In this document: positions 1 to 64,000 of the stretch, in pieces | How positions within the stretch are numbered: the stretch's first letter is position 1 | How the letters are laid out: each line of letters starts with the position of its first letter | Origin: Candidatus Kaiserbacteria bacterium | GTDB taxonomy: Bacteria; Patescibacteriota; Minisyncoccia; Phycocordibacterales; UBA918 | Assembly (NCBI GenBank): GCA_031430855.1 | Contig: JANPCG010000013.1 | Coordinates: 182,893-246,892 of the forward strand | Direction of reading: 5' to 3' | DNA length: 64,000 nt | The notes under the pieces: generated by a model | What the model saw: the letters and a program-made list of their open reading frames with translations, nothing else | Databases searched by the model: none | Told to the model about the DNA's origin: nothing | Position numbers and translations under genes: made by a program

Positions 1-610
1 AGTTGAATACAGCGATTTTCAGTGTCCTGCGTGTGGTCAATTCTGGCCGGTAGTGGAAGAAGTTTTGGCCGAGTATGGTGATCGGATTAGTTTTGAATAT
101 AAACATTTCCCATTGATTCAAATTCATCCATTTGCGCAACCGGCAGCGTACGCTGCTGAAGCAGCCGGTCAACAAGGAAAGTTCTATGAATACGCCAATT
201 TACTTTTTAAGAATCAGGATACGTGGAGTAAGTCAGCTACCCCAGCCGCCTACTTTGCTGAGTACGCAGAAACTCTTGAGTTAGACATGGACAAATTTAT
301 GCGTCATCAGCGGGCTCCTCTTGTAAAAGACCATGTCCGATCTCAATTTAATGAAGCGAGAGCGCTCGGACTTACGGGAACACCATCGTTTTACCTGAAT
401 GGAGAACGAATGAACCTCACCACAATTGATGAATTTAAAGCTCAAATCGAAGCAGCCGTAAAACCTAATGTCGGATTTAACCTCGATGGCGCGACCCCAC
501 CACTCCAAATGATTCAGGTTGAAGGGGATGTTGAAACTGCTGTACCAGTACCAGGAGCTGAAGCTCCGGCTGAAACGAATGCTGCTCCAGCGGTTCAATT
601 TGGAATTTAA
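1..610 (+). CDS. DsbA-like thiol:disulfide oxidoreductase (thioredoxin fold), 5'-partial
   Basis: Reading frame is open from the window start. CPAC active-site motif is encoded at nt 25-36 (FQCPACGQFW), and the C-terminus is an Ala/Pro-rich tail. The ORF track starts at 53 only because of the first Met. Confidence 0.6.
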   Translation, partial: VEYSDFQCPACGQFWPVVEEVLAEYGDRISFEYKHFPLIQIHPFAQPAAYAAEAAGQQGKFYEYANLLFKNQDTWSKSATPAAYFAEYAETLELDMDKFMRHQRAPLVKDHVRSQFNEARALGLTGTPSFYLNGERMNLTTIDEFKAQIEAAVKPNVGFNLDGATPPLQMIQVEGDVETAVPVPGAEAPAETNAAPAVQFGI

Positions 611-616
611 TCAATA

Positions 617-2005
617 ATGATCGAAAAGCCCTCAAGAGATTCTTCACCGGAAGCCATTGATGAGTATGTTTTTCCGCAGATAGATCGGGTAAAAATACCG
701 GTGAGTCGTGATGTCCTGCCTGACGCGGATAACATAACTGAGCAGAAGAATAAATTTTTAGCTGGTGACGTTGACGAAATAAACTTTACGTACGAGAAAA
801 ATAAAGACATATGGTATGACGAAAAAGAAATAATTCTCCTTGATCTTAAGCATGAGCTCAGTGTAAGACGAGTTTTTCCGGAAATGATCAGGAAGGAGTA
901 TCTCTATGCAATAAATGAAAGACTTGCAAAAATTAGAATGCTGCGGGAGATTCAATTAGCTGAGAAAGATGGCCGTCAGGAGTATCATGCTCGTCGTTTC
1001 GATGCGTATTCTCGCTTCATATATGGTGGGCCACATCCAGAAATCTTTGCTAATGTCATAGCCACATTACAGAAAAAACTTCAAACAAAAGATGGTACTC
1101 CTGACCTGGTGGTTCAACAAGCATATGATCGACTACAAACAATTATCGAGTCCCATCAAAAACTTGACGTGCCAAATTCAATTCCGCCGTTTCAAGCAGA
1201 TGCGCCAAGTGAAGATACTGAAGATGTATTGGTCAATGCAGAGGAGTTAAAAAGAATATTTGATGAAGCAATTCAGGAGACCAGTCTGTCAGATGGGTGG
1301 AAAGTAATAATCGATTCAACCGGAAAACGTAATCATATTTCAGTAAACGGTGGGGTAAAGAAGATCAGAATACCTAACTCAGAACAGCTTGCCCTTCGAA
1401 TTGGGTCAAAGAAATTAACAAAACAAAAGATACTCGGGTTAATTGAACATGAAATTAAAACGCATGCTTTGAGACATCATAATGGTAGTCGCTCAGAGCT
1501 TAAATTGCTGGGGACTGGATTGAGAAACTACATTGAAGGTGAAGAAGGGTTGGCAACCTATCGTGAGCAGCAGGAAACAAAAGTTGATGATTATGCAGGG
1601 TTTAGTCTCTATTTTGCTGCTGGACTAGCTAAGGGACTCGATGGTGGGGGGGAGCGAGCGTTTGCTGCGGTTCATAAAATTTTAAAAGACTATTTTTTGG
1701 TTAATGAAACTGGTGTAACTGAAAGCGCAGCAGCGCAATCTGCTTGGAATGTATGTTTACGAATATTTAATGGCACACCCGGAAATATTCCTGGAGTAAT
1801 TTTTTCAAAAGATACTGTTTATCGTAAAGGAAATATAGCGACGTGGCAGCTGATGAACGCACATAGCTCAGATGATTTTGAGTTGACACTCAGCATATTG
1901 GATTTTGGAAAATTTGATCAAACGAATGAACGACAACGGCAGGTTGTTGCGTCGGTACGTCAGGGTATTACGAATGAAGCACTAGTTGCTCTTGAGGAAG
2001 AATAG
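617..2005 (+). CDS. DUF1704/MATCAP-like zinc carboxypeptidase (QEGLA-motif family), paralog 1
   Basis: HExxH (HEIKTH) followed by GEEGLATYREQQ and DYAG motifs. C-terminal block RIFNGTPGNIPGVIFSKDTVYRKGNIA is shared with the next ORF. Confidence 0.55.
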   Translation: MIEKPSRDSSPEAIDEYVFPQIDRVKIPVSRDVLPDADNITEQKNKFLAGDVDEINFTYEKNKDIWYDEKEIILLDLKHELSVRRVFPEMIRKEYLYAINERLAKIRMLREIQLAEKDGRQEYHARRFDAYSRFIYGGPHPEIFANVIATLQKKLQTKDGTPDLVVQQAYDRLQTIIESHQKLDVPNSIPPFQADAPSEDTEDVLVNAEELKRIFDEAIQETSLSDGWKVIIDSTGKRNHISVNGGVKKIRIPNSEQLALRIGSKKLTKQKILGLIEHEIKTHALRHHNGSRSELKLLGTGLRNYIEGEEGLATYREQQETKVDDYAGFSLYFAAGLAKGLDGGGERAFAAVHKILKDYFLVNETGVTESAAAQSAWNVCLRIFNGTPGNIPGVIFSKDTVYRKGNIATWQLMNAHSSDDFELTLSILDFGKFDQTNERQRQVVASVRQGITNEALVALEEE

Positions 2006-2031
2006 TTGTACTGTCTTCATGATTATAATCT

Positions 2032-3336
2032 ATGACACACTCACGTAACCTCAATTCACCGTATGATTCATTGATTTTTCCTTATATCTTAAGGAATAAC
2101 TCACAATACAGAAAGCGATTTCACATTAGTAACTACCATGAGTTCAAAGTTAATTTTATTTCAGGTACCGAAATTCCTGTAAAATATGATTTTTTATATG
2201 ATCAGAGGTATGAAAAAAAGCTTCAACGGTTAGTTGAATTAGAGACTAAAATTCTCCCACAATCTAATGTTGGAGAGCTTATTGAAAAGTTATATAAAGC
2301 AAAGATTGTTGAGAAGCGAAAGTTACTCATGCTCGTACGTTCTGCGTACGAGGCGCAGGCAAATACAACTGGTGGCTCAGAAGCTGCTCATATGTTTAAT
2401 CAACTTACGAAAGAAGTATTTGGAGCACCGTCACTTGATGTCTTTCGGCAATTAATGTCTACCATTAATGATGACATTAGTTCAGTTGGTTGGGAGTCAA
2501 AAAATTCTGAAGCGTATCATCGGTTTAGTCAAATTGCGCTGGCGAGCGAGGGTGAAAGCACCATTACAAAATTTACTCCAGCTCCACGTAAAGATTTGAG
2601 TGACCATAGCTCGTTTGTGTCAGAGGCGAACGAAGTGGTAGCCTTTTTTAAAGGGAAAATGTTAGCTCTGGGTTTACATGACTGGGCAGTACAAATTAGC
2701 GATAAACCAATTGAGAGTTTTAGAGTGTATGGAAAAAGGAAAGTACTACTGGTGCCGAAAACAAGTGTTATTAAAAGTCGTAAAAATGAACGACGTCTTT
2801 CCATTGATGTAATGGAAGGCTTGTTTGCTCATGAAGTCCTTACACACGTCATACGTGGTGTAAATGGTGCACAATCTGGACTCCTGTTACTGTCTCATGG
2901 TTTAGCTGGATATTTACCTGGGGAAGAGGGCATTGCAACTTTTCGAGAGCAGCAGTATAGCAGTGCGAAAGATTATGCTGGTAAAACGATGTATTTAGCC
3001 TTAGGCTTGGCCTACGGTCTTGACCGAAATGGACAACCAAGAACATTTAGAGAGGTGTATGAGATTTTAAGTGATTACTTTACCCTAAAGTTTGGCGGTT
3101 TTAGTAAAAAAGTACAAGCAAAAGCTTTTGTAACTTGTGCGAGAATTTTTGTCGTAAGTCCACATCAAAATATCCCTCTTATTTTTACTCGAGACATTGT
3201 CTATCGTGAAGGAAATATTGCAATAAACACTGCCGTACAAGCTGATGATACCCTGCTTGAAATATTTGATGTGGGTAAATTTAATCCCGTAAATACTGAA
3301 CACGTTGCAATACTAAAAAGTCTTAATATTATTTAA
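2032..3336 (+). CDS. DUF1704/MATCAP-like zinc carboxypeptidase, paralog 2
   Basis: HEVLTH plus GEEGIATFREQQ, DYAG and RIFVVSPHQNIPLIFTRDIVYREGNIA. Clear tandem paralog of 617..2005. Confidence 0.55.
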   Translation: MTHSRNLNSPYDSLIFPYILRNNSQYRKRFHISNYHEFKVNFISGTEIPVKYDFLYDQRYEKKLQRLVELETKILPQSNVGELIEKLYKAKIVEKRKLLMLVRSAYEAQANTTGGSEAAHMFNQLTKEVFGAPSLDVFRQLMSTINDDISSVGWESKNSEAYHRFSQIALASEGESTITKFTPAPRKDLSDHSSFVSEANEVVAFFKGKMLALGLHDWAVQISDKPIESFRVYGKRKVLLVPKTSVIKSRKNERRLSIDVMEGLFAHEVLTHVIRGVNGAQSGLLLLSHGLAGYLPGEEGIATFREQQYSSAKDYAGKTMYLALGLAYGLDRNGQPRTFREVYEILSDYFTLKFGGFSKKVQAKAFVTCARIFVVSPHQNIPLIFTRDIVYREGNIAINTAVQADDTLLEIFDVGKFNPVNTEHVAILKSLNII

Positions 3337-4091
3337 TCTCTTAGTACAATAGTTGTTACAACAGTATGATCGTATTTTTTGATACTCTCATATTTAAAAA
3401 GTGTGTCTTTGTGAACACAAAGGAATGCCTGGGTAATACATTTGGATGCTTCTTTTGGTTGTTCAAAAATTAACGTATCTGTGGTTACCTTGTCGGTGTC
3501 GAAGGTGTCGGTTTCATATGATCCGGTAGGAAGCTCAATCGAGCAACCTACGGATAGTTTAAAGAGCGCTAGTCCAATACTGGCATTTATTCCGTAAGGA
3601 TTTCTATCTTTACCATGAGAAATCTTTGAGTAGCCATTTTCTATAGCCCAGACATTCATTAAATATTCGGTATAGAGTGACGGTCCTGCAGGCAAACTAT
3701 TATGCTGCCATTCGTTAGGATAGATTCTGTACGCAAAGGTAAGACTCTTAGTTCTCGCTGCAAAAATAGTTGCTCCAACAGATATGTTGTTTTCCTTTAA
3801 TATAAGTATGTAGTAGGGATATTCAGCTTCTTTTCCTAACGTGGTTGCAAAAATGTCATTAACTTTCGGATTATTTTTAACTTGAATAGTAGCGTTGTAA
3901 AGAGGAGTAAACCACTCAAGATGAGTTGAGGTTAAAAGCTCAATGGAATAAGTGACGGTACTCGATTCAATTTTACGTAACGTGGTTTTTATTCGAGATA
4001 AATGATTTTTGCCAAAACCAGCAAATGCGTCATCGGTAAGTTTTTTTGCCCACATATGATGTGAAGGATACGTTATAATCATGAAAATCAA
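3333..4091 (-). CDS. FemAB/Acetyltransf_6-like GNAT-fold protein (putative aminoacyl or peptidyl transferase)
   Basis: C-terminal pattern LYTEYLMNVWAIENGY...NPYG...GLALFKLSVG resembles the Fem-family LLQWEAIKWAKENGY...GLYRFKKGFG block. Overlaps the stop of 2032..3336 by 4 bp. Confidence 0.45.
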   Translation of the reverse strand: MIFMIITYPSHHMWAKKLTDDAFAGFGKNHLSRIKTTLRKIESSTVTYSIELLTSTHLEWFTPLYNATIQVKNNPKVNDIFATTLGKEAEYPYYILILKENNISVGATIFAARTKSLTFAYRIYPNEWQHNSLPAGPSLYTEYLMNVWAIENGYSKISHGKDRNPYGINASIGLALFKLSVGCSIELPTGSYETDTFDTDKVTTDTLIFEQPKEASKCITQAFLCVHKDTLFKYESIKKYDHTVVTTIVLRD

Positions 4092-4206
4092 TCATAACAG
4101 AATTTATTACCATTGAGGTTAGTGAAAGTATTGTTATTTATAGTAAAATGTGTTATAGTACCGACTCCGAAACATTTAAAAATAAATATTTTTAAACCAC
4201 TACTTT

Positions 4207-5499
4207 TTGCAAATAAACAGATCCGTCATATTTACTTCTATGTCCTCCAAAAAAGCAATTTTGTTTGTTGAGCAGTATATGCCTAAAACACTTAAAAGTG
4301 TGAGGGATTATTTTGGTGATATTACACTCATAGTCTTGCGCGATATCAAAAATGAAAAAAATGAAAAAAACCGGCACTTTAAATCCGCTGATGTCATTTT
4401 ATATGTTGATTTTTCAAAGTCGTACAAAATTGCTGAAGCCCTCCTTCCGTATCAAGAATCGTTAATCGCAGTAACGGCTCGTGGCGAAGATGGTGCTAAC
4501 AAATTACGGGAGGTTATTCCACACGTACCCTATTTGCGCACGCCAACTGCTGAATCACTTGCGTGGGCAACTGATAAGTATGAGATGCGAAAACGTTTCT
4601 GGCTCTACGATAAAAAAATTACTCCAAAATTCACTAAAGTAAAAGAAAATACTAAAATTGAACGAGAACGAATAATACAAAAAATTAATTTTCCGATGGT
4701 CGTAAAACCAGCAAACTTGCAAGAGAGTATGTTGGTTGCAATATGTTTTCATGAAGAAGAATTAGAAAAAGTGTTACGAAATATCTTTCGACGCTTAAAA
4801 TCAGAGTATAAAAAATTCAACCGAACGCAGTTACCTACAATCATTTCAGAAGAGTATATGGATGGAGATATGTACTCTATTGATAGTTATGTAAACTCGC
4901 GAGGTAAAATATTTCATTGCCCGATGGTGCGGGTAAAAACTGGTCGTAACATTGGTCATGATGATTTTTATAATTACTTGCAAATTACACCAACTGCACT
5001 CAAAAAAGAATCAATCGAAAAGGCACATAACGTAGCCGAGCTGGCTGTTCATGCGCTTGGGTTGCGAAGCACTACTGCTCATATTGAATTGATGAAAATA
5101 GATGATGTTTGGAAGGTGATTGAAGTAGGTCCGCGTGTTGGTGGGTTCAGAGACTTACTGCATGAACTAAGTTGTGATATCGATCATTCTCTTAATGATG
5201 TATTAATTCGTGTACCAAAAAAGCCAATCATTCCAAAAAAATGTAAGGGTTTTGCTGCGGCGATGAAATGGTTTGCTAAGACCGAGGGGATTATTACCGA
5301 AATGAAAGGAATCAAAAAAATTGAGCAACTTGAGTCTTTCAATAGTATTGTCTTTAACAAAAAGATTGGTGACCGAGCACTATTCTCTAAAAATGGGGGA
5401 AAATCTATTTTTAACTTGTTTTTATTTAATGCTGACCGGGCAAAGTTACTTGCGGATATTCGCCGCGTTGAACAACTGATAACCATTAAAGTTAAATAA
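4207..5499 (+). CDS. ATP-grasp family ligase
   Basis: EEYMDGDMYSIDSYV and HIELMKIDDVWKVIEVGPRVGG (E-x-N/G-x-R-x-GG Mg/ATP site) are typical of ATP-grasp carboxylate-amine ligases. Confidence 0.7.
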   Translation: MQINRSVIFTSMSSKKAILFVEQYMPKTLKSVRDYFGDITLIVLRDIKNEKNEKNRHFKSADVILYVDFSKSYKIAEALLPYQESLIAVTARGEDGANKLREVIPHVPYLRTPTAESLAWATDKYEMRKRFWLYDKKITPKFTKVKENTKIERERIIQKINFPMVVKPANLQESMLVAICFHEEELEKVLRNIFRRLKSEYKKFNRTQLPTIISEEYMDGDMYSIDSYVNSRGKIFHCPMVRVKTGRNIGHDDFYNYLQITPTALKKESIEKAHNVAELAVHALGLRSTTAHIELMKIDDVWKVIEVGPRVGGFRDLLHELSCDIDHSLNDVLIRVPKKPIIPKKCKGFAAAMKWFAKTEGIITEMKGIKKIEQLESFNSIVFNKKIGDRALFSKNGGKSIFNLFLFNADRAKLLADIRRVEQLITIKVK

Positions 5500-5559
5500 G
5501 CCCTAATAAGAGGGGATAGGCTGACGCGCAATCTCTCGTGATTTTGTTATGATACGGGT

Positions 5560-6339
5560 ATGTTCCGTACCCGCGATTTTCTTTTGTTTTTGATTGCAAT
5601 TACCTTTTTAGTATTGGCAATTACGTTTACGATTTTACTTACTGACCACAGTTCGGTTGGTAATGGTATTTCAATTGACACCGAACTCGAAACCACAACG
5701 GCTACCTATACGGCTGAAGTTATTGCTCCCCAAATTGCGCGGGCGGATCGGTTGGCCTCAATGCGGCGAAAGTTAAGTGAAATCACCGCTGAATTCCGTT
5801 CTCCAGAGCCAGAAATTATGCCAGAAGAAAGTACTGAACCTACTGAAGTAGACGATGTGGGTATAATCGTTGAAGCTCAAGCGGTAGAACTCTGTGGTGC
5901 GCAGCGGATACAGACAATTGCGTGGCCATCCGTCCCGCAGCAGTATGAAATTCGAAATGGTAGTCGGGTATTTTATACGTCTGCACCGGGAGTTGTAGTT
6001 GGGACGAGTACTGCACCAGTACTTACGGAAACAATTTTATTATCACTCCCGGTGCGAGCTGATGCGTTACCCTTTAGTTCATGTATTGCCTCGAATGTGG
6101 TGGCAGTAACACCAACTGGAATGCCGATTCGAAATAGTGATTATAAGCAGTATCAAGGACTCGGTGAGGGAACCCTGATTGGCTTTACGCTTGATGGCTT
6201 TGAGTTATATGGGCAAACTAGCAGTCTTGATACTGATGCCTGTGGTGGTGCGGTCGTGAGTGGTGTCTATCGTTACTATCTCTCAGCTGAGCGTCCGGGT
6301 GTGATTGGCTGTTTTGCGGGTATTCCGGCGGTACTCTAG
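5560..6339 (+). CDS. hypothetical membrane-anchored protein
   Basis: N-terminal TM helix followed by an acidic linker and a Gly/Val-rich domain. No recognisable family. Confidence 0.4.
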   Translation: MFRTRDFLLFLIAITFLVLAITFTILLTDHSSVGNGISIDTELETTTATYTAEVIAPQIARADRLASMRRKLSEITAEFRSPEPEIMPEESTEPTEVDDVGIIVEAQAVELCGAQRIQTIAWPSVPQQYEIRNGSRVFYTSAPGVVVGTSTAPVLTETILLSLPVRADALPFSSCIASNVVAVTPTGMPIRNSDYKQYQGLGEGTLIGFTLDGFELYGQTSSLDTDACGGAVVSGVYRYYLSAERPGVIGCFAGIPAVL

Positions 6340-6348
6340 CGATATCCT

Positions 6349-6942
6349 ATGAAATCAATTCTGGCGTTATTGGCAGACTTTGCGAATGGTATTTTTGCCG
6401 TGTTGCTGGCGTCGTACGTGTATCAGACAGAACCCCTCTGGTGGTATTTCATTGTTGGCATGGTTTTGGCAATGTTCCCTGACATTGATGCGGTGCCCGA
6501 ATTGATTGCTCGGGGTAAGGTGGCGGCAAGTGCATTGTATTCCAAAGATCATCGTACTTTCTTACATTATCCAATCTTGTCAGTTTCAATTGGCCTTATA
6601 GCCTGGTATGTATTTGGATTCTGGGGGTTAGTACTCTTGGTCGCGTTTACACTCCATTTAATAAATGATTTATATGGTACTGGCTGGGGTATTCCGTTGC
6701 TCTATCCGTTTACCCGTAAGCGCTATAAGTGTAATCCTGAGTTCTTTTTTAAACGCCGTACACTTCCTGCTGCGACGACTGTTTCAAGTTGGTCAGAGAG
6801 TGAATTACAACAAGCCATAAAGGTGAGTGGTAACGATAATTGGCTTGCTGATACCTATTTAACCCTAAATTGGATTTCGATTACCGAATATTCACTGTTT
6901 ATTATAGCGATAATAGGTATGACAGTCAGTTTGCTATACTAA
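6349..6942 (+). CDS. membrane-bound metal-dependent hydrolase (DUF457/YdjM-like)
   Basis: Multi-TM protein with the H..NDLYGTGWGIPLLYPF segment typical of DUF457. Confidence 0.5.
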   Translation: MKSILALLADFANGIFAVLLASYVYQTEPLWWYFIVGMVLAMFPDIDAVPELIARGKVAASALYSKDHRTFLHYPILSVSIGLIAWYVFGFWGLVLLVAFTLHLINDLYGTGWGIPLLYPFTRKRYKCNPEFFFKRRTLPAATTVSSWSESELQQAIKVSGNDNWLADTYLTLNWISITEYSLFIIAIIGMTVSLLY

Positions 6943-6946
6943 ACCC

Positions 6947-6991
6947 ATGAATACAGATAAGACATTTCCAGAGAGATTTTATTGGGGTGAG
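6947..6991 (+). pseudogene. relic duplicate of the GH1 gene 5' end
   Basis: ATGAATACAGATAAGACATTTCCAGAGAGATTTTATTGGGGTGA (MNTDKTFPERFYWG) versus the true start at 7203, ATGAATAAACAATTTCCACAAGGATTCTACTGGGGTGC (MNKQFPQGFYWG). Confidence 0.5.
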
Positions 6992-7080
6992 AAAAGGGAT
7001 GGGACCCTTTTCGCAAGAGGTTGCCAGCTATTTTGGAAAAATAGCGACAACCTGTACAGCTTCTGTAAGAAGAGAAAACT
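6985..7080 (-). repeat. structured repeat family 1, copy A (reverse orientation)
   Basis: Reverse complement aligns with copies at 31738-31899 and 24515-24595: CTTACAGAAGCTGTACAGGTTGTCG ... TTTTTCCAAAA.AGCTGGCAA ... CTTGCGA-[8-bp hairpin 6991-7012]-TCAC. Confidence 0.6.
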
Positions 7081-7202
7081 CTCGACCCGCTTCCGCAAGA
7101 CCGTGCCAGATATTTCTGAAGCGAAGCGAACAGAATTAACGACACGGTGTACCGTTTCTGTAAGAAACAGACATCAATCAAATTATTTGAAATACTGAAA
7201 CT

Positions 7203-8429
7203 ATGAATAAACAATTTCCACAAGGATTCTACTGGGGTGCAGCCACCGCCTCTTACCAAGTCGAAGGAGGCATCGAAAACACCGATTGGGCCGAAGCCGC
7301 TAGAGCGGGGCGAGTGCCGCAGTGTGGTCTCGCGTGTGATCACTATAATCGGTATGAAGCAGATTTTGATATTGCAAAAAGTCTTGGACATACTGCCCAC
7401 CGATTCTCGGTCGAGTGGGCGCGGATTGAACCTCTGCCCGGTCAATTCAATCAGGAAGCCATTGCTCATTACCGTAGCGTTCTGGCAGCATTAAAACTGC
7501 GCGGCATTACACCGTTTGTTACTTTGTGGCACTTCACGTTACCACTCTGGTTTTCAAAGGCGGGTGGTTTTGAATCGTCTGATGCGCCAGCGATTTTTTC
7601 GCGCTATGCGGCTTTTGTTGTTAATGAATTGGGTGATTATTGTAGTCATTTTGCAACCCTTAATGAGCCAAATGTCTATGCGACACACGGCTATCTCTAT
7701 GGTGCCTGGCCACCGTTCAAGCGGGGTAAGTTTTTATGGAAAAAAATCGGTAAAGAAGATGGCACTTCAGAAAAAACTCACGCTAATGCGCAGTTCATTA
7801 ATTTTTTTGCGTATATGAGAGTCGTGCGTAATTTGGCGAGAGCGCATAATAAGGCTTATGATGCTATTAAAGCGTTGCGACCAGAAGCTCAGATTAGTGT
7901 GGTGAAACACGTACATTATTTTAATGCTGATACCCACTTCTTAAATCGTTTCAAAGCTCGAGTAGCTGCTCAGTTGCAAACCTATAATTTTATGAATCGG
8001 GTGGCAGGCCAGTGTGATGAAATAGGTTTAAATTATTATCGCCATACAAAATTTGGTGATAATCAAAATTACCTTCATACCGATATGGAGTGGGACGTAT
8101 ACCCGAATGGTATTTTTGATGCCATCATGATGCTCCATCGCTACAGAAAACCAATATTTATTGCTGAAGCTGGTTTAGCTGATGAAAACGATGACCTCAG
8201 ACCAGATTACATTCGAGTACAAGTCATGGCTGTATATAGAGCAATCAAAGCTGGCGCTGACGTACGGGGGCATATGTACTGGTCACTGTTAGATAATTAC
8301 GAATGGGCACTTGGGTTCGGGAAGCGGTTTGGGCTTATCGCTATTAATTATGAGACTCAAGAGAGAACGGTGCGTCCTTCAGCATACGTGTATAAGCAAA
8401 TTTGTGAGAGCAATGCCGTAGTAGAATAA
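7203..8429 (+). CDS. glycoside hydrolase family 1 (beta-glucosidase-like)
   Basis: N-terminal FPQGFYWGAATASYQVEGG signature. TLNEP acid/base motif. I-A-E-A-G at the nucleophile position (ITENG-like). Confidence 0.85.
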   Translation: MNKQFPQGFYWGAATASYQVEGGIENTDWAEAARAGRVPQCGLACDHYNRYEADFDIAKSLGHTAHRFSVEWARIEPLPGQFNQEAIAHYRSVLAALKLRGITPFVTLWHFTLPLWFSKAGGFESSDAPAIFSRYAAFVVNELGDYCSHFATLNEPNVYATHGYLYGAWPPFKRGKFLWKKIGKEDGTSEKTHANAQFINFFAYMRVVRNLARAHNKAYDAIKALRPEAQISVVKHVHYFNADTHFLNRFKARVAAQLQTYNFMNRVAGQCDEIGLNYYRHTKFGDNQNYLHTDMEWDVYPNGIFDAIMMLHRYRKPIFIAEAGLADENDDLRPDYIRVQVMAVYRAIKAGADVRGHMYWSLLDNYEWALGFGKRFGLIAINYETQERTVRPSAYVYKQICESNAVVE

Positions 8430-8436
8430 GGGCATA

Positions 8437-9417
8437 ATGGCCTGGATATTTCTCGCAACGGCTGGACAGTTCTTGAATGCGTTGGTGGCATTTTTAGATA
8501 AGTATATTGTCTCTGATGAGACTGCATTGCCAAAACCCTTTGTATACGCTTTTTACTCGTGTATTTTGACCGGGGGTTGGATTGTCATTTATCTGATTGG
8601 GTACATCCCCGGCTTACAAGCAATTGGGGTGCCGCATTTATCTAACGTAGTGACGCCGTCAATTCAAGTGGTGGCGATGGCATTCCTCTCAGCCTACACC
8701 TTTTTTATGGCCCTGGTCTCAATGTATTCAGCCTTGCGGAGTGCAGAAGCGGTCAATGTAATGCCAGTTATTGGAGTCATTTCAGCGATTTCATCTTTGG
8801 GAATGGTGTACTTATTTTTGGATGTAACGTTAGAACCAAATTTTATTTGGGGTATTATCGTATTGTCTTTGGGGACGCTCTTAGTTGCTCAAACATTACC
8901 CCAGATTGAAACAGTTATTCATGTCATTCACAGCGGGGTGTTCTTTGCGCTTCACTTTATTACCATGAAAGGACTTTTCCAGGAAACCAGTTTTGATGAT
9001 GGATTCTTTTGGTCTCGGCTTTGTTTTGTACTTTTCGCTTTGTCACTCTTGTTGGTTCCTACCTATTATAAAAAAATTCGAGAACAAACTGGAGCCACTA
9101 CCAAGAAAACCGGCTTTCTGGTCGTATCAACAAAGATTTTGGCTGGGGTGGCTGCGTTCATGATTCTTAAAGCAACAGATATGGGCGACGTTGCAGTGGT
9201 GCAGGCACTTGATGGGGTTAAGTTTGTATTTATTTTACTCATTTCTATATTCTTCGGAGCACTTTTACCTGATTCTGCAGTTGAACATGTTACCAAGCCA
9301 AGCGAAGTCATTCGGCGCGTTCTGTACGTTTGTGTGATTGTGGTGGGGTACTTTATTCTGTTTGGAAGTGTTGATTATTTAAACTTGTTTACACATGTAT
9401 ATGCGCCGAATTCGTAA
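8437..9417 (+). CDS. polytopic membrane protein (possibly DMT/EamA-like transporter)
   Basis: About 10 predicted hydrophobic helices, located between two glycosidase genes. Confidence 0.35.
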   Translation: MAWIFLATAGQFLNALVAFLDKYIVSDETALPKPFVYAFYSCILTGGWIVIYLIGYIPGLQAIGVPHLSNVVTPSIQVVAMAFLSAYTFFMALVSMYSALRSAEAVNVMPVIGVISAISSLGMVYLFLDVTLEPNFIWGIIVLSLGTLLVAQTLPQIETVIHVIHSGVFFALHFITMKGLFQETSFDDGFFWSRLCFVLFALSLLLVPTYYKKIREQTGATTKKTGFLVVSTKILAGVAAFMILKATDMGDVAVVQALDGVKFVFILLISIFFGALLPDSAVEHVTKPSEVIRRVLYVCVIVVGYFILFGSVDYLNLFTHVYAPNS

Positions 9418-10423
9418 GATACTATTGTGGCTGTTCATAATTTCGCTTATTCTTGTGGGTGTGGTGGCGTGGCTGGCGTATAAACCAGTACCAGAAACTA
9501 TTTCATACGGGATGTCGTTTAATACGGTCTATGCTCGCGAGCTGGGTCTTGATTGGAAAGAGACGTATGACGCAATTTTGCATGATTTAGGCGTTCGAAA
9601 GTTACGGTTAGCCGCTCACTGGCCGATGATTGAACCGGCTCGTGATGTCTATAATTTTGAAGAACTTGATTATCAAATTACTGAGGCAGAAAAGGTCGGA
9701 GCAACAGTGGTACTGGCCGTCGGGAGAAGACTGCCACGTTGGCCAGAGTGTCATGTGCCGGGATGGATTAAAGAACGCGCCTGGGAAGAACAAAAAACTG
9801 AAATTCGACAGTATATTGAAGTAGTCGTAAATCGCTACAAGACAAGTCCGGCCGTAGTGTATTGGCAGGTTGAAAATGAACCGTACTTAACCGTGTTCGC
9901 TTATGAACATTGCGGCGAGTTTGATGAAGCCTTTTTAACTGAAGAAGTAGCTCTTGTTAAATCACTTGATCCAACTCGTCCAACTCTAGTGACTGACAGC
10001 GGAAACTTGGGCACGTGGGCAGGCGCCTATCGTCATGGTGATGCCTTTGGAACGAGTGTGTATGTTCATTTTTGGAATCCTGAATTAGGTCAGTTCCGTA
10101 CGTTACTACCGCCATGGTTTTATCGTGCTAAAGAAAAGGTGATTGCGCTCTATTATGGAGAAAAACCCACCTTTTTAATTGAACTTTCGGCTGAGCCGTG
10201 GTTAGTTGCCCCGATTGTTGAGGTTCCTCTTGATGTGCAATATTCACGGATGAATGTAGAAAAATTTGAAGATATTTTGGAGTATGCGCGGAAAACACGT
10301 TACGAAACCCAATATTTGTGGGGAGCAGAGTGGTGGTATTGGTTACATCTAAAAAATGAATCAGCGATGTGGAATCGAGGTAAAGAATTATATGCGGGTA
10401 CAGCCCCTATGGTAGTCGAGTAG
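9395..10423 (+). CDS. membrane-anchored glycoside hydrolase, clan GH-A (family uncertain, GH5/GH42-like)
   Basis: N-terminal TM helix. Contains WQVENEPYL (NEP acid/base motif of clan-A TIM-barrel glycosidases). Confidence 0.5.
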   Translation: MYMRRIRKILLWLFIISLILVGVVAWLAYKPVPETISYGMSFNTVYARELGLDWKETYDAILHDLGVRKLRLAAHWPMIEPARDVYNFEELDYQITEAEKVGATVVLAVGRRLPRWPECHVPGWIKERAWEEQKTEIRQYIEVVVNRYKTSPAVVYWQVENEPYLTVFAYEHCGEFDEAFLTEEVALVKSLDPTRPTLVTDSGNLGTWAGAYRHGDAFGTSVYVHFWNPELGQFRTLLPPWFYRAKEKVIALYYGEKPTFLIELSAEPWLVAPIVEVPLDVQYSRMNVEKFEDILEYARKTRYETQYLWGAEWWYWLHLKNESAMWNRGKELYAGTAPMVVE

Positions 10424-10426
10424 CCT

Positions 10427-10750
10427 ATGAAAAAAACGTTTATTACTGCAACAAAAAAAGGACAAGCCATTGCCTATGATACGCTCGGATCAGTGGAGGG
10501 GATGGTAACAAAAACAACGACGACGGTTGATTCATATATTGCGCCTGTGCGAACTTCTGTCCTCAAGCGCTACCCTGTTTTATTCTCACTTCTCGTAACA
10601 TTTGGGGTAGCGATGACGTTTTTGGGATTCGAGAAACTGATTACTCAGATTGCCTTTTTAGATAACCACCCACTTGTGTTGTTGATAGGAGGAATCACGA
10701 TTCTGGCGCTTACTGGTACACTTTATAAGAAGCTCAATAAAGCGGTATGA
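10427..10750 (+). CDS. small membrane protein, hypothetical
   Basis: Two predicted TM helices in the C-terminal half. Confidence 0.35.
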   Translation: MKKTFITATKKGQAIAYDTLGSVEGMVTKTTTTVDSYIAPVRTSVLKRYPVLFSLLVTFGVAMTFLGFEKLITQIAFLDNHPLVLLIGGITILALTGTLYKKLNKAV

Positions 10751-11058
10751 CTTTTTGGCATTTTGTTTTTTCATTTCTTTATATTCGTAACTGGCACACT
10801 GGGGTTCGTGAACTGTCGCGACCGCGGGTGGCTCTCTTTGCAGCCGGAATATTTTTAGTGTTATTAGCGCTGACACTCATCAGTTTTTTGCAGGCGCCTG
10901 TTTTCTACGAATCATAATGTATGCACTCTTTGGCTTTTATGGTGGGTTGTTTAATTAGCGCACTGGGGTTTGTTGTGGGTACTTTTTTACTTCTGCAGTA
11001 CTATTTGTAATAGTCAATTTGATTGAATTATTGTCAAAATTAAGACATAATACAAGAT

Positions 11059-12159
11059 ATGTTAAAAATTATTCTGGCGGTTGTGCTTTGTGTCATGCCG
11101 TTACAGTTTGCCGCAGCAGAAACGATTGTTCGGACAGGCGAATCAGTAAATCTGGCACAAAACCAAACCGTTGAGGGTGATTTCTATGGTGTCGGCAGTA
11201 CCATTGCGCTCTCTGGCGCCGTTAATGGTGATGCTCATGTTGTCGGTGGAACGGTAACTGTAAACGGCCCCGTGAGTGAAGATCTCTTTATTATTGGAGG
11301 AACAGTGAATATCAGCGCGCCAATTAATGATGATGTTCGAATTATTTCGGGTGACGTTACTATTTCGCAACCGATTATGGGTAGTTTAGTAGTGCTCTCG
11401 GGGCGACTCAATGTTCTTTCTACTGCCTCGGTTGGTGGCGATATTCTTTTCTATGGTGGAGATGCAACGATTGAGGGAGAAGTCAGTGGTCAAATTCTTG
11501 GTAACGCCGAGCGAATACGTGTTGATGGTGTTGTTAAGGGCGGTGTTGACGTAACAACCCCATTCCTTACACTTGGTGATCGAGCCGATATTACAGGGGA
11601 TGTTCGGTATGAGAGTCAGGTTGAACTGACTCGGAGTACGGGTGCCGTTGTTACTGGTTCTGTTCTCAAAAATGATGTCCAGCAAACGACGACTGTCTCA
11701 AGTGAACTTCGAACGCTGGTGGTGATGTTTTTAATTTCATTGTTTGCAACCCTCTCGTTGTATCTCTTGTTCCGTAAGCGAGTTGAGGCACTCGGTGCTG
11801 CGTCCTTAGAGCGGACAGGCTTTAAGGCTTTCATTGGGTTCGCTGCCCTGATTGTTACTCCGTTTGCAGTCGTCATTCTGTTAGTAAGCATGCTCGGAAC
11901 CGTTGTTGGTTTAATTGGTTTAGCTTCTTTTATTCTCCTTCTCCTACTTTCAATGGCACTCATGAGTGTGGTGGTTGGGAGTTTTTTAGCGCTTGTGGTT
12001 ACCAAAAAACCTTCAGTAAATATTGTAACGATTCTAGGTGGGGCAGCTGCGTTACATGTCGTTCTTTTTATTCCGGTGATTGGACCGATGATTATGCTGG
12101 CTGTATTTTTTATTACGATGGGAACCCTAGTCTTGCGCGGCTATCAAGCGGTGCGTTAA
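11059..12159 (+). CDS. secreted beta-helix repeat (bactofilin/polymer-forming-like) protein with C-terminal polytopic membrane domain
   Basis: Signal peptide followed by repeated GGTV/GDV..I..P motifs (about eight beta-helix rungs), then four hydrophobic helices. Confidence 0.4.
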   Translation: MLKIILAVVLCVMPLQFAAAETIVRTGESVNLAQNQTVEGDFYGVGSTIALSGAVNGDAHVVGGTVTVNGPVSEDLFIIGGTVNISAPINDDVRIISGDVTISQPIMGSLVVLSGRLNVLSTASVGGDILFYGGDATIEGEVSGQILGNAERIRVDGVVKGGVDVTTPFLTLGDRADITGDVRYESQVELTRSTGAVVTGSVLKNDVQQTTTVSSELRTLVVMFLISLFATLSLYLLFRKRVEALGAASLERTGFKAFIGFAALIVTPFAVVILLVSMLGTVVGLIGLASFILLLLLSMALMSVVVGSFLALVVTKKPSVNIVTILGGAAALHVVLFIPVIGPMIMLAVFFITMGTLVLRGYQAVR

Positions 12160-12235
12160 AATTCGCGCTTAATTAGCACTCATATCATTATTTCGTCAAG
12201 CCACCGAGGCTCTGTCGAAATGGTAGAATAGGCCC

Positions 12236-13141
12236 ATGATTCATGCTTTCTGGTTAGTGGTACAAGACTTATTCTGGTTTGCTCTCGGGCGAGAGAAAAA
12301 TGTAATATTTAGTACACCGATGGCGTCTCTACCGCCGCGCCTGCCGGTGGCGAGTTTAGCGGAACCGCTCGCGCCAGTATTGTTACCACAAACGACTCCG
12401 AAGGTAAGTAAAAAGATTTCTCGCGTGTCTGAAATCGAAGTACCAATCACAAAAAAAATTGAAACACCAAGCGACGCTCCACATCCCTTACATGAGCCGA
12501 CGGTCATGTACGTGAGTAATCAGGCAGGCACGCCGTGTCTGAACACTCCGAGTTTTGAGTTTGATGCTGTTATATTGATTATACCGTATGGTGCTGCCGT
12601 GACGGTTGCTACATACAATGGTCGGTATGCGCGAGTGCTTCACGGTAAAGTGACTGGGTGGGTATTTAAAGACGACCTTACGCCGCAGAAAAATACCGTG
12701 TGGCCGGAACTCAAAGAGTGGATGCTCTACCAAGCAGAATCCCCTGAGGTCGAAAAAATCCGTGCCCTTATTGGTGACAATTTCGGGGGTACGAGCCTCG
12801 GGTTACCGCTACAGGGAGCGGAATATATTGCTTTGCGCTTAAAGACTGAAAATCGACTCATTGCCTGGCCGGAAAATCGACCACGGGTACCGGGGAGTTG
12901 GCAGTCAATTCTGAAGGGGGTGGCCGGTATACACAGCACGATACAACCACGGACTGGCTCAGTTATGGAATGGCAAACTGAGTCGGATGGTGGACGCCTG
13001 GCGTACGTTGAGGTAGTGGGGCCTGATAACACTATTACCGTATCGTGTGTCGGATTAATTATGGCTGGGCAATACACAAAACAAGTATGGACTGTCAGCG
13101 AATGGCGTGAATTACGTCCTGTTTTTATCGAAGTGACCTAA
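12236..13141 (+). CDS. SH3b-domain protein, hypothetical
   Basis: PYGAAVTVATYNGRYARVLHGKVTGWVFKDDL resembles a bacterial SH3 domain. C-terminal domain is unassigned. The true start may be the Met at about 12322. Confidence 0.35.
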   Translation: MIHAFWLVVQDLFWFALGREKNVIFSTPMASLPPRLPVASLAEPLAPVLLPQTTPKVSKKISRVSEIEVPITKKIETPSDAPHPLHEPTVMYVSNQAGTPCLNTPSFEFDAVILIIPYGAAVTVATYNGRYARVLHGKVTGWVFKDDLTPQKNTVWPELKEWMLYQAESPEVEKIRALIGDNFGGTSLGLPLQGAEYIALRLKTENRLIAWPENRPRVPGSWQSILKGVAGIHSTIQPRTGSVMEWQTESDGGRLAYVEVVGPDNTITVSCVGLIMAGQYTKQVWTVSEWRELRPVFIEVT

Positions 13142-13167
13142 AGGTTTTCTTTGGTATACTAGTACGT

Positions 13168-13854
13168 ATGCAGCCAGTCGCCTTCTTTGATATTGATGGA
13201 ACCGTTTTTCGTTCAAGTCTACTCATTGAGTTAGTTGACGCGTTGGTTCATGAGAGTGTTTTTCCACCCGAGGCGCGTGATGAGTATCATGAAGCCTTTA
13301 CGAAGTGGCGAGACCGGGAAGGAAGTTACGAAGATTATATTGAAGCAGTGGTTGTGTCCTACATGAGCTACATCAAAGGGGTGCACTATGGTACTTTCGC
13401 AGACATTGGGAAGCGGGTCGTGGCAGTTCATAGTAAACGTGTTTATCGCTATACCCGTGATCTGCTTGTAGATTTAAAAGCCGAAGGGTACTACATTGTT
13501 GCGATATCGCAGTCGCCTAAAACCATTCTTGATGTGTTTTGTACTGAGTATGGTTTTGATAAAGTGTATGGTCGAATCTATGAAATTGGACCACAAGACC
13601 GCTTTACCGGAGTAATGACAGATGTGCATCTTATAGAAAATAAAGCCACGATTGTAAAGCGGGTATTTGAGCATAATCCCAACCTCACGTCGAAAGACTC
13701 GATTGCTGTGGGAGATACGGATGGAGATATTTCTCTCTTGGAGGCAGTAGAGCGTCCGATATGCTTTAATCCAAACGAAACTCTTTACAAGATTGCCATG
13801 AGAAACAAATGGGAAGTTGTCGTTGAACGAAAAGACGTAATTTATCATTTGTAA
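13168..13854 (+). CDS. HAD-superfamily hydrolase (subfamily IB, phosphoserine phosphatase-like)
   Basis: FFDIDGTVF motif I, plus GDTDGD near the C-terminus (motif IV). Confidence 0.7.
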   Translation: MQPVAFFDIDGTVFRSSLLIELVDALVHESVFPPEARDEYHEAFTKWRDREGSYEDYIEAVVVSYMSYIKGVHYGTFADIGKRVVAVHSKRVYRYTRDLLVDLKAEGYYIVAISQSPKTILDVFCTEYGFDKVYGRIYEIGPQDRFTGVMTDVHLIENKATIVKRVFEHNPNLTSKDSIAVGDTDGDISLLEAVERPICFNPNETLYKIAMRNKWEVVVERKDVIYHL

Positions 13855-13861
13855 AAATTGT

Positions 13862-14080
13862 ATGACTAAAAAAAATTTGCACCGAGATGAAGAAACTGCG
13901 TTGGTGGCTGGAGTACTCGGTGGTCTCGCTAAATACTTTGATCAAGATCCAACCTTATTCCGTTTAGCTGCGGTAGTATTTATTGTACTGACGGGAGTTT
14001 TCCCGGGAGTTTTGGTCTATCTCTTGGCCTGGTTTGTGGTTCCTAAACCACCCAAAGCAGATTATATTATCGTGGAGTAA
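13862..14080 (+). CDS. PspC-domain protein
   Basis: LHRDEETALVAGVLGGLAKYFDQDPTLFRLAAVVF followed by a TM helix. Matches the PspC pattern. Confidence 0.7.
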   Translation: MTKKNLHRDEETALVAGVLGGLAKYFDQDPTLFRLAAVVFIVLTGVFPGVLVYLLAWFVVPKPPKADYIIVE

Positions 14081-14082
14081 CT

Positions 14083-15444
14083 ATGGTTGATTCAAGGCGT
14101 GTACGCGAAAAAAATAATAAGCCAGCCCTCCCCGGCCCCGTGGTGTACTGGATGCAGCGCGATCAGCGCGTTCAGGATAACTGGGCTTTGTTGTATGCTG
14201 CAGAAGAGGCTAGAAAATACCAAGTGCCGCTTCTGGTTGTGTTTAATCTGGTTCCGCGCTTTGGAGACACGACATTGCGTCACTATGATTTTATGTTTCG
14301 TGGTTTGAGTGAAGTAGAAGACGAACTCCGTGCTCTCGATATTCCTTTTTATCTCCTACAGGGGAAACCAGAGGTAACATTGTCTGACTTTGTAGCGAAA
14401 CATCAAGTCGGCCAAGTAGTGTGTGATTTTAATCCACTGCGATTTACCGATGATTGGCGGGTTAGGGTTGGTGCTACTATTACCGTGCGATTATGTGAGG
14501 TTGATGCGCACAATATTATTCCGGCGTGGATTGCGAGTCCTAAACTTGAATTCGCCGCATATACACTCAGGCCAAAAATCCACCGGCTCTTACCCGAATT
14601 TTTGACGAAGTTTAGAATGCTTGAAAAGCAGACTGTTCCTGCTACGCTATCTTCTCAAATTGATTGGGAAGGTCTCATCAATGAAGTAGTTACCGATCGC
14701 ACGGTTGCAATAGTTGACTGGCTGGTGCCGGGATCAATCGCGGCGAAGAAAAACCTCGGGATTTTTTGTGCGGAACGACTCGATGCTTATGCTGAAAAGC
14801 GAAATGACCCGACGCTTAATTTTCTTTCGCACCTGTCGCCCTACCTTCATTTTGGTCAATTGAGTGCACAGCGAGTGGCGTTAACCGTCAGTGGTGCTGT
14901 AGCTTCAAAACCATCCCGGGACGCGTACTTAGAGGAGTTGATTGTGCGACGTGAGTTAGCTGATAATTTCTGTTTCTATAATTCTGATTATGATACGGTT
15001 CCGGGAGCTCACGCGTGGGCACAGAAGACAATTTCCGAGCATGCGGATGATAAGCGCGAGTACGTGTACACCGCCCTAGAATTTGAGCAAGCGCAAACCC
15101 ATGATGAGTTATGGAATGCTGCGCAAAGAGAAATGGTTACGACCGGGAAAATGCACGGGTTTATGCGTATGTACTGGGCGAAGAAAATACTTGAATGGAC
15201 CCCTGATGCACAGACTGCGATTACTTCAGCTCTTTATTTAAATGATAAATACTCCCTTGATGGGAGTGATCCAAATGGTGTTACGGGGGTGATGTGGTCA
15301 ATTTGTGGAGTACACGATCGTGCGTGGAATGAGCGTCCAGTGTTTGGAAAAATCCGCTATATGAATTATAACGGCTGTAAACGAAAGTTTGATATTGCTG
15401 CGTATATGGAAAAATTTAGCGAAGAACCAAATCTTTTTGTATGA
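14083..15444 (+). CDS. phr: deoxyribodipyrimidine photolyase (class II CPD photolyase-like)
   Basis: N-terminal VYWMQRDQRVQDNWAL motif, FAD-binding C-terminal domain, W-rich. Confidence 0.8.
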   Translation: MVDSRRVREKNNKPALPGPVVYWMQRDQRVQDNWALLYAAEEARKYQVPLLVVFNLVPRFGDTTLRHYDFMFRGLSEVEDELRALDIPFYLLQGKPEVTLSDFVAKHQVGQVVCDFNPLRFTDDWRVRVGATITVRLCEVDAHNIIPAWIASPKLEFAAYTLRPKIHRLLPEFLTKFRMLEKQTVPATLSSQIDWEGLINEVVTDRTVAIVDWLVPGSIAAKKNLGIFCAERLDAYAEKRNDPTLNFLSHLSPYLHFGQLSAQRVALTVSGAVASKPSRDAYLEELIVRRELADNFCFYNSDYDTVPGAHAWAQKTISEHADDKREYVYTALEFEQAQTHDELWNAAQREMVTTGKMHGFMRMYWAKKILEWTPDAQTAITSALYLNDKYSLDGSDPNGVTGVMWSICGVHDRAWNERPVFGKIRYMNYNGCKRKFDIAAYMEKFSEEPNLFV

Positions 15445-16262
15445 CGCAGGTAGATGAGGTCTTTATTCAAACTGTCCGTGACTATCATCAAAATCATGGT
15501 CGTCATAGCTTGCCTTGGCGAAAGACTCATAATCCGTATCGCATTCTCGTCTCAGAGATTATGCTCCAGCAGACGCAGGTTGAACGAGTAATTCCCAAGT
15601 ACCAGGAATTTTTGAAGCGTTTTCCGACTGTCTCTACGCTCGCTGAGGGGACGCTTGGTGAAGTGCTTATTTTGTGGCAGGGTTTAGGCTATAATCGCCG
15701 CGCCAAGCACTTGTATGAGACGGCTCAAGCAATTGTGACCATACATAAAGGGGTGTGGCCTAAATCGTACGAGGCCATGCTCACTCTTCCGGGGGTTGGG
15801 CCATACACCGCAGGGGCAGTCTGTGCGTTTGCATTTAATACTCCTGTTCCCGTTGTCGAAACTAATATCCGGACGGTGTACATTCATCACTATTTTCCTT
15901 ATACAGAGGCTGTTACTGATACCATGCTTATGCCGATTATTGCTCGCACTCTAAATACGGACAATCCGCGGCTGTGGTACGCAGCGTTGATGGATTATGG
16001 AAGTCATCTTAAGGCGACGATTGGAAACAAAAGTCGACAGAGTCGTCACCATACAAAACAATCGTCCTTCAAAGGGAGTGATCGTTTTATTAGAGGGTCA
16101 ATACTACGACAGCTTGCTCATGTCAAAATTGGATTGACGAAACAAGGTCTCTGCAGTGTTCTTATGGGAACTGAGCGTGAACGTGTGGTATTACAGCTAG
16201 GGAAATTATTAAACGAAGGTTTGGTTTCTAAACAGGGAAGTCGTTACCGTCTCCCTATCTAG
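15441..16262 (+). CDS. HhH-GPD base-excision DNA glycosylase (MutY/Nth-like, lacking Fe-S cysteines)
   Basis: ILVSEIMLQQTQV, LWQGLGYNRRA and LPGVGPYTAGAV (HhH-GPD) motifs. No Cx6Cx2Cx5C cluster. Overlaps the photolyase stop by 4 bp. Confidence 0.7.
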   Translation: MTQVDEVFIQTVRDYHQNHGRHSLPWRKTHNPYRILVSEIMLQQTQVERVIPKYQEFLKRFPTVSTLAEGTLGEVLILWQGLGYNRRAKHLYETAQAIVTIHKGVWPKSYEAMLTLPGVGPYTAGAVCAFAFNTPVPVVETNIRTVYIHHYFPYTEAVTDTMLMPIIARTLNTDNPRLWYAALMDYGSHLKATIGNKSRQSRHHTKQSSFKGSDRFIRGSILRQLAHVKIGLTKQGLCSVLMGTERERVVLQLGKLLNEGLVSKQGSRYRLPI

Positions 16263-17454
16263 TGTCGTGTAAAAAGAGGCTCAAAAAGATACCAATAGTC
16301 ATAGTTGCAGCAAGAACCAAAAATGCCAGGTGAAACGGAAGGACGAGTAGTGCCGCGCTCCCTAAGAGTGCCCCGAGGACTGACCCTAAGGGACGCATAA
16401 GACGAAATAGACTAATGACCGCCGCGTCAGACCCGCTAACTTTTTTGAAGAAATAACTCTCGGTCGTCACCTCTACCATGCTGGCCCCAAATCGACTGAT
16501 AAACATGAGGGTCATCCATACCCAGGTTGCGGCGGCACCGACGGCGGTCACTCCGGCCATGGTGAGGGCTAGAACGAGAAAGCCTAGCGCCATCATTTCT
16601 TTTTCACCAATGTAATCATCAGCGAGGATGCCGACCGGATATTCAAAAATAACATACGCAAAGAGGCCGGCCGCTATAATCGTTCCGACCGCTGTCCAAG
16701 ATAAGCCAACTACACTTACCAGGTACAGAGGGATAAAGACGACGGTCCAGGTAAAAAATACCTGCAGCAGAAAATGCGTAGAGAGTACAATGCGTAAATC
16801 GTACTGTGTCCAGGCTGTTTTGAGCAGGGTCCGAACTTTAACCACGCTGTACGCTGGGTCATAAAAATTCCGAAAAATGGCAATAATGATGACAATAAAG
16901 ATTAATCCAACCATTTGAGCAAGCCAAAAAACCGGGATTAAATTCCCGCTCTCTCCCGCGAGGATACTGATAGAGAGGGGGGCCAAGAGGGCAGCGACGC
17001 TCATGAGGGCGAGGGCGAGACCTCGTTTATGTCCGGTACCCGCCTCGTTCTTGCCAATCAAGGTTTCCGAGAACACATCAATATGAAGATATAAAAGGGG
17101 ATTAATGACGAGGAAAAGAAGGAGTGCAGCAATCGTAATTGTCGGGCTAAAACCAGCACTAAAAACGGAGAGGGTGGCGAGAGAGGCGGCCATTAAAACG
17201 ATACTCATAGTCACGTTACCCCACACGCGAAGGAGGTACGGAATAGTCAAAAAAACCATAATTGATCCAGCTGCGCCAAGCGCGTAGAGGATGCCGACCG
17301 TACTCGGTTGTACAAATTGTTCAATAAATGTCGGTGCGCTGTATCCTACCAGTAGAGCCTGAAAGTTAAATACTACGGCGATGAGGTAGACAAACCAAAA
17401 GTGAATGGATACACACGGGGGATTGACGCAAATGGCACGCGGGCGAAAGAACAT
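16255..17454 (-). CDS. MFS-type transporter
   Basis: About 12 TM helices in a 6+6 layout typical of the major facilitator superfamily. Confidence 0.55.
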   Translation of the reverse strand: MFFRPRAICVNPPCVSIHFWFVYLIAVVFNFQALLVGYSAPTFIEQFVQPSTVGILYALGAAGSIMVFLTIPYLLRVWGNVTMSIVLMAASLATLSVFSAGFSPTITIAALLLFLVINPLLYLHIDVFSETLIGKNEAGTGHKRGLALALMSVAALLAPLSISILAGESGNLIPVFWLAQMVGLIFIVIIIAIFRNFYDPAYSVVKVRTLLKTAWTQYDLRIVLSTHFLLQVFFTWTVVFIPLYLVSVVGLSWTAVGTIIAAGLFAYVIFEYPVGILADDYIGEKEMMALGFLVLALTMAGVTAVGAAATWVWMTLMFISRFGASMVEVTTESYFFKKVSGSDAAVISLFRLMRPLGSVLGALLGSAALLVLPFHLAFLVLAATMTIGIFLSLFLHDTR

Positions 17455-17783
17455 GGTGTCTCTAGTGTACTAGATTTTCCCCTCCCTAGAGCGTGGTCTT
17501 TGTGGAGAGTTGTTGACTTACCACAAAAAATCACCAAAGCAAAAGCACCCCTAAGGGTGCTTTTGCCAGTTGTAGAAACTGTTCCATAAAAAGTATCAGA
17601 TGCTAGGCATGAGAAGTGACCAAATGTCACTTCGCAAGACTCATTGAGTTAGTTTGTGAGTATGGACGAAACAGAATAACCAATGAGTTTAAGAGTGAGT
17701 TGGCGAGGCGTACTAAACGTACGATGAGGCGGCTTGCGATAGTTCCAACAACGCAAATGATGTCTTTTTGGGACAGCTGTCTG

Positions 17784-19805
17784 TTACAAACCTATCAATA
17801 CAGGGATAACCATCGGTGATTTCTGTGTCTTCTGCATCAAAAACTGACTCACAATATCAGTCAATTCGTCTTTTACGTAATCAAGATCAAGCGGGTTCAT
17901 GCGCTCTGTGTATTTCTCGATGGTCTTTTTAATGAGGACACGAGCTTCAGATAGGAGCTGTTGATTCTCGCGGAGGTACACAAAACCTCGAGAAATAATG
18001 TCGGGGGATTTGCGTAACTTTCCGGTTTTAGCATTCACGGTAGCGATAATCACAAACATGCCATCCTGTGAGAGGCTCATACGATCACGTAATACTACCT
18101 CTTGGCGGTTACCAACGGTAAAACCATCAACGACTACCATCTCAGTGGGGATTTTTACCTTGTGACGGATAATTTCGGTACCATTTTTGATATCGATAAT
18201 GGTACCGTTGTCAGGTACAACGATATTTTCTTTTGGAAAACCGTTCTCGACAGCCGCGAAATAGTGGCTCTTAAGGTGATAGTGGTGTCCGTGAACTGGA
18301 ACCAAAAACTTTGGCTTAACCGTTTGGTGAACCCACACGAGGTCTCCGGCGTTCCCGTGTCCTGATGAGTGGACGTGTGAACCCTTATAGTTGATAACCT
18401 TAACATTGCGACGGTAGATATTATCTTTCAATTTTTGGACAGCAATTTCGTTCCCAGGAATGACAGATGAGGAGAGAACGATCGTGTCACGCTCATTGAG
18501 GGTAATTTGTTTGTGCTTATCAGTTGCCATGCGCATCAGAGCTGCAAATTCTTCACCCTGGGCTCCGGTTGAGAGAATAACTATTTTATCAGCCGGGTAG
18601 TTTCCAATATCATTTGCACTAATAAAAGTGGTAGGCTTTACTTCAAGGAGTTTTGCTTGAATGGCAATCTCGATGTTTACTTTAATACTGCGACCCTCCA
18701 TAACAACCTTCTTGCCTAAGGCTTCGCAGATGTTAATAATCGCGATGAGTCGGTCAAACTGTGAGGCAAAGGTTCCTACAATAATTCGTCCGCTTGTGTT
18801 ACGAATAATTTCTTCGAGAGTATCGAACACTTTTGTTTCTGAAGCAGAAAAACCTTCACGGTCGGCGTTGGTTGAGTCACATAACAATACGAGATTATTA
18901 TGCTTTCCAACTTCTTCCCAGGCTTCTTTTTCTTCAACTACAACCTGTCCATCAACGTTAACGAGTTTAATGTCACCGGTAACTACCACGTCACCGTGCT
19001 TCGTTTCAATCGCCAGACCCATAGCGTCAGGAATTGAGTGAGTCACCGGGAAGGTGCGTACTTTGGTGCTCCCAACCGTAAAGCTTTCGCCCTCTTTGAC
19101 GATGTGCATATCAACGGGGTCAATGTGCGGGAATTCCTCTTGTCGTTTGAGGATCATTAAGGACGTGAGGTACTGTGTATAGATTGGTGGATTACCAATT
19201 CGTTCCATAATAAAGGGGATTCCTCCGATGTGGTCGAGGTGGCCGTGAGTAATAATCAAGGCACGAATCTTGTCTTTGCGCTCTTCTAGGTATTGGGTAT
19301 TTGGGAGAATGTACTGGATTCCAGGCGCATTGCTTTCTTCAGATACAAATTGGAAGCCGGCATCGATAACAAGAATGTCGTCTTTTGTTTCGACAATAAT
19401 CATATTTCGCCCAATTTCTTCAACTCCTGATACGGGAATAACACGAACGGTGTCTTCATCAGTAATGAGTGGTAGAACGGGATTTTTTTCATCTGTAATC
19501 GTCATGCGGTGACTGAGGGCCGGGCTTGTCATCGGACGACGACTGTTGCCGCCACTACGACGACGTTTGCCGTCGCGGCCGGACCGTTTAGTCGGGGTGC
19601 CAGTAGCAGAACGTTCAGTTCGCGCTGCTGGAGCTGAGGTAGTTGCAGGAGCGGCTGTGGTGCTACTTAGAGGACGTGGTCCGCGGTGGTGCGTGCGATT
19701 AAATGGCCGTCTTGCTCCACCAGAACGAGGATTGCTCGAAGCTGGTCGGCTCCCTGGGGTCCGCGGTGTGAGTGGGTTAGTTGGTTGTGAATTTTGTGGT
19801 GTCAT
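17784..19805 (-). CDS. rnj: ribonuclease J (MBL/beta-CASP) with ~100-aa Arg/Pro/Ser/Thr-rich N-terminal extension
   Basis: HGHLDHIGG metallo-beta-lactamase motif, beta-CASP region and C-terminal domain. The N-terminus is low-complexity and basic and is encoded by a GC-rich stretch. Confidence 0.85.
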   Translation of the reverse strand: MTPQNSQPTNPLTPRTPGSRPASSNPRSGGARRPFNRTHHRGPRPLSSTTAAPATTSAPAARTERSATGTPTKRSGRDGKRRRSGGNSRRPMTSPALSHRMTITDEKNPVLPLITDEDTVRVIPVSGVEEIGRNMIIVETKDDILVIDAGFQFVSEESNAPGIQYILPNTQYLEERKDKIRALIITHGHLDHIGGIPFIMERIGNPPIYTQYLTSLMILKRQEEFPHIDPVDMHIVKEGESFTVGSTKVRTFPVTHSIPDAMGLAIETKHGDVVVTGDIKLVNVDGQVVVEEKEAWEEVGKHNNLVLLCDSTNADREGFSASETKVFDTLEEIIRNTSGRIIVGTFASQFDRLIAIINICEALGKKVVMEGRSIKVNIEIAIQAKLLEVKPTTFISANDIGNYPADKIVILSTGAQGEEFAALMRMATDKHKQITLNERDTIVLSSSVIPGNEIAVQKLKDNIYRRNVKVINYKGSHVHSSGHGNAGDLVWVHQTVKPKFLVPVHGHHYHLKSHYFAAVENGFPKENIVVPDNGTIIDIKNGTEIIRHKVKIPTEMVVVDGFTVGNRQEVVLRDRMSLSQDGMFVIIATVNAKTGKLRKSPDIISRGFVYLRENQQLLSEARVLIKKTIEKYTERMNPLDLDYVKDELTDIVSQFLMQKTQKSPMVIPVLIGL

Positions 19806-19833
19806 AAAGGTTATTACTATTATTAATTAATTT

Positions 19834-21579
19834 TTATCGAAAGATTGGCCATAGTCGGTCGGTATTTATATGCCAGCTGGCAACGTTCATAAATCGTTCG
19901 CTTGGTCTACTGATATCGGTAATCGGGGTGGTTATCAATTGTGAATCTGAGATATATACCATACTTGGAACATAAAGGAAGATGGCAGGAACTTCTCTAT
20001 TCATGATGTTCGTAGCAGCGAGAATAGAGGCGTCACGTGCTACGGTTGTTGTCGCAACACGCGCATTGGTGAGTAATCGATCTACTTCGATGTTGGCATA
20101 TTGCGCAATATTCAAGCCAGGGTCCTCGCGTTGTGAAGAGTGCCAAAATGGATAGAGATCAACCGCTCGGTTCATATCTAGTCCAAATAATAATGCTTCA
20201 AAATCGCGCGGTCGAATTACTGCTTGGAGTAAATCGCTTTGTTCAAATTGTTCTACCTCTACTTCAACACCAAGCTCTCGCCATGACCGAGCAATAATTT
20301 CAGTGGTCTTTTCAAATACTGGCGTATTGGCTGTGCGTAATGTTAATGAAAGCTTTTCGACTTCTCCGTTGATACGCTTTTCCCAGACGCCCGTATTATT
20401 TTTCACCCACCCACCTTTACTGAGAATAGTGATTGCTTCAGTAATAGCAGGACTTGTTGTGGCGGCAGTTACACTTGCTTGTCCAAACGATTCTACCGCG
20501 TGAGAAAGATTCGGTACAGGGGTATTCATGGGGACACCATAGCCAGAGAGCGCAGTCAGGACGAGGTCCTCTCGTGGTGTTGCTGCAGCAAGTGCTAAAC
20601 GCACTGCTGTGTCACGTAGTGCCGGTGAACGATTCTGGTTAAAGAAAATCGCAAAAACTCTTGGTAACGCCTCTTCGTGTACGGTGTATCCGTGGTCAAC
20701 AAGTTCTTGAACGCGCTCCATTGAAACCCCGGCACTACTCATTACTGAGCCGTCTAAGAGTGCGTCAACTAAACTGGGTTCATTGGTAAAAAATCGAACC
20801 GTAATTTCAGACAGTTTAACCGTTGTGTTTTCACTGAATTTTTCTAATTGATAACTCGTAATCACATTTGATTCATCACGAATAATTTTTTTAATGGCAA
20901 ATGGACCGGTACCGATTGGGTTCGTGTTCCTTTCATTAAAGGTAATTTGTTCCATTGGAATTTCGTTCCAAATATGTCGAGGGAGTATCCCGACGGTAAA
21001 GTTTTCAATAAAGGGAGTGTACGCTTCTTCGAGATTAATATTGAGTTCGTACTCATTTATTTCGTCAACTGTAATTCCTGACCAGTTTCCTCGAAGCGGA
21101 CTTTTGAGGTCAGCATTTTGAATAAGTCCAATTGTAAAAGTGACGTCTCGTGCAGTAAATGGGGTGCCGTCATGGAAACGGATATTTTTTCGTAACAATA
21201 TATTGTACGTTTTTCCATCGTCTGAGAGGGTTACGTTCTCAGCTAAGTCAGGTATGAGTTCACCCTCTGGGTTTATTTTCATTAACCCTGAATACACAAG
21301 AGCAGACATGTCGAGGTCAGCCCGGGTTACGGCGAGCGCCGGGTTGACAAACCGTGGGGTGCCAACTATCCCTTCAATGAGGGTCCCGCCAAGCGCCGGT
21401 GTTTCGGCAATCAGGGTGTTATTAAAAGAAATTCCCGCCCATAAAATACTCGCAATGAGTCCAAAAAATAACACCCGTAAAAGTACCCGATCGCTCGGGC
21501 GAGTTTCTTCAATTCCACCAATAAATCTCCCAATGAGACTAATTTTTTGTGGTCGTACTTTTCTAAACCGAAGTGACAT
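19834..21579 (-). CDS. ABC transporter substrate-binding protein, family 5 (oligopeptide/nickel-type), membrane anchored
   Basis: N-terminal TM anchor. Length and composition fit SBP_bac_5. Confidence 0.55.
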   Translation of the reverse strand: MSLRFRKVRPQKISLIGRFIGGIEETRPSDRVLLRVLFFGLIASILWAGISFNNTLIAETPALGGTLIEGIVGTPRFVNPALAVTRADLDMSALVYSGLMKINPEGELIPDLAENVTLSDDGKTYNILLRKNIRFHDGTPFTARDVTFTIGLIQNADLKSPLRGNWSGITVDEINEYELNINLEEAYTPFIENFTVGILPRHIWNEIPMEQITFNERNTNPIGTGPFAIKKIIRDESNVITSYQLEKFSENTTVKLSEITVRFFTNEPSLVDALLDGSVMSSAGVSMERVQELVDHGYTVHEEALPRVFAIFFNQNRSPALRDTAVRLALAAATPREDLVLTALSGYGVPMNTPVPNLSHAVESFGQASVTAATTSPAITEAITILSKGGWVKNNTGVWEKRINGEVEKLSLTLRTANTPVFEKTTEIIARSWRELGVEVEVEQFEQSDLLQAVIRPRDFEALLFGLDMNRAVDLYPFWHSSQREDPGLNIAQYANIEVDRLLTNARVATTTVARDASILAATNIMNREVPAIFLYVPSMVYISDSQLITTPITDISRPSERFMNVASWHINTDRLWPIFR

Positions 21580-21665
21580 AGAATGAGAGTAAGCCCAAAG
21601 GGGGCTTTTATTGATAAATGGATGTGCGACACCACTATCTGTGCACGTTTTGAATCGTCAGCAAC

Positions 21666-21905
21666 TTAGATCAAAATGTTGAGAAAAGCTGAGAGAACAA
21701 AAAGTATAGCAATACCAATTGAAAACTTAAACAGGAAAAGTTCTGCGCCGCGTCGCTTGTGAAAGGCTGAACTAAAGTTATCACCACCGAAGGCGCCACC
21801 GAGGCTCGATCCACGTTGTTGCAATAAAATAGCTGCAATCAATAGAACGGAGAGGATGATCTGGATAAACGGCAGTGCCGGCTGCAGAATTTGGATAATT
21901 TCCAT
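21666..21905 (-). CDS. secG: preprotein translocase subunit SecG
   Basis: MEIIQILQ...LLQQRGSSLGGAFGGDNF...RGAE matches the SecG pattern. Start taken at the internal Met (21905); the ORF extends to 21926. Confidence 0.7.
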   Translation of the reverse strand: MEIIQILQPALPFIQIILSVLLIAAILLQQRGSSLGGAFGGDNFSSAFHKRRGAELFLFKFSIGIAILFVLSAFLNILI

Positions 21906-22249
21906 GTGACTGACATCGTAGCACAAAGTGCTAAAGTTGTAAAATGAGCCACAGAGCGTAGCGACAATGGCGAATTTTCGCGAGTGTTTTTTATTCCTTA
22001 TAAAAACATCCGCACCTCACCAACCTGATTATCTAATCAACCAGCCCTAGTAGCGACAATGGCGAATTTTTCTCTACGTTGGTGTACTCTCCTTGTTTTG
22101 TTTAGTTGTATCCTTGGATTTAACGTTCCAGCGATTCTCCCGGGGAAGGTCGTATCGGGAACTAAGTAAAATCATGCTCGCTACCGCTTGCTGTTTTACT
22201 TAATAAAAACATCCGCGCCCTGCCAACGTGATTATGTATTGTTACTTTC

Positions 22250-22278
22250 GTGAAGAGTGGCGTCGAATCACTCTTCAC
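22250..22278. promoter_or_regulatory. 10-bp inverted repeat with 9-nt spacer upstream of groES (CIRCE-like geometry, non-canonical sequence)
   Basis: GTGAAGAGTG-N9-CACTCTTCAC, about 150 bp upstream of the groES start. Canonical CIRCE is TTAGCACTC-N9-GAGTGCTAA. Confidence 0.35.
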
Positions 22279-22424
22279 CTATTGCGGATTTTCTTTGAAT
22301 TTTGACGCCATCTTCAAAGCTACGTATAATAGCGTCGCGCGGACGGACGAATTGATTTTATCCCCGCAGGACGTCCGCCTCTAAATAATAAATGTATTAT
22401 CCGCTCAATTTGTAACAGCTATAT

Positions 22425-22757
22425 ATGTCAGAAAATTCAAACCAAAGCGTCAGTCCGATTAAGCCATTAGGAGATCGTGTGGTGGTGAGACCACTAACTG
22501 ATACAGAGTTAGGTACCGTTTCTGCTTCAGGCATTATTATCCCTGAGACAGCTAAAAAAGAAAAACCAGAACAAGGAGTCGTGATTGCGGTCGGAGCTGG
22601 CAAGTGGGACGAAGACGGAGAAAAGCGGATTCCGCTAGAAGTTAAGGTTGGCGATAAGGTTATCTTCTCAAAATATGGGTACGATGAAGTTAAGGTAAAT
22701 AATATTGAGTATTTTATTGTGTCTGAAGCGAGCATTTTAGGAATTTTTACTAAATAA
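22425..22757 (+). CDS. groES: co-chaperonin GroES
   Basis: PLGDRVVVRP and GIIIPETAKEKPEQG mobile loop, about 110 aa, immediately upstream of groEL. Confidence 0.95.
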   Translation: MSENSNQSVSPIKPLGDRVVVRPLTDTELGTVSASGIIIPETAKKEKPEQGVVIAVGAGKWDEDGEKRIPLEVKVGDKVIFSKYGYDEVKVNNIEYFIVSEASILGIFTK

Positions 22758-22771
22758 TCAATTAACTACTC

Positions 22772-24418
22772 ATGGCAAAACAAATATTATATGGTGAAGA
22801 GGTAAAGAAGAAGCTTCAGAAAGGAGTTGATACGGTCGCCAATGCCGTAAAAGTTACCTTAGGCCCCCGCGGGAGAAATGTGGCGTTAGATAAAGGTTAT
22901 GGTGGACCAACTATTACAAATGACGGAGTATCAATCGCCAAAGAAATTACCCTCAAAGATAAGTTTGAGAACATGGGGGCTGAAATCGTAAAAGAAGTTG
23001 CCAATAAGACAAATGAATTAGCCGGAGACGGAACGACAACCGCTACTGTCCTAACCCAGGCGCTCGTAAATGAAGGTTTGCGCCAGACCACTATGGGCCT
23101 TAATTCAATGGCTGTTCGTACTGGAATGGAACATGCAGCCGTTGATGTGGTAGCTGCTTTGCGCTCTATGGCGACGCAGATCACGTCACTTGATGAAATT
23201 AAGCAAGTGGCAACCATTTCTGCCGAAAGTAGCGAGCTGGGAGAAAAAATCGCTGAGACGATTGATAAGGTGGGTAAAGACGGAGTGGTGACAGTTGAGG
23301 AGTCACAAGTCTTTGGTATTGAAACTGAACTCACCGAAGGAATGCAATTTGATCGCGGTTACGTCTCACCCTATATGGTGACAAATCCCGAACGAATGGA
23401 GGCGGCCTATAAAAATGCCCATATTCTCATTACTGATAAGAAAATTTCTTCCGTACAAGAAATCCTCCCCCTGTTGGAGAAAATTGCCCAAACCGGTAAA
23501 AAGGAACTGGTGATTATTGCGGATGATGTAGAAGGTGAAGCGCTTGCAACCTTTGTCGTAAATAAGCTTAAGGGTGGATTTTCAGTCCTCGCGATTAAGG
23601 CGCCAGGGTATGGAGATCGTAAAAAAGAAGTGCTCGCTGACATTGCGGTAACTACTGGAGCCCAAGTGATTACAGAAGATATCGGACTCAAGTTAGAGAC
23701 GACGGAATTAGCGCAATTAGGATCAGCTGATCGGGTCGTTTCTACCAAAGACAATACGGTAATCGTTGGTGGCGCTGGTACCAAAGAAGCGATTGCTGAT
23801 CGGGTCGCGGCCTTAAAGGCGCAGCTTGAAGCTACGACGTCAAAGTTTGATAAGGAAAAAATTGAAGAACGAATTGCAAAACTGACGGGAGGGGTGGCCG
23901 TAATCCGTGTTGGGGCCGCCACTGAAACCGAAATGAAGTACCTGAAGCTTAAAATTGAAGATGCGGTGAACGCCACTAAAGCAGCGATTGAAGAGGGAAT
24001 CGTTCCTGGCGGTGGAACCAGTCTTGCGCGTGCGTCAGCTATTGTTGAAAGTGAGATGCTAAAAAAGAAAGACCTCAGTGCAGAAGAATTAGTTGGCTAC
24101 AATATTGTATTGCGCGCGCTTGAGGTACCGCTCCGTCAGATTGCGGATAATACGGGTAAAATTGATGGCGCGGTGGTGGTTGATAAGGTAAAGGCAGCTG
24201 GCGGTAATGCAGGCTACGATGCTGCAAAAGGTGAAATGGTAGCCGATATGATTAAGGCTGGAATCATTGACCCGGTAAAAGTTGAGCGGGCAGCGGTTCA
24301 GCATGCGGTCTCAGCAGCCGCCATTCTCCTTACGACTGAATGCGCGATTGCGGATGAACCAGAGGAAAGTAAGGGGGCTATGCCAGATATGGGAGGTATG
24401 GGCGGAGGAATGTACTAA
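22772..24418 (+). CDS. groEL: chaperonin GroEL
   Basis: AGDGTTTATVL motif, 548 aa, C-terminal GGM repeat (MGGMGGGMY). Confidence 0.97.
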   Translation: MAKQILYGEEVKKKLQKGVDTVANAVKVTLGPRGRNVALDKGYGGPTITNDGVSIAKEITLKDKFENMGAEIVKEVANKTNELAGDGTTTATVLTQALVNEGLRQTTMGLNSMAVRTGMEHAAVDVVAALRSMATQITSLDEIKQVATISAESSELGEKIAETIDKVGKDGVVTVEESQVFGIETELTEGMQFDRGYVSPYMVTNPERMEAAYKNAHILITDKKISSVQEILPLLEKIAQTGKKELVIIADDVEGEALATFVVNKLKGGFSVLAIKAPGYGDRKKEVLADIAVTTGAQVITEDIGLKLETTELAQLGSADRVVSTKDNTVIVGGAGTKEAIADRVAALKAQLEATTSKFDKEKIEERIAKLTGGVAVIRVGAATETEMKYLKLKIEDAVNATKAAIEEGIVPGGGTSLARASAIVESEMLKKKDLSAEELVGYNIVLRALEVPLRQIADNTGKIDGAVVVDKVKAAGGNAGYDAAKGEMVADMIKAGIIDPVKVERAAVQHAVSAAAILLTTECAIADEPEESKGAMPDMGGMGGGMY

Positions 24419-24514
24419 CCAAAGCCTCTGAATATAACCCACTGCTTTGTCGTGTGTTTATATCTGTCAGTCGCGGTAGGAATCTGCCGCTTCCTCCAGA
24501 ATCTAGTCGCCTGT

Positions 24515-24595
24515 CTTAACAGAAGCTGTACACCTTTTGGAAATCAAAGATTTCTCAAAAGGTCTTGCGACAGTTTCCCAAACTGTCTCACTCGC
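24515..24595 (+). repeat. structured repeat family 1, copy C (in the groEL 3' UTR)
   Basis: CTTAACAGAAGCTGTACA ... AAGGTCTTGCGA-[GACAGTTT ccc AAACTGTC]-TCACTCGC. Lies between the groEL stop and the terminator at 24641. Confidence 0.6.
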
Positions 24596-24640
24596 ATTTG
24601 GGTCATCTCGAATGCTTTGATAATTAAACTGGAAATAGTC

Positions 24641-24673
24641 AAAAAAAGAGTCCTCGTACGGGGCTCTTTTTTG
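24641..24673 (+). terminator. rho-independent terminator of the groESL transcript
   Basis: AGAGTCC-tcgtacg-GGGCTCT stem-loop followed by TTTTTT. Confidence 0.6.
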
Positions 24674-24730
24674 TAATTTAGATAAACGAAAACCGCCGGC
24701 ACAGGGCCGACGGCAGGCGTAAACACGCGC

Positions 24731-25186
24731 TCAAATTGGTTTGCAGTAAAATCCCACCGCTCTGGCTTCGTCGATGTAAATCTCGACGTTATACAGACAT
24801 TTTGCGCATAGCTCGCGCATCCGGAGGGGTGCGTCTGGTGTATGTTCCAGATTCATTTTGTTAGTGTTTCCCTTACTCCAAAAGAACGTGATTCGCTGTT
24901 TCCGAAGTCCCTGAGCTGCTTCGTACACAGTACTCGCTCCAGCATGGTTGAGGTGGTAGCCACGTCCGCTCAGCAGTTCAGAGAGAGGGGCGACGCTTTT
25001 TCTGGGCAGTACCAGTGATGGTGGGCGCGAAGGGCGTGGTGTCCGATTTCGCACTGTCCAATCCCGGGGTATGTCGCCTGGTTGGTCGATTCGAAAGGTG
25101 ACTCGAATGAACGGGGTACTCATGAGTAGCTTCTTGATTTCTTCAGTAGTTGCGTTCGGCATTGGTGTCCCTCCCATAATGAACAA
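24731..25186 (-). CDS. hypothetical protein
   Basis: No confident family. Weak resemblance of GYHLNHAG...GLRKQR to Tpt1/KptA HGT...R.HVH motifs only. Confidence 0.35.
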   Translation of the reverse strand: MFIMGGTPMPNATTEEIKKLLMSTPFIRVTFRIDQPGDIPRDWTVRNRTPRPSRPPSLVLPRKSVAPLSELLSGRGYHLNHAGASTVYEAAQGLRKQRITFFWSKGNTNKMNLEHTPDAPLRMRELCAKCLYNVEIYIDEARAVGFYCKPI

Positions 25187-25237
25187 TGACGGGGTATAGG
25201 GTACTGCTAAGTCCGTTCCCTTGTCAAGAGGGAAAAT

Positions 25238-25861
25238 ATGTTATACTGCAGCTACATTATTGGATTAATGAACATTAGAGATATGACATGGATAATTATT
25301 GGAGTACTTGGTGCCTTAGCGTTGTATGCAATAGTTACATACAACAACTTTGTAAAATTAACACAGCGCACAAAAGAAGCGTGGGCGGATATTGATGTAC
25401 AGCTTAAGCGTCGGTATGACCTGATTCCAAACTTAATTGAAACTGTAAAAGGTTACGCTGCGCATGAACGAGAAACCCTTGATGCTGTGACTGAGGCTCG
25501 CGCCAAGGCTACCCAGGTTCATGTTGACCCAACCGGTATTACGGCTGAACAAATTACCGCTATGGCGGGAGCCGAATCAGCCCTCGGGGCGTCACTCGGT
25601 AAACTGATGGCAATTGCCGAAGCGTATCCTGATCTGAAGGCCAATCAGAACTTCGCGCAGCTACAGACTGAACTTTCTGATACTGAGAACAAAATTCAGG
25701 CAGCTCGTCGTTTCTATAACGGTAATGTACGAGACCTCAAGATTGGTCTCCAGTCTTTCCCAGGTAACATCATTGGAAGCTCATTTGGGTTCAAAGAAGA
25801 AGAGTTCTTTGAATTACCAGAAAACAGTGCTGAGCGTGAAGTGGTGAAGGTTGCGTTCTAG
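25238..25861 (+). CDS. lemA: LemA family protein
   Basis: N-terminal TM helix plus YNNFVKLTQRTKEAWADIDVQLKRRYDLIPNL, characteristic of LemA. Confidence 0.8.
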   Translation: MLYCSYIIGLMNIRDMTWIIIGVLGALALYAIVTYNNFVKLTQRTKEAWADIDVQLKRRYDLIPNLIETVKGYAAHERETLDAVTEARAKATQVHVDPTGITAEQITAMAGAESALGASLGKLMAIAEAYPDLKANQNFAQLQTELSDTENKIQAARRFYNGNVRDLKIGLQSFPGNIIGSSFGFKEEEFFELPENSAEREVVKVAF

Positions 25862-25875
25862 TCCCAATATACTTC

Positions 25876-26805
25876 ATGGCAACCCCCATTCTCATTGGTG
25901 GAAAACGGATTGGCCGAATACGTGCCAGTTGGCTACTCTTTAAAGAGTCGTGGCGATTCTTGGCGGCCGACAAAGAGTTGTTACTCATTCCGGTTGCGGC
26001 GCTTGTCCTCAATCTCTGTTTACTCGGTATCGTGATTGGGAGTACGGTGTTACTGACGCAAAATTCTGAGAATCCACTCTTTACGGGGGATACTCTCCAT
26101 ACGCTTGATTACGTGGTGTTGTTTATGGTGTATGTAGTGGGGGCATTTACCCTGGCTCTGTCGCAGGCTGCTATTACGCATACGGTCTACACTCGTCTCC
26201 ATAACGGAAATGCACGCCTGGGCGAGAGTATTTCCGTCGCGCTCTCCCATGCGGGGACATTATTTGTGTGGGCCCTTATTACGAGTACGGTTGGAGTTAT
26301 TCTCCGGATGATATCTGAACGGTCGCAACTAATAGGTAAAATTGTTGCCGCCCTCATGGGAGCAGCGTGGGCCATCGCTACGTTTTTTGTTATTCCGGCG
26401 ATTGTCATCGATAAAAAAGGGGCCGTAGAATCAATTCCATTTTCTATCACCACCTTTAAGCGAACGTGGGGAGAAACAATTGTAAGTAATATCACGTTGG
26501 GATTATTCTTCTTCCTTGCTTACATGCTGGCCATTATTTCTGTCGTCGGAATGATAATCTTGGGGGTGTACGCCGAGAACCTCATTATTATTTTGACTGC
26601 GTTAATCATCGGTGTTGCGTGGTTAGTGATGGCGAGTTTGGCTCAGGCAGCACTTGAGGGAGTGATAAAAACTGTTCTCTATATTTACGCCACTGATGCG
26701 ACTACGCCGACTAATTTCAATCGAGAACTCCTCGAGGCGATGATGGTTCGGAATCCTCGATCGACGAGCGTAGTCACTCCTTCAACTGCTCCGTCTCTTG
26801 TCTAG
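25876..26805 (+). CDS. polytopic membrane protein, hypothetical (LemA-associated)
   Basis: Six or more hydrophobic helices, immediately downstream of lemA. Confidence 0.35.
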   Translation: MATPILIGGKRIGRIRASWLLFKESWRFLAADKELLLIPVAALVLNLCLLGIVIGSTVLLTQNSENPLFTGDTLHTLDYVVLFMVYVVGAFTLALSQAAITHTVYTRLHNGNARLGESISVALSHAGTLFVWALITSTVGVILRMISERSQLIGKIVAALMGAAWAIATFFVIPAIVIDKKGAVESIPFSITTFKRTWGETIVSNITLGLFFFLAYMLAIISVVGMIILGVYAENLIIILTALIIGVAWLVMASLAQAALEGVIKTVLYIYATDATTPTNFNRELLEAMMVRNPRSTSVVTPSTAPSLV

Positions 26806-26807
26806 CT

Positions 26808-27179
26808 ATGAAAAAAGTTTACTATAATAAACTTGTTCGCGATCTGATACAGGCCAAAATTGAGCGGCGCAGAGAAGGGTATAGTATTCGAACCATTGAA
26901 GATCCGGATGAGTTTGAGCAGGAGTTACTCAAGAAAGTTACCGAGGAGGCAGCAGCTCTCGCGGCAGCCAGTTCTCGTCAAGAATTCCTCAGCGAGTACG
27001 CTGACTTAATGGTAGTGCTCGACGCCCTGACGCATCACCTTGAGTTCTCTGAAGCTGACATTAAAACGGCACTTGCGGACAACGTTGAGAAAAAAGGCTT
27101 TTATAAAAATCGTCATTTTCTCCACTGGTCAGAAGCGGGAGACTATAAAAGTAATGAAACCCCGCAAGGATTGAAATAA
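26808..27179 (+). CDS. MazG-like all-alpha NTP pyrophosphohydrolase (house-cleaning)
   Basis: YNKLVRDLI...EE.EL..K..EE pattern of phosphoribosyl-ATP pyrophosphohydrolase-like/MazG-like proteins. Confidence 0.5.
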   Translation: MKKVYYNKLVRDLIQAKIERRREGYSIRTIEDPDEFEQELLKKVTEEAAALAAASSRQEFLSEYADLMVVLDALTHHLEFSEADIKTALADNVEKKGFYKNRHFLHWSEAGDYKSNETPQGLK

Positions 27180-27208
27180 ACTGAGACTTTATTCGTATAA
27201 CCTTTATT

Positions 27209-28111
27209 ATGGCAACACTCTACACCCATCAAGGCAGTAACATCAGAAAAACCTGGCTTCTCATGGCGTCATTTTTTGTGCTTGTCATAGCGGTTTGTTA
27301 CGCCGTTTCGTTTTATCTCGGTGATCCCTCGATTCTCTATATTGGAGTGGTATTTGCGCTTGTGATGAACGTCGGCAGTTATTGGTATTCTGATAAGCTC
27401 GTTTTGAGTATGACGGGAGCGAAGCCGGTAGCCAAAGCTGATGCGCCCGAGTTGTACAATATAGTTGAAAATTTAGCGATTACCGCCGGCCTCCCGATGC
27501 CAAAGGTGTATATCATGGATGATCCGGCACCGAACGCGTTTGCGACGGGACGAAACCCTGAACATGCGGTTGTGGCGGTAACCTCAGGATTACTCCAGAT
27601 TCTTGATCGGAATGAACTTGAGGGAGTGGTGGCGCATGAGATGGCGCATATCGGTAATCGCGATATGTTAGTAATGACTGTTGCGGTAGTGTTGGCTGGA
27701 TTTGTTGCCATTATTGCCGACTTTTTCTCCCGGGCTCTGATGTTTGGTGGGGGAGATAATCGCGATAGTAAAGCGGGAGTACTGTTTCTTGTTCTTGGTA
27801 TCGTAGGGATTATCCTCGCCCCGATTGCGGCGCAGTTGATGCAGATGGCTATCTCAAGGCGGCGGGAATACTTGGCTGACGCGACCGGAGCACTCCTGAC
27901 TCGGTATCCAGAGGGTCTGGCATCCGCTTTGGAGAAGATTTCGTCGTACAGTCACCCAATGCAGCGTACGAGCCACGCCACGGCCCATCTCTTTATTTCT
28001 GACCCGTACGGAGCGGTAGGGAAGCGTTCGTTTGGACAAAAAATCGGCGGCCTGTTTCAAACGCATCCACCGGCAGCGGAACGAATTAGGTTGCTTCGGT
28101 CTATGGATTAA
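27209..28111 (+). CDS. htpX: zinc metalloprotease HtpX (M48)
   Basis: VAHEMAHIGNRD (HExxH), four TM helices and a C-terminal ...E zinc ligand region. Confidence 0.85.
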   Translation: MATLYTHQGSNIRKTWLLMASFFVLVIAVCYAVSFYLGDPSILYIGVVFALVMNVGSYWYSDKLVLSMTGAKPVAKADAPELYNIVENLAITAGLPMPKVYIMDDPAPNAFATGRNPEHAVVAVTSGLLQILDRNELEGVVAHEMAHIGNRDMLVMTVAVVLAGFVAIIADFFSRALMFGGGDNRDSKAGVLFLVLGIVGIILAPIAAQLMQMAISRRREYLADATGALLTRYPEGLASALEKISSYSHPMQRTSHATAHLFISDPYGAVGKRSFGQKIGGLFQTHPPAAERIRLLRSMD

Positions 28112-28121
28112 TAAACAAAAA

Positions 28122-28148
28122 ACGACACGCGATACCGTGTCGTTTTTT
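28122..28148 (+). terminator. rho-independent terminator after htpX
   Basis: ACGACACG-cgatac-CGTGTCGT followed by TTTTTT. Confidence 0.7.
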
Positions 28149-28187
28149 CCTACTCAGTCAATAGTGGGTATGTAGTACAATATAACG

Positions 28188-29021
28188 ATGTGGAGATTTC
28201 TGCGGCAGTGTCTGGTATTTTGCATCATCGTTATTTTTTTCTCGTTGTTGCTTACGGGGTATTTTTTTCGTACACCGAGTCTGGAGCGAGCCTGGTCACT
28301 TGATCAACGTGTATTGCCCAGCGCAGTGATTGTAGGAGACGAGATTGCGATTTATAACGTGCGTAATTTTACCTACCGGACAAAAGATGACTATACGCCC
28401 TATTACGAAGACCGAACCTACCGTCTCAGTGAGCTCGAGCGGGTAGATTATATCGTTGAGGCTTTTGGGAGTATTGGAGCAGCGCATACCTTTTTAAGTT
28501 TTGGCTTTAAAAATGGTGAGCAGGTGGCTATTTCAGCGGAAATCCGTAAAGAAGAGGGTGAGAAATTTTCACCATGGCTCGGGATGTTACGCCAATATGA
28601 ACTCATGTATGTAATTGCAGACGAGCGAGATGTAATTAAACTTCGCACCAATTATCGTAAAAATCTGGTTTATCTGTATCCCGTGAAAGCCAGTCCGACG
28701 GATATTCAGACATTGTTTGTCTCGATGCTTGAACGCACTAACGCACTTACCAAAAATCCTGAGTTTTATAACACGATTACGAATACCTGTACTACCAACA
28801 TCGCCTCCCATGTTAATGAAATTGCACCGGGACGAATACCATTTGATCTTCGATTATTGTTACCGCAATACTCAGATCGTCTCGCGTATGAATCGGGACT
28901 ACTCGCAACCGATGTGCCGCTTAGTGAATTACAGTCTACCCATCAAATCAATGAGGCGGCGTTGGAGTTTGCTGATGATCCAAACTTTTCGAAGCAGATT
29001 AGGGGTCGTCAGAGTCAATAA
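28188..29021 (+). CDS. DUF4105-like membrane-anchored protein, hypothetical
   Basis: N-terminal TM helix. The VRNFTYR segment resembles the DUF4105 (Lnb N-terminal-like) family. Weak. Confidence 0.3.
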   Translation: MWRFLRQCLVFCIIVIFFSLLLTGYFFRTPSLERAWSLDQRVLPSAVIVGDEIAIYNVRNFTYRTKDDYTPYYEDRTYRLSELERVDYIVEAFGSIGAAHTFLSFGFKNGEQVAISAEIRKEEGEKFSPWLGMLRQYELMYVIADERDVIKLRTNYRKNLVYLYPVKASPTDIQTLFVSMLERTNALTKNPEFYNTITNTCTTNIASHVNEIAPGRIPFDLRLLLPQYSDRLAYESGLLATDVPLSELQSTHQINEAALEFADDPNFSKQIRGRQSQ

Positions 29022-29027
29022 TTATTC

Positions 29028-30023
29028 TTAAAGTTTAATCTTGAGCTGAATAGCTGCTGTTACTGCATCAACACTGTTAGCTGGCGTATTCAATTTTACT
29101 GCAGAATCATATTTACTAAAGTCAGTTTCGCTATAATCAAGTAGGTACGTAGTCTTGTTCTTTTCAGTAATTGGTATCCACGTTGCACTGACAATTTTTA
29201 CTGGCTTCTTTGAAGTATTGTCTATCCAAACTGATATATATGAGTAATCAGCAATGAATTGAGTCACGTTTTCATTTGAAAGGCTTTTAATAAAAGTCTT
29301 ATCAGTAAGTAATCCATAACCTGCTTCATCCAGAGTGAGTGTCTTTGTTAATTCTGTAAAAAATGGCTTAATAGCTGAAGCTTTAAATTCAAAGTTATAG
29401 CGAGTGGTATTAGGAACCGTAATATCATCATCAATATCGTCTGTATATTTTTGCCAAAGTCCGCTATTAGTGGCTGCCAATACCCCCTTAGTAGTTGAAT
29501 TTTTTTCTTCGCTGATTGATTTTGTACTAAAAACTTCAAATAGTGCAGATACTCCTAAACCTTCTCCTATTTTTTCATATTGTGAACCGTTGGCCTTAAT
29601 CCATTTATTGCGTAATGACTTATTTTTAAGTTGCTCTGGTTTGAAATAAATATTTTGCCCATCAGAAATTACCGCCATTTGATAGAGATACTTTGGCTTT
29701 GTTTTGCCCGTTTCAAACGTAATAGTAGAGCTCGAAACACCTAGCTGCGTGGTGTTGGTTGCATAAAACATAATCCCAAACTGGGTTTTACCCGTGTAAA
29801 ATAATGGTTTCTTATCTCCCATTTTTTTATAAACATAGGAAATATTTACGCTATCAACGGTAACATTTTGAGCGTTTTGAGGAATATCAGTTGCCGTCTT
29901 AATAAACTCATTAGGTGAAAGATTGTTCCAATTTGTTTGGGCAAAAACACTATTGGTGTTTACGACATAAATACTAGCAAGTAGTAGGCAAAATATAATT
30001 TTTTTCATTTTTTTAGTATACAA
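29028..30023 (-). CDS. secreted hypothetical protein
   Basis: Signal peptide MKKIIFCLLLASIYVVNTNSVFA. Asn/Thr/Lys-rich. Confidence 0.4.
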   Translation of the reverse strand: MYTKKMKKIIFCLLLASIYVVNTNSVFAQTNWNNLSPNEFIKTATDIPQNAQNVTVDSVNISYVYKKMGDKKPLFYTGKTQFGIMFYATNTTQLGVSSSTITFETGKTKPKYLYQMAVISDGQNIYFKPEQLKNKSLRNKWIKANGSQYEKIGEGLGVSALFEVFSTKSISEEKNSTTKGVLAATNSGLWQKYTDDIDDDITVPNTTRYNFEFKASAIKPFFTELTKTLTLDEAGYGLLTDKTFIKSLSNENVTQFIADYSYISVWIDNTSKKPVKIVSATWIPITEKNKTTYLLDYSETDFSKYDSAVKLNTPANSVDAVTAAIQLKIKL

Positions 30024-30084
30024 GGATGTCTAAAAATAACAAATAAGCCGCCGCTATTTCCGAAGTGGAAGTAGCGGCGGAGCA

Positions 30085-30594
30085 TCAGGCTGTTTCGACC
30101 GGTTTGGTTTGAGCGGCTTTGAATACACGCTTCATTGCTTGCCAGTGTTCTTCGTTCAGCTGCCGATCGATGGCATCAAGAACTTCCGTATATGATGCCC
30201 GGAAGAGCATCATGCCAATGATGGCACTGTAGATCTCATCATCGACTTCGGAAAACCCAGAGAAAGAGACGATTATGCTACTTCCTGGTAGTCGGACGGC
30301 CCCACCGTACCGTTGCTGTTCTGGATCACGGCTCTGACGGCTTGTGGTGTGTTTGGGGTGACCAAGTAACCGCATGGCCTTTTCCCGCGAGAATTCACGA
30401 TACTTGGCCATTTTCTCTGGGGCTGGGGCGCCGACCATCTTGTGGATGAGTTGACTGCCTTCTGCATCGCAGATGTACACGCAGCCCCCGGTCCGGTTGT
30501 CAGCGCAGAAAGCTGCAACGGCCGGTGTGGTCAGACTGAGGACCATTGCAACGTGGTCAAGAAATTTCGGGGTAATTATTGGCGCGTGGCCCAT
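30085..30594 (-). CDS. hypothetical protein
   Basis: No confident family. A terminator hairpin (CCGCCGCTA...TAGCGGCGG) lies downstream at 30040-30080. Confidence 0.35.
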   Translation of the reverse strand: MGHAPIITPKFLDHVAMVLSLTTPAVAAFCADNRTGGCVYICDAEGSQLIHKMVGAPAPEKMAKYREFSREKAMRLLGHPKHTTSRQSRDPEQQRYGGAVRLPGSSIIVSFSGFSEVDDEIYSAIIGMMLFRASYTEVLDAIDRQLNEEHWQAMKRVFKAAQTKPVETA

Positions 30595-30762
30595 CGGTAA
30601 TCCCTTCGGCGGTTTGAGGACAGTTGAACTTCAGGATTCTTTATATCCCGATGGCGCTACCATACAACAGCTGGGGAATGTTGTCTATCCGTAAAGAAAG
30701 AAACGTAATTGAAATTAGGGGATTCGTTGTGAGTGTGTGGTAATTGCGTAAATAAAACTTGA

Positions 30763-31452
30763 ATGTGCACAAAGAACAAAGTAATTAGATATACTATACC
30801 TATGAAAGTTTTAATACTCATTGTAGCAGCGTTCACGGTAGTGAGTGTATATTTTTATTTCACTATTGCTCCGGCCGATGCGCCTTTCTATACCCCGGTG
30901 CTTCCGCTTGATGAAATTATTGATACCCCAATACCAACTACCTCAGCTCCAGCGCAAATTGCGGTGTTTGAAAATACGGATTACGACTTTACGTTTAGGT
31001 TCCGCATCAAACCATATGGATACTCAGTCTTTGAAAACACCCTTGATCAAAATATCGATATAGGCACCTTGTTTGGGGCAACGTTTATGCGTTCTAATGA
31101 CTACAATGAATCAGTCAAAGCAGCAGCTGCAGGTAACGCGATAGACGGACTCCCTTCAATGTCTGTATATGTGTATAGCGCTTCAAAAGTTCTCGATTTA
31201 GAAGCATGGTTAGCTTCAAACAAAAAGATTACCAATTGTGTTGAGGGTGAAATTACGGCAACGGAACTTGCTGGTCAAGATGCCTCGGTATGTCTGTGGG
31301 AGGGGCTTTATCCGGGAACAACCATCGCTCAGATTAGTGATAATAAAATCTACGTGCTCATTGGTACGAGAGAATCAGCTGAAACACTTGATGGTTATTC
31401 GTATGAGAAAGATTTTAACGAGTTGGTGGAGAGCTTTGAACTCATGCATTAA
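30763..31452 (+). CDS. hypothetical membrane-anchored protein
   Basis: N-terminal TM helix, then an extracellular domain. Confidence 0.4.
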   Translation: MCTKNKVIRYTIPMKVLILIVAAFTVVSVYFYFTIAPADAPFYTPVLPLDEIIDTPIPTTSAPAQIAVFENTDYDFTFRFRIKPYGYSVFENTLDQNIDIGTLFGATFMRSNDYNESVKAAAAGNAIDGLPSMSVYVYSASKVLDLEAWLASNKKITNCVEGEITATELAGQDASVCLWEGLYPGTTIAQISDNKIYVLIGTRESAETLDGYSYEKDFNELVESFELMH

Positions 31453-31477
31453 TCATTTCCCGGACTCATGCGTTCGC

Positions 31478-31612
31478 TGCGGAGAGGGGATTCGAAACTT
31501 ACAGTTTCAGTACCCCAATTGGATACTTTAGTTCGCTTCACTTCTAAAGTCTCTCAATCGGGCTTCGAATCCCCACATGAGTGACATTGAGTCACTCATT
31601 CACCCTCCGCTC
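31478..31612 (+). repeat. tRNA-end-flanked structured repeat family 2, copy Z
   Basis: Left end GCGGAGAGGGGATTCGAA and right end (inverted) CACCCTCCGC both mimic the tRNA-Ser 3' acceptor/T-arm. Internal ACTTACAGTTTCAGTACCCC, GGGCTTCGAATCCCCAC and the hairpin ATGAGTGACATTGAGTCACTCAT. Confidence 0.55.
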
Positions 31613-31630
31613 CTTTATTCCATTCAGTCG

Positions 31631-31717
31631 CGGAGGGTGGGAGATTCGAACTCCCGATCAGATTGCTCCGATACTGCCTTTCCAAGGCAGCGCACTAGGC
31701 CACTATGCGAACCCTCC
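31631..31717 (-). tRNA. tRNA-Ser (anticodon GGA)
   Basis: Reverse complement folds as a cloverleaf: acceptor GGAGGGT/ACCCTCC, anticodon loop cTTGGAAa (GGA), long variable arm, T-arm GGGAGTTCGAATCTCCC. No encoded CCA. Confidence 0.85.
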
Positions 31718-31737
31718 ATGTGATTGGCGGTACACCC

Positions 31738-31899
31738 ACTTCTTACAGAAGCTGTAAATTCTACGAATTCTGTACAGGTTGTCGTTACTGCGTAACAGGC
31801 AACCTCCTGAAACAATATATTATACTGTTTCAGCCTATCACTCTTTTTCCAAAAGAGCTGGCAAGGTCTTGCGAAAGTCTCCCAGACTTTCTCACACTC
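31738..31899 (+). repeat. structured repeat family 1, copy B (longest)
   Basis: CTTCTTACAGAAGCTGTA ... CAGGTTGTCG ... [50-nt insert with perfect hairpin CTGAAACA/TGTTTCAG] ... TTTTTCCAAAAGAGCTGGCAAGGTCTTGCGA-[GAAAGTCT ccc AGACTTTC]-TCACACTC. Confidence 0.6.
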
Positions 31900-31963
31900 T
31901 GCCACCTCTCCGTGGTGGCGCTATCATACATTATAATTGTCACTCTTTAAAATATCTGTATAC

Positions 31964-31995
31964 AAAACAACCACCCGTAATGGGTGGTTGTTTTG
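31964..31995. terminator. bidirectional rho-independent terminator
   Basis: AAAA-CAACCACCC-gtaat-GGGTGGTTG-TTTT. Confidence 0.7.
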
Positions 31996-31996
31996 A

Positions 31997-32137
31997 TTAG
32001 CTAGCAGTTTGTCCGTCGCTTGCTATACAAGCTTTGAGTTCATTGGTTTCGGTCCAGCCACATTGTCCCGTTGCTTGTTGTTCACAGCGAGCCGTTTTAT
32101 AACAAGCATATACCGGTCGGTATTCACAGGTTGACAT
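31997..32137 (-). CDS. candidate small Cys-rich peptide (46 aa)
   Basis: Manual translation gives MSTCEYRPVYACYKTARCEQQATGQCGWTETNELKACIASDGQTAS (5 Cys). The stop abuts the terminator at 31964-31995. Below the ORF-track cutoff. Confidence 0.25.
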   Translation of the reverse strand: MSTCEYRPVYACYKTARCEQQATGQCGWTETNELKACIASDGQTAS

Positions 32138-32218
32138 CAATGGCTCATCGGATGCATCGCTACAAAGCTGTGCACTGCAGCCGCCGATGACACACTGAGT
32201 GGTCCTGGCATCCTCACT

Positions 32219-32677
32219 TCAATTGAGTACCTTTACGTAAAACCCTTCGCTCCCATAGAGGGTGTAGGTGCCATCAGTCAATTCCTGGGCGTAGACTTCA
32301 ATGTCCTTTCCAATCATACTTTCGAGGTCACCGATACTTGGCGAACCAATAATCGTTCCGACAGTCTCTTGGCTCCATCCCATAATAACGGTGACATGTT
32401 TACCAGAAACAGTGACATAACATTCGCCGTCTGAGAAGCATCCCGTATTAACTTCTTCCAGTTTTCCAGTAAATGTATCTGCTTTAATTTTTCCTCCTAC
32501 AGCTGGGGTGTCAGTGGGAGGGAGTCGCCGGGCATTCGTATCAGTTGTTGTATCGGTCGTAGTAGCGGGTTCATTTAGGGGCGTATCAGTCGTTGGTGCA
32601 TTAGCGGGCTCCATCACCACCAATAATACGGCCATAACAACAATTAGAATTGCTCCTCCGGCTAAGATTATTTTCAT
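32219..32677 (-). CDS. secreted or membrane-anchored hypothetical protein
   Basis: N-terminal hydrophobic helix, Thr/Asp-rich linker, C-terminal domain. Confidence 0.4.
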   Translation of the reverse strand: MKIILAGGAILIVVMAVLLVVMEPANAPTTDTPLNEPATTTDTTTDTNARRLPPTDTPAVGGKIKADTFTGKLEEVNTGCFSDGECYVTVSGKHVTVIMGWSQETVGTIIGSPSIGDLESMIGKDIEVYAQELTDGTYTLYGSEGFYVKVLN

Positions 32678-32756
32678 ATGACTAAATTATTTCACACTTG
32701 TTCTCCGGTGACAATACACTACAGAGTTTCTTTTGGTTCGTCCTTGATTTAGCTTA

Positions 32757-33290
32757 GTGGTATACTGCAAGATATTACATATGAAACGACAAGATATCTG
32801 GACGTTAGGCACTACGTTTTTGGTGGGGGTAGTTGCGGGTGGGTATATATACGTAACGGGGTTTAAGCCACAATTTGAAGAGTTTACTGGGCAAACGGCT
32901 GAGGTGTATGAAGATCTGGTTATTGTGGGGGAGCAGTACGGCGGGGATGTTCAGGGTACTTTACCATCTTTTCAGTTGGTGAGTGATGCTACCTTTACCT
33001 ATATTCCAGCTACCGGCCCTAATGAAACGCCTATTCCGCAGCAAGGGTCCTTGCCTCGGGCGTTGTGGAATGACCTAAACGAAGCAATAGGGGGTACTGC
33101 AATGAGTGAAAACGCCGAGCTTGTTACGGTGGCGAATTGCACCTCGTTTGTTGACGGAATTGATTATCGCTATGAAATTACGGTTGATTCAGCTGTGTAT
33201 AGCCTTGACACCTGTGGTACTGACTTCACGAGTACCGAACTACGCCAAGCTCTCGACAAAATCTGGAAATATTTTACAACTCTAGAATAA
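32757..33290 (+). CDS. membrane-anchored hypothetical protein
   Basis: N-terminal TM helix. Confidence 0.4.
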   Translation: MVYCKILHMKRQDIWTLGTTFLVGVVAGGYIYVTGFKPQFEEFTGQTAEVYEDLVIVGEQYGGDVQGTLPSFQLVSDATFTYIPATGPNETPIPQQGSLPRALWNDLNEAIGGTAMSENAELVTVANCTSFVDGIDYRYEITVDSAVYSLDTCGTDFTSTELRQALDKIWKYFTTLE

Positions 33291-33415
33291 TGAAAGAGAT
33301 AAAGCTGTGACTCGTACTATAAAGTGAGGGTATGCCCTCACTTTTGTTCGTTAAAAGTTTATCTTATGTCCTATATACAAAGAACTACTTTGAAAATAAT
33401 AATTTGAAAACGTAT

Positions 33416-34057
33416 ATGAATTCAAAATCTCTGTTAATTGCTATTGCTGCGCTCGCTTTGACTGCTTCAGGAGCGCAGGCTTTTTCTGGAGAAACCCTCA
33501 GGCGGGCTGGATTATCAGAATCTCAACGAGCGGCCTTTGCGGTGGCGCGAGATTTGCGCGAAGAAGGAGATACCGAAGGGGCTCGAAATATATTAGTCGA
33601 AGCCGGAATTGATGAGAAAGTAATAGAACGGGTGCGAAGCGCCATTGCTGATGATACTGTAACAAAACACTCCGGACAGTATGCTGCCTTACAGGCGAAT
33701 GATTATGAATCGTTCAAGGTAGCGGTAGTCGGGTTGCCGCTTGCTGATATCATTACGACTGAGGCTGATTTTGAGCAGTTTAAAGCAGCCCATACCTTAC
33801 GACGAAACGGAAATACCAAGTCAGCTGATGCAATTTTTACCGAACTCGGTATGCTGAAGCAGAATGGAAGGGCACATATAGTTAAAAAGCATTCATGGCA
33901 TGAAGAATTAACTGATGAACAAGCGGCTGCTTTTACCGTGGCTCAAGCTGCTAATGATCGTGATGCAATGGAAGCCATAATGGAAGAAGCGGGAATTGTG
34001 AGGGGAGATCGATCGTCCAGTCCAAAATATCTGCGTGATGGTCGGATTCTTGATTAA
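33416..34057 (+). CDS. secreted helical-repeat protein, hypothetical
   Basis: Signal peptide MNSKSLLIAIAALALTASGAQA. Internal repeat (LSESQRAAFAVA...EAGI / LTDEQAAAFTVA...EAGI). The ORF track extends upstream to 33332. Confidence 0.4.
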   Translation: MNSKSLLIAIAALALTASGAQAFSGETLRRAGLSESQRAAFAVARDLREEGDTEGARNILVEAGIDEKVIERVRSAIADDTVTKHSGQYAALQANDYESFKVAVVGLPLADIITTEADFEQFKAAHTLRRNGNTKSADAIFTELGMLKQNGRAHIVKKHSWHEELTDEQAAAFTVAQAANDRDAMEAIMEEAGIVRGDRSSSPKYLRDGRILD

Positions 34058-34139
34058 TCACACAGTGTAACTTCTTTACCCACCGCGCCCTCTATGTGAG
34101 AGCGGCGCGGTTCGTGGTATTTAGTGCTACACTAGAGCT

Positions 34140-34799
34140 ATGCGATGGACTATATTTTTGTTCTCTATTTGGGTGTTTGTAACAACTTTCTCTACTGCGG
34201 GAGCCTATACTGCGGTGCTTGAGCCGGTGGCTACTCCCTACGAAGTAGTGACAATTAACGACGATCCTATGATTGAGCGGTCGATTTTAGGTGAACTCGA
34301 AGGTTCTCCTGAGATGTTTGAAATAACGTCAGACGTTGAGTTTACCCTTACGGTCGAAATACGAGCACTAATTGAATCAGCTACTTCTCCAGAATTTGCT
34401 GGTATTATCATTCGGCAAAAAGAGAGTCGGGGAGTCGAAGAGGTGGCGCGCTTGTGGGCCACTGATGCAGATTGGCTACGAGTCGTCCATAAAGAAACGG
34501 GACTGCCTTATTACGCTGGTCCTTTCTGGAGTCAAGTGATGCCAGCAGGAACGTACCGGATTGAAGTGAGTACACCCGAAAATAGTGGGAAATATATCCT
34601 CGTTATTGGCAGCCAGAGTGATAGTAATGGCTACCTTGAAAGTATTCGTAATGTAGCTCTGACCTATGAATTTTATGAAGCGTCGACAATCCGGATGTTT
34701 AATTCTCCCTACATACATTACCCGCTGGGAATTCTTCTCCTGATCTTGTTATTAGGAGGAACGTGGTGGTGGCATCGGTCACGAATTTCCCATGCTTAA
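34140..34799 (+). CDS. secreted protein with C-terminal TM anchor, hypothetical
   Basis: Signal peptide and C-terminal hydrophobic helix followed by WWWHRSR. Confidence 0.4.
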   Translation: MRWTIFLFSIWVFVTTFSTAGAYTAVLEPVATPYEVVTINDDPMIERSILGELEGSPEMFEITSDVEFTLTVEIRALIESATSPEFAGIIIRQKESRGVEEVARLWATDADWLRVVHKETGLPYYAGPFWSQVMPAGTYRIEVSTPENSGKYILVIGSQSDSNGYLESIRNVALTYEFYEASTIRMFNSPYIHYPLGILLLILLLGGTWWWHRSRISHA

Positions 34800-34904
34800 A
34801 TTTATTGTGATTGTACTCGCGGCAGTTATCTTTGCCTGGTTCTTCTATCAAGGGTTTAGTGGACAGCCATATAGTTTGCCGGCATTTTTGCAGTTTTAAT
34901 TGAT

Positions 34905-35162
34905 ATGGGCTGGTCTGTTTACATGCTTCGCTGTGCTGATGAGACGATATATACTGGGGTGACTACAGATCTGGAGCGACGGGTTCGTGAACATAACGGG
35001 GAGGTGAAAGGTAAGGGAGCTAAATATACCGCCGTTCGTCAGCCGGTGGTATTGGTATATTCAGAATCGTGTTCTAATCGCAGTGCGGCACAAATGCGAG
35101 AGTATACTTTGAGGAGCAGCAGTCGAATTGAGAAATTACGGCTCATTAAGCAAAAAAGTTAA
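34905..35162 (+). CDS. GIY-YIG domain nuclease (UPF0213 family)
   Basis: WSVYMLRCADETIYTGVTTDLERRVREHN is a GIY-YIG motif. Confidence 0.8.
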   Translation: MGWSVYMLRCADETIYTGVTTDLERRVREHNGEVKGKGAKYTAVRQPVVLVYSESCSNRSAAQMREYTLRSSSRIEKLRLIKQKS

Positions 35163-35212
35163 AAAACGTTCCCCCGCACAGATGTGGCGGGGGAAGTTGC
35201 GTCGTCGTGTGA

Positions 35213-35812
35213 TCAGCCATTGCGGAACAGACGCTTTAGGGTAGGCATGATGTACTGATCGTATGGATCAATGTAGCCAAGAACACTAAGAACAGACTCC
35301 TTTATCTGGTCAGTGAATCGTGGTATCCCAACACCAACTGTCCGTAGCTGGCTCGTAATCTCAGGCCAGTGCGTGAGAAATACTCGTGCCGAGCGTTTGC
35401 GGTGGTAGTTACTCGTCACGATGGTGAGGGTAGTCGGAGTGATACCATGGCTGCGCAGCAGGCCGTGCACCAGACGTGGATGTTCTGACGTCGCGCGGGC
35501 TTCCGGTTCAAGTATGGTTCGGGAGGTGAGTCCATAGATAAACGTATCTAGGATGCGATCGACGTGGTCCTTGGTCTGAATCCCCATGAGAGGATTTGAT
35601 TCCGCCGTCAGCGTCTTGATGTACTCGAGCGCCCGTTCTGCTTCGGACGGGAATTCCTTTCGAGTTTTTCCGCCAGTGATAATAAGACGGCTTGTCGGTG
35701 TCGCTCGGGCGAGCTCTACACCTTTCTTTATCCGCTCAATGAAATCAGCTGTGCAGGTACCGTCAGGGTTCAATTTGTGGCCGAGGACAATAATGATAGG
35801 GATGGCTGGCAT
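35213..35812 (-). CDS. DUF218/YdcF/SanA-family protein
   Basis: IIVLGHKLNPDGT...LIITGG pattern of DUF218 proteins. Confidence 0.55.
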   Translation of the reverse strand: MPAIPIIIVLGHKLNPDGTCTADFIERIKKGVELARATPTSRLIITGGKTRKEFPSEAERALEYIKTLTAESNPLMGIQTKDHVDRILDTFIYGLTSRTILEPEARATSEHPRLVHGLLRSHGITPTTLTIVTSNYHRKRSARVFLTHWPEITSQLRTVGVGIPRFTDQIKESVLSVLGYIDPYDQYIMPTLKRLFRNG

Positions 35813-35911
35813 AAAGGATGTCCTTTTAACGGGTGACGTTTCTTAAAAAATAGTATCACAAAAATTCATTTTGTATAGGTTCTCCTAGTCACAGGATTTT
35901 CTTATTTTTGT

Positions 35912-36502
35912 ATGATACTGCGGTATTATTACAGCATGAAAAGAAAACGCCGCGCGGTAGTCATGTGGGCAGTTATTTTAGTATTGTTAGGCCAAGCGGT
36001 GACGTTATGGTACTTTGGTCAGCCATTTTTTTGTGAATGTGGAGAGATAAAGGTTTGGGAAGGGGAGGTTGCATCAGCGGGAAATTCACAACAGCTCACG
36101 GATTGGTACACGTTTTCACACATCATTCACGGCGTTTTGTTTTTTGGACTACTGTCACTGTTCGCGAGGCGGATACCTTTCGGATATCGACTTGTTATTG
36201 CCCTCGGTATAGAAGTTGCGTGGGAGGTGTTTGAGAACACGCCGTGGTTAATTAATCACTATCGCCAACAAGCGTTGGCGGCTGGGTATACCGGAGATAG
36301 TATTTTTAATTCAATTTCTGATAGTGTCGCGATGATTATTGGCTTTATTCTTGCGTGGCGGACTCCGGTGTGGGTGAGTGTAGCTTTTGTAATTGCCGCT
36401 GAGCTATTCGTGGCCTTTATGATTCGTGATGGTTTGACGCTTAACATCATTAATCTCATCTATCCGTTTGAATTTATTCGGGCGTGGCAAATTGGTGGGT
36501 AG
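35912..36502 (+). CDS. polytopic membrane protein, hypothetical
   Basis: Four to five hydrophobic helices. Confidence 0.35.
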   Translation: MILRYYYSMKRKRRAVVMWAVILVLLGQAVTLWYFGQPFFCECGEIKVWEGEVASAGNSQQLTDWYTFSHIIHGVLFFGLLSLFARRIPFGYRLVIALGIEVAWEVFENTPWLINHYRQQALAAGYTGDSIFNSISDSVAMIIGFILAWRTPVWVSVAFVIAAELFVAFMIRDGLTLNIINLIYPFEFIRAWQIGG

Positions 36503-36503
36503 G

Positions 36504-37403
36504 TTAGTCTCGTACTACTACTTGCGTGCCCAGATCAGCCCAATTGTAGAGTCTCTCCGCATCTCTAGGATTTACATTCACGCACCCGTGAGAGTATGGT
36601 TTACCAAAACTCTGATGCCAGTACGCCCCGTGAATGACAGCTCCTTCTTTCGTAAAGTATAAATTCCACGGTACTCCGGGAAGGTCATAGTATTGTTTAG
36701 AAATTCCCGGGAGCGGTCCTTGCATATATCGCGTTGGTGTTTTCATGTAGACAGTAAATTCTCCGCGTGGGGTAGGAGTGAGTTCAAGCCCGGTCGAAAT
36801 TTTTATATCTAGGTATATTTCTTCACCGTTGTAGGCTCGCAATGATTGTTCTCCACGGTCTACGATAATTCGTTTACTGGTAGGGGGTGTGGTATTCGAA
36901 ATCCACTGTGGTCCTTTTTCAGTAAAGGGAATAGTAAACTCGCTTGCGATATACCAGTCACCGCCAACTCGTTCAGAATAACGAAGGGTCTCGTCAAAGA
37001 GTATCTTGTACCAAAGGAGACCATCTTTTTCGATAGCTGCATCTGTATCAGCGCGTAAGACCACATCATTTCTAAGCTTTGTGACAACTGCTGCTTCGAG
37101 ACCTGGACCGCTGCGGATTCGCACACAGTCTCCATTAAAATTGTAGTCACAACTACTCGTGACCATGATGTATGACAAGCGGGGGTACACTTCTGATGTT
37201 AGGGGAGGTTTTGTACGTGGTGCAGTGCTAGTGCTCGAGGTCGCTATCGCCGGAGGTTCTGATTGAATTACCGAGACCACTTTTTTAGTTTGAGCTTTTG
37301 GTGTGTCACTGATGATTGTCCATAGAATTAAGGTAATCAAACCAAGGATGAAAAAAATAATAAGTGCTACTAGGTGCCGGGAATAATACTCAAGTCGTGT
37401 CAT
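36504..37403 (-). CDS. L,D-transpeptidase (YkuD fold)
   Basis: Catalytic AIHGAYWHQSFGKPYSHGCVNV motif. N-terminal TM anchor. Confidence 0.8.
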   Translation of the reverse strand: MTRLEYYSRHLVALIIFFILGLITLILWTIISDTPKAQTKKVVSVIQSEPPAIATSSTSTAPRTKPPLTSEVYPRLSYIMVTSSCDYNFNGDCVRIRSGPGLEAAVVTKLRNDVVLRADTDAAIEKDGLLWYKILFDETLRYSERVGGDWYIASEFTIPFTEKGPQWISNTTPPTSKRIIVDRGEQSLRAYNGEEIYLDIKISTGLELTPTPRGEFTVYMKTPTRYMQGPLPGISKQYYDLPGVPWNLYFTKEGAVIHGAYWHQSFGKPYSHGCVNVNPRDAERLYNWADLGTQVVVRD

Positions 37404-37490
37404 ATCCCTTAAGTATATAGTGGTGGATATAAAAAACGCAGCAATTGACCGTGTTTAAAAAAACGTATGGTGCTTAGTTAAAAGAGTAAG

Positions 37491-38078
37491 ATGGTATACT
37501 TGAAACCTATGTTTCGTAAATATCAAAATATTGTAGCTGTAGGTAGTATTGTGGTTGCAGCCTTCGTCACCCTCACTGCACTGACTCCGTCAGCATTTGC
37601 TCAAGCTACCACTACTGCTACTACCACAGCTAGTTCTACCCCGGTTGGTATTACATGGGAAAATCAGACTGAGGTAGAAAAGCGAGTCCGGGAGCTGTTC
37701 GCTTTCGCGCCTGTAATGATCGAGATTGCTCGTTGTGAATCAAAGTTCCGTCAGTTTACTGATAATGGTAATGTATTGCGGGGCGGTGGAAATGCGGGCA
37801 TGATTGGCGTCTTCCAATTTTATGAAGCAATTCATGCTACCCCTGCACTTGCCCTTGGATTTGATATTACTACTACTGAAGGGAATCTTGGGTATGCACG
37901 GCATCTCTATACCGAATCAGGCACTCGACCCTGGGCCTCATGTGTGCCTGATGTGATACCTATCGCCCCAGTTATGTCTGCGGCAAATAAGGAGTTGCAA
38001 ATTAAACTTCTGACTAAGGTCGTTGCGTTATTACAAGATTTGTTGAAAATGGAGTTAGCAAAACAGAAAGGGAATTAA
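37491..38078 (+). CDS. secreted hypothetical protein
   Basis: Signal peptide and a Thr/Ala-rich linker. Confidence 0.4.
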   Translation: MVYLKPMFRKYQNIVAVGSIVVAAFVTLTALTPSAFAQATTTATTTASSTPVGITWENQTEVEKRVRELFAFAPVMIEIARCESKFRQFTDNGNVLRGGGNAGMIGVFQFYEAIHATPALALGFDITTTEGNLGYARHLYTESGTRPWASCVPDVIPIAPVMSAANKELQIKLLTKVVALLQDLLKMELAKQKGN

Positions 38079-38261
38079 AATTTTATATGAAAAGTCACCT
38101 GTTGCAGAGCTGCCGGCGGGTGATTCGATACTCGACTCTTAAAAGGTGAAATAAAGTTATAGGAGAGATTTCTTGCTTATAAAATTTTTAATAAAATCAT
38201 GAAGCCGCCTGGCAGGGTTACTGCGAGGCGGCTTTGAAGTGAGAGAAGGATCTTGCTATTT

Positions 38262-38792
38262 CTATGCCGAGGCTTTAGCAATCCTTGCTTGTTCTTTGGG
38301 GGTAGCCAGGTCCGTAGACTTGGTAAGGTCGAGGAAGATTGTCCCTTCGATGTGGTCATATTCGTGGAGACATACACGAGCAGCGAGATCGTCGAGGGTT
38401 TCCTCTTCCTGATGGCCATTCCGATTGGTAAACGAGATGGTTAGCGACTTGGGACGTTCAACTCTCCCAAAGATGTCCGGGATACTCAGACAACTTTCCC
38501 AAAGCGTTTCCGTCTCGTCCGAGTACCCAACGATGGTCGGGTTGATAATGGCCTTCGGATCCATCACGAGAGCGTTGGGGTAGCGAGGAGTCGGCCTCGA
38601 AGAGATGATGAAAAGCCGGAGCGGCTGATACACCTGCGGCGCTGCGATGCCGAGACCTTCGGCATCTTGACACGTATACATCATGTCATCGATAAGAGTC
38701 TGGATGTCAGGATCGTGGATGTCTTCGACTTCCTTCGCTTTTCCGCGCAGGATAGGGTGACCAAGCTGGCTGATTTGGAGTAAAGTGGGCAT
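38262..38792 (-). CDS. def: peptide deformylase (copy 1, in a GC-rich patch)
   Basis: GLGIAAPQV, ESCLSIP and HEYDHIEG motifs. Local GC about 55% versus about 45% for the window. Confidence 0.85.
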   Translation of the reverse strand: MPTLLQISQLGHPILRGKAKEVEDIHDPDIQTLIDDMMYTCQDAEGLGIAAPQVYQPLRLFIISSRPTPRYPNALVMDPKAIINPTIVGYSDETETLWESCLSIPDIFGRVERPKSLTISFTNRNGHQEEETLDDLAARVCLHEYDHIEGTIFLDLTKSTDLATPKEQARIAKASA

Positions 38793-39037
38793 GTTGCCCT
38801 CCTCTCAAGGTTTGTGTTTACACTCGTAAGAAAGATCAAACTGATACGTTTCAGTCATATTTGATAATAAAACTAAAAATCGTATCAGTAAAGGGTTGCT
38901 ATAGAAGCTCTTAAAAATATAGCCATTGCTCTTTTTGATATGGTTACTATTTCTTTACATGGAATTTAATCTGTGTACACTACGTAGTGGAATCAGTAAC
39001 TGCTGGTTCTTGAACCGAAAACAATGGAGGTACGAAC

Positions 39038-39574
39038 ATGCCGTGGGATCAAGCGACGTTTGGGGCAGTGAGTGCGGGTTTGCGGCGTAGTGCTGCGGAA
39101 GGGGACTTCGTTCCCTACGAGTGGAATGCTGGCATTCAACACAACAAAGACGGGGGCTACTCGATCTACGGCTGCGGCTTGGGCCAGATTGCTTGGTTTG
39201 CAGCTGTCTTCAAAGGCGGGGCGAAATATGCACGTCAGATGCTGCCTGTCGGCTCTGGGCAGACCGAGGTGAATGTTGTGCTCAAGGCCGTCGGACTGAC
39301 GCGGGCCGAGATCAAGCAGCTGGACCCGCAAGCGCTCTGGTCGCGTTTTGACTACGAACTTGAAGATGCCTATCGTGACCGCAATGATGACCCTGAGCAC
39401 TTCATCGCCATGTCGGGGTGGCTGGCCGAGTTCTTCATCAATGAACTCGAAAGTGTTCCGGTTGTGCCCGAATCGACATTGTCGGTTTCGGTTCCCGCCA
39501 CCAGGTCGTCGATCAAGCTGAAAGACTTCTTTCCGGCATTGTTCGGAAAACAGTCGGTTCCAGAACTGGTCTGA
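39038..39574 (+). CDS. hypothetical protein encoded in a GC-rich (~60%) patch
   Basis: Strong GGAGG Shine-Dalgarno 8 nt upstream. No known family. GC is far above the window average. Confidence 0.45.
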   Translation: MPWDQATFGAVSAGLRRSAAEGDFVPYEWNAGIQHNKDGGYSIYGCGLGQIAWFAAVFKGGAKYARQMLPVGSGQTEVNVVLKAVGLTRAEIKQLDPQALWSRFDYELEDAYRDRNDDPEHFIAMSGWLAEFFINELESVPVVPESTLSVSVPATRSSIKLKDFFPALFGKQSVPELV

Positions 39575-39622
39575 ATCCAGTCAGGAGACAATTCGACCAG
39601 TCTACGGTCGGAAAAAAGCAGA

Positions 39623-39651
39623 AGGAGCGCTCACACTCGGGCGCTCCTTTT
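39623..39651 (+). terminator. rho-independent terminator
   Basis: GGAGCGC-loop-GCGCTCC followed by TTTTT. Confidence 0.7.
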
Positions 39652-39760
39652 TATTATGCTCTGTTTTTTGTCTTTAAAATTTTATATTTTTCTAACACTA
39701 CTACATGGAGTCATGTGGTAGTGCTACACGTTGTCGTGCCTAAGCATAAGTAAAATTACC

Positions 39761-39994
39761 TTATGGTGCAGGAGTTGGAGTTGGAGTTGGGGTAGGAGTG
39801 GGAGTTGGAGTGGGAACTGTGACGTTAATCTCGGTTTTGTCTGAATTTGCTGGGTCGGACGCGGAACCTAACATGCCAGTTTGATAGAGAACGATACCTC
39901 CCACAATGAGCACTGCGATGATGATTACCATGGCGGTTCCTCCCATGCTGCTGTCATCAGAATTCGGTGTATTTGTAATAATTGTGTCAGCCAT
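39761..39994 (-). CDS. small membrane-anchored protein with (Thr-Pro)n tail
   Basis: One TM helix, then TPTPTPTPTPTPTPAP. Confidence 0.4.
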   Translation of the reverse strand: MADTIITNTPNSDDSSMGGTAMVIIIAVLIVGGIVLYQTGMLGSASDPANSDKTEINVTVPTPTPTPTPTPTPTPAP

Positions 39995-40177
39995 AAACGT
40001 ATGAATTAAATTTGTAAATTTGAAAAAATAATTTCTCTATAAATATGCCGTTTTAATGACAAATATGTGACAAAATAGTATAAGCAAAACCCTGTGTGGG
40101 ATTTTTACTTCCCGTTCCTGTGTCTCAATTTACTCATGTATCACAGGTTTTGAAAAACTCAAAAATAAGTTTTGCAT

Positions 40178-40861
40178 CTACTCGGTATCAGTAGCGCGAG
40201 CGAGGGGTTCATTTTTAGTATCCTTAGCCATTGTTTCGTTTTCAGTAATTACTTCATCAGTAACTGCCTCGACGACTGAATCGACAACTGGTATGTGGAT
40301 TCGACTGATGTATAACGAACAGAGAACAACGGCAATGAAGCCCCCAAACGCATCGAGCATCAAATCAATCATTGTGTCGTCTAAGCTCCCGACTTGCATA
40401 TTAGTGCCCAAGAAATTATCAAGGCCATATTCAATAATTTCCCACATTCCACCGATGCCCATACTGAATAAGAAGGCGAAGAGGAGTATAAGTGCACGGG
40501 GGAGTTGTAATTTATTATGTACGTAGTAAATGTATAACAAAAGAAAGCCGATGAATCCAAATGCTATAGCTGAGATGAGATGGAGAAAAGCATCGTACCA
40601 ATGCCAGCGGTCATATAGTCCGCCGAACTGACCGAGAAAAACAGAAATAAAAATAAAAGTAATGACAAAATATATAAAAAAGGCTGGGACGTGAACGTTG
40701 TGAATACCTTTAAATAAATGGGGGATCAGTGAAACAGCGAGCATAAGTGCTCCAGCTACGATCATTACAATATTATCAGTGTATATGGCGTAACTAGTAA
40801 GGCCCACTAAGAGAATGTTTACTAAGCCAAGCTGGATATAATTTTTGTGGAGTTTAAACAT
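40178..40861 (-). CDS. polytopic membrane protein, hypothetical
   Basis: Six hydrophobic helices. Confidence 0.4.
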   Translation of the reverse strand: MFKLHKNYIQLGLVNILLVGLTSYAIYTDNIVMIVAGALMLAVSLIPHLFKGIHNVHVPAFFIYFVITFIFISVFLGQFGGLYDRWHWYDAFLHLISAIAFGFIGFLLLYIYYVHNKLQLPRALILLFAFLFSMGIGGMWEIIEYGLDNFLGTNMQVGSLDDTMIDLMLDAFGGFIAVVLCSLYISRIHIPVVDSVVEAVTDEVITENETMAKDTKNEPLARATDTE

Positions 40862-40991
40862 ACATAGTTGTAAATTGATTCATTTAAATACTAAAAACTG
40901 AATTTAGAATAGGTATCAAGTCGCGTCTACCCAAATTCGCTTAGCGAGGAAGAAAAGGATGCTGTGTTCTGAATGGAATGGATGATGGATG

Positions 40992-41294
40992 CTAGAATAT
41001 TCCAATCCCAAAAGCGAGTACGATTATGGTTATAAATAAGAGAACGACACTGCCAAGGAATAAGTAATCCGCCACCCGCTCATACGTGATTGCTCGTCGA
41101 GAAAGTTGGGAACGGATTGAGAGATATGAAAGAAAAATACTCAACAGAAGTAGTAGTGAAATAGCCGCCATCGAACGCATGATTTCAATATTCTCATTGT
41201 TATCGGTGATATGAATACCGGTAATGATAAAAAAACATATACCCAAGAGATTGGCTGATGTGGTAAGTATGTGGGGGAGTTTTGAGTCGTTCAT
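40992..41294 (-). CDS. small polytopic membrane protein, hypothetical
   Basis: Three hydrophobic helices. Confidence 0.35.
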   Translation of the reverse strand: MNDSKLPHILTTSANLLGICFFIITGIHITDNNENIEIMRSMAAISLLLLLSIFLSYLSIRSQLSRRAITYERVADYLFLGSVVLLFITIIVLAFGIGIF

Positions 41295-41406
41295 GGTGAA
41301 GTATGAAGTATACCTTATTTGGTGTTATGTTTGTTCTCAAACTGGATTATTTTTAGTGAGAAAGAGTTGAAAACGGTTATTTAAAAAACCGCCCTCCAAC
41401 GGTCTT

Positions 41407-41667
41407 TTATAAAGACTGTTGAGGCGGTAAGATTCCCATCTCTTTTGCTGCGGCGCGCATTGCTTCACTAACCTTATTGAGTGCTTCTGCGCGCTCGACC
41501 AGCATTTCGAAAAATGATTCGAATACCGCTGGGCCGAATCCTTCGATAGCGAGAAGTACGCTGGCTGCAATAGCGAACTTGCGCGTGTCTTCGTCCGAAG
41601 ATTTCTTTCCGTCTTCGATCAAAGCAGCGAAGCGGTTCTTCAAAGCTTGGTCCATTTGTTTCCTCAC
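41407..41667 (-). CDS. hypothetical small helical protein
   Basis: Preceded by TTGACA-N17-TACTGT on the minus strand and followed by the terminator hairpin CCGCCCTCCAACGGTCTTT/AAAGACTGTTGAGGCGG. Confidence 0.4.
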   Translation of the reverse strand: MRKQMDQALKNRFAALIEDGKKSSDEDTRKFAIAASVLLAIEGFGPAVFESFFEMLVERAEALNKVSEAMRAAAKEMGILPPQQSL

Positions 41668-41774
41668 TTCATGTTCTGTTCACTTGAAACAGTAGCACAG
41701 TATATGTGCTATGTCAATATTTGGTGTCATAAATTGGGCTGGTTCAGAACTCTTTGTAAATAAATAGAAAATGC

Positions 41775-41871
41775 TATTTAAAAAGAAAACCGCCCTCCGT
41801 CGTAACGAAGTTTGGTTTTCGTTTCCACCCCGCCTAGGACTTTCCACCCCGCCTAGGACTCTCCTAGGCGG
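41775..41871 (-). ncRNA. candidate sRNA with its own promoter and terminator
   Basis: Minus-strand -35 TTGACA (41900-41905), 17-bp spacer, -10 TATTAA (41877-41882). The transcript starts in the 9-bp palindrome CCGCCTAGG-actct-CCTAGGCGG, continues through a tandem repeat (GGTGGAAAGTCCTAGGCGG x2) and ends in GGAGGGCGGTTTTCTTTTT. Confidence 0.35.
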
Positions 41872-41876
41872 AGTCT

Positions 41877-41905
41877 TTAATAGTACAGTATATGTGCTAT
41901 GTCAA
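41877..41905 (-). promoter_or_regulatory. sigma70-like promoter (TTGACA-17-TATTAA)
   Basis: Read directly from the minus strand. A near-identical module is at 41693-41720 upstream of ORF 41407..41667. Confidence 0.45.
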
Positions 41906-41912
41906 TCCCTTG

Positions 41913-42043
41913 CTCCCGGGGCAGGAATCGAAGCTTAACGCTTCAGTACATCCTGTCGCTATTTTGTTCGCAAGGTCCAAAATAAGCAGGCAGGGTCTTC
42001 GAATCCTGACACGAGTGACGTTTAGTCACTCGTTTCCGGGGAG
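41913..42043 (+). repeat. tRNA-end-flanked structured repeat family 2, copy X
   Basis: CTCCCGGGGCAGGAATCGAAGCTTAACGCTTCAGTACATCC ... GCAAGGTCC ... GGGTCTTCGAATCCTGACACGAGTGACGTTTAGTCACTCGTTTCCGGGGAG, followed by the terminator-like hairpin CCACACTTGCGTGTGG. Confidence 0.55.
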
Positions 42044-42583
42044 TATATAAAAGTAAAGACCACACTTGCGTGTGGCCTAAACTTTTATATGCTCCAATTG
42101 TTCTGGTCGATTAGAACTTTTTATATGCACAATGATAGCAGGGTGATGGTGCCTTTTTTAAATGTAACACGTCCCAGTAACTAACCGCCAACACAAGGCT
42201 CGCCTAGCGAGTATTCTTTTTCGCATTCTATCTCTACCTGTGATACTTTCCAGATATACATAGCAGAAATAGCGACACAAAGTATAAGAGCGAAGTACAG
42301 AAACTTTTTCATTAAAGAAATTGTACCATGTCTAATTGCGTACATATGATGTCAATGAAATATCAATGTGGTGTATGTGTTCCGTAAGCTGGACGGGTCC
42401 AGAACTCTTGGTAAATAGATTTAGACAAGCAAATTGGTCACAAATTCAAAGAGAATTGGATTGGAGTGGGATTTTGTATTTTTACCAAAGGCAAGTACTT
42501 CAGAACTTGGGTGTATAAAAAAGAAAAACCGCCGCTTCGTTATGAGACGAAGCGTTGGCTTTTCGTCCCACCGAAGTGGCGGT

Positions 42584-43153
42584 TTACACGTTCACCCAAG
42601 GAGCGGTTGCAAGTATCCACGCCTGTCGCAAATCATCGACAGGCATCAGGTCGCGTAACTTACCCACCGGGTAAAGAGGGCGGTCGTTGGGGTCTTCTGA
42701 TAGAACGATGTGCGCCTCCCCGATATCGACGATGAACGACTTTTCTAATACGTCAAAGCGTTTGATATTCGCCCCGACTACTTGTGGGCTGAACTCGTCC
42801 CACTTCTGGCCTGAGAAGTTGGACATCAGTGGTCTGTGAATGTTGTATTGTTCGGGATGTGCCCCTAGACACTGTCCGTTGACTTTCAACCAGCAAGCGG
42901 CTCCCCATAGACAGAGGATGAGCCATTCTCCAGACTGGCTTTCATCAGCTTCGAGGTTGAAGCCGACGAAGCCAGGACCACCCTGTCCATACGTTCCACA
43001 GGAGGGAGAAAACTCGATAACTTTTCGGCCAATGAGGCTGCCGAAGTCGATATTTCTCCTGAGTGATACATCATTATCGCCGTATGCTCGAATGATCTTG
43101 CTTTCTTTTTTCACGATCGCCTCCGTTTCAAAAGTGTTAAATCCAAAAAACAC
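42584..43153 (-). CDS. hypothetical protein
   Basis: No known family. Followed by a strong terminator (CGCTTCGT..ACGAAGCG nested in AAACCGCC..GGCGGTTT, then T-run). Confidence 0.4.
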   Translation of the reverse strand: MFFGFNTFETEAIVKKESKIIRAYGDNDVSLRRNIDFGSLIGRKVIEFSPSCGTYGQGGPGFVGFNLEADESQSGEWLILCLWGAACWLKVNGQCLGAHPEQYNIHRPLMSNFSGQKWDEFSPQVVGANIKRFDVLEKSFIVDIGEAHIVLSEDPNDRPLYPVGKLRDLMPVDDLRQAWILATAPWVNV

Positions 43154-43275
43154 TATACATTAGATTTGTATAGTGTCAATGTTTTTCTCCCTGGGCAGGA
43201 GTTTCTCCCTCGACTAATTTTCTAGCGAAAATTGTCTAGGCACCGACTCGCTGTTGTTGCACAACATGCTCCGTC

Positions 43276-43318
43276 GTTCGAATCCTGACGAAATGTGCGC
43301 AGGCACATTTCTCCCAGG
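43276..43318 (+). repeat. family 2 partial copy W (right half only)
   Basis: CGTTCGAATCCTGACGAA-[AAATGTGC gcag GCACATTT]-CTCCCAGG. Confidence 0.4.
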
Positions 43319-43362
43319 TCGCTCGTACAGAAAACACCAGACAAAAGATGTCTGGTGTTTTC

Positions 43363-43492
43363 TTTACTCGCTTCCCGGGCAGGATTCGAAGCTTACAGCT
43401 TCGGTACACCTTGCGGATTTTCTTTCGCAGGCTCAAGAAAAATCTCGCAAGGTCTTCGAATCCTGACGAACGTGACATTTAGTCACGTTCTC
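43363..43492 (+). repeat. tRNA-end-flanked structured repeat family 2, copy Y
   Basis: The left end CCCGGGCAGGATTCGAA is identical to 17 nt of the adjacent tRNA-Asn 3' region. Internal GCTTACAGCTTCGGTACACC, CGCAAGGTCTTCGAATCCTGAC and hairpin GAACGTGACATTTAGTCACGTTC. The right end CTCCCGGGGAGCC is the inverted tRNA 3' end. Confidence 0.55.
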
Positions 43493-43502
43493 CCGGGGAG
43501 CC

Positions 43503-43533
43503 AAAAAATCAAAAACCACACTTGCGTGTGGTT
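43503..43533 (-). terminator. rho-independent terminator of tRNA-Asn
   Basis: CCACAC-ttgc-GTGTGG followed (on the minus strand) by TTTTTGATTTTTT. Confidence 0.6.
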
Positions 43534-43547
43534 AAAGATTTTTACGG

Positions 43548-43619
43548 CTCCCCGGGCAGGATTCGAACCTGCGACCAATCGATTAACAGTCGACTGCTCT
43601 ACCGCTGAGCTACCGAGGA
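43548..43619 (-). tRNA. tRNA-Asn (anticodon GUU)
   Basis: Reverse complement TCCTCGG-TA-GCTC-AGCGGTA-GAGC-A-GTCGA-cTGTTAa-TCGAT-TGGTC-GCAGG-TTCGAAT-CCTGC-CCGGGGA-G. Canonical 72-nt cloverleaf, no encoded CCA. Confidence 0.85.
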
Positions 43620-43897
43620 AGGTGGCTACTACTTTTACCTCATCTACACTTTAGTTTCGAATGACTCGATGCGCAGTCGACTTCGTCGACCTTCGTACCG
43701 AAGCTGTCCACTCATTCGTCTCTTTCATTCGCTTCGCTCTGAAAGATATTGAATGAGTCTTGAGAAGTGACATTGAGTCACTTCTCACTAAGCTACCTAA
43801 GGAAGGTGGCTACTTACTTACCAGAAGTTGGTAAGTTGTTGTATTGTACAGAAAAATCGCTAAAACTCAAATTTTCTAAGGGGAAGTCAGTTAGGTA

Positions 43898-44359
43898 CTA
43901 CTTTGTATCGGAATTGGTGCAGATGGCCTTAATTACTTTGAGGAAACCATACAGTTGGGTTGGACTGGTACCCTTTAGCCATTGTCGACTTTCGGCGCGG
44001 AGGAGCGGTTCAACCGTGGTAACGATTTTTTTTCCAGCACTCGTGAGGGTAGAGAGTCGTACTCGTTTATCAACGGTGTCGGGGGTAACACTGACATATC
44101 CAAGCTTAACTAAGGCCTCAACTCGTTTGGTGGTAAAAGGAGCTTCAACCCCTAGCTGATCAGAAAGATCAATCAATCGACAAGGTTTTTCGTTTGTTTC
44201 ATAGAGAATACCTAAAATTGCCCAGTCTACGCTGGTAATAGAGTAGGGGGTCAGTACTGTATCAGTATGGTCCTTAAGTACTCGATGCGCTCGAGCTAAT
44301 TGAAGACCAACTTCATAGGTAGCGGGCGCTTTGATTTTAGGAAATATGCTCTTTATCAT
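43898..44359 (-). CDS. MarR-family transcriptional regulator
   Basis: Winged-helix region LTPYSITSVDWAILGILYE...CRLIDLSDQLGVEAPFTTKRVEALVKLGYV. Confidence 0.75.
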   Translation of the reverse strand: MIKSIFPKIKAPATYEVGLQLARAHRVLKDHTDTVLTPYSITSVDWAILGILYETNEKPCRLIDLSDQLGVEAPFTTKRVEALVKLGYVSVTPDTVDKRVRLSTLTSAGKKIVTTVEPLLRAESRQWLKGTSPTQLYGFLKVIKAICTNSDTK

Positions 44360-44518
44360 GTGAATGTGTTTAGCTTAGATGGTAGGGGAGTTTCTGTAAA
44401 GAGTGGTAAGCAGTGATGCAGCCGCTATTCAGGGGTGTCTCTTGCAAAATTTTACTAGTCATTTATGATGTATATATACTTAACTAGATTAAGTATATAT
44501 TTACTATAACTATACCAT

Positions 44519-45163
44519 ATGAATAATTATGTTATTGCCGGAATTGCTGTTGTGTTATTAATAGGAGGATTTTTGTTGATAAACAACATGAACGACACTG
44601 ACGATACCGTGGCACAAACTGCCGCTATGAATGCTGAAGCTGAGCGCATGGCTGCAGAGAAGAAGCGGAATGATACAAAGATGGTTGACGCTCAGCCGGC
44701 TGCCCCTGTTGGAGTAGAGGTTGGTGGCGCTATGATGGTGCCAAGTCTTGATATTGTTGATAACGCTGCCAAGGCTTCAAACGTAACGACAGTCGTAGCT
44801 GCAGTGAAAGCGGCGGGCTTAGTCGATACCCTGAAGGGTCCTGGTCCATTTACCGTATTTGCACCAACCAATGATGCGTTCGCGAAGCTTCCTGCTGGTA
44901 CTGTCGATACGTTACTTAAACCCAGCATGAAGGCGGACCTCACCAGTATCTTGACCTATCACGTTGTGTCTGGTCGGTATACTGCGGCTGATCTTAAAGA
45001 TGGTATGACACTTAAAACGGTTAACGGTGCTACCCTAAAGATCACTGTTGTTGGCGGAAAAGTTATGATTAACGGTAATGCTATGGTTGAAACAGCTGAT
45101 GTGATTTCGAGTAACGGTGTCACACACGTGATTGACACTGTCTTGATGCCACCAAAAGCGTAA
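44519..45163 (+). CDS. fasciclin (FAS1) domain protein, membrane anchored
   Basis: [22 protein letters not shown] and LTYHVV are FAS1 signatures. N-terminal TM helix. Confidence 0.8.
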
Positions 45164-45250
45164 CGTCAGTTATTAGGAAACTAAAAAACAAGACCCCTTA
45201 CCGGGGTCTTGTTTTTTAGTAATGATTAGAGTGATATACTGTATGCAACT

Positions 45251-45538
45251 ATGCTTAATCTTTTTATAAAACCCTATTGTCCATATTGCGCGCGAGTTAT
45301 TGCGGCGAATGAAACCATTAAGGCGCCTGTCGAATGGCTCGATATTACGAGTAATTCTCATATCAAAGCTGATCTGCTTGATAAGGGTGGTAAAACTCAA
45401 GTGCCGTTTTTAGAAGATACCGAAAAGGGAGTTATGATGTATGAATCGGATGACATTATTGCGTACCTTCATGCGCATTATGGTAGGGGCACAGAACCAA
45501 ATGTGCCGAAAGCGGGGAATGTCTGTCCGATTGAGTAA
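45251..45538 (+). CDS. glutaredoxin-like protein
   Basis: CPYC active site, TQVPFL (cis-Pro region) and a thioredoxin-fold length. Confidence 0.8.
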   Translation: MLNLFIKPYCPYCARVIAANETIKAPVEWLDITSNSHIKADLLDKGGKTQVPFLEDTEKGVMMYESDDIIAYLHAHYGRGTEPNVPKAGNVCPIE

Positions 45539-45646
45539 GTAATACAGAAGGGGTAAAGTTCGGTATACTATAGTCAGTAGGTGAGTAGCTGTCAGTTGTA
45601 GTCACTTACTATCATGAGGGTTTACTAACATAAGCCAATCCACGCT

Positions 45647-46009
45647 ATGTCATTTCCAACCATTGTATTTAAGTTTACCCATACGCCGGTGGTGTACCAA
45701 TTAGAAGACCTGGTTACACAAAAATTTCAGTCACTTGAGCGGTATGTAGGGGGTAAAACTGCTGTCCGGTGTGAAGTCGAGTTTGTGAAAGTTGCCCCGC
45801 ATCAGAATGGATCAATCTATCAAGTTGAAGTGAATCTATGGGTTGATGGTGTAATGTATCGGGCCGAAGCGGTAGAAGAAAGTTTTGATAAAGCAATTGA
45901 TGCGGTGCGGAGCGAACTTGATACTGAACTGGGGCGCGCTCGAACGAAACGAATGAGTCTCTTTCGTCGTGGTGCACGAAAAATGAAAGCGCTGATGCGG
46001 GGTGAATAA
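45647..46009 (+). CDS. hpf: ribosome hibernation-promoting factor (HPF/RaiA short form)
   Basis: About 120 aa with the LERY..., V.V.. and SFDKAIDAVRSELDTELGRARTKR pattern of the HPF/YfiA family. Confidence 0.6.
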   Translation: MSFPTIVFKFTHTPVVYQLEDLVTQKFQSLERYVGGKTAVRCEVEFVKVAPHQNGSIYQVEVNLWVDGVMYRAEAVEESFDKAIDAVRSELDTELGRARTKRMSLFRRGARKMKALMRGE

Positions 46010-46304
46010 AATAATTATGACAGAAAAATTTAGAGTCATTGAAGGCGGTAAAGCCCAAGACGGTAAAACCTTGCCGCGTGTTCACGAGAAAATTAAGCAC
46101 GCGATAATGCCATTTGCTCATTTTGATGATATGGCTACTGAAGTAGTTGATATCTCATACTATCGTGACTTCTCAAATGATGAACTAGCGTATGAGGTAG
46201 AATCGCTCACTGGTAAGTTGCAAGATCCGGGGGGAGAATTGAGTGATTTGTTGAGTCGAGCAATTGCCTTGGAAGCCTGTATTTCGTTACGAATTGGGTC
46301 TTAG
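46002..46304 (+). CDS. hypothetical protein
   Basis: 100-aa ORF, no family. Confidence 0.3.
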   Translation: MNKIIMTEKFRVIEGGKAQDGKTLPRVHEKIKHAIMPFAHFDDMATEVVDISYYRDFSNDELAYEVESLTGKLQDPGGELSDLLSRAIALEACISLRIGS

Positions 46305-47182
46305 GTTGAACGGAAGTAGGTATTCCAATCCATTTCGTTTTTACCCTCTGGAATGATGCGGGTAATCAAGAGTGACCCGTCTGCAGAGAGGTTCGCGTGT
46401 TTTATTTTGATACGTTTTCCCTCGTGGATAAAAAAGGTCTCAGGCCAACCAGCAAAAGCTCGAATTTTAAGTAACGCTTGATAGGCCTCATTTCCAGCCG
46501 GAAGGTCATATGGATCAATCGTCAATTCACTCATTGATTTATCTATTTTTGTACAAAACGTCGCCCCGGCATGGTTTTGAGGAGTGACAGTAATTTCTCC
46601 GGCAATCCACTGCGGGATTACTGAAGCTAATAGTGCCCCTCCTTGATGAGCGAGGCCTGTGTCCAAAACATTGCCAGGAACTGGCCAATGCTCGGGTGGA
46701 ATAGTTGCTAGAAGCTGCGCGATAATGGGACCATGATCTAATTCTGCATCCATTTGCATAATGGTTACTCCGGTTAAGCGCTCGTCGGTTAATATGGCGC
46801 TTCGAATCGGGCTCGCACCTCGTAGTTTTGGTAATAAAGAAGGATGAACATTTAAGACCCCATGTTTTGGGAGTTTGAGTATCCATTCGGGAATGAGCTT
46901 TCCATAGGCAGCGACAATTAAGAGGTCCCACGTTGTCTCGCTTAGTTCAGGTACTGCGGCGGGATCTTTGAGGGTGGTCGGTTGAATGACGGCAATGGAG
47001 TGTGCCTCCGCCCATACCTTGGCTTCAGGTGGAGTGAGTATCTGTTTTCGTCCCACGAGAGCATCAGGATTGGTTATTACGAGTGACGGTAGATACCCTG
47101 ACTCTCTCAGTTTATCGAGGACAATCGCAGCAATCTCCGGCGTTCCAAAAAAAGCAAATTTAAGGTTGTTAGTATTTTCCAT
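46301..47182 (-). CDS. fmt: methionyl-tRNA formyltransferase
   Basis: KFAFFGTPEIAA N-terminus, HPSLLPKLRGASPI motif and C-terminal Fmt domain. Start set at MENTNN; the ORF extends to 47212. Confidence 0.85.
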   Translation of the reverse strand: MENTNNLKFAFFGTPEIAAIVLDKLRESGYLPSLVITNPDALVGRKQILTPPEAKVWAEAHSIAVIQPTTLKDPAAVPELSETTWDLLIVAAYGKLIPEWILKLPKHGVLNVHPSLLPKLRGASPIRSAILTDERLTGVTIMQMDAELDHGPIIAQLLATIPPEHWPVPGNVLDTGLAHQGGALLASVIPQWIAGEITVTPQNHAGATFCTKIDKSMSELTIDPYDLPAGNEAYQALLKIRAFAGWPETFFIHEGKRIKIKHANLSADGSLLITRIIPEGKNEMDWNTYFRST

Positions 47183-47308
47183 AATCCAAACAACTATACC
47201 GCAACGAGCCATATCAGCAACCAGTGCCTCTTTATCATCTGCGGGGTCCGACCCCGCAGATATGGGTGACTATAATTTGTGATGTCATCCCTAATTTTTG
47301 GTTAGGAG

Positions 47309-47839
47309 TTACGCTGCTTCTTTAATTTCCTTATGCTTCTTGAGATCGTCTTTGTGCCAGACTTTCTCGGCTCGGTCGGTAAAGAGAATGCCGTCGAGGT
47401 GGTCGTACTCATGTTGGATAATTTGGGCCAAGAGAGTCCCCGCTCCACGTTCGTAGACCTTACCGTTCTCGTCGTAGGCACGTAACGTGACATTAGTTGA
47501 ACGCTTCACCAGTCCATAGTATTCAGGAATTGAGAGACAGCCTTCACCTACCTCGTGGGTTTTTTTGGAAAACTTAACAATCTTTGGGTTGATAGCTATG
47601 AGGGTGGGGAGGGCGTCACGGTCTTTACTCTGGTCTTCGATAATAAAAATGCGTTTCGAAACGCCAATTTGAGGAGCGGCAATAGCAACTGCGGTAAAGC
47701 CATCAACTTTGTATGACTTTAGCGCGCTCCGCATATCCTTGAGGATTTTTTTCACTGTCCCATCAGAAAACTCCGCTGGAGTGATTTCCTCGGCAATGGC
47801 ATGTAGGGCGGGATGGTTTGAGGGGACGAGAGTCGTCAT
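47309..47839 (-). CDS. def: peptide deformylase (copy 2, def-fmt arrangement)
   Basis: GFTAVAIAAPQIG, GEGCLSIP and QHEYDHLDG motifs. Start at MTTLVP; the ORF extends to 47890. Confidence 0.85.
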   Translation of the reverse strand: MTTLVPSNHPALHAIAEEITPAEFSDGTVKKILKDMRSALKSYKVDGFTAVAIAAPQIGVSKRIFIIEDQSKDRDALPTLIAINPKIVKFSKKTHEVGEGCLSIPEYYGLVKRSTNVTLRAYDENGKVYERGAGTLLAQIIQHEYDHLDGILFTDRAEKVWHKDDLKKHKEIKEAA

Positions 47840-47934
47840 AGGGTGGTTGTATGGGGTACTATAGCGTATTTGGTTATAAAAATGAAGCAAAACAACAACC
47901 GCAAGGTTGTATGTTTTGCTTCGTTCCCGTTGCT

Positions 47935-48035
47935 GTCATTCCTTACAGGAACAGTACACCCTTTGGATAGTTTCTTCAAAACTATCTCAAATGGTTTTGA
48001 AGAGTGACATTTAGTCACTCTTCAACCCAGGCAGA
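47935..48035 (+). repeat. structured repeat family 2, variant copy V
   Basis: CCTTACAGGAACAGTACACC ... GAAGAGTGACATTTAGTCACTCTTC-AACCCAGGCAG, preceded by CCGCAAGGTTG. Confidence 0.45.
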
Positions 48036-48143
48036 ATCGCTGGAACATCTGCTCTAAATTACTTAAAACTGTATCCGAAGTAATACTCTACAAGTGATAT
48101 AGAAAGCCGCGCAGCCCATGGTGTGGGTGCGCGGCGCAGGGGA

Positions 48144-48809
48144 TTACGGTAGCAACGGTTCGATCTTGATGGCGCGGACCATCCGTTTGATGGTGGTGCG
48201 AGCAGTTTCAAGTTCCTTGTCGAGCTGTTCCAGTTCGTCACCGAAGAAGAGTTGGTAGAGGCTTGATTTGATCCCTGCAATCATGAGTTGCGGCAGGCTC
48301 TTTAAAGCCTGCCAACCTTCGAGTCCGATGATGATCCAGAAGATTGGACCCAAGACGGTGCCGGCCAGGGTCAAGATTAGTAGACCAAGTCCGCCCCAGA
48401 ACGCGTCGTTGTCACGCTTGGTGAGAATTTGCTTCTTCTGACGGTCCACGTGCTGCTCGTAGTTGTGGATCAAGGGCTTGAGCCCGGTCTCCATTTTCGT
48501 TGCGAGGATATCGCGGTCGATGGCAGGGTAGGCTGACCGGACTACAATGCGTGGTCGGGCCTGCTTGCCTGCGTTGAGGGCGTCTTCAAATGCCCTAAGG
48601 TCAAACGACAGCGTGTAGTCTTCTGGATCGGTGCTCGCATGGTTGCAGGTCACTTCGACCAAGATCGGCGTAAAGGTTTGGTCGAGGCGATCCAAGATGC
48701 CCCCGAAGTTGGTCGACGTAATAGTTTCAGTGACACTCGATAGGACGCTGTTTATTGCCGCCGAGGTGGCTTTTCCGGCAATTGAAAAAGCTTTCGCAAT
48801 GAGGCTCAT
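48144..48809 (-). CDS. hypothetical protein (GC-rich, inserted between priA-like and def)
   Basis: About 55% GC, one or two TM helices, no family. Confidence 0.4.
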   Translation of the reverse strand: MSLIAKAFSIAGKATSAAINSVLSSVTETITSTNFGGILDRLDQTFTPILVEVTCNHASTDPEDYTLSFDLRAFEDALNAGKQARPRIVVRSAYPAIDRDILATKMETGLKPLIHNYEQHVDRQKKQILTKRDNDAFWGGLGLLILTLAGTVLGPIFWIIIGLEGWQALKSLPQLMIAGIKSSLYQLFFGDELEQLDKELETARTTIKRMVRAIKIEPLLP

Positions 48810-48880
48810 GTTCGTGACTCCGGTTTTGGTTGGGATGTTCTTCTGTTTAGTATAATGTCACAAAAATAGCAAAAGTCAAT

Positions 48881-50800
48881 CTACACAATGCGATCGGGGT
48901 TAATAGTAATTTGAATATAAGGTGGTAAATGTCGCAGAGTCTCTACGACCGTTTTTAGAGCATCGTTGGTATTGAGACGAATGAGGCAATGACGTAACGG
49001 TTGGTTCGGCGTTGAGGTCGGATTGGTGTAGAACTGTCCGGTCACCCCGGTCGGCATAAGGACTCGTTTAATGAGGGCTTCCGTATCAGTCACAATTTGT
49101 TGACTGCCTTGCCAGGACAAGAACACAAACGTTGAAAAGGGAGGATACTTGAGCATTTGGCGTAAATCAATTTCATCATCATGAAAGCGGTCAACGGCAC
49201 CCATCGAGGCATAGAGTAATAAGTCATCTGTTTCGCTCCGGGTTTGGACCATAACCTCGCGAGCAGTTTGTTCGCGCAGGCTCAACATCAAGCGAAACAC
49301 TGACTCATCAGCGCGCCAGGAAGGTACGGTGCGCACCGCATCCAAGGAGACAATCGCCGAGAGGTGAATATTCGAAGGAAAATACGGCATCACCATTTGT
49401 GTCCCTAAAAGGATAGCGCCTTTCTGTTTTTCAAACTCGGCTTTCATTCCCGCACTTCGTTTGTGAGTGGTGGCTGTGGTGTGGTCAAAAACCGTCAGGG
49501 GTACTTGGGGGAACTTCTTGCGGCATTCATCTTCCACTTGCTGAATCCCAATCCCACGTTCGCGCAGTCGCCACGAACCACACTGTGCGCAGGTGTCAGC
49601 AGCACGCACTCGCCTGCCCGAAGTAGAGGAAATGAACCAGCGTTCTTCGGCGCCGTCAGCCGCGCGAGAACGAATGAGAGAATAGGGAGTGTTCGAATCA
49701 GGACAGCGAAAAATATAGCCACAATCAAAACATGCAACAACGGGTGCGAGGCCTCGCCTCGCAGCGTAGAGGAATACATTATGACGTCCCTCGAGAGTGG
49801 TTTTAATACGGGTAACCAATTCAGGACTAAAAAGTTGAAATGGTGTTTCGGTAGTCGGTTTGTCCGTTTGACTAATTATGGTTAATTTGGCAGGTAGAGA
49901 AAGCCGCTTGGGGTGCTCTCCGTGGGTTTGATAGATATCTTCGCGACGTTTGTACTCATCCTCAGTCCGGGTCAGGGTATCACCTAAAATTATGGTTCGA
50001 CCTGACACTTTGGCGAGGATTTTAAGTACCTCACGATGATCGAGGTTTGGGCGAGTACGCATCACATAGTGCGGACTGGCTGCTTCATCAATAATAATTG
50101 TGGTGAAGTCTGGTCGATCGAGGTAGGCAAAACTCGGAGTGGCGATTGTTAATGTAGCGCGCGAGAGATCTCCAAACGCTGCGTACGCTTTTTGTCGTTC
50201 ACTTTTACTCTGGGTACTGGAGAAACGAATCACCCGTTCAGCAATTCCATGAGAGAGCGACTCATACGCTGCGTTGACTTGTGGGCTAGTTGGCACGACC
50301 AGCAGTACCGAACCTCGATGAGCAAAGGCACTCCGAATGGCGCTCTGGTAGCTCACGAATCGTTCGGCGGTTGGTGCAGAGAGTATTTGTGGAATGCTGT
50401 CTTCATTACCTAAACTGGTTCCGCTATTCGGAAATGGTAAATCACCACTCCTCACGTCGGGTGGTAAAAGGGCATACAGCAGGGCACCTTTTTTGGCTGG
50501 CACGACGGCGACGAGTTCATCAACAGCAGAGAGTAGGGTGCCCGAGATGCTGGTCGTGCTTGTTTGTGGTGGTAGTTTACGTAACGAAAACGTGGCTGCC
50601 TTCAAGGCAGTTTTTGTACTCGATACGGGATTACTATCAACCACAATACCCTGCATAGTTTTGCCTCGAACGGGGATTGTGACAATTGCTCCAAGCTGAT
50701 ACGTGGTGCTTGAGAAGTACGATAACGAGTCAATATGTGTGCCGCGGACGAGGGGAATGACTTCAATAACGAACATTAGGGGTAGTATACCAATAAGCAA
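48881..50800 (-). CDS. priA: primosomal protein N' (PriA)-like, helicase motifs apparently degenerate
   Basis: C4 zinc ribbon CFDCGY...CAQCGSW. LLVVPTSPQ and IIIDEAASPHY align to PriA motifs Ia and II, but no GxGKT Walker A was found and DEEH reads DEAA. Confidence 0.5.
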   Translation of the reverse strand: MLIGILPLMFVIEVIPLVRGTHIDSLSYFSSTTYQLGAIVTIPVRGKTMQGIVVDSNPVSSTKTALKAATFSLRKLPPQTSTTSISGTLLSAVDELVAVVPAKKGALLYALLPPDVRSGDLPFPNSGTSLGNEDSIPQILSAPTAERFVSYQSAIRSAFAHRGSVLLVVPTSPQVNAAYESLSHGIAERVIRFSSTQSKSERQKAYAAFGDLSRATLTIATPSFAYLDRPDFTTIIIDEAASPHYVMRTRPNLDHREVLKILAKVSGRTIILGDTLTRTEDEYKRREDIYQTHGEHPKRLSLPAKLTIISQTDKPTTETPFQLFSPELVTRIKTTLEGRHNVFLYAARRGLAPVVACFDCGYIFRCPDSNTPYSLIRSRAADGAEERWFISSTSGRRVRAADTCAQCGSWRLRERGIGIQQVEDECRKKFPQVPLTVFDHTTATTHKRSAGMKAEFEKQKGAILLGTQMVMPYFPSNIHLSAIVSLDAVRTVPSWRADESVFRLMLSLREQTAREVMVQTRSETDDLLLYASMGAVDRFHDDEIDLRQMLKYPPFSTFVFLSWQGSQQIVTDTEALIKRVLMPTGVTGQFYTNPTSTPNQPLRHCLIRLNTNDALKTVVETLRHLPPYIQITINPDRIV

Positions 50801-50884
50801 AACAACATGCGACTGCTGGAGAGAATTTTAAAAAAAGATTAATCGGCCGCACCCTTGGGTGCGGCCGACCTCGTGCCTGCGACT

Positions 50885-51403
50885 TCAGAATGGTATTTCG
50901 TCCTCGCCGTCATCCTCGTAGACTGGCGGGTTATCAATTCGGTATTTGATTTCAGTGACCATCGCCTCAAAGTCAAAGTCCGCGATGGATTTCCACATCC
51001 GCCGACGGGATTTGGTATACGGATTGTCTTGCAAGTGGAGGTATTCTCCGTACCGCGGCAGCCACATGACTTTATCGAAGGTGTCTCTTGGGCCAATAAA
51101 GATTTCCTCGTACGCTCCGCCTTGGTACGTTACATGTACCTTGTACCCACTAAAGCGAGGAATGTTCGAGCGTAAGACCTCTGTGGTAAGTGTAAGCTGC
51201 CGCATGTTCGCAGCCGCCTTCAACTTTTCGGTAACAATGGCCGCCGTCGCTGTCGCTTGCTCGTAATTGAATTCACTGCGGATGCGGCGCAGTGCTGATT
51301 CCCCGCGACTCACAAACGAACCGAGACCTTGCTTCGACTTCCATTCTTTATGAATGTTCCGGATAGCTGTACGGAACAATTTATTCATGCGCTGTTCGTC
51401 CAT
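50885..51403 (-). CDS. hypothetical protein
   Basis: 172 aa, no family. Co-directional and upstream of the priA-like gene. Confidence 0.35.
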   Translation of the reverse strand: MDEQRMNKLFRTAIRNIHKEWKSKQGLGSFVSRGESALRRIRSEFNYEQATATAAIVTEKLKAAANMRQLTLTTEVLRSNIPRFSGYKVHVTYQGGAYEEIFIGPRDTFDKVMWLPRYGEYLHLQDNPYTKSRRRMWKSIADFDFEAMVTEIKYRIDNPPVYEDDGEDEIPF

Positions 51404-51463
51404 CGCGTGTCATCCTCTCGTGTGAACTGTTTGCGCTACTGTACCAAGACCTATATCCAAAGT

Positions 51464-52963
51464 CTAGAACTCGTCGAGATAGTTGATTTGTGCTCCCAGG
51501 CTTGCGAGGCGCGCAACGAGGTTCTCGTACCCGCGATTGATACTGTAGATGTTGCGCAGGACTGAACGTCCTTGGGCGCCGAGCATGGCAATTAAGAGGA
51601 TGGTAGCGGGTCGGAGGGCTGGTGGGCAGATGAGTTCAGCGGCACGGAGTGAGGTCGGGCCCGTGATATAGATTCGGTGTGGGTCGGCGAGCACCGTATC
51701 AGCGCCAAGCTTCTCAAGTTCGGTAAAATATATCGCTCGCTTTTCATACATCCAGTCATGAATAAGGGTCTGTCCACTGGCTTGGGTCGCTATGACGGCA
51801 AAGAAGGGGAGATTATCTGCGTTAAGACCCGGGTATGGACGCGAGTGTACTTTCTCAGGCGAAGCATGTAGTTTGCTCGGTTTGATTTTGAGGTCGACTA
51901 ATTTGGTCTGGCCATTATGGGAAAAATACGGTTTTGTGGCAGTATATTGTAATCCCATTTTTTCAAGGACTAAGAGCTCTAGTTCAAGAAATTCAATCGG
52001 AGCGCGTGTGATAGTAATAGCTGAGTTTGTGACAATCGCTGCTGCAATAAAGAACATACTATCAGTTGGGTCTTCAGCGAGGGTGTATTCAAGATTCTGG
52101 TGAATATCAGAAACGCCGGTGACAGTAAGCGTGGTGGTACCAATGCCGTCAATCTGAACGCCAAACAATTTTAAGAATACACAGATCTCCTGCACCATGT
52201 AGTTTGCTGATGCATATTTAATAATGGTGGTGCTCGGTGTCCGGGCCGCGGCAAAAAGTGCATTTTCGGTTACGGTATCGCCTGATTCATAGAGAATAAT
52301 CTCAGTCGGCTTTTTTGCGTCGTATTGCACCTTAAAGGCATCTTCGGTGGTTTCTATGCTCACGCCAAAATGCTCCAGGGCATAAAAATGAGGACGCACG
52401 GTACGACTCCCGAGCTTGCAACCACCGGATTGGGGGAGCGAGAACTGATTAAAGGTGTGAATCAGTGATCCAATAAACATGACAATACTGCGAGTCTTGC
52501 GCGCCGCCTCAATATTAATTTTTTTGAGGTCATATTTTTTAGGTGGTTCAAGGGTGAGAGTGCTTCCGGTCCACGTAATGCGCATTCCAATACTCTCGAG
52601 AACTTCGACGATGCGGTATACCTCTTCGATTTTTGGCATATGGTGCAAAGTGGTCGTGCCGCGATTCAAGAGTGATGCGCACAAGAGCCCCACAGCTCCA
52701 TTTTTGCTCGTATTTGTTTCAATGGTGCCTGACAATTTCTTTTGGCCGACAATTTCTACATTCACGGTCCCGGGGGAAAGGGTAATCAGGTTTTTGCCGA
52801 GGGCATGACTGATTTTCTTTAACATCTCGGCACTAATGTTCTGAGTGCCTGATTCGAGGCGTGCGACGGCACTTTGGGTTGTTTTTAGTTTTTTTGCTAA
52901 CGCCGTTTGGGTGAGTCCAACTGATTCCCGCAAATCCGAGATACGATTACCGATGTTTTCCAT
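51464..52963 (-). CDS. murA: XRE-type HTH domain fused to UDP-GlcNAc 1-carboxyvinyltransferase (MurA/EPT fold)
   Basis: N-terminal LTQTALAKKLKTTQSAVARLESG (HTH_XRE), then MurA-like KLSGTIETNTSKNGAVGLL and active-site Cys in SGGCKLGSR. Start set at MENIGN; the ORF extends to 53044. Confidence 0.6.
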   Translation of the reverse strand: MENIGNRISDLRESVGLTQTALAKKLKTTQSAVARLESGTQNISAEMLKKISHALGKNLITLSPGTVNVEIVGQKKLSGTIETNTSKNGAVGLLCASLLNRGTTTLHHMPKIEEVYRIVEVLESIGMRITWTGSTLTLEPPKKYDLKKINIEAARKTRSIVMFIGSLIHTFNQFSLPQSGGCKLGSRTVRPHFYALEHFGVSIETTEDAFKVQYDAKKPTEIILYESGDTVTENALFAAARTPSTTIIKYASANYMVQEICVFLKLFGVQIDGIGTTTLTVTGVSDIHQNLEYTLAEDPTDSMFFIAAAIVTNSAITITRAPIEFLELELLVLEKMGLQYTATKPYFSHNGQTKLVDLKIKPSKLHASPEKVHSRPYPGLNADNLPFFAVIATQASGQTLIHDWMYEKRAIYFTELEKLGADTVLADPHRIYITGPTSLRAAELICPPALRPATILLIAMLGAQGRSVLRNIYSINRGYENLVARLASLGAQINYLDEF

Positions 52964-53049
52964 ATTTTTACAACATAGCATATCTGCTATGTTGGTGTCA
53001 TTGTTATAATGGTGGAAAACCAGTGGTGGTGGTACACTGTGCACGCTAT

Positions 53050-54063
53050 ATGTTTGATAGATTTACGCCCAAAGTTGGCATCGATCTCGGTACCACGAGT
53101 GTGTTGGTATTTGTGCCTGGACAGGGCATAGTGCTGAACGAGCCGTCGGTAGTTGCTGTCGGTGAAAACAACCAAGTCTTGGCCGTCGGAGCCGAAGCCA
53201 AGCGCATGATTGGACGAACTCCCGAGAGTATTCGAGCTTATCGTCCGATGAAAGACGGCGTAATTGCTGATTACCGCGTGACCGAGGCGATGTTACGTTA
53301 CTTCCTTGGTAAGGCGCTCAGTCGTTACAATCTCTTTAAACCTGATGTGATGGTGTCGGTACCGGCGGGAGTGACCTCGACTGAACGTCGAGCCGTGGTA
53401 GAAGCTACGATTAAAGCGGGCGCTCGCAATGCCTACGTGGTCAAGGAGCCAATTCTTGCCGCCATTGGTGCCGGGGTTCCGATCTATGAGCCGCAGGGCC
53501 ACATGATTGTCGATATTGGCGGTGGCACAACTGACGTGGCGGTTATATCGCTTGGTGGAATTGTAGCGTCTAATTCAGTCAAATGTGCGGGCAATCGGAT
53601 TGATGCCGCTATCATCAACTTTGTGAAAAAATCACGAAATCTCTCAATCGGAGAAAAGACGGCGGAAGAAGTAAAAATTAAAGTCGGGTCGGCCCTACCC
53701 CTCGAGGAGGAGTTGGTCATGGATCTCAAAGGTCGAGATGTGTTCACGGGGCTACCGCGTACGACTGAAATCCGGACAAATGAAGTCGTGCGAGCAATCT
53801 CAGGCGAGTTACGAGAAATGATTAAAGCAATCAAAGATGTATTTCAAGACACTCCACCCGAGTTGGCGTCAGATATTATTGATGGCGGGATTATTATGAC
53901 GGGAGGTACGTCACAGCTGCGCAATTTTCCCGAGTTAGTAAAACGCCGGACAGGCGTTAAGGCACAGCTTGCGGACCAGGCCTTGTTTTGTGTGGTGAAG
54001 GGGACGGGAGTGGCTTTGGAACATCTGGCTACCTACAAACGCGCCATCCTCACAAAACGTTAA
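53050..54063 (+). CDS. mreB: rod shape-determining protein MreB
   Basis: VGIDLGTTSVLV phosphate-1 motif. Actin-fold, 337 aa. Confidence 0.9.
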   Translation: MFDRFTPKVGIDLGTTSVLVFVPGQGIVLNEPSVVAVGENNQVLAVGAEAKRMIGRTPESIRAYRPMKDGVIADYRVTEAMLRYFLGKALSRYNLFKPDVMVSVPAGVTSTERRAVVEATIKAGARNAYVVKEPILAAIGAGVPIYEPQGHMIVDIGGGTTDVAVISLGGIVASNSVKCAGNRIDAAIINFVKKSRNLSIGEKTAEEVKIKVGSALPLEEELVMDLKGRDVFTGLPRTTEIRTNEVVRAISGELREMIKAIKDVFQDTPPELASDIIDGGIIMTGGTSQLRNFPELVKRRTGVKAQLADQALFCVVKGTGVALEHLATYKRAILTKR

Positions 54064-54392
54064 TTTTTGCGAATAGCTTTGTCGAGTCGGTAATTTTATC
54101 AGGCAACGTATTACTAAGTACGTCTTCTTCTAAAATTACCGTCTCTCCGCGCTCTTCATCAAAAATAATCGTTTTTGTACCAAAGCGCTAATTTTTTAAA
54201 ATTACTTTGCCGCAGCAAGAATTTATTCAGTCCACGTACTATTCAGTGCGACTTCTTCCAAAATCCTCAACTCCCCGCACTCTTTATCAAAAGGTAACAT
54301 TTCAAAAAAACAGCGTGTGTGTTTATCTGTGGTTGACTTATAGAGGTCTGGTCGCTATGATGCCGCACGGAGCCACTAAACATTGGTGGTGA

Positions 54393-54770
54393 TTGCACAA
54401 AGACAAGGGGAACGTTATGTTTGGATGGAATGTAGTTTTAAGTGTGATGGTCGTTGCTATCGCTGTGGGGTTGCTTTACCTCACTTGGAAGCAGTACCAA
54501 CAACCGGCACACTTTCGCGTCACGCGAATGACTGATGAAATGATCCGTGCGTACTTGGATTCCCGAGTGCTCTATGGTGTCTGTGCGGCACTCTGTATTC
54601 TGTCGGTCGCTGCTTCGATCCTGATTCTGATCTGGAACGGAGTTGGTGCGCTGGTGGTGGTACCGTTTGCTGTCACATCGGTACTTGTCCTCGGGATTCT
54701 GTTCCTTGCGGAGATGATTCAGCGTCATGAATTTTGCCGCCCGACGCGGTCAAAGAAAACGACTGCGTGA
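54393..54770 (+). CDS. small membrane protein, hypothetical
   Basis: Three hydrophobic helices. Confidence 0.35.
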   Translation: MHKDKGNVMFGWNVVLSVMVVAIAVGLLYLTWKQYQQPAHFRVTRMTDEMIRAYLDSRVLYGVCAALCILSVAASILILIWNGVGALVVVPFAVTSVLVLGILFLAEMIQRHEFCRPTRSKKTTA

Positions 54771-55030
54771 GACGGTGTCACGAGCGCACTACGGTGCTCG
54801 TAATGAAAGGTGGACGGTCCATTCTGGGACCGTCCTTTCTTTATGTCTTTTTGGTAGTACTTATTCTGAACAGGCAAGACCTGTGCAAAATCTATTTGTT
54901 ATTAATAGGAGAGAGGCTAGACAAAAAGGTATAAAAACGGTATTGTATTCGGGTTTTCGGGCGCGCCCATGTTAGATGCGCGCCTTTCTCTGTTTAGTAA
55001 GGGCAGGAAACGTTAATTTTTAATCTTTAT

Positions 55031-56812
55031 ATGTCTAAGGAAATTCGTAACATTGCGATTATTGCGCACGTTGACCATGGTAAGACGACGTTAACTGATG
55101 CTCTCATGGAGCAAACTGGTTCTCGTGAAAAAGGAGCTTCAATGGATAGTAACGCACTCGAACTAGAGCGAGGTATCACTATTTACGCCAAAAACACTTC
55201 GGTTGAATATAAAGATACTAAAATTAACATCGTTGATACGCCAGGCCACGCCGACTTCGGTTCAGAGGTGGAACGAGTACTGCGTTCAATTGATTGTGTG
55301 CTTCTCGTGGTTGATGCGCAAGAAGGACCAATGCCACAGACCCGGTTTGTACTCAAGAAGTCACTTGAACTTGGTCTCAAGCCAATTGTGGTCGTGAATA
55401 AAATCGACAAGCCAGCGGCTGATATCGATCGCACCGAAGAGCAGGTACTTGAACTCTTTCTTGAACTCGGAGCAAACGATGAGCAGTGTGACTTCACGAC
55501 GGTGTATGCCATCGGTCGCGAAGGAAAGGCGAAGCGTAAAGTAACCGACGAAATGGTAGACCTCTCACCCCTCTTGGATGTAATTTTGGAATTGGTACCA
55601 CCAGCGCGAGCATTTGTACCGGGCGAGGCTTTGCGTGCTCAGGTATTTAACCTCGGCTACGATAACTTCCTTGGTCGTCTTGCGATTGCTCGTGTCTACG
55701 AAGGTTCAATCAAAGCGAATCAGCAGTTATTGATCAAGCACGAAAACGATGAGACGCGGAAGGGTAAGGTTGTAAAACTTTCAACCTTCCACGGTATTTC
55801 TAAAGTAGAAACCCCCGAAGCGTTTGCGGGTGATATTGTGATGATTGCGGGATTTGAAAATATTAATATTGGTGACACACTTACCGATAGTGATGCAGCA
55901 GAACCACTCCCGGCGATCAAGGTTGATGAGCCAACAATTGCGCTTCAATTTATGCCGAACGCCTCACCATTCGCTGGTCGCGAAGGTAAATACGTTACCT
56001 CACGCCAAATCAAAGAACGTCTCGAGAAAGAACTCGAAGTAAACGTTGGATTACAGGTTGATTTTGCTTCTGGCGATACGTTTGAAGTCCGCGGACGTGG
56101 AGAAATGCACATTGCGATTTTACTCGAGAATATGCGTCGTGAAGGCTACGAACTCGCGGTCTCACAACCACAGGTAATTATCAAAGAAATTGATGGGGTA
56201 AAGTCTGAACCGTTTGAAGAAGTTACTGTTGATATTCCATCTGAATACCAAGGAGCCGTCATTGAACGATTGGGTACCCGCGCGTTTACGATGACTAATA
56301 TGATTGTGCATGAAAACCAGGTCCGTATTATTCTCGAAGGACCAACTCGTGGACTTTTGGGCTACAAAAACCAATTTGTGGTTGATACGAAAGGTGATGG
56401 TATTTTGGCCTCACGAGTGCTTGGATTCCGTCCATACGCGGGTGAAATTAAGAAGCGTCAGGTTGGCTCAATGATTTCTATGATTCAAGGCAAGGCACTT
56501 GGCTTTGCGCTCTACACGCTCCAGGATCGCGGCCAACTCTATATTGGTGCCGGAACTGAAGTGTATGAAGGAATGGTGATTGGTAACACGAGTAAAGGTG
56601 AAGAAATGACGGTAAATCCAACCAAAGGTAAGCAGCTTACGAACATGCGCTCGGCGGGTACTGACGAAGCAATTAACCTTATTAATCCCCGAATTATTAC
56701 GATTGAAGTTGGACTCGAAATCATGTCTGACGATGAATTCCTCGAAGTAACACCGGAATCAGTTCGTCTCCGTAAGGCAAAACTTAAAGAGGGTGACCGC
56801 AAGCGAGGGTAA
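55031..56812 (+). CDS. typA: translational GTPase TypA/BipA
   Basis: IRNIAIIAHVDHGKTTL, DTPGHADF and NKID G-motifs, EF-G-like domains. 593 aa. Confidence 0.9.
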   Translation: MSKEIRNIAIIAHVDHGKTTLTDALMEQTGSREKGASMDSNALELERGITIYAKNTSVEYKDTKINIVDTPGHADFGSEVERVLRSIDCVLLVVDAQEGPMPQTRFVLKKSLELGLKPIVVVNKIDKPAADIDRTEEQVLELFLELGANDEQCDFTTVYAIGREGKAKRKVTDEMVDLSPLLDVILELVPPARAFVPGEALRAQVFNLGYDNFLGRLAIARVYEGSIKANQQLLIKHENDETRKGKVVKLSTFHGISKVETPEAFAGDIVMIAGFENINIGDTLTDSDAAEPLPAIKVDEPTIALQFMPNASPFAGREGKYVTSRQIKERLEKELEVNVGLQVDFASGDTFEVRGRGEMHIAILLENMRREGYELAVSQPQVIIKEIDGVKSEPFEEVTVDIPSEYQGAVIERLGTRAFTMTNMIVHENQVRIILEGPTRGLLGYKNQFVVDTKGDGILASRVLGFRPYAGEIKKRQVGSMISMIQGKALGFALYTLQDRGQLYIGAGTEVYEGMVIGNTSKGEEMTVNPTKGKQLTNMRSAGTDEAINLINPRIITIEVGLEIMSDDEFLEVTPESVRLRKAKLKEGDRKRG

Positions 56813-56935
56813 TTAAATATAAACCATAAAGACAAAAACTAAGGGTGAGGAAGCGTTCCGCTTCCTCACCCTTAGTTTTTGTTTATAAAAAGAATATACT
56901 TAATACTAGCAGAAGTGTGGTATAATATTAAAGTT

Positions 56936-57139
56936 ATGGATTTAACTAAATTCAAAAATGTAGTTTGGAAAGAAGGCGAACACTATGTTGCGCAGTCTTT
57001 AAACGTAGATGTTTCTAGTTTTGACGACACCAAAGAAGGCGCTCTAAAGAATTTACGGGAGGCACTCGAGCTTTATTTTGAAGACGTAGACATGGATACC
57101 GTTCCGATGATTGCAGAGGTCGAGTTTGCGAGTGTATAA
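56936..57139 (+). CDS. hicB: HicB-family antitoxin
   Basis: UPF0150-like pattern WKEGEHYVAQSLNVDVSSFDDTKEGALKNLREALELYFE. A TATAAT box is 10 nt upstream of the ATG. Confidence 0.65.
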   Translation: MDLTKFKNVVWKEGEHYVAQSLNVDVSSFDDTKEGALKNLREALELYFEDVDMDTVPMIAEVEFASV

Positions 57140-57141
57140 AT

Positions 57142-57357
57142 ATGCCAAGACTGCATTCTTCGATGCAGATTATAAAAATGCTCAACCAACATGGTTTTAT
57201 TTTTATTTCTCAAAAAGGCAGTCATGCGAAATATCGAAAATTGGTAGGAGATATTGTTTCTACGGTCATTGTCCCGACCCCGCGTAAGGAAATTCCTCTC
57301 GGGACGTTTCGTTCGATTGTTCGACAGTCAAAGTTGAGCATAGAAGATTTTGATTGA
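57142..57357 (+). CDS. hicA: HicA-family mRNA interferase toxin
   Basis: KMLNQHGFIFISQKGSHAKYRK is a YcfA/HicA motif, about 70 aa. Confidence 0.7.
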   Translation: MPRLHSSMQIIKMLNQHGFIFISQKGSHAKYRKLVGDIVSTVIVPTPRKEIPLGTFRSIVRQSKLSIEDFD

Positions 57358-57400
57358 TGGCTATGTGGTGAGTTTGGTATATTAGATATACTAAGAGCCT

Positions 57401-58225
57401 ATGTTAGATATTTCAAAAAAGAGTTTATTGCTTGGTGGATTGTTGCTCGTTGCCTTTATTGGAATAGGATACACACTTTTTATGTCACCAGAACCTATAA
57501 AGATACCAGTGGTAAGCGATAATATGGAATCTGAATCAGAAGTAGTGGCTGCGAGCCTGCCGAAAGTTACGCCAATTGAGCATGCGAGTTTTTACCTCGA
57601 ATGGGGTGATGAAGTAATCTACTTTGATCCGGTGGGTGAAGTTGCTGACTACAGTGCCTATCCAAAACCAACCGCTATTTTTATTACTGACATTCACGGT
57701 GATCACCTGAACAAAGATGTCATTGCGGCACTCCTGAGTGAAGGGGTTGATTTGATTGTTCCAGCGGCCGTAAAAGACGAGCTGCCAACTGATTTAGCGA
57801 CTCGCGCGACGGTAATGGAGAACGGTGCCGTTTTTGCTTTTCGTGATATTACCGTCACTGCCGTTCCAATGTATAACCTCCCGGGAGACAGCGAGAAATT
57901 TCACATCAGCGGCCGTGGTAATGGCTATGTGCTCGAGCGTGATGGCGTCCGTGTCTATAATGCGGGTGATACGGCGGGCACCCCTGAAATGAAAGCACTC
58001 GAAGATATTGATGTTGCATTTGTGCCGATGAACCTCCCGTACACTATGGATATTGCTGAGGCAGCCGAAGCAGTTCTCGCCTTTGCGCCAAAGGTAGTGT
58101 ATCCATTCCACTATCGTGGACCAGATGGATTAAGTGATGTTGAAGCCTTTAAAGCGATGGTTACGACAGCTAATCCCAACATTGAAGTTTTTTTGGCAAA
58201 GTGGTATCCCGAAGCAGCTGAGTAA
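57401..58225 (+). CDS. MBL-fold metallo-hydrolase, membrane anchored
   Basis: ITDIHGDH (HxHxDH) motif. N-terminal TM helix. Confidence 0.65.
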   Translation: MLDISKKSLLLGGLLLVAFIGIGYTLFMSPEPIKIPVVSDNMESESEVVAASLPKVTPIEHASFYLEWGDEVIYFDPVGEVADYSAYPKPTAIFITDIHGDHLNKDVIAALLSEGVDLIVPAAVKDELPTDLATRATVMENGAVFAFRDITVTAVPMYNLPGDSEKFHISGRGNGYVLERDGVRVYNAGDTAGTPEMKALEDIDVAFVPMNLPYTMDIAEAAEAVLAFAPKVVYPFHYRGPDGLSDVEAFKAMVTTANPNIEVFLAKWYPEAAE

Positions 58226-58292
58226 TTACCTGTGTAAAAGGAAACGACCAGGCCAAGGAGGCTTGGTCGTTTTTCGTTCTGCAGTCGCCTGT

Positions 58293-58652
58293 TCAGAGAT
58301 GACGGGCATACACGCGGCTGGGACTGGTGATGCCGGACATATACATGACGGCGAAACTAAATTGTTTCAGTTCGGGGAATTCCCGAAGCAACCAGTCACG
58401 CAGTTGGTCGGCGTCGACTGATGTCGTTATTGTCGGGTTGGCCGTCAAAGCGAAGTTGAAGGTGGCGCAGTTGGTACTGTAGTGTTGATCAAGACGGGTG
58501 ATGACCTGCGTTTTGAGAACAGTCACTTCCGCTTGGTCGACATTGAAAACCGTGCCAAAATAGTGACAGAGCGCGGCACTGTTTTTCTTCAAGAATTCGC
58601 GAGCACGCTTGCCGTCTTCAGGCGGCAGAAAAGCACAATCAGTCATGAACAT
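58293..58652 (-). CDS. hypothetical protein
   Basis: 119 aa, no family. Confidence 0.3.
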   Translation of the reverse strand: MFMTDCAFLPPEDGKRAREFLKKNSAALCHYFGTVFNVDQAEVTVLKTQVITRLDQHYSTNCATFNFALTANPTITTSVDADQLRDWLLREFPELKQFSFAVMYMSGITSPSRVYARHL

Positions 58653-59377
58653 CAGACAACTCCAGTTGGATCAGGGGACGATTCTCTCGGTACCGTACTC
58701 CAATCGCAGGGGTTCTGCAAGCTCTTTAACTCTGTATGCAGGTATGATAGCGTAATGAAAGATATTGGAGGGTACGAAAAATGGCCAAACGAATCACCGA
58801 TCACGACCAAGCTCGACGGGTGAGACTGAACCAAAAGCGGGCTCGTAAAGCCATAGCGAGGCGACAGAAGAAAGAAAAGCAGCTGCTCGAACAAATGCCG
58901 TCGCTGTCGAATCTGAAGCGACTGAGTGCTCGCGATATGCAGTTTTTGGTAGATAAACTTTCTCCCGGAACAATCTAAGGCGCTGATACACCGGCCGTAG
59001 CCTCGTTTATCTGGCTACACAAATCAGATCCGGTATGAAGAAGAAGTGAGACGAGACGAGAGGCCGCCCTTCTTCAAAAGGGCGGCTTTTACTTGCAGAG
59101 TAGTCGCGGCTTTGCTAGTCTCTTTCTTAGGCAACCAACAGGAGGTTTTATGTCCACGAAGAAGCTTACGATGGCACAGGAAGCGAATCGCAGTGAACTG
59201 CTGCGTCGGCGCGCGAAGAAACGGGCGCACCGGGACGGCTCGATGGCCGAAGAAGAAAGTCGGGTCCAGTCCGAGCAGGGAAGCGGAAACGAAGCTTCCC
59301 AGATGGAAGGCTGACCAGGCCAGGCGGTAAAAAAAAACGGCGCTCCCTAATTCTCTGGGAGCGCCGTTCATTCGTTT

Positions 59378-60088
59378 TTAGTTGATACCAAGTTCCTGTA
59401 AAAACGCCTCCAGTTCTTCCCCTGCTACTTTTCGATATTGATTCGGTTTGAGGTTCTTGAGTTCAATATTGGCAATCCGAACTCGCTTTAAAGATTTTAC
59501 TTGGTACCCCAAGGCTGCACACATCCGTCTGATTTGGTGCTTCTTGCCCTCGGTCAATATAATATTAAATTTCTTGGTGTTTTTTCCTGATGGCGTTACT
59601 TTTGCTGGTTTGGTTGTATAGCCTTCAATGTCCACACCGTTTTGCATCAGGTGGGCAAAGAGGGTAGAGATGTCTTTATCGACTTCTACACTGTATTCTT
59701 TTTCGTGGCTATTGTCGGTGTCTAAGAGTGGTCCAACGATGCGTCCGTCGTTACTGAGGATGATCAGGCCTTCTGATGCCTTATCGAGTCGTCCAACGGG
59801 ACTCACATCGGTAATGCCAAAATCACGTTCGAGACGCATCACGATATCAACCTCTTTTTCGCCTGGGGAGTGGGTGATAGTACCACGACCTTTGTAGTAG
59901 GCGAGGTATTTTTTGGTTTTAGTTTCGCCTTTAAGGGCGACTTTGTCTCCTTCATTGATCGATTGGCCCATTACGGCCTTTTTGCCATTCACCGTAATTT
60001 GGCCACGTTCAATTAAAGTATCGGCCTCCCGCCGTGAGGCGATGCCGGTATGAGCGAGATATTTGTTGATGCGCATGGGGAATTCCAT
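59378..60088 (-). CDS. RNA pseudouridine synthase (RsuA/RluB family) with S4 domain
   Basis: MRINKYLAHTGIASRREADTLIERG (S4 domain) and VGRLDKASEGLIILSNDG catalytic Asp motif. Confidence 0.85.
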   Translation of the reverse strand: MEFPMRINKYLAHTGIASRREADTLIERGQITVNGKKAVMGQSINEGDKVALKGETKTKKYLAYYKGRGTITHSPGEKEVDIVMRLERDFGITDVSPVGRLDKASEGLIILSNDGRIVGPLLDTDNSHEKEYSVEVDKDISTLFAHLMQNGVDIEGYTTKPAKVTPSGKNTKKFNIILTEGKKHQIRRMCAALGYQVKSLKRVRIANIELKNLKPNQYRKVAGEELEAFLQELGIN

Positions 60089-60505
60089 AAGACAAAAATT
60101 ATAGCATAAAAAACAGATTTGGCAATTTTTATGAGTGTAGTCATTTTTACCACTACACAGTATTTTTTATAGACACAAACGGCACTTGTTGTTACCGTAT
60201 AAATAGAGTCTCGAACAAGAAGGGAAACTGAAATGACTCCTGATGAGTTTATGTATAACTACGTCGCGACAGCGCAGTCACATTGTGCCTTAAAGGCGTT
60301 TGATGGTGACGGCACTATCTACGCCATTACCAGTTTGAACTATACTTTTGGTCAAGCTTTGCAAATGGGGGTTGATCTCCTCTATGCCGGCTTGATTGAT
60401 CGGTATATCATCTGGTGCGACTTTGGCATCATGATCTGAACCGTCAAAAGAAAATGGCCGGGACTATCATTGTCCTGGCCATTTCGTCCTTCAGGTGATT
60501 GTTGG

Positions 60506-61081
60506 TTATTCTTTGGCTTTGAGGGTGTACGTAATCCCGGTGACTTTAACCATATCATTACTAAATAACTTGGCGTTCATGCCGGCTGTCGGGGTGACAT
60601 AATACTGCAGTTCTGAGGGATTCAGTTGTGCGTTAATCTTTTTTCCTTTGTCTACCATGATAAAGGGTAGTGCCGTCATCTGTGTCTTATAGTCAGCTAC
60701 TTTTGTTCCGGCAGGCATCGTGAGGGCGACGACAAAGGTAAAATCAGCAGCTTTACCAGCGGGGAGGTAATACATACCATTTTTAATTTCTGCCGTACTT
60801 ACTACTAATGCCGACATTGTACCAAGGTTACTGGTCGTACTCCCCGTCATGAGTTCGTAGGAAACAGCATCCCTTGTTGGCATAGCTCCGCGTACAGCAC
60901 TGATCGGAATATATAATTCCCGATTAAGAAACCCAAAGCGATACGTAATAGTGTAAAGCGCGGTCGTGTCGCTATACTGGCGAGCAGATTGACTGGTAGT
61001 TTTGTATGCGAACGACAGTTGCGGAACCGCGATAATAACCATTGCTGCGCATATAAAAGCTTTCATACATGTTGTTTTCAT
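60506..61081 (-). CDS. secreted hypothetical protein
   Basis: Signal peptide MKAFICAAMVIIAVPQLSFA. Confidence 0.4.
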   Translation of the reverse strand: MKTTCMKAFICAAMVIIAVPQLSFAYKTTSQSARQYSDTTALYTITYRFGFLNRELYIPISAVRGAMPTRDAVSYELMTGSTTSNLGTMSALVVSTAEIKNGMYYLPAGKAADFTFVVALTMPAGTKVADYKTQMTALPFIMVDKGKKINAQLNPSELQYYVTPTAGMNAKLFSNDMVKVTGITYTLKAKE

Positions 61082-61154
61082 AATCCCTAGTGTAGCACCG
61101 GTCTATCTGATTTAACAACCGAGAAAGAAACTGCGGTATACTGCGTAGTAAACT

Positions 61155-61751
61155 ATGTCACCTGAGCTCTATCCAAACGACATGACCGACCGTGACATTG
61201 TCGCGGCGGCCCGCAAAACGCCAGACGCGTTTGCGGTTTTGGTGGCACGCTATGAGGCGAAATTAGATCGCTATATTATGCGTTTGGGGGTGAGGCGGCC
61301 AGAAGATCGCGAAGACGTGCTCCAGGAAATTTTTATTAAAGTCTATCGTAACCTCAACAGCTACGATGCAGACTTGTCATTCTCGTCCTGGATTTATCGC
61401 ATTGCCCACAATGAAGCGATTACGTTTTATCGAAAATTATCGGTCCGACCGGAAGGACATCAAATCGATGACGGTGACGAGTTATTCTCTTGGCTACTTG
61501 ATTCCGAAGTAGCGTCAGCGGAACGTCTCTTTGACGAAACCGTTAGTAGTGCAGTTTTACATAAAGCCCTACAGGCCCTCGAGCCAAAGTATCGTGACCC
61601 GATAATTTTGCGTTATTTTGAATATCGGGAGTACGATGAAATATCAGACATTCTAAAAATACCCATCGGGTCGGTTGGGACCCTCATCCATCGCGGCAAG
61701 AAGCGCCTCGCCGAACTGATACCACAAACCCATATCTCCCCAACACCATGA
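61155..61751 (+). CDS. ECF-type RNA polymerase sigma factor
   Basis: Region 2 LQEIFIKVYRNL...SWIYRIAHNEAITFYRK and region 4 EYDEISDILKIPIGSVGTLIHRGKKRL. Confidence 0.85.
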   Translation: MSPELYPNDMTDRDIVAAARKTPDAFAVLVARYEAKLDRYIMRLGVRRPEDREDVLQEIFIKVYRNLNSYDADLSFSSWIYRIAHNEAITFYRKLSVRPEGHQIDDGDELFSWLLDSEVASAERLFDETVSSAVLHKALQALEPKYRDPIILRYFEYREYDEISDILKIPIGSVGTLIHRGKKRLAELIPQTHISPTP

Positions 61752-62638
61752 ATCAAAATAATACACAACCAATTACCCCTGTCGCCTCGAGTGTCCTCGA
61801 GCGTATTCAAGCGGAGAACTTAGCACCCCGGCCACGCTATACCTTTGTGGTGCGTGAATGCGCACTTTGGCTCTTGTGGGGGTTGACGGTCCTCTTGGGT
61901 GCGGCCGCCCTTGCAGTGATGTTGTATGTCGGCATGAACGCGACCTATGCTCTGTATGAAGTGACGCATCGAAATTTTGTCACGTTTGTATTTACTGTCT
62001 TGCCGTACGTTTGGCTAGTTTTATTAGCGCTTATGGCCTATTTCTCGGTATATGAGTTGCGTCATACCAAGCGGGGGTATAAATATAGTGCTCTGCAATT
62101 AGTTGGGAGTAGTTTCTGTTTAAGTCTCGTCGGTGGCATGCTGTTTCATTCCGCTGGTTTTGGGTACTTCCTTGATCAAACCCTTGGCAAACAAATTGCG
62201 CATTATATGTCGATGGAAAAAATGGAGTTAAAAATGTGGCAGATGCCTGCCTCGGGCCGTTTGGTCGGGATGGTTGTGCCGCGTCCGGAGGTGATGAGTC
62301 GCGACGCGGTTCTACAATTTGAAGATAAAGATGGCATGAATTGGAAACTGAGTAGCACTGAACTCACTCCGTACGAGATGGAACTTTTGTCCACCAAGAG
62401 TCGGGTTCGGTTATTAGGCACCAGTACGGCTCCTGAAGTTTTTCACATTTGTGCCGTTTTTCCGTGGATGTTTGAGAAAGCCATGGGACGAGCTGATATG
62501 GAGCGAGAACGTGGTCTCTTTGAAGAGCGCATCAACTATCATTCTCGCATGACGACAACCAACCCCGGTTTAGCAGAAACTATTCCAACTGACGAATTGT
62601 GTGCCCATCTCGAGACGATGGGGCAGCGGGGACGATAA
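61748..62638 (+). CDS. putative membrane anti-sigma factor (inference from position)
   Basis: Overlaps the sigma factor stop by 4 bp. Three or four TM helices. No family signature. Confidence 0.3.
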   Translation: MNQNNTQPITPVASSVLERIQAENLAPRPRYTFVVRECALWLLWGLTVLLGAAALAVMLYVGMNATYALYEVTHRNFVTFVFTVLPYVWLVLLALMAYFSVYELRHTKRGYKYSALQLVGSSFCLSLVGGMLFHSAGFGYFLDQTLGKQIAHYMSMEKMELKMWQMPASGRLVGMVVPRPEVMSRDAVLQFEDKDGMNWKLSSTELTPYEMELLSTKSRVRLLGTSTAPEVFHICAVFPWMFEKAMGRADMERERGLFEERINYHSRMTTTNPGLAETIPTDELCAHLETMGQRGR

Positions 62639-62770
62639 CGGAATCTGATTTTTTAACAACTAGACACAAGCTTTTTTCTGTTGCTTGACCTTGCTTTTCT
62701 TCATAAAGGGGTATACCATTTCACAAAACGGAGAGAATCAACATTAACCATTTTACTTTTTAATAATTTT

Positions 62771-64000
62771 TATGAACATATTTACTAGAACCGGTTCAAA
62801 AATAGCGCAAATGTTTGCTATTTTAACGGTCTTCACCTTACTTGTCGGTGTTTTACCAATGAGTGCGCAGGCCGTCGTAATTGATGGTCCGCCCCCAACT
62901 ATTATTGATGTTTGTTCAAATATTGAATTATCTCAGCTCGAAACACCGGAAGGAATGACAAATAATGATGGTATTTGTACCCTTATCGAGGCTCCTATCG
63001 TTGATATTTGCGCCAATCTTGAAGGTGATCAAACCGTTGTTCCGGAAGGACGAGTGCTTGAAGGAGACAATCAGTGTGTCCTGCGAGGTGATGAAATTGA
63101 GGAACCGGCAATCTGCGCCGATGATGAAGCTGTTAATTTTGAACAAGAAGGTAAGTGTCGTTATGAAGAAATCGACGATACGCCAACTCCCCCTCGAATA
63201 ATTAATACTTGTCTTGTACCTAGTACGCTCGGAGATGAGAGTGAGTTCGTAATGGGCGATTCTGGTGAGAAAACGGTAGCAGAAATGCTTGCTCTGCACG
63301 GTTATGGAGCAATTGATACTGATGCTGATCAAATTAACTACCAGGTTTGGAATTTAGCTAATGATACTGCGGTGTCAGTTACTTTTACGATGCGTGTCCT
63401 TGGGAAGCGCGCGGGGAATACTCAAATTGTCGGGTACTACAAAGCGGGTGATGACCTGACTTTTACAACAGCCTTGACCCAAAGTCTTGATACTGATGGC
63501 GAAGAGTCTGTTTCGGTTACCATCCCGGCTGAGTACGCTAATAGTTTTGGGTTTGCCTTGCAATCAGCAGATAAGACCTGGTTTTCAGAGAAATCACTCA
63601 ATAGCGACGAAGCAGACCATGTCGCAGTCTACAATCCATCTGCGAATACCTACCTCCTCGCGTTTGAAGACTTTAATAATCTTGGTGATGGTGACTACAA
63701 CGACATTGTGATTGAAATTGATGAAGTTACCTGTAACCGAACACCACAGGTAATTAACTCATGTTTAATTCCTTCTACCTTAAAAGATAAGGGCGAATTT
63801 ATTATTGAAAGTGATTCGGGTGAAAAGACGGTAGCTGAAATGCTCGCTGATCATGGTTATGCTTCAGTCGATATTGCAGCAGACCAACGAAATTACCAGG
63901 TCTGGAATTTAGCTGATGCAGACGCTGATTCGGTCACATTCACGATGCGTGTCCTTGGGAAGCGTGCGGGGAATACCCAAATTGTCGGATACTACAAAGC
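62771..64000 (+). CDS. secreted tandem-repeat protein (DUF4114-like domains), 3'-partial
   Basis: Open frame to the window end, missing from the ORF track because it has no stop. Signal peptide. Two copies of an ~190-aa repeat containing NYQVWNLA, TFTMRVLGKRAGNTQIVGYYKAGDD and FEDFNNLGDGDYNDIVIEI (the GDxDYND signature of DUF4114). Confidence 0.55.

What the first reader, a model, noticed from the sequence alone, without database searches (positions are those of the whole stretch)
617..5499. Candidate peptide-tail ligation and trimming module: two MATCAP/DUF1704-like peptidases, a Fem/GNAT-like transferase and an ATP-grasp ligase
Two tandem paralogs (617-2005 and 2032-3336) share HExxH (HEIKTH and HEVLTH), a downstream GEEG(L/I)AT(Y/F)REQQ block (the QEGLA-family hallmark; the conserved Glu is a plausible third zinc ligand, gluzincin-style) and a conserved C-terminal RIF..P.NIP.IF..D.VYR.GNIA segment. 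Convergent with them is a protein whose C-terminus matches the Fem/Acetyltransf_6 block (W..IE.GY...G......GLALFKLSVG). Divergent from that protein is an ATP-grasp ligase with a canonical IEVGPRVGG site. From established knowledge, DUF1704 is the fold of the tubulin detyrosinase MATCAP, and bacterial QEGLA-motif proteins co-occur with RimK-like ATP-grasp ligases; Fem-type GNAT enzymes add amino acids from aminoacyl-tRNA. A locus combining two amino-acid-adding chemistries with two trimming carboxypeptidases suggests a reversible C-terminal tailing cycle on an unknown protein or peptide, analogous to a tyrosination/detyrosination cycle. This specific four-gene arrangement is not a described system to my knowledge. 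A truncated DsbA-like gene sits immediately upstream, so the locus may continue beyond the window.
Basis: partly seen in the sequence, partly recalled or inferred. Interest (0 to 1): 0.8.

Follow-up and report, generated by a model that had tools for sequence, protein, structure and literature searches.

The report
Variable peptide ligase–peptidase cassette in Paceibacteria

Summary
The four ORFs and all quoted motifs are real. Both plus-strand paralogs pass Pfam's MATCAP/DUF1704 threshold. Their metal motif is HExxxH, the MATCAP hallmark, not HExxH. The minus-strand protein ("U250") has no Pfam, NCBIfam or PDB sequence match. A confident AlphaFold model is a GNAT fold whose best structural neighbours are aminoacyl-tRNA-dependent transferases (FemX, Sbb17, MprF). 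The ATP-grasp is of the L-amino-acid-ligase type, not RimK/TTL.

Comparative genomics changes the picture. The conserved unit is ATP-grasp + U250, adjacent in 22 of 24 distinct loci, four of them outside the shared synteny. The MATCAP genes are accessory (7 of 24 loci). Copies A and B are only 31% identical. In other lineages the same slot holds U250×2, RimK-type ligases, MATCAP alone or a split cyanophycin-synthetase-like set, and no unassigned ORF of 100 aa or more. Elsewhere MATCAP homologues mostly sit beside RimK/ATPgrasp_ST/7TM_transglut genes. A distant locus (L098) repeats the combination U250-like + ATP-grasp + 2 MATCAP, with an LCP cell-wall ligase embedded.

Best reading: a lineage-variable, cytoplasmic build-and-trim cassette for a non-ribosomal peptide, probably on a cell-envelope precursor. 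It is a new variant of a known kind.

The parts
53..610 (+). C-terminal 185 aa of a DsbA-like thioredoxin-fold protein. It is the conserved left boundary of the variable slot and probably not part of the chemistry.
   Evidence: Pfam Thioredoxin_4 50.3 bits and DSBA 42.3 bits. The full gene is 252 aa in the source contig. It flanks the slot in most loci.
617..2005 (+). MATCAP-A: a MATCAP/DUF1704-family metallopeptidase (462 aa, pI 5.6). HExxxH = HEIKTH at nt 1448-1465, GEEGLATYREQQ at 1538-1573, FSKDTVYRKGNIA at 1802-1840.
   Evidence: PF08014 52.6 bits, cut-off 27. Alignment to human MATCAP1 7z5g. 29 homologue clusters, all carrying PF08014. Nearest relatives (L028, L024) abut RimK-type ligases or stand alone.
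2032..3336 (+). MATCAP-B: a second MATCAP-family metallopeptidase (434 aa, pI 9.2), 31% identical to A. HEVLTH at nt 2830-2847, GEEGIATFREQQ at 2920-2955, FTRDIVYREGNIA at 3184-3222. Its stop codon overlaps the stop of the convergent U250 gene.
   Evidence: PF08014 44.5 bits. Alignment to 7z5g and 7z6s. AlphaFold model pLDDT 90. Closest relative L094 (38% identity) sits in the same DsbA-MATCAP-U250-ATP-grasp position. Stop-codon overlap.
3333..4055 (-). U250: a 240-aa protein (the ORF extends to TTG 4091) that founds an unannotated GNAT-fold family resembling Fem-type aminoacyl-tRNA transferases. SHGKDRNPYG at nt 3591-3620, GLALFKLSVG at 3546-3575. The codon for the only family-invariant residue, Lys166, is at 3558-3560.
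4056..4239 (.). 184-bp divergent intergenic region between U250 and the ATP-grasp. It presumably holds both promoters.
   Evidence: Two sigma-70-like matches at 4122-4159 (+), but the scan as a whole found fewer sites than shuffled sequence, so this is not significant.
4240..5499 (+). L-amino-acid-ligase-type ATP-grasp ligase (419 aa from ATG 4240; the ORF starts at TTG 4207; pI 9.6). IEVGPRVGG at nt 5119-5145. It is the highly conserved anchor of the cassette.
   Evidence: PF13535 ATP-grasp_4 69.9 bits. Best solved relatives are LAL BL00235/3VOT (E=1.7e-9), BacD and Ddl. 1552 homologue clusters, with the top 120 all at least 61% identical. The orthologue in L033 passes LAL_C2 at 35.3 bits.
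5560..6339 (+). YHYH-like protein (259 aa) with an N-terminal hydrophobic anchor. It is the conserved right-hand neighbour of the ATP-grasp within the Paceibacteria synteny and is absent when the pair occurs in other contexts.
   Evidence: Weak PF14240, E=0.0056. Present downstream of the ATP-grasp in most syntenic loci and missing in L012, L020 and L023.

Best explanation
**What it is.** The window holds one version of a lineage-variable cassette of cytoplasmic amide-bond enzymes. The cassette is anchored on a highly conserved L-amino-acid-ligase-type ATP-grasp in Paceibacteria-like CPR bacteria.

**Shown**
- ATP-grasp + U250 is the conserved pair.
- U250 is a new GNAT-fold family whose nearest structures are aminoacyl-tRNA-dependent transferases.
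- Both MATCAP paralogues keep the HExxxH, EEGxA and DxVY catalytic blocks.
- In other lineages the same slot holds 1-2 U250 genes, RimK-type ligases, 0-2 MATCAP genes, or a split cyanophycin-synthetase-like trio. No locus has an unassigned ORF of 100 aa or more in the slot.

**Inferred mechanism**
1. The ATP-grasp activates a carboxylate as an acyl-phosphate and joins it to an amine.
2. U250 uses its invariant Lys166 on helix alpha-4, preceded by Phe165 as in FemX Phe304?/Lys305 and DhpH-C Phe328/Lys329, to transfer an aminoacyl group from aminoacyl-tRNA to a free amine of the same acceptor.
3. MATCAP-B, and perhaps MATCAP-A, act as zinc carboxypeptidases that remove C-terminal residue(s). This would limit or edit the length of the peptide.

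**Most likely acceptor (inferred, about 0.4).** A cytoplasmic cell-envelope precursor peptide, such as a peptidoglycan stem or cross-bridge on UDP-MurNAc-peptide or lipid II, rather than a protein tail.

**Step-wise confidence**
- Enzyme typing: about 0.9.
- Functional coupling of ATP-grasp and U250: about 0.8.
- MATCAP coupling to that pair: about 0.6.
- Envelope-precursor acceptor: about 0.4.
For: **Typing**
- (MATCAP and ATP-grasp).
- (invariant Lys, no acetyl-CoA loop).

**Pair coupling**
- The two genes are adjacent in 22 of 24 distinct loci.
- This includes contexts outside the shared synteny: L012; L020 beside the ribosomal-protein operon; L016 and L023 on the same strand.

**MATCAP coupling**
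- When present, MATCAP always abuts U250 or the ATP-grasp (WIN, L008-10, L033, L094, L108).
- MATCAP homologues sit beside ATP-grasp ligases in 34 of 84 loci.
- L098, a distant lineage, has U250-like (hhalign 98.8%) -> MATCAP -> ATP-grasp -> LCP -> MATCAP, all co-directional.

**Thematic purity of the slot:** no unassigned ORF of 100 aa or more in any locus.

**Envelope link**
- The three ligase classes rotating through the slot (ATP-grasp, Fem-like GNAT, Mur-ligase-like in L110) are the three classes that build peptidoglycan peptides (PMC2922099; PMC4155827).
- Tandem U250 copies recall the sequential Fem enzymes.
- An LCP gene is embedded in L098.
- RimK/MATCAP clusters abut PBP1A, GT4 and FemAB-MurE in L025, L027 and L038.
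- The ATP-grasp shows housekeeping-level conservation in reduced genomes.
Against: - No substrate has been identified and there is no biochemistry.
- The equivalence of K166 with FemX K305 rests on helix position and motif, not on a residue-level superposition.
- The only characterised MATCAP substrates are protein C-terminal tails.
- Foldseek did not link the MATCAP-B model to MATCAP.
- L110's Mur-ligase-like protein matches cyanophycin synthetase better than MurE.
- Most loci come from one clade with strong overall synteny, and many were found through U250 itself, which biases the sample. Among the five loci found independently of U250, three carry it (L094, L108, L109).
- The clade grouping MATCAP-B with the other U250-adjacent MATCAPs has only 28% bootstrap support.
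Confidence: 0.4

Rival explanations
1. The module post-translationally tails and trims a protein. An ATP-grasp adds residues to a C-terminus or side-chain carboxylate, as RimK does on S6 and TTL/TTLL do on tubulin. The MATCAP enzymes remove them. U250 acts like L/F-transferase or ATE1 on a protein N-terminus or on a lysine.
For: - The only characterised MATCAP activities are removal of C-terminal Tyr and Glu from protein tails, plus deglutamylation (PMC10499314).
- RimK-type ligases occur beside the pair in L014, L016, L018 and L023, and beside the MATCAP-A relative in L028.
- U250's size (240 aa) resembles that of L/F-transferase (228 aa chain).
Against: - The window's ATP-grasp is LAL/Ddl-like and fails the RimK and TTL models. 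The window encodes no RimK-type ligase.
- No candidate substrate gene is conserved next to the pair. The YHYH-like neighbour is lost outside the synteny.
- Fem-type chemistry cannot extend a C-terminus, so there is no single shared 'tail'.
- FemX, Sbb17 and MprF outrank the protein transferases in both fold searches.
Confidence: 0.2
2. The cassette makes and processes a free small peptide or a poly-amino-acid, such as a di- or tripeptide metabolite, an osmolyte or a cyanophycin-like storage polymer. The LAL-type ATP-grasp makes a dipeptide. U250 adds an N-terminal residue from aminoacyl-tRNA, as PacB, DhpH/DhpK and Orf11/Sba18 do. MATCAP degrades or matures the product.
For: - The closest solved relatives of the ATP-grasp make free dipeptides (BL00235, BacD).
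- Fem-like GNATs act in natural-product pathways (PMC12945691), and Sbb17/Sba18 rank 2-4 in Foldseek.
- L110 fills the slot with cyanophycin-synthetase-like pieces.
Against: - The ATP-grasp is a core, highly conserved syntenic gene in very small genomes, which is unusual for secondary metabolism.
- No exporter, immunity or precursor-supply gene is linked to the pair across contexts.
- The LCP, PBP1A and GT4 associations of related clusters point to the envelope instead.
Confidence: 0.15
3. Only ATP-grasp + U250 is a functional unit. On this view the two MATCAP genes are unrelated passengers that landed in a recombination-prone gap next to the DsbA gene, and they serve another ligase encoded elsewhere, such as a RimK-type enzyme.
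For: - MATCAP is absent from 17 of 24 loci with the pair or the anchor.
- MATCAP-A's nearest relatives sit with RimK-type genes or alone (L028, L024, L026).
- Most of the MATCAP family associates with RimK/ATPgrasp_ST/7TM_transglut rather than with U250.
- The tree grouping the U250-adjacent MATCAPs is weakly supported.
Against: - The slot contains no unassigned ORF of 100 aa or more in any locus, which argues against a neutral landing pad.
- MATCAP abuts the pair or the anchor in seven distinct loci, including L033, where it replaces U250 directly upstream of the ATP-grasp.
- L098 repeats U250-like + ATP-grasp + two MATCAPs in a distant lineage.
Confidence: 0.2

Closest known systems
Eukaryotic tubulin tyrosination/detyrosination and (de)glutamylation: TTL/TTLL ATP-grasp ligases with MATCAP/TMCP (KIAA0895L/KIAA0895) metallocarboxypeptidases
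   Same: An ATP-grasp ligase is encoded alongside MATCAP-family peptidases. The HExxxH, EEGLA and F(S/T)(K/R)DxVY blocks align with human MATCAP1.
   Different: - The ligase here is LAL/Ddl-like, not TTL/TTLL or RimK.
- There is no tubulin-like substrate.
- An additional tRNA-type transferase is the ligase's real conserved partner.
- Fold similarity to solved MATCAP was not recovered by Foldseek.
Bacterial QEGLA (TIGR02421) / RimK-related ligase / 7TM_transglut / ATPgrasp_ST gene neighbourhood. The neighbourhood is predicted and uncharacterised; that it is previously noted is from my own knowledge of TIGRFAM notes and Iyer et al. 2009, which I could not read here.
   Same: It shares the same peptidase family next to ATP-grasp amidoligases. 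I observed this neighbourhood directly for the window's MATCAP homologues in 34 of 84 loci.
   Different: - The window has no RimK, ATPgrasp_ST or 7TM_transglut gene.
- The partner ligase family differs and a Fem-like GNAT is present.
- Both paralogues score far below the TIGR02421 cut-off (44.7 and 49.2 bits against 338.65).
Fem-type aminoacyl-tRNA-dependent GNAT transferases: FemX/FemA/FemB/MurM for peptidoglycan bridges; PacB, DhpH-C/DhpK, VlmA and Orf11/Sba18/Sbb17 in natural products; MprF/aaPGS; ATE1 and L/F-transferase
   Same: - GNAT fold with these enzymes as the top structural neighbours.
- A single invariant Lys preceded by an aromatic residue on helix alpha-4, like FemX Lys305 and DhpH-C Phe328-Lys329.
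- No acetyl-CoA pyrophosphate loop.
- Tandem paralogues occur in some genomes.
   Different: - No sequence-level relation.
- About 240-250 aa, with one complete GNAT core (residues ~34-174) plus a small N/C-terminal subdomain, instead of two full GNAT domains of 330-420 aa.
- Donor and acceptor are both unknown.
Peptidoglycan side-chain synthesis that combines an ATP-grasp D-aspartate ligase (Aslfm/AslA) with Fem transferases in Gram-positive bacteria
   Same: The logic is the same: an ATP-grasp adds one residue by acyl-phosphate chemistry, tRNA-dependent GNAT enzymes add others, and the composition varies between lineages (PMC4155827; PMC2922099).
   Different: - I could not test homology of the window's ATP-grasp to Aslfm.
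- No racemase is linked.
- MATCAP-type peptidases are not part of any described bridge pathway.
L-amino-acid ligases (BL00235, BacD/YwfE, DdaF, LdmS)
   Same: ATP-grasp_4 core, the 'IEVG(A/P)R(I/V)GG' Mg/ATP-site block, and the best PDB sequence match. The LAL_C2 domain is detected in the L033 orthologue.
   Different: - Only about 40 bits to 3VOT.
- LAL_C2 is below threshold in the window protein (12.8 bits against 29.4).
- Substrates are unknown.
- It is a conserved core gene of a CPR clade rather than a secondary-metabolism gene.

Membership tests
MATCAP / DUF1704 (Pfam PF08014) | Match to the family HMM above the curated gathering score | tested here: met
   A scores 52.6 bits and B 44.5 bits against a cut-off of 27. 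All 29 homologue clusters carry PF08014. Coverage of the 365-position model is partial: 112-219 for A and 163-331 for B.
MATCAP / DUF1704 (Pfam PF08014) | Degenerate gluzincin metal motif HExxxH with the catalytic Glu | tested here: met
   HEIKTH and HEVLTH are present, with no HExxH in either protein. H, E and H are invariant in 28 family members. The motif definition comes from PMC10499314 and PMC13522474.
MATCAP / DUF1704 (Pfam PF08014) | Downstream EEGLA block (candidate third metal ligand) and F(S/T)(K/R)DxVY block aligned with human MATCAP1 | tested here: met
   The phmmer alignments to 7z5g and 7z6s place all three blocks in register. The family profile hits only MATCAP1 in the PDB, at E=1.9e-6. 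Which Glu is the ligand was not verified.
MATCAP / DUF1704 (Pfam PF08014) | Three-dimensional fold similar to solved MATCAP (7z5g/7z5h/7z6s) | tested here: inconclusive
MATCAP / DUF1704 (Pfam PF08014) | Metallocarboxypeptidase activity on C-terminal residues | not testable with these tools
   Needs an enzyme assay.
TIGR02421 'QEGLA motif protein' (NCBIfam hypothetical equivalog) | Score at or above the curated cut-off of 338.65 bits | tested here: not met
   44.7 bits (A) and 49.2 bits (B). They belong to the same superfamily but are not members of that equivalog.
Fem-type aminoacyl-tRNA-dependent GNAT transferases | GNAT fold with aminoacyl-tRNA-dependent enzymes as nearest structures | tested here: met
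Fem-type aminoacyl-tRNA-dependent GNAT transferases | Sequence match to FemAB / Acetyltransf_6 / FemAB_like / DUF2156 models | tested here: not met
   No hit for the window protein. Among 101 family members there are only sub-threshold hits: Acetyltransf_6 at E=0.05-0.18 and FemAB_like at E=0.0045. hhalign against a real FemAB (L025) gives probability 0.2%.
Fem-type aminoacyl-tRNA-dependent GNAT transferases | Two tandem GNAT domains forming the acceptor site | tested here: not met
   The protein is 240 aa. The DSSP assignment of the model shows one complete GNAT core (b1 34-40 ... a4 158-168, b6 172-174) plus a small subdomain formed by residues 1-29 and 190-240. This is my reading of the secondary structure.
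Fem-type aminoacyl-tRNA-dependent GNAT transferases | Single catalytic Lys on the C-terminal helix, preceded by an aromatic residue (FemX Lys305; DhpH-C Phe328-Lys329) | tested here: inconclusive
   K166 is the only invariant residue in the 46-sequence wide alignment, and position 165 is F, Y or H in 44 of 46. By eye, the block IGLALFKLSVG resembles VGVTNFKLGFA of the L025 FemAB and LLQFKQRFGF of L098. Structural equivalence to K305 was not verified residue by residue. Literature.
Fem-type aminoacyl-tRNA-dependent GNAT transferases | Lack of the acetyl-CoA pyrophosphate-binding Q/RxxGxG/A loop | tested here: met
   0 of 55 and 0 of 46 family sequences have the motif in the beta4-alpha3 region.
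Fem-type aminoacyl-tRNA-dependent GNAT transferases | Use of aminoacyl-tRNA as the acyl donor | not testable with these tools
   Needs an in vitro assay with charged tRNA versus acyl-CoA.
L-amino-acid-ligase-type ATP-grasp (ATP-grasp_4 / LAL) | ATP-grasp_4 HMM above threshold, with LALs as the nearest solved relatives | tested here: met
   PF13535 scores 69.9 bits against a cut-off of 27. 3VOT (BL00235) matches at E=1.7e-9, and BacD at 1.5e-4.
L-amino-acid-ligase-type ATP-grasp (ATP-grasp_4 / LAL) | LAL C-terminal domain 2 (PF18603) | tested here: inconclusive
   The window protein scores 12.8 bits against a cut-off of 29.4. The orthologue in L033 scores 35.3 bits, and one homologue cluster carries PF18603.
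RimK / TTL-type protein-tailing ATP-grasp | Match to the RimK (PF08443, TIGR00768) or TTL models | tested here: not met
   PF08443 scores 12.9 bits against a cut-off of 21. TIGR00768 scores 13.3 bits against 143.4. There is no TTL hit.

The most novel reading that the evidence does not exclude
U250 would be a previously unrecognised, compact (single-GNAT) family of aminoacyl-tRNA-dependent transferases specific to CPR bacteria. Working with a dedicated ATP-grasp ligase, it would build a lineage-variable peptide branch on peptidoglycan or another envelope precursor. The adjacent MATCAP proteins would then be the first bacterial members of the tubulin-detyrosinase family with an identifiable pathway, acting as cytoplasmic editors of that branch. 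This would imply that the MATCAP/ATP-grasp 'write-erase' pairing arose in bacterial cell-wall or peptide metabolism before eukaryotes recruited it for tubulin.
Probability: 0.25. Interest if true: 0.75.

Novelty: new variant of a known kind. Interest (0 to 1): 0.55.

Why it matters
- **Bacterial MATCAP function.** Bacterial MATCAP/DUF1704 proteins have no known function, and their eukaryotic relatives were only recently identified as tubulin tail-trimming enzymes. A defined bacterial partner set gives a concrete way to find their ancestral substrate.
- **A new transferase family.** U250 has about 460 representatives at 50% identity, is unannotated, and none carries a precomputed Pfam domain. 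It would add a compact architecture to the aminoacyl-tRNA-dependent transferases.
- **CPR envelope chemistry.** CPR bacteria are uncultured, and their envelope chemistry is almost unknown. A slot that swaps Fem-like, RimK-like, cyanophycin-synthetase-like and MATCAP genes next to one conserved ligase is a ready-made natural experiment for linking genotype to cell-wall or peptide chemistry.
- **If it is not a module.** If the MATCAP genes prove to be passengers, the finding reduces to a new conserved ligase-transferase pair. That would still be useful but modest.

Tried and rejected
- **Defence or phage origin.** PADLOC gave no hits and PHROGs only noise. Rejected.
- **Sequence link of U250 to known families.** All of the following were negative or sub-threshold: Pfam and NCBIfam on the protein; Pfam on 55 and on 46 family members; phmmer and a family profile against PDB sequences, where the only hits were CNOT1 at E~0.02, judged spurious; hhalign against a genuine FemAB from L025; and tblastn against plasmids.
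- **A clade of U250-associated MATCAPs.** The NJ tree recovers it, but bootstrap support is only 28/100, and 65/100 for the A-clade. I do not rely on it.
- **Upstream extension of the module beyond the window.** Rejected: upstream is DsbA and then a divergent methyltransferase.
- **RimK-type, ATPgrasp_ST, 7TM_transglut or FemAB genes elsewhere in the 64-kb window.** None found.
- **Promoter and terminator scans of 1-6500.** No better than shuffled sequence.
- **Candidate substrate gene conserved with the pair.** None found. The YHYH-like neighbour is lost outside the synteny.
- **Iyer et al. 2009 amidoligase paper.** It could not be retrieved, so prior description of ATP-grasp/GNAT/peptidase neighbourhoods rests on my memory and on PMC2922099.
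- **Public names for the four proteins.** None are on record.

Full report
**1. The observation**

The region contains the four ORFs described, and every quoted motif is present. The window matches a metagenome-assembled genome, GCA_043735715.1 (contig JAYTDW010000001.1). Upstream of the window that contig carries only the rest of a 252-aa DsbA-like gene, followed by a divergently oriented methyltransferase. The module therefore does not extend beyond the window.

The gene calls in that assembly start the minus-strand gene at ATG 4055 (240 aa) and the ATP-grasp at ATG 4240 (419 aa). The stop codons of MATCAP-B and the convergent gene overlap.

**2. The two peptidases**

Both pass Pfam's MATCAP model: 52.6 and 44.5 bits against a cut-off of 27. 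Both fall far below the NCBIfam QEGLA equivalog cut-off.

Single-sequence and profile comparisons with PDB sequences hit only human MATCAP1 (KIAA0895L). The profile E-value is 1.9e-6. The HEIGTH, EEGLAS and FSKDQVY blocks of MATCAP1 align to HEIKTH/HEVLTH, EEGLAT/EEGIAT and FSKDTVY/FTRDIVY.

It is in fact HExxxH, the published peculiarity of this family (PMC10499314; PMC13522474). H, E, H, the EEG-A block and D/Y/G of the C-terminal block are invariant across 28 homologues, so both copies look catalytically competent.

The two copies are only 31% identical.

**3. The minus-strand protein (U250)**

It has no hit in Pfam, NCBIfam, PADLOC, PHROGs, PDB sequences or plasmids. It nevertheless belongs to a sizeable family: 66 clusters by word-indexed search and 463 representatives at 50% identity by exhaustive profile search. 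Nearly all are about 250 aa.

In a wide family alignment the only invariant residue is Lys166. It lies on the helix equivalent to GNAT alpha-4 and is preceded by Phe or Tyr. In FemX the sole catalytic residue is Lys305, and in DhpH-C it is Lys329 preceded by Phe328 (PMC12945691).

None of 101 family sequences has the acetyl-CoA Q/RxxGxG/A loop.

Against membership, there is no sequence-level relation to Fem families, and the protein has one full GNAT core rather than two. I therefore treat U250 as a new family that probably works like a Fem transferase, not as a member of the Fem family.

**4. The ATP-grasp**

It matches ATP-grasp_4 at 69.9 bits. Its nearest solved relatives are the L-amino-acid ligase BL00235 (E=1.7e-9), BacD and D-Ala-D-Ala ligases, and it fails the RimK models.

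It is strikingly conserved. There are 1552 homologue clusters, and the best 120 are all at least 61% identical. U250 relatives fall to 36% and MATCAP relatives to 30%.

**5. Neighbourhoods**

I gathered loci in three ways:
- through U250, using a genome scan and exact look-ups;
- through MATCAP;
- through the ATP-grasp.

I then scored all ORFs with profiles and queries built from the window and from these loci.

Among 24 distinct loci that hold the ATP-grasp, U250 is adjacent in 22. Sampling is biased towards U250; of the five loci found independently of it, three have it. The adjacency survives outside the shared Paceibacteria synteny: in L012, in L020 (next to the ribosomal-protein operon), and in L016 and L023 (same strand).

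The content of the slot between the DsbA-like gene and the ATP-grasp varies as follows:

| Slot content | Loci |
|---|---|
| U250 ×1 | eight loci |
| U250 ×2 | L004, L005, L109 |
| RimK-type + U250 ×2 | L018 |
| U250 + RimK-type | L014 |
| MATCAP + U250 | L008-10, L094, L108 |
| MATCAP ×2 + U250 | the window |
| MATCAP alone | L033 |
| Split cyanophycin-synthetase-like trio (Mur-ligase-type M-domain protein, E=2e-42, plus two G-domain-like ATP-grasps) | L110 |

RimK-type genes also flank the pair in L016 and L023. No locus has an unassigned ORF of 100 aa or more in the slot.

**6. The MATCAP side**

Of 84 MATCAP loci, 34 have RimK-type, ATPgrasp_ST or 7TM_transglut genes nearby, although many contigs are short. 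Four have U250 and/or the LAL-type ATP-grasp.

An NJ tree places window copy B with the MATCAPs that abut U250 or the ATP-grasp. It places copy A with relatives that abut RimK-type genes or stand alone. Bootstrap support is weak, at 28 and 65 of 100. Only L094 (38% identity, same position) is clearly B's relative.

A distant locus, L098, carries a co-directional run of genes:
1. a U250-like gene (hhalign 98.8%, E=1.3e-16);
2. MATCAP;
3. an ATP-grasp of the RimK/ATPgrasp_ST type;
4. a LytR-CpsA-Psr gene;
5. a second MATCAP.

This is an independent recurrence of the window's enzyme combination.

**7. Interpretation**

The recurrent, thematically pure combinations argue that these enzymes act on a common non-ribosomal peptide substrate. 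ATP-grasp + U250 would be the core, and MATCAP, RimK-like or CphA-like enzymes would be lineage-specific elaborations.

The chemistry constrains the model. ATP-grasp ligases activate carboxylates, Fem-type enzymes acylate amines, and MATCAP removes C-terminal residues. A branched or N-extended peptide that is trimmed at its C-terminus fits better.

I favour a cell-envelope precursor peptide as acceptor, at about 0.4, for these reasons:
- ATP-grasp, Fem-type GNAT and Mur-type ligases are exactly the three classes that build peptidoglycan peptides (PMC2922099; PMC4155827).
- Tandem U250 copies resemble the sequential Fem enzymes.
- An LCP gene is embedded in L098.
- RimK/MATCAP clusters abut PBP1A, GT4 and FemAB-MurE.
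- The ATP-grasp behaves like a housekeeping gene of reduced genomes.

All four window proteins begin without an N-terminal hydrophobic stretch (sequences; no signal-peptide predictor was run). That is consistent with action on cytoplasmic precursors.

The rivals are protein tailing (0.2), a free peptide or polymer (0.15), and MATCAP genes as passengers (0.2). None can be excluded without biochemistry.

**8. Novelty**

Searches of the held literature found no description of DUF1704/MATCAP with this partner set, nor of an LAL-type ATP-grasp paired with a Fem-like transferase in Patescibacteria.

The general idea of ATP-grasp/GNAT amidoligase neighbourhoods with peptidases, and the QEGLA-RimK association, are known. 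I therefore rate this a new variant of a known kind. Its new elements are the U250 family and the variable slot.

Noticed in passing
L098:3407-9305 (metagenome contig Ga0208373_1001458): Co-directional run: U250-like (306 aa) -> MATCAP (463 aa) -> RimK/ATPgrasp_ST-type ATP-grasp (318 aa) -> LytR_cpsA_psr (275 aa) -> MATCAP (458 aa). This is an independent recurrence of the window's enzyme set, with a cell-wall glycopolymer ligase embedded in it.
   Followed up: partly
L110:2560-5984 (GCA_047638595.1, JBLIMJ010000007.1): The slot beside the conserved ATP-grasp is filled by what looks like a cyanophycin synthetase split into three genes. One is a Mur-ligase-type M-domain protein (E=2e-42 to CphA residues 479-860). 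The other two are G-domain-like ATP-grasps. There is no U250 and no MATCAP.
   Followed up: partly
L025:2200-8335, L027:1954-8329, and about 20 further loci: In many CPR contigs the MATCAP homologue ends a cluster 7TM_transglut - ATPgrasp_ST/RimB-like - RimK-like - GT4 glycosyltransferase. It is often followed by a class A PBP, with FemAB and MurE a few kb on in L025 and L038. This cluster is uncharacterised and may be envelope-related.
   Followed up: partly
window 2001-6000: The module itself (MATCAP-B, U250, ATP-grasp) is AT-richer (GC 0.37-0.38) than most of the window (0.42-0.50). Two further dips occur at 28-30 kb (0.394) and 40-42 kb (0.402). Because the ATP-grasp is a conserved core gene, the dip is not simple evidence of recent transfer.
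   Followed up: no
window 3333-3336: The convergent genes MATCAP-B and U250 overlap by their stop codons (shared TTAA), leaving no room for a terminator between them. The same tight packing is seen in L008-L010.
   Followed up: no
window 5560-10423 and the syntenic loci L004-L022, L108-L110: A conserved block runs downstream of the ATP-grasp across Paceibacteria loci: membrane-anchored YHYH-like protein, YdjM, GH1 beta-glucosidase-like, EamA-like 10-TM protein and a GH42/cellulase-like protein. An RNase_H_2/PolB-exonuclease-like gene is inserted in some loci. This strong synteny confounds any neighbourhood argument within this clade.
   Followed up: partly
window 31630-31717 (-) and 43546-43619 (-): The only RNA genes found in the 64-kb window are tRNA-Ser(GGA) and tRNA-Asn(GTT). 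There are no other Rfam matches at gathering thresholds.
   Followed up: yes
L023:8552-11585 ('Gammaproteobacteria' MAG) and L110 ('Acidimicrobiales' MAG): Two loci carrying the ATP-grasp come from MAGs labelled as non-CPR phyla. L110 at least shares the Paceibacteria GH1-EamA-GH42 synteny, so the bin labels are probably wrong. L023 (ATP-grasp -> divergent U250-like -> RimK with a RimK_N domain, beside rpiB/rpe/trxB-like genes) may be a genuinely different lineage.
   Followed up: no

Follow-up and report, generated by a model that had tools for sequence, protein, structure and literature searches.

Structure of the GH1 locus

In the window, i.e., the whole 64-kb stretch of DNA analyzed herein (from a Patescibacteria MAG; G+C content of 45%), an intact gene encoding a 408-aa protein of the GH1 (beta-glucosidase) family (Pfam PF00232) occupies positions 7203-8429 on the plus strand. 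It is preceded by a gene for a YdjM-family membrane protein (Pfam PF04307; 6349-6942, plus strand), which provided a synteny anchor. The identical GH1 protein was found in 11 contigs from several assemblies, and its relatives were encoded by Kaiserbacteria and Paceibacteria MAGs. At the junction of the two genes lie, in this order, a decayed copy of the GH1 start (hereafter U), two copies of a small structured element, and the segment carrying the functional start of GH1 (hereafter D).

An earlier note on this DNA had claimed that the first 44 nt of the GH1 gene reappear, in diverged form, at 6947. Local alignment of the GH1 start (7203-7247) with 6900-7200 gave a score of 19, which exceeded those of all 834 background segments of the window (maximum 15.5), and the duplication of the GH1 5' end was thus confirmed. 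The 44-nt match was genuine but too short; when the flanks were included, 6930-6989 (TTTGCTATACTAAACCC ATG...TATTGGGGTG) aligned with 7186-7239 (TTTGAAATACTGAAACT ATG...TACTGGGGTG) at a score of 26; the reverse-complement control reached 9, and no shuffle exceeded 13. As for the concern that the 44 nt might match another gene, they were found to match the GH1 start itself. U (6930-6989, plus strand) contains an extended -10-like box TGCTATACT, the last codons of the YdjM gene with its stop at 6940-6942, and, from an ATG at 6947, a stretch of 13 codons resembling those of GH1 that terminates in TGGGG(TG). In D (7186-7239, plus strand), a -10-like box TGAAATACT has kept the same spacing and is followed by the functional ATG of GH1 at 7203 and by codons 1-12. 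The two segments are direct copies that have diverged to about 70-75% identity; their differences are spread over all bases, and their Phe and Tyr codons differ at the third position only. The duplication also takes in approximately 17 nt 5' of each ATG, including the YdjM stop-codon region in U. Besides the -10-like box, the duplicated segment includes the start codon of GH1 and the initial 11-13 codons, down to the TGGGG of the conserved FYWG motif. The duplicated stretch before the insertion point amounts to about 55-60 nt at this locus.

Given the short length of the match, a coincidental similarity or an assembly artefact might be suspected. This explanation is virtually negligible, because the alignment score surpassed the entire background set, the arrangement recurs at dozens of loci, and the same arrangement was present with few SNPs in four independent assemblies of the species (L001-L004), so that an artefact of assembly can be dismissed.

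Two copies of a structured element between U and D

The earlier note had interpreted the intervening DNA as a single insert of ~210 bp reaching to position 7200. Instead, a full-length copy (copy A, 6988-7072, plus strand) and a 5'-truncated copy (copy B, ~7073-7168, plus strand) of the same element were found to be arranged head-to-tail, followed by a 17-nt junction, and the bases 7186-7202 belong to the duplication rather than to an insert. The element is approximately 85-95 nt in length and consists of TGAGA, hairpin 1, (T)CGCAAGA, hairpin 2, TGTAC, and hairpin 3. In copy A, TGAGA is followed by hairpin 1 (6993-7010), TCGCAAGA (7011-7018), hairpin 2 (7019-7052), TGTAC (7053-7057), and hairpin 3 (7060-7072); a covariance model of the element matched 6983-7077 with 92.9 bits, and the fold had a z-score of -3.5. 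In copy B, in which hairpin 1 is degenerate, CGCAAGA (7094-7100), hairpin 2 (7101-7147), TGTAC (7148-7152), and hairpin 3 (7154-7168) were recognizable, and the covariance model matched 7098-7167 with 56.4 bits over model positions 31-97 only; this copy was also detected as a direct repeat. The palindromes that had been noted in this part of the sequence are present, and they belong to copy B: GTTTC TGTAA GAAAC (7154-7168) forms its hairpin 3, and the other palindrome lies in the inner portion of its hairpin 2. The junction AGACATCAATCAAATTA (7169-7185, plus strand), delimited by reading the sequence, shows a weak similarity to 6920-6929 and could be either a tail of the element or a further decayed part of the duplication.

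The secondary structure was well supported by covariation. The base of hairpin 2 is GGTTG/CAACC in copy A and CCGTG/CACGG in copy B, i.e., a compensatory change, and RNAalifold analysis of 10 copies revealed compensatory changes in 22 of 30 pairs. Among 124 distinct copies, 95.1% of the cells were paired and double changes occurred in all 30 pairs, a level reached by none of 500 shuffles and far above that of a slid control. G-U pairs outnumbered A-C mismatches 1.8-fold (69 vs. 38), an excess that mildly favors the strand sense to the target gene; the folded form may be either RNA or single-stranded DNA. No Rfam family corresponding to the element was identified when the whole window and three sub-regions were searched at both the gathering threshold and E ≤ 10, which returned only tRNAs and noise. 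The element has no coding capacity of its own. Terminal inverted repeats were absent, the 5' end TGAGAAAG... showing no match to the reverse complement of the 3' end ...CTTCTTACAGAAG, and the repeat search detected no inverted repeat within the element. A reading of hairpin 1 as an anticodon arm was rejected, since its loop sizes and sequences were too variable.

Filled and empty sites in related genomes

To test the insertion reading, 78 GH1 loci from GTDB species representatives, together with contigs of closer relatives, were compared. The element was located directly 5' of GH1 in L013, L015, L019, L030, L038, L039, L054, L058, L059, and L088, and also in L222, thus in at least 11 other genomes. 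Each of the filled loci was composed of a relic GH1 start ending in TGGGG(TG), the element, and then the real start after 0-25 nt. The earlier note had proposed a search for empty sites, and orthologous YdjM-GH1 loci without the segment were indeed found (L032, L036, L073, L064, L055, and L049), in which the YdjM stop is followed after 3-10 nt by the GH1 ATG. In particular, the filled L019 and the empty L073 were 95-99% identical in DNA sequence over 13 kb, and a 450-nt insert lay exactly at the site in L019. L038 (filled) and L036 (empty) were likewise sisters in the GH1 tree, where filled loci were distributed patchily over at least six clades and most GH1 relatives were devoid of the element.

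The insertion point could be defined by these comparisons. In L030, the target continues as GGGG|ATCGG, just as in the empty L036, indicating that the element starts at TGAGA and that the duplication ends at GGGG. In the window, the element directly follows TGGGG, in the codons for Trp and Gly, which are numbers 10-11 in GH1 and 12-13 in the relic fragment. U-D identity ranged from 54/54 in L088 and 42/43 in L030 down to approximately 75% in the window, which points to events of differing age, and the upstream spacer of each lineage was common to its own U and D. Furthermore, two successive relic starts were present in L059, L222, and L054, showing that the GH1 site has been struck repeatedly.

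The insertion at the GH1 start proposed in the earlier note is accordingly supported by the empty sites, the closely related filled and empty alleles, and the recurring duplications, but it does not represent a one-off event: it reflects a recurrent, locus-specific behavior of a widespread element. We consider it likely that 6930-7239 is the insertion footprint of a small, non-autonomous, structured mobile element within the first codons of GH1. Since no mobilizing enzyme, terminal inverted repeats, or excision product was found, the mobility is deduced from comparative data only. The GH1 gene itself remained intact after the insertion because the downstream copy carries its own start.

Other copies and other targets

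Eleven copies of the element, making up approximately 1.5% of the window, were detected with the covariance model: besides GH1, they are located 5' of tRNA-Asn and tRNA-Ser, 3' of both tRNAs, between convergent genes, and in one 3' region. The copy directly 5' of tRNA-Asn (tRNA at 43619-43546, minus strand) lies at 43686-43792 on the minus strand (50.6 bits), and is preceded at ~43788-43822 by a relic of the upstream region of tRNA-Asn plus its first 17 nt (flank score of 22.5 vs. 9 for the control); its architecture is that seen at GH1. Two adjacent copies occur 5' of tRNA-Ser (tRNA at 31717-31630, minus strand) at 31752-31899 on the minus strand (54.4 and 25.5 bits), before which a possible weak relic of the tRNA-Ser 5' end GGAGAGGTGGCAGAGTG was noticed, with a flank score of 13.5 that was not significant. 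No flank duplication was detected for the copy between convergent genes (24508-24595, minus strand, 72.9 bits) or for the copy in the 3' region of a 221-aa gene, 5' of a terminator-like hairpin and def (47934-48029, minus strand, 68.9 bits). A divergent copy (17605-17697, plus strand) was located in the intergenic region between 16255-17454 and 17784-19805 (32.9 bits, fold z-score of -5.3). The remaining copies are tRNA-like variants. The one 3' of tRNA-Asn (43384-43464, minus strand) begins with a copy, in inverted orientation, of the 3' acceptor strand of the tRNA, after which hairpin 1, CAGGATTCGAAGA, hairpin 2, TGTAC, hairpin 3, and TTCGAATCCTGCCCGGGAAGC follow, and similar variants were detected by the covariance model at 41926-42014 and 31490-31575 on the minus strand. 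The three variants scored 48.5, 35.9, and 46.1 bits, and folds with z-scores of -6.0 and -4.2 were recorded among them. A Pfam search of approximately 55 ORFs in the window, about 20 of which had no Pfam match, identified no transposase, integrase/recombinase, reverse transcriptase, HUH, or Cas domain, which supports a non-autonomous nature of the element.

Beyond the window, the element was present in hundreds of copies in Patescibacteria metagenomes. A single metagenome scan with an element-specific pattern yielded at least 120 matches listed, among which the 5' flank was repeated downstream in 27 of the 79 testable copies (4 of 79 in the reverse-complement control). The protein targets among the matches listed were msrA, entered after GGCFW|G, the RNase HII gene, entered after IGIDEAG|, the genes for two P-loop proteins and for a protein beginning with MKIGFIGQG, and GH1; the RNA targets among them were tRNA-Cys, tRNA-Ser, tRNA-Asn, another tRNA, and a 65-nt segment beside the 3' end of a 5S rRNA gene. 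At least 10 different targets were thus recognized, and the duplications at other family copies that the earlier note had proposed to look for were found at tRNA-Asn in the window and, elsewhere, at GH1, msrA, RNase HII, P-loop genes, and several tRNAs. Insertions were always co-oriented with the target gene. At the junction ...G|TGAGA, the base 5' of the element was always G, and the base after the site in the intact copy was free. The duplication was variable in length, about 25-75 nt. In protein genes, the downstream copy began directly after hairpin 3; in the tRNA cases, 30-60 extra bases, at times with a fourth hairpin, lay between the element and the downstream copy. In L224, the element is followed by a remnant (17/20 nt) of the part of the tRNA that lies beyond the insertion point, and this does not fit a simple target-site duplication. 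Approximately two thirds of the copies had no detectable flank duplication, and hence the duplication is either not obligatory or quick to decay. Viral contigs gave no sign of phage carriage: a 15-mer had 51 matches, none of which was confirmed by the covariance model, and a 21-mer had none.

The placement of a gene-matching segment in sense orientation directly 5' of a conserved structured RNA, with a perfect match in L088, also recalls a guide-RNA system, in which the upstream fragment would act as the guide and the element as the scaffold, directing a nuclease or repressor to the GH1 start according to an IscB, Cas9, or TldR logic. Such a function can hardly be assumed for a fragment that decays freely (75% identity in the window, and independently in L162 and L213), that extends over 25-75 nt including a promoter box and the stop codon of the neighboring gene, and that is missing from most copies. 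No effector gene for omega RNA, TIGR, or CRISPR systems was found in the window by Pfam, and we regard the guide reading as highly improbable.

Upstream reading frame and expression of GH1

The 83-codon ORF described in the earlier note does exist. It runs from the relic GH1 ATG through both element copies (6947-7198, plus strand) and stops 4 nt before the GH1 ATG; its product begins with MNTDKTFPERFYWG, and GH1 begins with MNKQFPQGFYWG. At 10 of the 11 GH1 loci, the frame of the relic ATG was open through the element and ended between -8 and +4 nt relative to the GH1 ATG, and 1-6 stops were invariably present in the other two frames. In copies elsewhere, this frame was open in 3 of 18 cases, and about 20% of frames were open. 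Among other protein targets, 8 of 12 had it open. The conserved core was read in two different frames (FARPC... or FRKTLP...), indicating that the constraint is on openness and not on the peptide.

Most genes in the window have a TANNNT box, often with TG before it, 12-15 nt 5' of the ATG, and few have a Shine-Dalgarno sequence. Judging from the position of this motif, transcripts in this genome may be predominantly leaderless. A simple sigma-70 scan located no canonical -35/-10 pair placed to drive either start, and speaks neither for nor against the -10 reading. The open upstream frame ending at the GH1 start suggests translational coupling (termination-reinitiation): ribosomes would start at the relic ATG, translate the element, terminate at the GH1 ATG, and re-initiate there, by which the displaced GH1 start codon, lacking a Shine-Dalgarno sequence, would be kept in use. 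The frame would be kept open because ribosomes from the relic ATG re-initiate at the GH1 ATG, and their read-through from the relic ATG would be expected since the genome appears to be largely leaderless and poor in Shine-Dalgarno sequences.

The open frame, together with the strong conservation of the structure, the constant position before GH1 in several clades, and the fact that GH1-linked copies are mutually nearest relatives (the nearest neighbor was also GH1-linked in 10 of 13), could be expected of a conserved cis-regulatory GH1 leader, i.e., a structured RNA with a leader peptide, attenuator- or riboswitch-like, inherited vertically with many losses. Vertical descent is, however, excluded by the 97% identity of copy A across genomes whose GH1 proteins are 60% identical. 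The distribution is difficult to reconcile with a leader: 11 copies occur in 64 kb, the family occupies sites at tRNAs and unrelated genes as well as 3' regions and the space between convergent genes, its presence on the GH1 tree is patchy, most GH1 relatives lack it, and filled and empty alleles are found in genomes 95-99% identical. Nor would a leader explain the relic start codon, promoter box, and N-terminus upstream, and no Rfam family matches it. A riboswitch or gene-specific leader was thus rejected as a description of the family, and as an account of this locus it is very unlikely, although a secondary use of the element as a regulator may occur.

Spread, age layers, and possible routes of insertion

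Copy A was 97.6% identical to the GH1-linked copy in L222 and 96.5% identical to that in L038, and at most 67% identical to the other copies in the window. Considering that the GH1 proteins of L222 and L038 are only ~60% identical to that of the window, this similarity points to horizontal spread. The near-identical tract shared by the window, L038, and L222 was the element alone, the adjoining fragment bases being different; this pattern indicates that the element was exchanged as a discrete unit and that the same locus was preferred. Comparison of these sequences therefore indicates that the element moves horizontally as such a unit. The window itself is two-layered, with an older U/D duplication and copy B and a younger copy A. 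Since U and D are old (~75% identity) and copy A is young, copy A cannot have given rise to this duplication, which probably dates from the event that brought copy B.

As to how the footprint arises, the duplication would be made by the insertion process itself, either by widely staggered cuts followed by fill-in, or by integration of a small unit of gene start plus element through a single crossover, from which excision would be possible through the direct repeats. Selection would then keep only those events that regenerate the promoter, the start codon, and the N-terminus. Neither the staggered insertion nor the single crossover accounts for every locus.

The single-crossover route is suggested by the periodic unit of L088 and by the imported-looking U or D of L013 and L019. 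An alternative to a transposition-type target duplication is recombinational homing, in which the mobile unit would be the element together with a gene-start copy, spreading between genomes by homologous recombination in the highly conserved stretch encoding FP.GFYWG. The substrate could be a small circle, or a tandem multimer excised via the direct repeats, that integrates in the Campbell manner, or linear DNA that is taken up, and U (or D) of the window would then derive from a different GH1 lineage. A number of observations count in favor of homing. L088 contains a perfect 148-nt periodic unit, within which all three contigs end, and which may reflect a genuine tandem array or, in part, the assembler. 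Tandem or nested units of fragment plus element were found in L059, L222, and L054. In L019, U and the element were 93% like those of L030, and U differed from its own start at five positions, in a genome otherwise 95-99% identical to that of the empty L073. In L013, D and the spacer resembled L088, and U resembled P0003 and P0004; in both L013 and L019, U was nearer to GH1 starts of other genomes than to its own D, which fits import by recombination better than target duplication in situ. In the window, U encodes MNTDKTFP, which is similar to the N-terminal sequences MFKDKKFP and MAIEKKFP of the nearest relatives without the element, and the third-position differences in the Phe and Tyr codons of U and D, as well as the clustering of element copies by target locus, are also consistent with homing. 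Moreover, no element-encoded enzyme would be needed, and none was found in the window.

On the other hand, the first insertion at a new target would be impossible by homing, yet at least 10 targets are occupied, and the restriction of the high-identity tract in the window, L038, and L222 to the element is the opposite of what a flank-mediated process would predict. Further points against it are that RecA acts poorly on homology arms of only 20-40 nt with 80-90% identity, and that double-stranded circles of ~150 bp are strained. Taken together, recombinational homing is a possible, albeit somewhat unlikely, explanation of the locus.

A more speculative extension, which we consider doubtful at present, is that the element represents a novel class of mobile elements in bacteria, that it possibly originated from a tRNA-like RNA, and that its insertion is coupled to transcription initiation or proceeds via RNA. 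The duplicated segment starts at about the -10 box or the transcription start and reaches a G-run that lies 20-60 nt farther downstream; it would be equivalent to the DNA opened in the open complex or the R-loop, or else to the 5' portion of the target transcript. A unit of 5' transcript fragment plus element might home to the same gene elsewhere without any element-encoded protein, and the regeneration of the gene start, combined with translational coupling, would render the insert harmless.

Implications

Patescibacteria have tiny genomes with few recognizable mobile elements. The present element inserts within the first codons of conserved genes and in tRNA genes, which survive owing to the duplication of the gene start, an insertion signature that was not described for bacterial repeats in the searchable literature and that implies either integration by a very long stagger or an enzyme-free homing route. 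It also affects genome annotation through spurious small ORFs such as the 83-aa "gene", N-terminally extended proteins (P0021-like), and contig breaks. In addition, it may illustrate how expression of a leaderless gene is maintained once the gene no longer lies at the 5' end of its mRNA, and its locus-specific horizontal spread could serve as a marker of DNA exchange among uncultivated lineages.

Comparison with known systems

Rickettsia palindromic elements (RPE) are structured repeats of 105-146 bp that occur in conserved protein and RNA genes as well as in intergenic regions, with the reading frame kept open (PMC2229807). The element described herein resembles them as a small structured non-coding repeat in protein and RNA genes with an open frame. 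It differs in that RPE are fused in frame within one continuous gene, whereas here the ORF through the element ends at 7198 and GH1 begins anew in a different frame at 7203, and in that RPE have terminal inverted repeats, which are absent here. The fold here consists of three hairpins with conserved linkers. YPAL/RU-2 of Yersinia, which lack TA ends, generate variable target duplications of 3-26 bp (PMC2229807). With these and with bacterial MITEs, the element shares a non-autonomous, multi-copy nature, a size below 200 bp, and empty and filled sites between relatives. Its duplications, in contrast, are 25-75 nt long and span the promoter-proximal region up to the insertion point. The orientation of the insertions matches that of the target gene, and the two ends of the element are not connected by inverted repeats, be they terminal or internal. 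Of the typical MITE features, the element thus displays the small, non-coding, multi-copy character with empty and filled sites, and neither terminal inverted repeats nor a short fixed duplication of 2-10 bp.

Unusually long variable direct repeats, from tens to hundreds of bp, are known for IS1634/IS1549, which are autonomous elements of 1.5-2 kb with a DDE transposase and inverted ends. The long variable duplication is alike, but the present element is ~90 nt in length, and no DDE transposase or inverted ends were found in the window. Integrative phages and islands in tRNA or protein genes restore the split gene and leave a displaced fragment; they measure kilobases, carry an integrase, and nearly always use the 3' end. 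Here, too, the gene is regenerated from a copy beside the insert, the fragment remains as a direct repeat, and tRNA genes are favored, but the insert is ~90 nt, the 5' end is restored, and the interval between U and D is ~200 nt without an independent gene or recombinase. Target-primed reverse transcription of SINEs/LINEs and homing introns produce variable target duplications, 5' truncation, and locus-specific spread. The variable duplications, the 5'-truncated copy B, the tRNA-like relatives, and the spread to the same conserved site are reminiscent of these systems; the differences are that the window yielded neither a reverse transcriptase nor a homing endonuclease and that the element is not spliced. 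A SINE-like element mobilized in trans would require a reverse transcriptase in the genome and an RNA intermediate; the 69 vs. 38 ratio of G-U to A-C favors the sense strand.

Three further candidates were rejected. As for introns, group II introns are reported to be absent from Patescibacteria, and the group I introns in Patescibacteria tRNAs are a different feature from this element (PMC13011429); a group I or II intron was dismissed given the lack of an Rfam match even at E ≤ 10 and the finding that the downstream copy is a full gene start and not a continuing exon. An IS200/IS605-derived element would agree with the hairpins and the insertion after G but not with the long flank duplications, and no Y1 transposase or TnpB Pfam match was present in the window. 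A TR/VR pair of a diversity-generating retroelement was discarded, as the U-D differences are not confined to adenines and no reverse transcriptase match was found in the window. In searches of open-access papers for repeats of Patescibacteria, for MITEs, for long target duplications, and for mobile elements resembling tRNAs, no description of this element family was found. Small non-autonomous bacterial repeats are the closest described kind; the element is set apart from RPE, YPAL/RU-2, IS1634/IS1549, and integrative islands by the features that define each of them, and there is a real possibility that its mechanism is also new.

GH1 loci on other contigs

In a more distant relative (L093, 6001-6130), the annotated protein of the beta-glucosidase family GH1 (P0021) comprises 446 aa, and its coding region includes a relic start (MSPETEERKFPDGFYY) which together with approximately 50 nt is fused in-frame to the real GH1 start (MTERVKGAKIFPENFYWG). 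These approximately 50 nt represent a partial repeat of the real GH1 N-terminus, and the element itself is absent from this region upstream of GH1. The fused start could be a scar left by an excised or deleted insert.

Seven independent short-read contigs (L005-L008 and L088-L090) terminate within the fragment/element region 5' of GH1, and assemblies are systematically broken by the element. The element also produces spurious small ORF calls, with lengths of 83, 55, 41, and 38 aa.

Copies at other loci

An arrangement more complex than that at GH1 was observed at another locus (L188, 12476-12700), where an element copy adjoins, in opposite orientation, a gene for 5S rRNA. This copy is flanked by a duplication of 65 nt (59/65 identical) and is followed by a sense-oriented fragment similar to the 5S 3' end.

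The 5' flank CGTCTT(T/C)GCGAG, immediately preceding the TGAGA end of the element, is common to many of the copies from metagenomes (loci L153, L155, L164, L171, L173-175, L190, L192, L214, L215, L218, and L221), as are ...GGCAATCCACG... motifs close by. A contig carries several of them; such copies may form an array or belong to a longer composite repeat that includes the element.

Within the window, an element copy is located 44 nt 5' of the listed ORF of a peptide deformylase (47309-47890, minus strand), a paralogue of which (38262-38792, minus strand) is encoded within 10 kb. Two other direct repeats are unrelated to the element family, namely 63258-63445 and 63813-64000 (188 nt, 79% identity, 555-nt spacing) and 21991-22035 and 22194-22238 (45 nt, 78% identity, 203-nt spacing).

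Gene starts in the window

Throughout the window, most genes carry a (TG)nTANNNT box 12-15 nt 5' of the ATG, and a Shine-Dalgarno-like motif was recognized in only about 9 of the 57 gene starts. Judging from the sequence, mRNAs in this genome appear to be mainly leaderless.

tRNA-associated copies

A direct repeat with a unit of 1.46 kb (41962-42095 versus 43419-43551, 74% identity) contains the 3' flank of tRNA-Asn, its terminator, and a tRNA-like element. The 189-aa ORF between the two copies (42584-43153, minus strand) gave no Pfam match. Near 42096-42150 there may be a decayed remnant of tRNA-Asn. The region has the appearance of a segmental duplication, or of serial integration at the tRNA.

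Three tRNA-like variants of the element (43384-43505, 41926-42048, and 31490-31600, all on the minus strand) are situated 3' of tRNA-Asn or tRNA-Ser. Their 5' part consists of the tRNA 3' acceptor strand in inverted copy and then hairpin 1, after which a split T-loop, with TTCGAA on either side, encloses hairpins 2 and 3 and is followed by sequence copied directly from the adjoining tRNA, namely the 3' half of its T-stem and its 3' acceptor strand. The predicted folds are highly stable (z = -6.0 and -4.2). The element family may have originated from a tRNA-like RNA.

Follow-up and report, generated by a model that had tools for sequence, protein, structure and literature searches.

A ~80-base family of three-hairpin repeat elements dispersed among the genomes of Patescibacteria

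Introduction

The closest known kinds of sequence to the element that we describe here are the Rickettsia palindromic elements (RPEs) and the REP sequences. RPEs are small, non-autonomous palindromes of reduced genomes that occupy intergenic sites, RNA genes and in-frame sites in protein genes, all of which is equally true of our element. As Ogata and colleagues reportedly described in 2000, RPEs that lie in frame within protein-coding genes leave the frame unbroken. We know of no transposase for RPEs or for our element. By description, the Patescibacteria element differs from RPEs in its host, its three-hairpin architecture and its highly conserved core. RPEs are confined to one genus, whereas the Patescibacteria element spans many divergent lineages and, unlike RPEs, carries partial target duplications and wrappers made of tRNA ends.

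REPs, together with BIMEs and REPINs, are likewise non-autonomous palindromic hairpins with compensatory changes; they occur singly or in inverted pairs and show no preference for either gene strand. However, REPs are single hairpins of 20-40 nt with a GTAG or CGTC tag and are species-specific, whereas here three hairpins with other motifs extend over 67-100 nt. REPs are also extragenic, whereas some of our copies lie inside genes, and no RAYT gene is seen near copies.

Several other systems invite comparison. The IS200/IS605-derived PATEs resemble our element in having subterminal hairpins and neither terminal inverted repeats (TIRs) nor target-site duplications (TSDs), but the latter has no fixed target tetranucleotide, no replication-strand bias and no nearby TnpA or TnpB gene. 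Classical MITEs (Correia/NEMIS, ERIC, RUP, BOX) are similarly short, dispersed, non-autonomous and foldable, and can alter the expression of their neighbors; they possess TIRs and a short fixed TSD, whereas our element has neither. In mitochondria, the palindromic or GC-cluster elements of yeast, Volvox and Nematomorpha (PMC2670323, PMC4478555 and PMC6649704) are also selfish hairpins of small genomes, with perfect Watson-Crick stems and insertions in protein and RNA genes, but their sequences and hosts are unrelated and the likeness is an analogy only. Integron attC sites vary in sequence while keeping a folded single-strand structure and short boxes, as does our element. Each attC site, however, is one imperfect palindrome with R/L boxes, located at cassette ends and served by IntI, none of which applies here: the GTTRRRY boxes are missing from the element consensus, and no integrase is encoded within the stretch analyzed.

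The hosts of the element, the Patescibacteria (candidate phyla radiation, CPR), are among the bacteria whose genomes are smallest and most streamlined. The only intervening elements that we found reported for them are group I introns (PMC13011429), and that paper, which concerns tRNA introns, does not mention three-hairpin elements. A keyword search of the literature on Patescibacteria/CPR repeats returned no description of the element, and its core sequence, queried as DNA or RNA in both orientations, had no match in a full-text literature search.

Results

Three look-alike stretches are members of a dispersed family

A preliminary description of a 64-kb stretch of Patescibacteria DNA (the window) had reported three similar copies of a repeat, and these were found at the coordinates given there, copy A on the minus strand and copies B and C on the plus strand. 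They are members of a ~80-base Patescibacteria family that folds into three hairpins. When a covariance model of the element was searched across the window, ten copies were recovered, seven clear and three divergent, so the original set was real but lacked seven further members (A2, F, D, E, G, I and H; Table 1). The copies make up ~1.5% of the window, with three on the minus strand and seven on the plus strand, and GC skew is positive throughout. Elements are usually 67-100 nt long, and composite or wrapped copies reach ~160 nt.

Table 1. Element copies, adjoining genes and duplicated gene ends, in window coordinates
Feature	Position	Strand	Remarks
Decayed duplicate of the first 13 codons of GH1 (MNTDKTFPERFYWG)	6947..6986	+	Adjoins GTGAGA end of copy A
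Upstream ORF, 83 codons	6947..7198	+	From duplicated ATG through copies A and A2
Copy A	6987..7072	-	Covariance model 80.2 bits; fold z -6.5
Copy A2	7082..7167	-	Tandem second copy, degenerate P3; 38.3 bits
GH1 gene, intact	7203..8429	+	Pfam Glyco_hydro_1, E = 3e-75; target with duplicated 5' end
Copy F	17609..17696	-	Between MFS transporter gene and RNase J gene; degenerate P1; 38.2 bits
Copy C	24513..24591	+	Covariance model 71.7 bits; 95 nt beyond groEL stop (24418)
Copy G	31470..31612	+	Long variant, 3' of tRNA-Ser; weak covariance-model match 31495-31585
tRNA-Ser(GGA)	31630..31717	-	ARAGORN and Rfam; elements on both sides (G, B)
Copy B	31739..31895	+	157 nt; 48.7 bits; 21 nt upstream of tRNA-Ser 5' end
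Decayed duplicate of tRNA-Ser 5' end and upstream sequence	31896..31930	-	Adjoins GTGAGA end of copy B; local alignment
Copy I	41912..42042	+	Long variant; ends resemble tRNA-Asn 3' end
Copy H	43372..43502	+	Long variant, 3' of tRNA-Asn and a terminator-like hairpin; 23.9 bits; fold z -8.6
tRNA-Asn(GTT)	43546..43619	-	ARAGORN and Rfam; copy H on 3' side, copy D on 5' side
Fold-back hairpin GGTCGACGAAGTCGACTGC	43655..43690	-	Between copy D and tRNA-Asn; 3' arm antisense to tRNA-Asn 23-32
Copy D	43691..43788	+	Covariance model 61.8 bits; 72 nt upstream of tRNA-Asn
Decayed duplicate of tRNA-Asn 5' end (to ~position 20) and ~18 nt upstream	43789..43830	-	Alignment z 13
Copy E	47939..48025	+	Covariance model 60 bits; 49 nt upstream of peptide deformylase gene

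An exact-pattern scan over a wider range placed 78 of 80 loci in Patescibacteria (CPR) assemblies, and the same core is common to these 78 loci, which derive from ~60 assemblies. Several of the carriers bear a 'Saccharibacteria' label that looks generic. We collected 103 copies from 79 sources, and the 101 distinct ones were used for covariation analysis. Core identity is ~90% between genomes whose proteins are only 55-70% identical. For example, copy A is 92.7% identical to its orthologous copy in L007, whereas the flanking genes are merely 69-74% identical.

Chance similarity, or duplication of one genomic segment, the alternative that the preliminary description had itself put forward as a refutation, might also generate look-alike stretches. 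Copies H and I are indeed one diverged segmental duplicate, in which the alignment of the two loci, at 77% identity, continues past a hairpin (CCACACTTGCGTGTGG) and reaches what is left of the 3' end of tRNA-Asn, and extended flanks are common to several copies of assemblies CAYGHQ01 and CAZNUU01. However, apart from H and I the copies are independent insertions, the flanks of copies A, B, C, D, E and F are mutually unrelated, 103 copies come from ~60 assemblies, and the CTTACAGAAGCTGTACA module has six matches in the window at three or fewer mismatches when shuffles predict 0.11. For the family as a whole this explanation is refuted, and we assign it next to no probability.

Base pairing is maintained in three adjacent hairpins

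Each copy comprises three adjacent hairpins (P1, P2 and P3) that can fold on either strand. P1 has a variable stem of 4-5 bp capped by a conserved TTACA loop, and a CTGTACA linker joins it to P2. The long P2 is hypervariable; close to its base it retains a conserved internal loop made of a G.T pair and a bulge. One nucleotide later begins P3, a hairpin of 11-12 bp with a variable top and a conserved base where TGCGA pairs with TCTCA around a C.T mismatch. The conserved motifs (TTACA loop, CTGTACA and TCTTGCGA/TCTCAC) place the invariant nucleotides in loops, linkers and stem bases, whereas the stems preserve pairing only. We call the element strand that begins with GTGAGA the T strand (the plus strand at copy A); it ends in CTGTAAGAAG, and its two ends are not reverse complements of each other.

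Among the 101 distinct copies, paired cells amount to 96.9% versus 82.4% in shuffles, cells with double changes number 238 versus 66, and pairing drops to 47% or less once the partners are slid by 1-3 columns. P1 covaries, its stem appearing as CTTC/GAAG, GTCAC/GTGAC, GTGTC/GACAC, GCCTC/GAGGC and GAAGC/GCTTC. Folding of the single-stranded DNA beats that of shuffled sequence on both strands (z -5.7 to -8.7). Selection for, or maintenance of, base pairing within constant flanks, as was proposed from three copies, is strongly supported by this larger set. The three 8-bp stems initially recognized exist as described, but are the upper part of the longer P3 hairpin, and the covarying P1 and P2 had been overlooked. 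We infer that conserved motifs held within a kept shape would suit some trans-acting factor that recognizes both the shape and the short motifs. A 5' mini-hairpin, ACAG-AAG-CTGT, suggested by RNAalifold was dropped because the covarying stem, CTTC/GAAG and its equivalents, surrounds the TTACA loop.

Copy B contains the perfect hairpin CTGAAACA/TGTTTCAG previously noted in its insert, and to judge from its sequence looks like a composite in which ~55 nt (a second half of P2) is nested in P2.

Orientation and coding capacity lean toward a DNA-level element

Either an RNA or a single-stranded DNA had originally been considered as the structured molecule. Our data lean toward an element that acts at the level of DNA and is not a dedicated RNA gene, because wobble pairs are rare and equally distributed between strands (13 G.T versus 14 A.C among ~1,700 pairs, with pairing that is nearly pure Watson-Crick), orientation relative to neighboring ORFs is random (44/45 and 49/41), copies in frame within coding sequences occur in both orientations, and Rfam holds no match. 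This last result comes from several searches. At gathering score, Rfam recognized only tRNAs in the window and at five loci, while relaxing the threshold to E values of up to 10 around A/A2 and H/D yielded nothing meaningful; the matches overall were tRNAs and one group I intron.

Stop codons are depleted in five of the six reading frames of the element, as if translation were tolerated: four of these frames are open in 43-66% of copies and one more in 26%, compared with 14% in shuffles. In L015, an insert of ~60 amino acids that holds the element interrupts an ADH_zinc_N domain at profile position 42/43, and in L068 TsaE is split in frame at profile position 64/65.

The pattern strand coincides with the G-rich strand at 26 loci and with the C-rich strand at 32 (|skew| > 0.05; p = 0.51), and this absence of a GC-skew strand bias argues against single-strand transposition of the IS200/IS605 type. 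Closer to particular genes, 12 of the 15 copies within 300 nt of tRNA genes have their T strand on the same strand as the tRNA, as does copy D at tRNA-Asn, and where a gene starts less than about 50 nt away, T strand and gene strand agree in 10 of 13 copies. Copy A has its T strand in sense with the downstream GH1 gene, as does copy E with the peptide deformylase gene. For 79 of 101 copies, RNA folding gives the T strand the lower minimum free energy, a difference for which the wobble count gives no backing.

Copy C had been placed ahead of the groEL terminator. A hairpin with a T run can be read at ~24645-24675, but a simple terminator scan did not call it; given its position, transcription of copy C as part of the groEL 3' UTR is plausible.

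Partial duplicates of targets adjoin the elements

Both tRNA genes in the window are flanked by elements on their two sides. Copy G is wrapped in sequence taken from tRNA-Ser, whose T-loop and acceptor 3' end recur there both in antisense and in sense (GGGGATTCGAA / TTCGAATCCCC; CGGAGAGG / CCCTCCG), and it folds as a three-way junction (z -8.7); copy H is wrapped in the same manner by the corresponding portions of tRNA-Asn. The sequence that the long variants have in common with tRNA is limited to the T-loop and acceptor 3' end, sense and antisense; no cloverleaf was recognized in copies G, H and I, and the two true tRNAs are all that ARAGORN and Rfam identify in the window. On the opposite side, the duplicate of the tRNA-Asn 5' end adjoins the GTGAGA end of copy D, an arrangement also present in L021, L037, L074 and L018, and the fold-back hairpin between copy D and tRNA-Asn has equivalents in L074, L021 and L037.

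Across the family, a significant target duplicate exactly adjoins the GTGAGA end in 14 of 95 copies (~15%). Long duplications vary from 25 to 83 nt and are not symmetric around the element, and where the target is indispensable, either a tRNA gene or the start of a leaderless gene, the interrupted piece is always accompanied by an adjoining intact copy. We also considered an intron or tRNA-intron reading and rejected it: ARAGORN with introns allowed rebuilds no tRNA across the element, the pieces are partial, and the intact tRNA lies alongside.

A comparable arrangement precedes the GH1 gene, where a promoter-like TTTGCTATACT stands directly upstream of the 13-codon duplicate. The stop codon of the 83-codon upstream ORF is separated by 4 nt from the real GH1 start. 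This duplicate-plus-element layout also occurs in L006, L007, L060, L090, L104, L108, L109, L112, L121 and L140; the upstream ORF ends 2-6 nt before the real GH1 ATG in L006, L007, L060 and L090, and overlaps it (ATGA) in L112.

Copies are gained, lost and exchanged, with irregular junctions

Comparison between relatives, which had been proposed as a check on mobility, revealed presence/absence differences at orthologous sites: related genomes gain and lose copies and exchange them. Ahead of the GH1 gene, 11 loci hold an element versus ~58 empty orthologous sites, from which the 13-codon duplicate is absent as well. The occupied loci are scattered across the gene tree, and the empty L106 site is nested in an occupied clade. 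The GH1 proteins of L006 and L121 are 96% identical, yet the types and numbers of elements differ. Copy A2 is missing at the orthologous site of L006, L007 and L060, each of which holds one element. Copy C is present in every same-species contig (L001-L003), and among these contigs, at 99.4% identity, it shows no strain polymorphism.

One view of the junctions comes from an inverted element pair in L007 and L121, whose place is taken by overlapping genes in the window and by an empty site in the close relative L006. Comparing the filled sites with the empty one reveals neither TIR nor TSD; instead, there are GT and A-rich microhomologies of 2-5 nt and a loss of ~5 nt. In general, the junctions either share 1-5 nt of microhomology or have lost a few nucleotides. 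The bases adjoining GTGAGA (CACC, AGGC, TGGG, GCCG, AGAG, ATGA) display only a purine-G tendency, and we found no fixed-length TSD and no conserved target tetra- or pentanucleotide beside a fixed end. Copies are mostly intergenic, with some inside coding sequences or copies of tRNA genes, and inverted pairs occur in L007, L060 and L121. None of the insertions was recent enough for its donor copy to be recognized alongside the product.

Searches of the surroundings did not identify a moving enzyme. Pfam scans detected no transposase, reverse transcriptase or integrase domain in 60 window ORFs, and the transposase or recombinase partner suggested earlier was not found within the window. A RAYT (Y1 transposase) gene was absent among these ORFs and those near the 103 copies, and clustering of 613 ORFs around copies uncovered no recurrent gene family. 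An exact-pattern scan of 2.9 million viral contigs for a viral vector gave no match. Concatenated element translations, searched against a protein database to count in-frame insertions, had no match at E <= 0.001, which says little since matches there are too short.

Discussion

We consider it fairly probable that these palindromic repeats of Patescibacteria are a non-autonomous element acting at the level of DNA, for which copying by template switching is the preferred mode. Judging from the anatomy of the junctions, new copies may arise by template-switching DNA synthesis during the repair of breaks or forks, with an existing copy serving as filler. Such copying would also account for the way in which parts of the neighboring gene are duplicated, directly or in inverted (fold-back) form. 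At GH1, ribosomes loaded on the leaderless 5' AUG could re-initiate at the real start, so that the insertion would be tolerated, and recombination between the two target copies could remove the element cleanly, as might have happened at the empty L106 site. Several facts weigh against this explanation. No moving enzyme or recurring neighbor family was found, a core identity of ~90% is not usual among selfish repeats and could point to a function for the host, and the co-orientation with tRNAs and gene starts could reflect a role at the RNA level. Moreover, copy C does not vary among nearly identical contigs, and the mechanism is deduced from junction anatomy only.

If the pairing served an RNA, the element would be a structured module carried in transcripts, from either strand or mainly from T, that acts as a processing or stability signal beside tRNAs or as a control in 5' leaders. 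Strong covariation combined with conserved unpaired nucleotides is what such a module would show, and the element is better conserved than neighboring coding sequence. The T-strand preference near tRNAs and start codons and the lower T-strand free energy point the same way, as do the GH1 element, which lies within a transcribed leader whose upstream ORF is coupled to the real start, and the long variants, which fold to a tRNA-like junction with an acceptor-like stem. Yet there is no overall gene-orientation bias, the pairs are near-pure Watson-Crick with G.T and A.C equal, and no conserved promoter or terminator is attached, since the flanks are unrelated. In-frame protein copies in both orientations, patchy orthologous sites with fast replacement and the lack of an Rfam match also speak against an RNA module, which we judge unlikely. 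A DNA site recruited and kept by the host would suit the irrelevance of orientation and the short motifs that are conserved group-wide within a shape working on both strands. It could bind a protein of the nucleoid or of recombination, or a topoisomerase, or it could mark DNA for uptake, since these bacteria are naturally competent. Gyrase, IHF and Pol I all bind to REP elements, and the conservation of uptake sequences extends over entire families; the inverted pairs are REP/BIME-like, and the element is dense in very small genomes (10 copies per 64 kb). However, a beneficial site has no need to break coding sequences and copies of tRNA genes, many orthologous sites are empty, and known uptake signals have cores of 9-12 nt and are far denser. 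We know of no protein that binds the element, and we find this second reading quite unlikely.

Transfer as single-stranded DNA by an HUH (Y1) transposase encoded elsewhere (IS200/IS605 TnpA or RAYT), which would make the element of REP or PATE type, has in its favor hairpins with conserved mismatches and bulges, the lack of TIR and TSD, non-autonomy and the existence of inverted pairs. The IS200/IS605-type family, however, inserts strand-specifically at replication forks, and here orientation relative to GC skew is unbiased. No conserved target tetra- or pentanucleotide adjoins a fixed end, where there is only a purine-G preference, no Y1 transposase lies within the window, and the junctions carry microhomology and small deletions in place of exact ends, all of which leave such transfer very unlikely.

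Two extensions of the preferred repair-based element deserve mention. It might represent an unrecognized class of bacterial mobile DNA without its own transposase, in which template-switch or reverse-transcriptase filler enters tRNA genes and leaderless first codons while duplicates and wrappers keep the host gene working and allow clean excision; at present we hold this bolder proposal to be doubtful. As a further possibility, the wrapped forms beside tRNAs could be functional mimics of tRNA ends, decoys or guides.

Either the family is a selfish element that has been very successful, or it reflects a system of DNA or RNA recognition that its hosts share. A covariance model could annotate such elements across thousands of MAGs, in which they are now sources of spurious ORFs and pseudo-tRNA fragments, and interrupted tRNA copies and genes with 60-amino-acid inserts should not be taken for assembly errors. 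The GH1 locus provides a natural case in which a leaderless start codon has found a second use, opening an upstream ORF with putative coupling to the true start. Microhomology and direct or fold-back duplications at the junctions point to spread through repair. If a mobile class free of transposase is the correct explanation, these elements would have a major part, throughout the phylum, in shaping the smallest genomes of bacteria.

Architecture and covariation of the element

The dispersed repeat initially recognized from three copies (A, B and C) is real and is larger than first reported. The positions and alignment given for these copies are correct, including the opposite strand of copy A, and the 17-nt module CTTACAGAAGCTGTACA noted in them has six occurrences with three or fewer mismatches versus an expectation of 0.11. 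The wider search proposed in the preliminary description, which we conducted with blastn and a covariance model made from 59 copies, yields seven clear copies and three long, divergent copies in the window.

Copies of the three-hairpin element in the window
Copy	Position	Strand	Class	Found by
A	6987-7072	-	clear	blastn/covariance model
A2	7082-7167	-	clear	blastn/covariance model
F	17609-17696	-	clear	blastn/covariance model
C	24513-24591	+	clear	blastn/covariance model
G	31470-31612		long, divergent	
B	31739-31895	+	clear	blastn/covariance model
I	41912-42042		long, divergent	
H	43372-43502		long, divergent	
D	43691-43788	+	clear	blastn/covariance model
E	47939-48025	+	clear	blastn/covariance model

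The element is composed of three hairpins in series (P1, P2 and P3). On the T strand, the complement of the strand on which the repeat was first described (the pattern strand), it reads GTGAGA-...-CTGTAAGAAG. P1 is a stem of 4-5 bp with free sequence (CTTC/GAAG, GTCAC/GTGAC, GTGTC/GACAC, GCCTC/GAGGC or GCATC/GATGC; GAAGC/GCTTC or GAAAC/GTTTC in the long variants) around the conserved loop TTACA, and is followed by a conserved linker, CTGTACA. P2 is long and hypervariable, with a conserved G.T pair and a bulge or small internal loop a few pairs above its base, and lies one nucleotide from P3. The 8-bp stems of the preliminary description (GAAAAGGG, GACAGTTT and GAAAGTCT) are correct, and form the upper part of the longer P3 hairpin, wherein a conserved base pairs TGCGA with TCTCA around a C.T mismatch. 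The top of P3 is variable and closes with CCC, ATTKA or, at 13 loci (L013, L015, L024, L030, L042, L046, L049, L051, L058, L062, L066, L067 and L071), the conserved 11-mer TCCAAGTATTC (an alternative P3 top with a conserved loop of 11 nt, which reads GAATACTTGGA on the T strand). Because a partial neighboring element in L042 (1550-1570) presents the same loop on another stem (GCCC/GGGC), this loop seems to be a recognized motif in itself.

Covariation had been claimed for a single hairpin and is borne out for three. In the model alignment, standard pairs occupy 96.9% of cells versus 82.4% in shuffles, changes on both sides of a pair affect 238 cells versus 66, and sliding the 3' partners by 1-3 columns leaves pairing at 47% or less. 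As single-stranded DNA, the window copies fold far more stably than shuffles on both strands (z -5.7 to -8.7).

Several other window genes were noted. Two peptide deformylase genes reside within 10 kb, at 38265-38792 (-) and 47312-47890 (-) (Pfam Pep_deformylase, E = 1.6e-44 and 9e-43), and copy E lies 49 nt upstream of one of them. An unusual fusion at 51467-53044 (-) is a 526-aa ORF with an N-terminal HTH_3 and a full EPSP_synthase (MurA/AroA-type) domain. Adjacent paralogous ORFs at 617-2002 and 2032-3333 (+) weakly match MATCAP (microtubule-associated tyrosine carboxypeptidase), and an ATP-grasp gene (4207-5496) is situated downstream of this pair.

Distribution of the family

For the GroEL of the window, matches are confined to metagenome contigs. 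Because the window is syntenic (68-75% nucleotide identity) with metagenome-assembled contigs archived under the names Candidatus Kaiserbacteria and Patescibacteria group, its source is a Parcubacteria-type patescibacterium (candidate phyla radiation). A scan of 185,579 species genomes for the exact pattern ACAGAAGCTGTAMA, a gap of 20-50 nt and TCTTGCGA recovered at least 80 loci. Among the matches listed, 78 of 80 come from about 60 Patescibacteria assemblies, with at most five loci per assembly, whereas the other two (a Photobacterium and a Gemmatimonadota genome) look like chance matches. The carriers are labeled Kaiser-, Zambryski-, Taylor-, Nomura- and Paceibacteria, Parcubacteria and 'Saccharibacteria', although the last label may be generic on some third-party assemblies, since the flanks of L080 are common to Paceibacteria contigs. 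The covariance model finds 103 copies in these listed loci and the window, and the exact pattern has no match in 2.9 million viral contigs. Genomes with proteins at 55-70% identity retain an element core of approximately 90% identity.

On either side, 30-40 nt of extended flank is common to the copies of assembly CAYGHQ01 (L014, L019, L032, L049 and L056) and, likewise, to those of CAZNUU01 (L012, L025, L064 and L072). Such flanks within one assembly mark lineage-specific larger repeat units around the core. Despite these common flanks, P2 is wholly different between the CAYGHQ01 copies.

Gain, loss and replacement at orthologous sites

The proposed comparison of copy positions between relatives reveals sites that are filled in some and empty in others. 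In relatives' loci L007 and L121, an inverted pair of elements, 29-31 nt apart, separates two genes that overlap in the window, and the site is empty in L006, although the GH1 (glycoside hydrolase family 1) proteins of L006 and L121 are 96% identical. Neither terminal inverted repeats nor a target duplication emerges from the comparison of filled and empty sites; the junctions exhibit microhomology (GT and A-rich) and have lost about 5 nt. Copy C is not polymorphic among L001-L003 (99.4% identity).

We surveyed 80 metagenome loci that contain orthologues of the window's GH1 gene (7203-8429). An element resides just upstream of the gene in seven of them, as well as in the window, L006, L007 and L060, and about 58 lack one. 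Copy A2 is confined to the window lineage among the orthologous upstream loci compared. Because occupied loci fall in at least six scattered places on the gene tree, an empty locus (L106) is nested within an occupied clade, and close relatives differ in element type or number, this pattern means repeated gain at one site, frequent clean loss, or replacement by other copies.

Empty sites carry no pseudo-fragment. Their ATG is preceded, at a distance of 8-12 nt, by a promoter-like TTGCTATACT, implying leaderless or near-leaderless mRNAs in these organisms. This extended -10-like motif (TGnTATACT) precedes the GH1 ATG in most orthologues (L086-L165; window 6929-6946). Occupied sites retain the promoter before a duplicate of the first ~13 codons (..FPxGFYWG), followed by the element on the T strand, a short A/T-rich spacer and the real gene. 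Reading from the duplicated ATG meets no stop codon within the element, and this ORF terminates 2-6 nt short of the real ATG (window, L006, L007, L060 and L090); in the window it has 83 codons and spans copies A and A2, and in L112 the ORF and the real start overlap in ATGA. This upstream ORF would provide translational coupling, rescuing a gene whose start sits away from the mRNA 5' end.

Duplicated targets and tRNA genes

Copies are found near tRNA genes more often than expected (15 of 103 within 300 nt, versus 4.6%). Moreover, 14 of 95 testable copies have a significant duplicate of 25-83 nt abutting their GTGAGA end, the source of which lies 3-80 nt past the other end. Targets duplicated in this way are tRNA-Asn, interrupted at position 24/26 (window copy D, L021, L037, L074 and L018); tRNA-Ser (window copy B); tRNA-Phe (L062 and L013); the 3' end of a tRNA-Leu on the other strand (L016); the anticodon loop of a second tRNA-Glu copy in opposite orientation (L053); the 5' end of rnhB (L078); and the 5' end of GH1. 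Roughly 10-20 nt of upstream sequence and the first 25-60 nt of the gene precede the element, after which come 4-15 nt of gene continuation and the full gene with its own upstream sequence, such that an intact copy of the interrupted gene adjoins in every case. Where the target is a tRNA, an inverted copy of the short continuation comes next, making a fold-back hairpin. Junction microhomology is 1-4 nt (G/GTG and AG/GAAG at the two ends), and simple staggered-cut duplication does not fit this arrangement.

Three long variants, G, H and L012:1024, reside 3' of tRNA-Ser, tRNA-Asn and tRNA-Val, respectively, and around each, as a wrapper, lie antisense and sense copies of the T-loop/acceptor 3' end of its own neighbor, resulting in a three-way junction. 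Copy I has tRNA-Asn-type ends like those of H with no adjoining tRNA gene. It belongs to a diverged segmental duplicate of the H locus, in which a remnant of the tRNA-Asn 3' end is also present. A terminator-like hairpin, CCACACTTGCGTGTGG, belongs to the same duplication and occurs at 42057-42085 and 43510-43535, 1.46 kb apart, after the remnant and the tRNA-Asn gene, respectively.

Some neighboring features were also recorded. The anticodon loop of the real tRNA-Asn at L074 5060-5349 (+) is split by a group I intron (Rfam RF00028, 102.5 bits), as is that of the tRNA-Asn downstream of the element in L018; introns of this kind were recently reported in Patescibacteria (PMC13011429). Element-bearing pseudo-tRNA-Asn copies end near the intron position. 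In L022 (~3450-3900), the element lies precisely at a junction of tandem ~130-nt units, and this 'duplication' is probably older than the element.

Elements within open reading frames

The family is depleted of stop codons: the share of open copies is 52-66% for each pattern-strand frame, and 43% and 26% for two T-strand frames, versus 14% in shuffles. Like Rickettsia palindromic elements, which are known for their presence inside proteins, the element occurs within protein-coding ORFs. An alcohol-dehydrogenase-type ORF in L015 has ADH_zinc_N split at profile position 42/43 by a ~60-aa insert containing the element in pattern-strand sense. Similarly, TsaE in L068 is split at position 64/65 by an element in T-strand sense, an insert that is absent from the three other TsaE sequences of the loci. 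Through the lack of stop codons in the element, element-rich non-coding stretches (L042 1337-1792, L063, L046, L058 and others) yield spurious ORFs of 100-190 aa, which are likely annotated as hypothetical proteins in MAGs.

A probable DNA-level palindromic element

Conserved helices might suggest a structured RNA, but we consider this function unlikely. Functional RNAs usually have many wobble pairs, confined to one strand, whereas non-Watson/Crick pairs here are rare and symmetric (13 G.T versus 14 A.C among ~1,700 pairs, leaving out one conserved G.T). Orientation is random relative to upstream ORFs (44 same, 45 opposite), downstream ORFs (49 and 41) and GC skew (26 versus 32); in the window, where skew is positive throughout, both orientations are present. 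Flanks are unrelated between copies, and thus no promoter or terminator is carried along. In favor of an RNA role, folding energy is somewhat lower for T-strand RNA in 79 of 101 copies, and the T strand is the sense strand in 12 of 15 copies near tRNA genes and in 10 of 13 very near start codons. An RNA-level side effect is therefore possible.

The conserved loops, linker and stem bases probably serve as a recognition surface for some trans-acting factor. That the host has recruited the element as a DNA site seems quite unlikely, and an HUH transposase acting in trans is very unlikely; no enzyme candidate for moving the element is evident in the window or beside copies. New copies would arise by template-switching synthesis during break or fork repair. 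Template switching fits better than a cut-and-paste transposase because terminal inverted repeats and target-site duplications are lacking, junctions have microhomology and small deletions, target duplications are direct and fold-back, and there is no strand bias.

The element shares a broad kind, small palindromic repeats, with REPs and RPEs, but it fails defining tests of a MITE, a REP/RAYT element, a PATE or an attC site, as well as of any Rfam family, none of which matches it. No published description was found in the searchable literature, and the family appears undescribed so far. We judge that it is probably a non-autonomous palindromic element at the DNA level; being short, foldable and translatable, it would be tolerated at almost any location. 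It is unusual in its phylum-scale conservation, three helices, tRNA-end wrappers and putatively coupled upstream ORFs.
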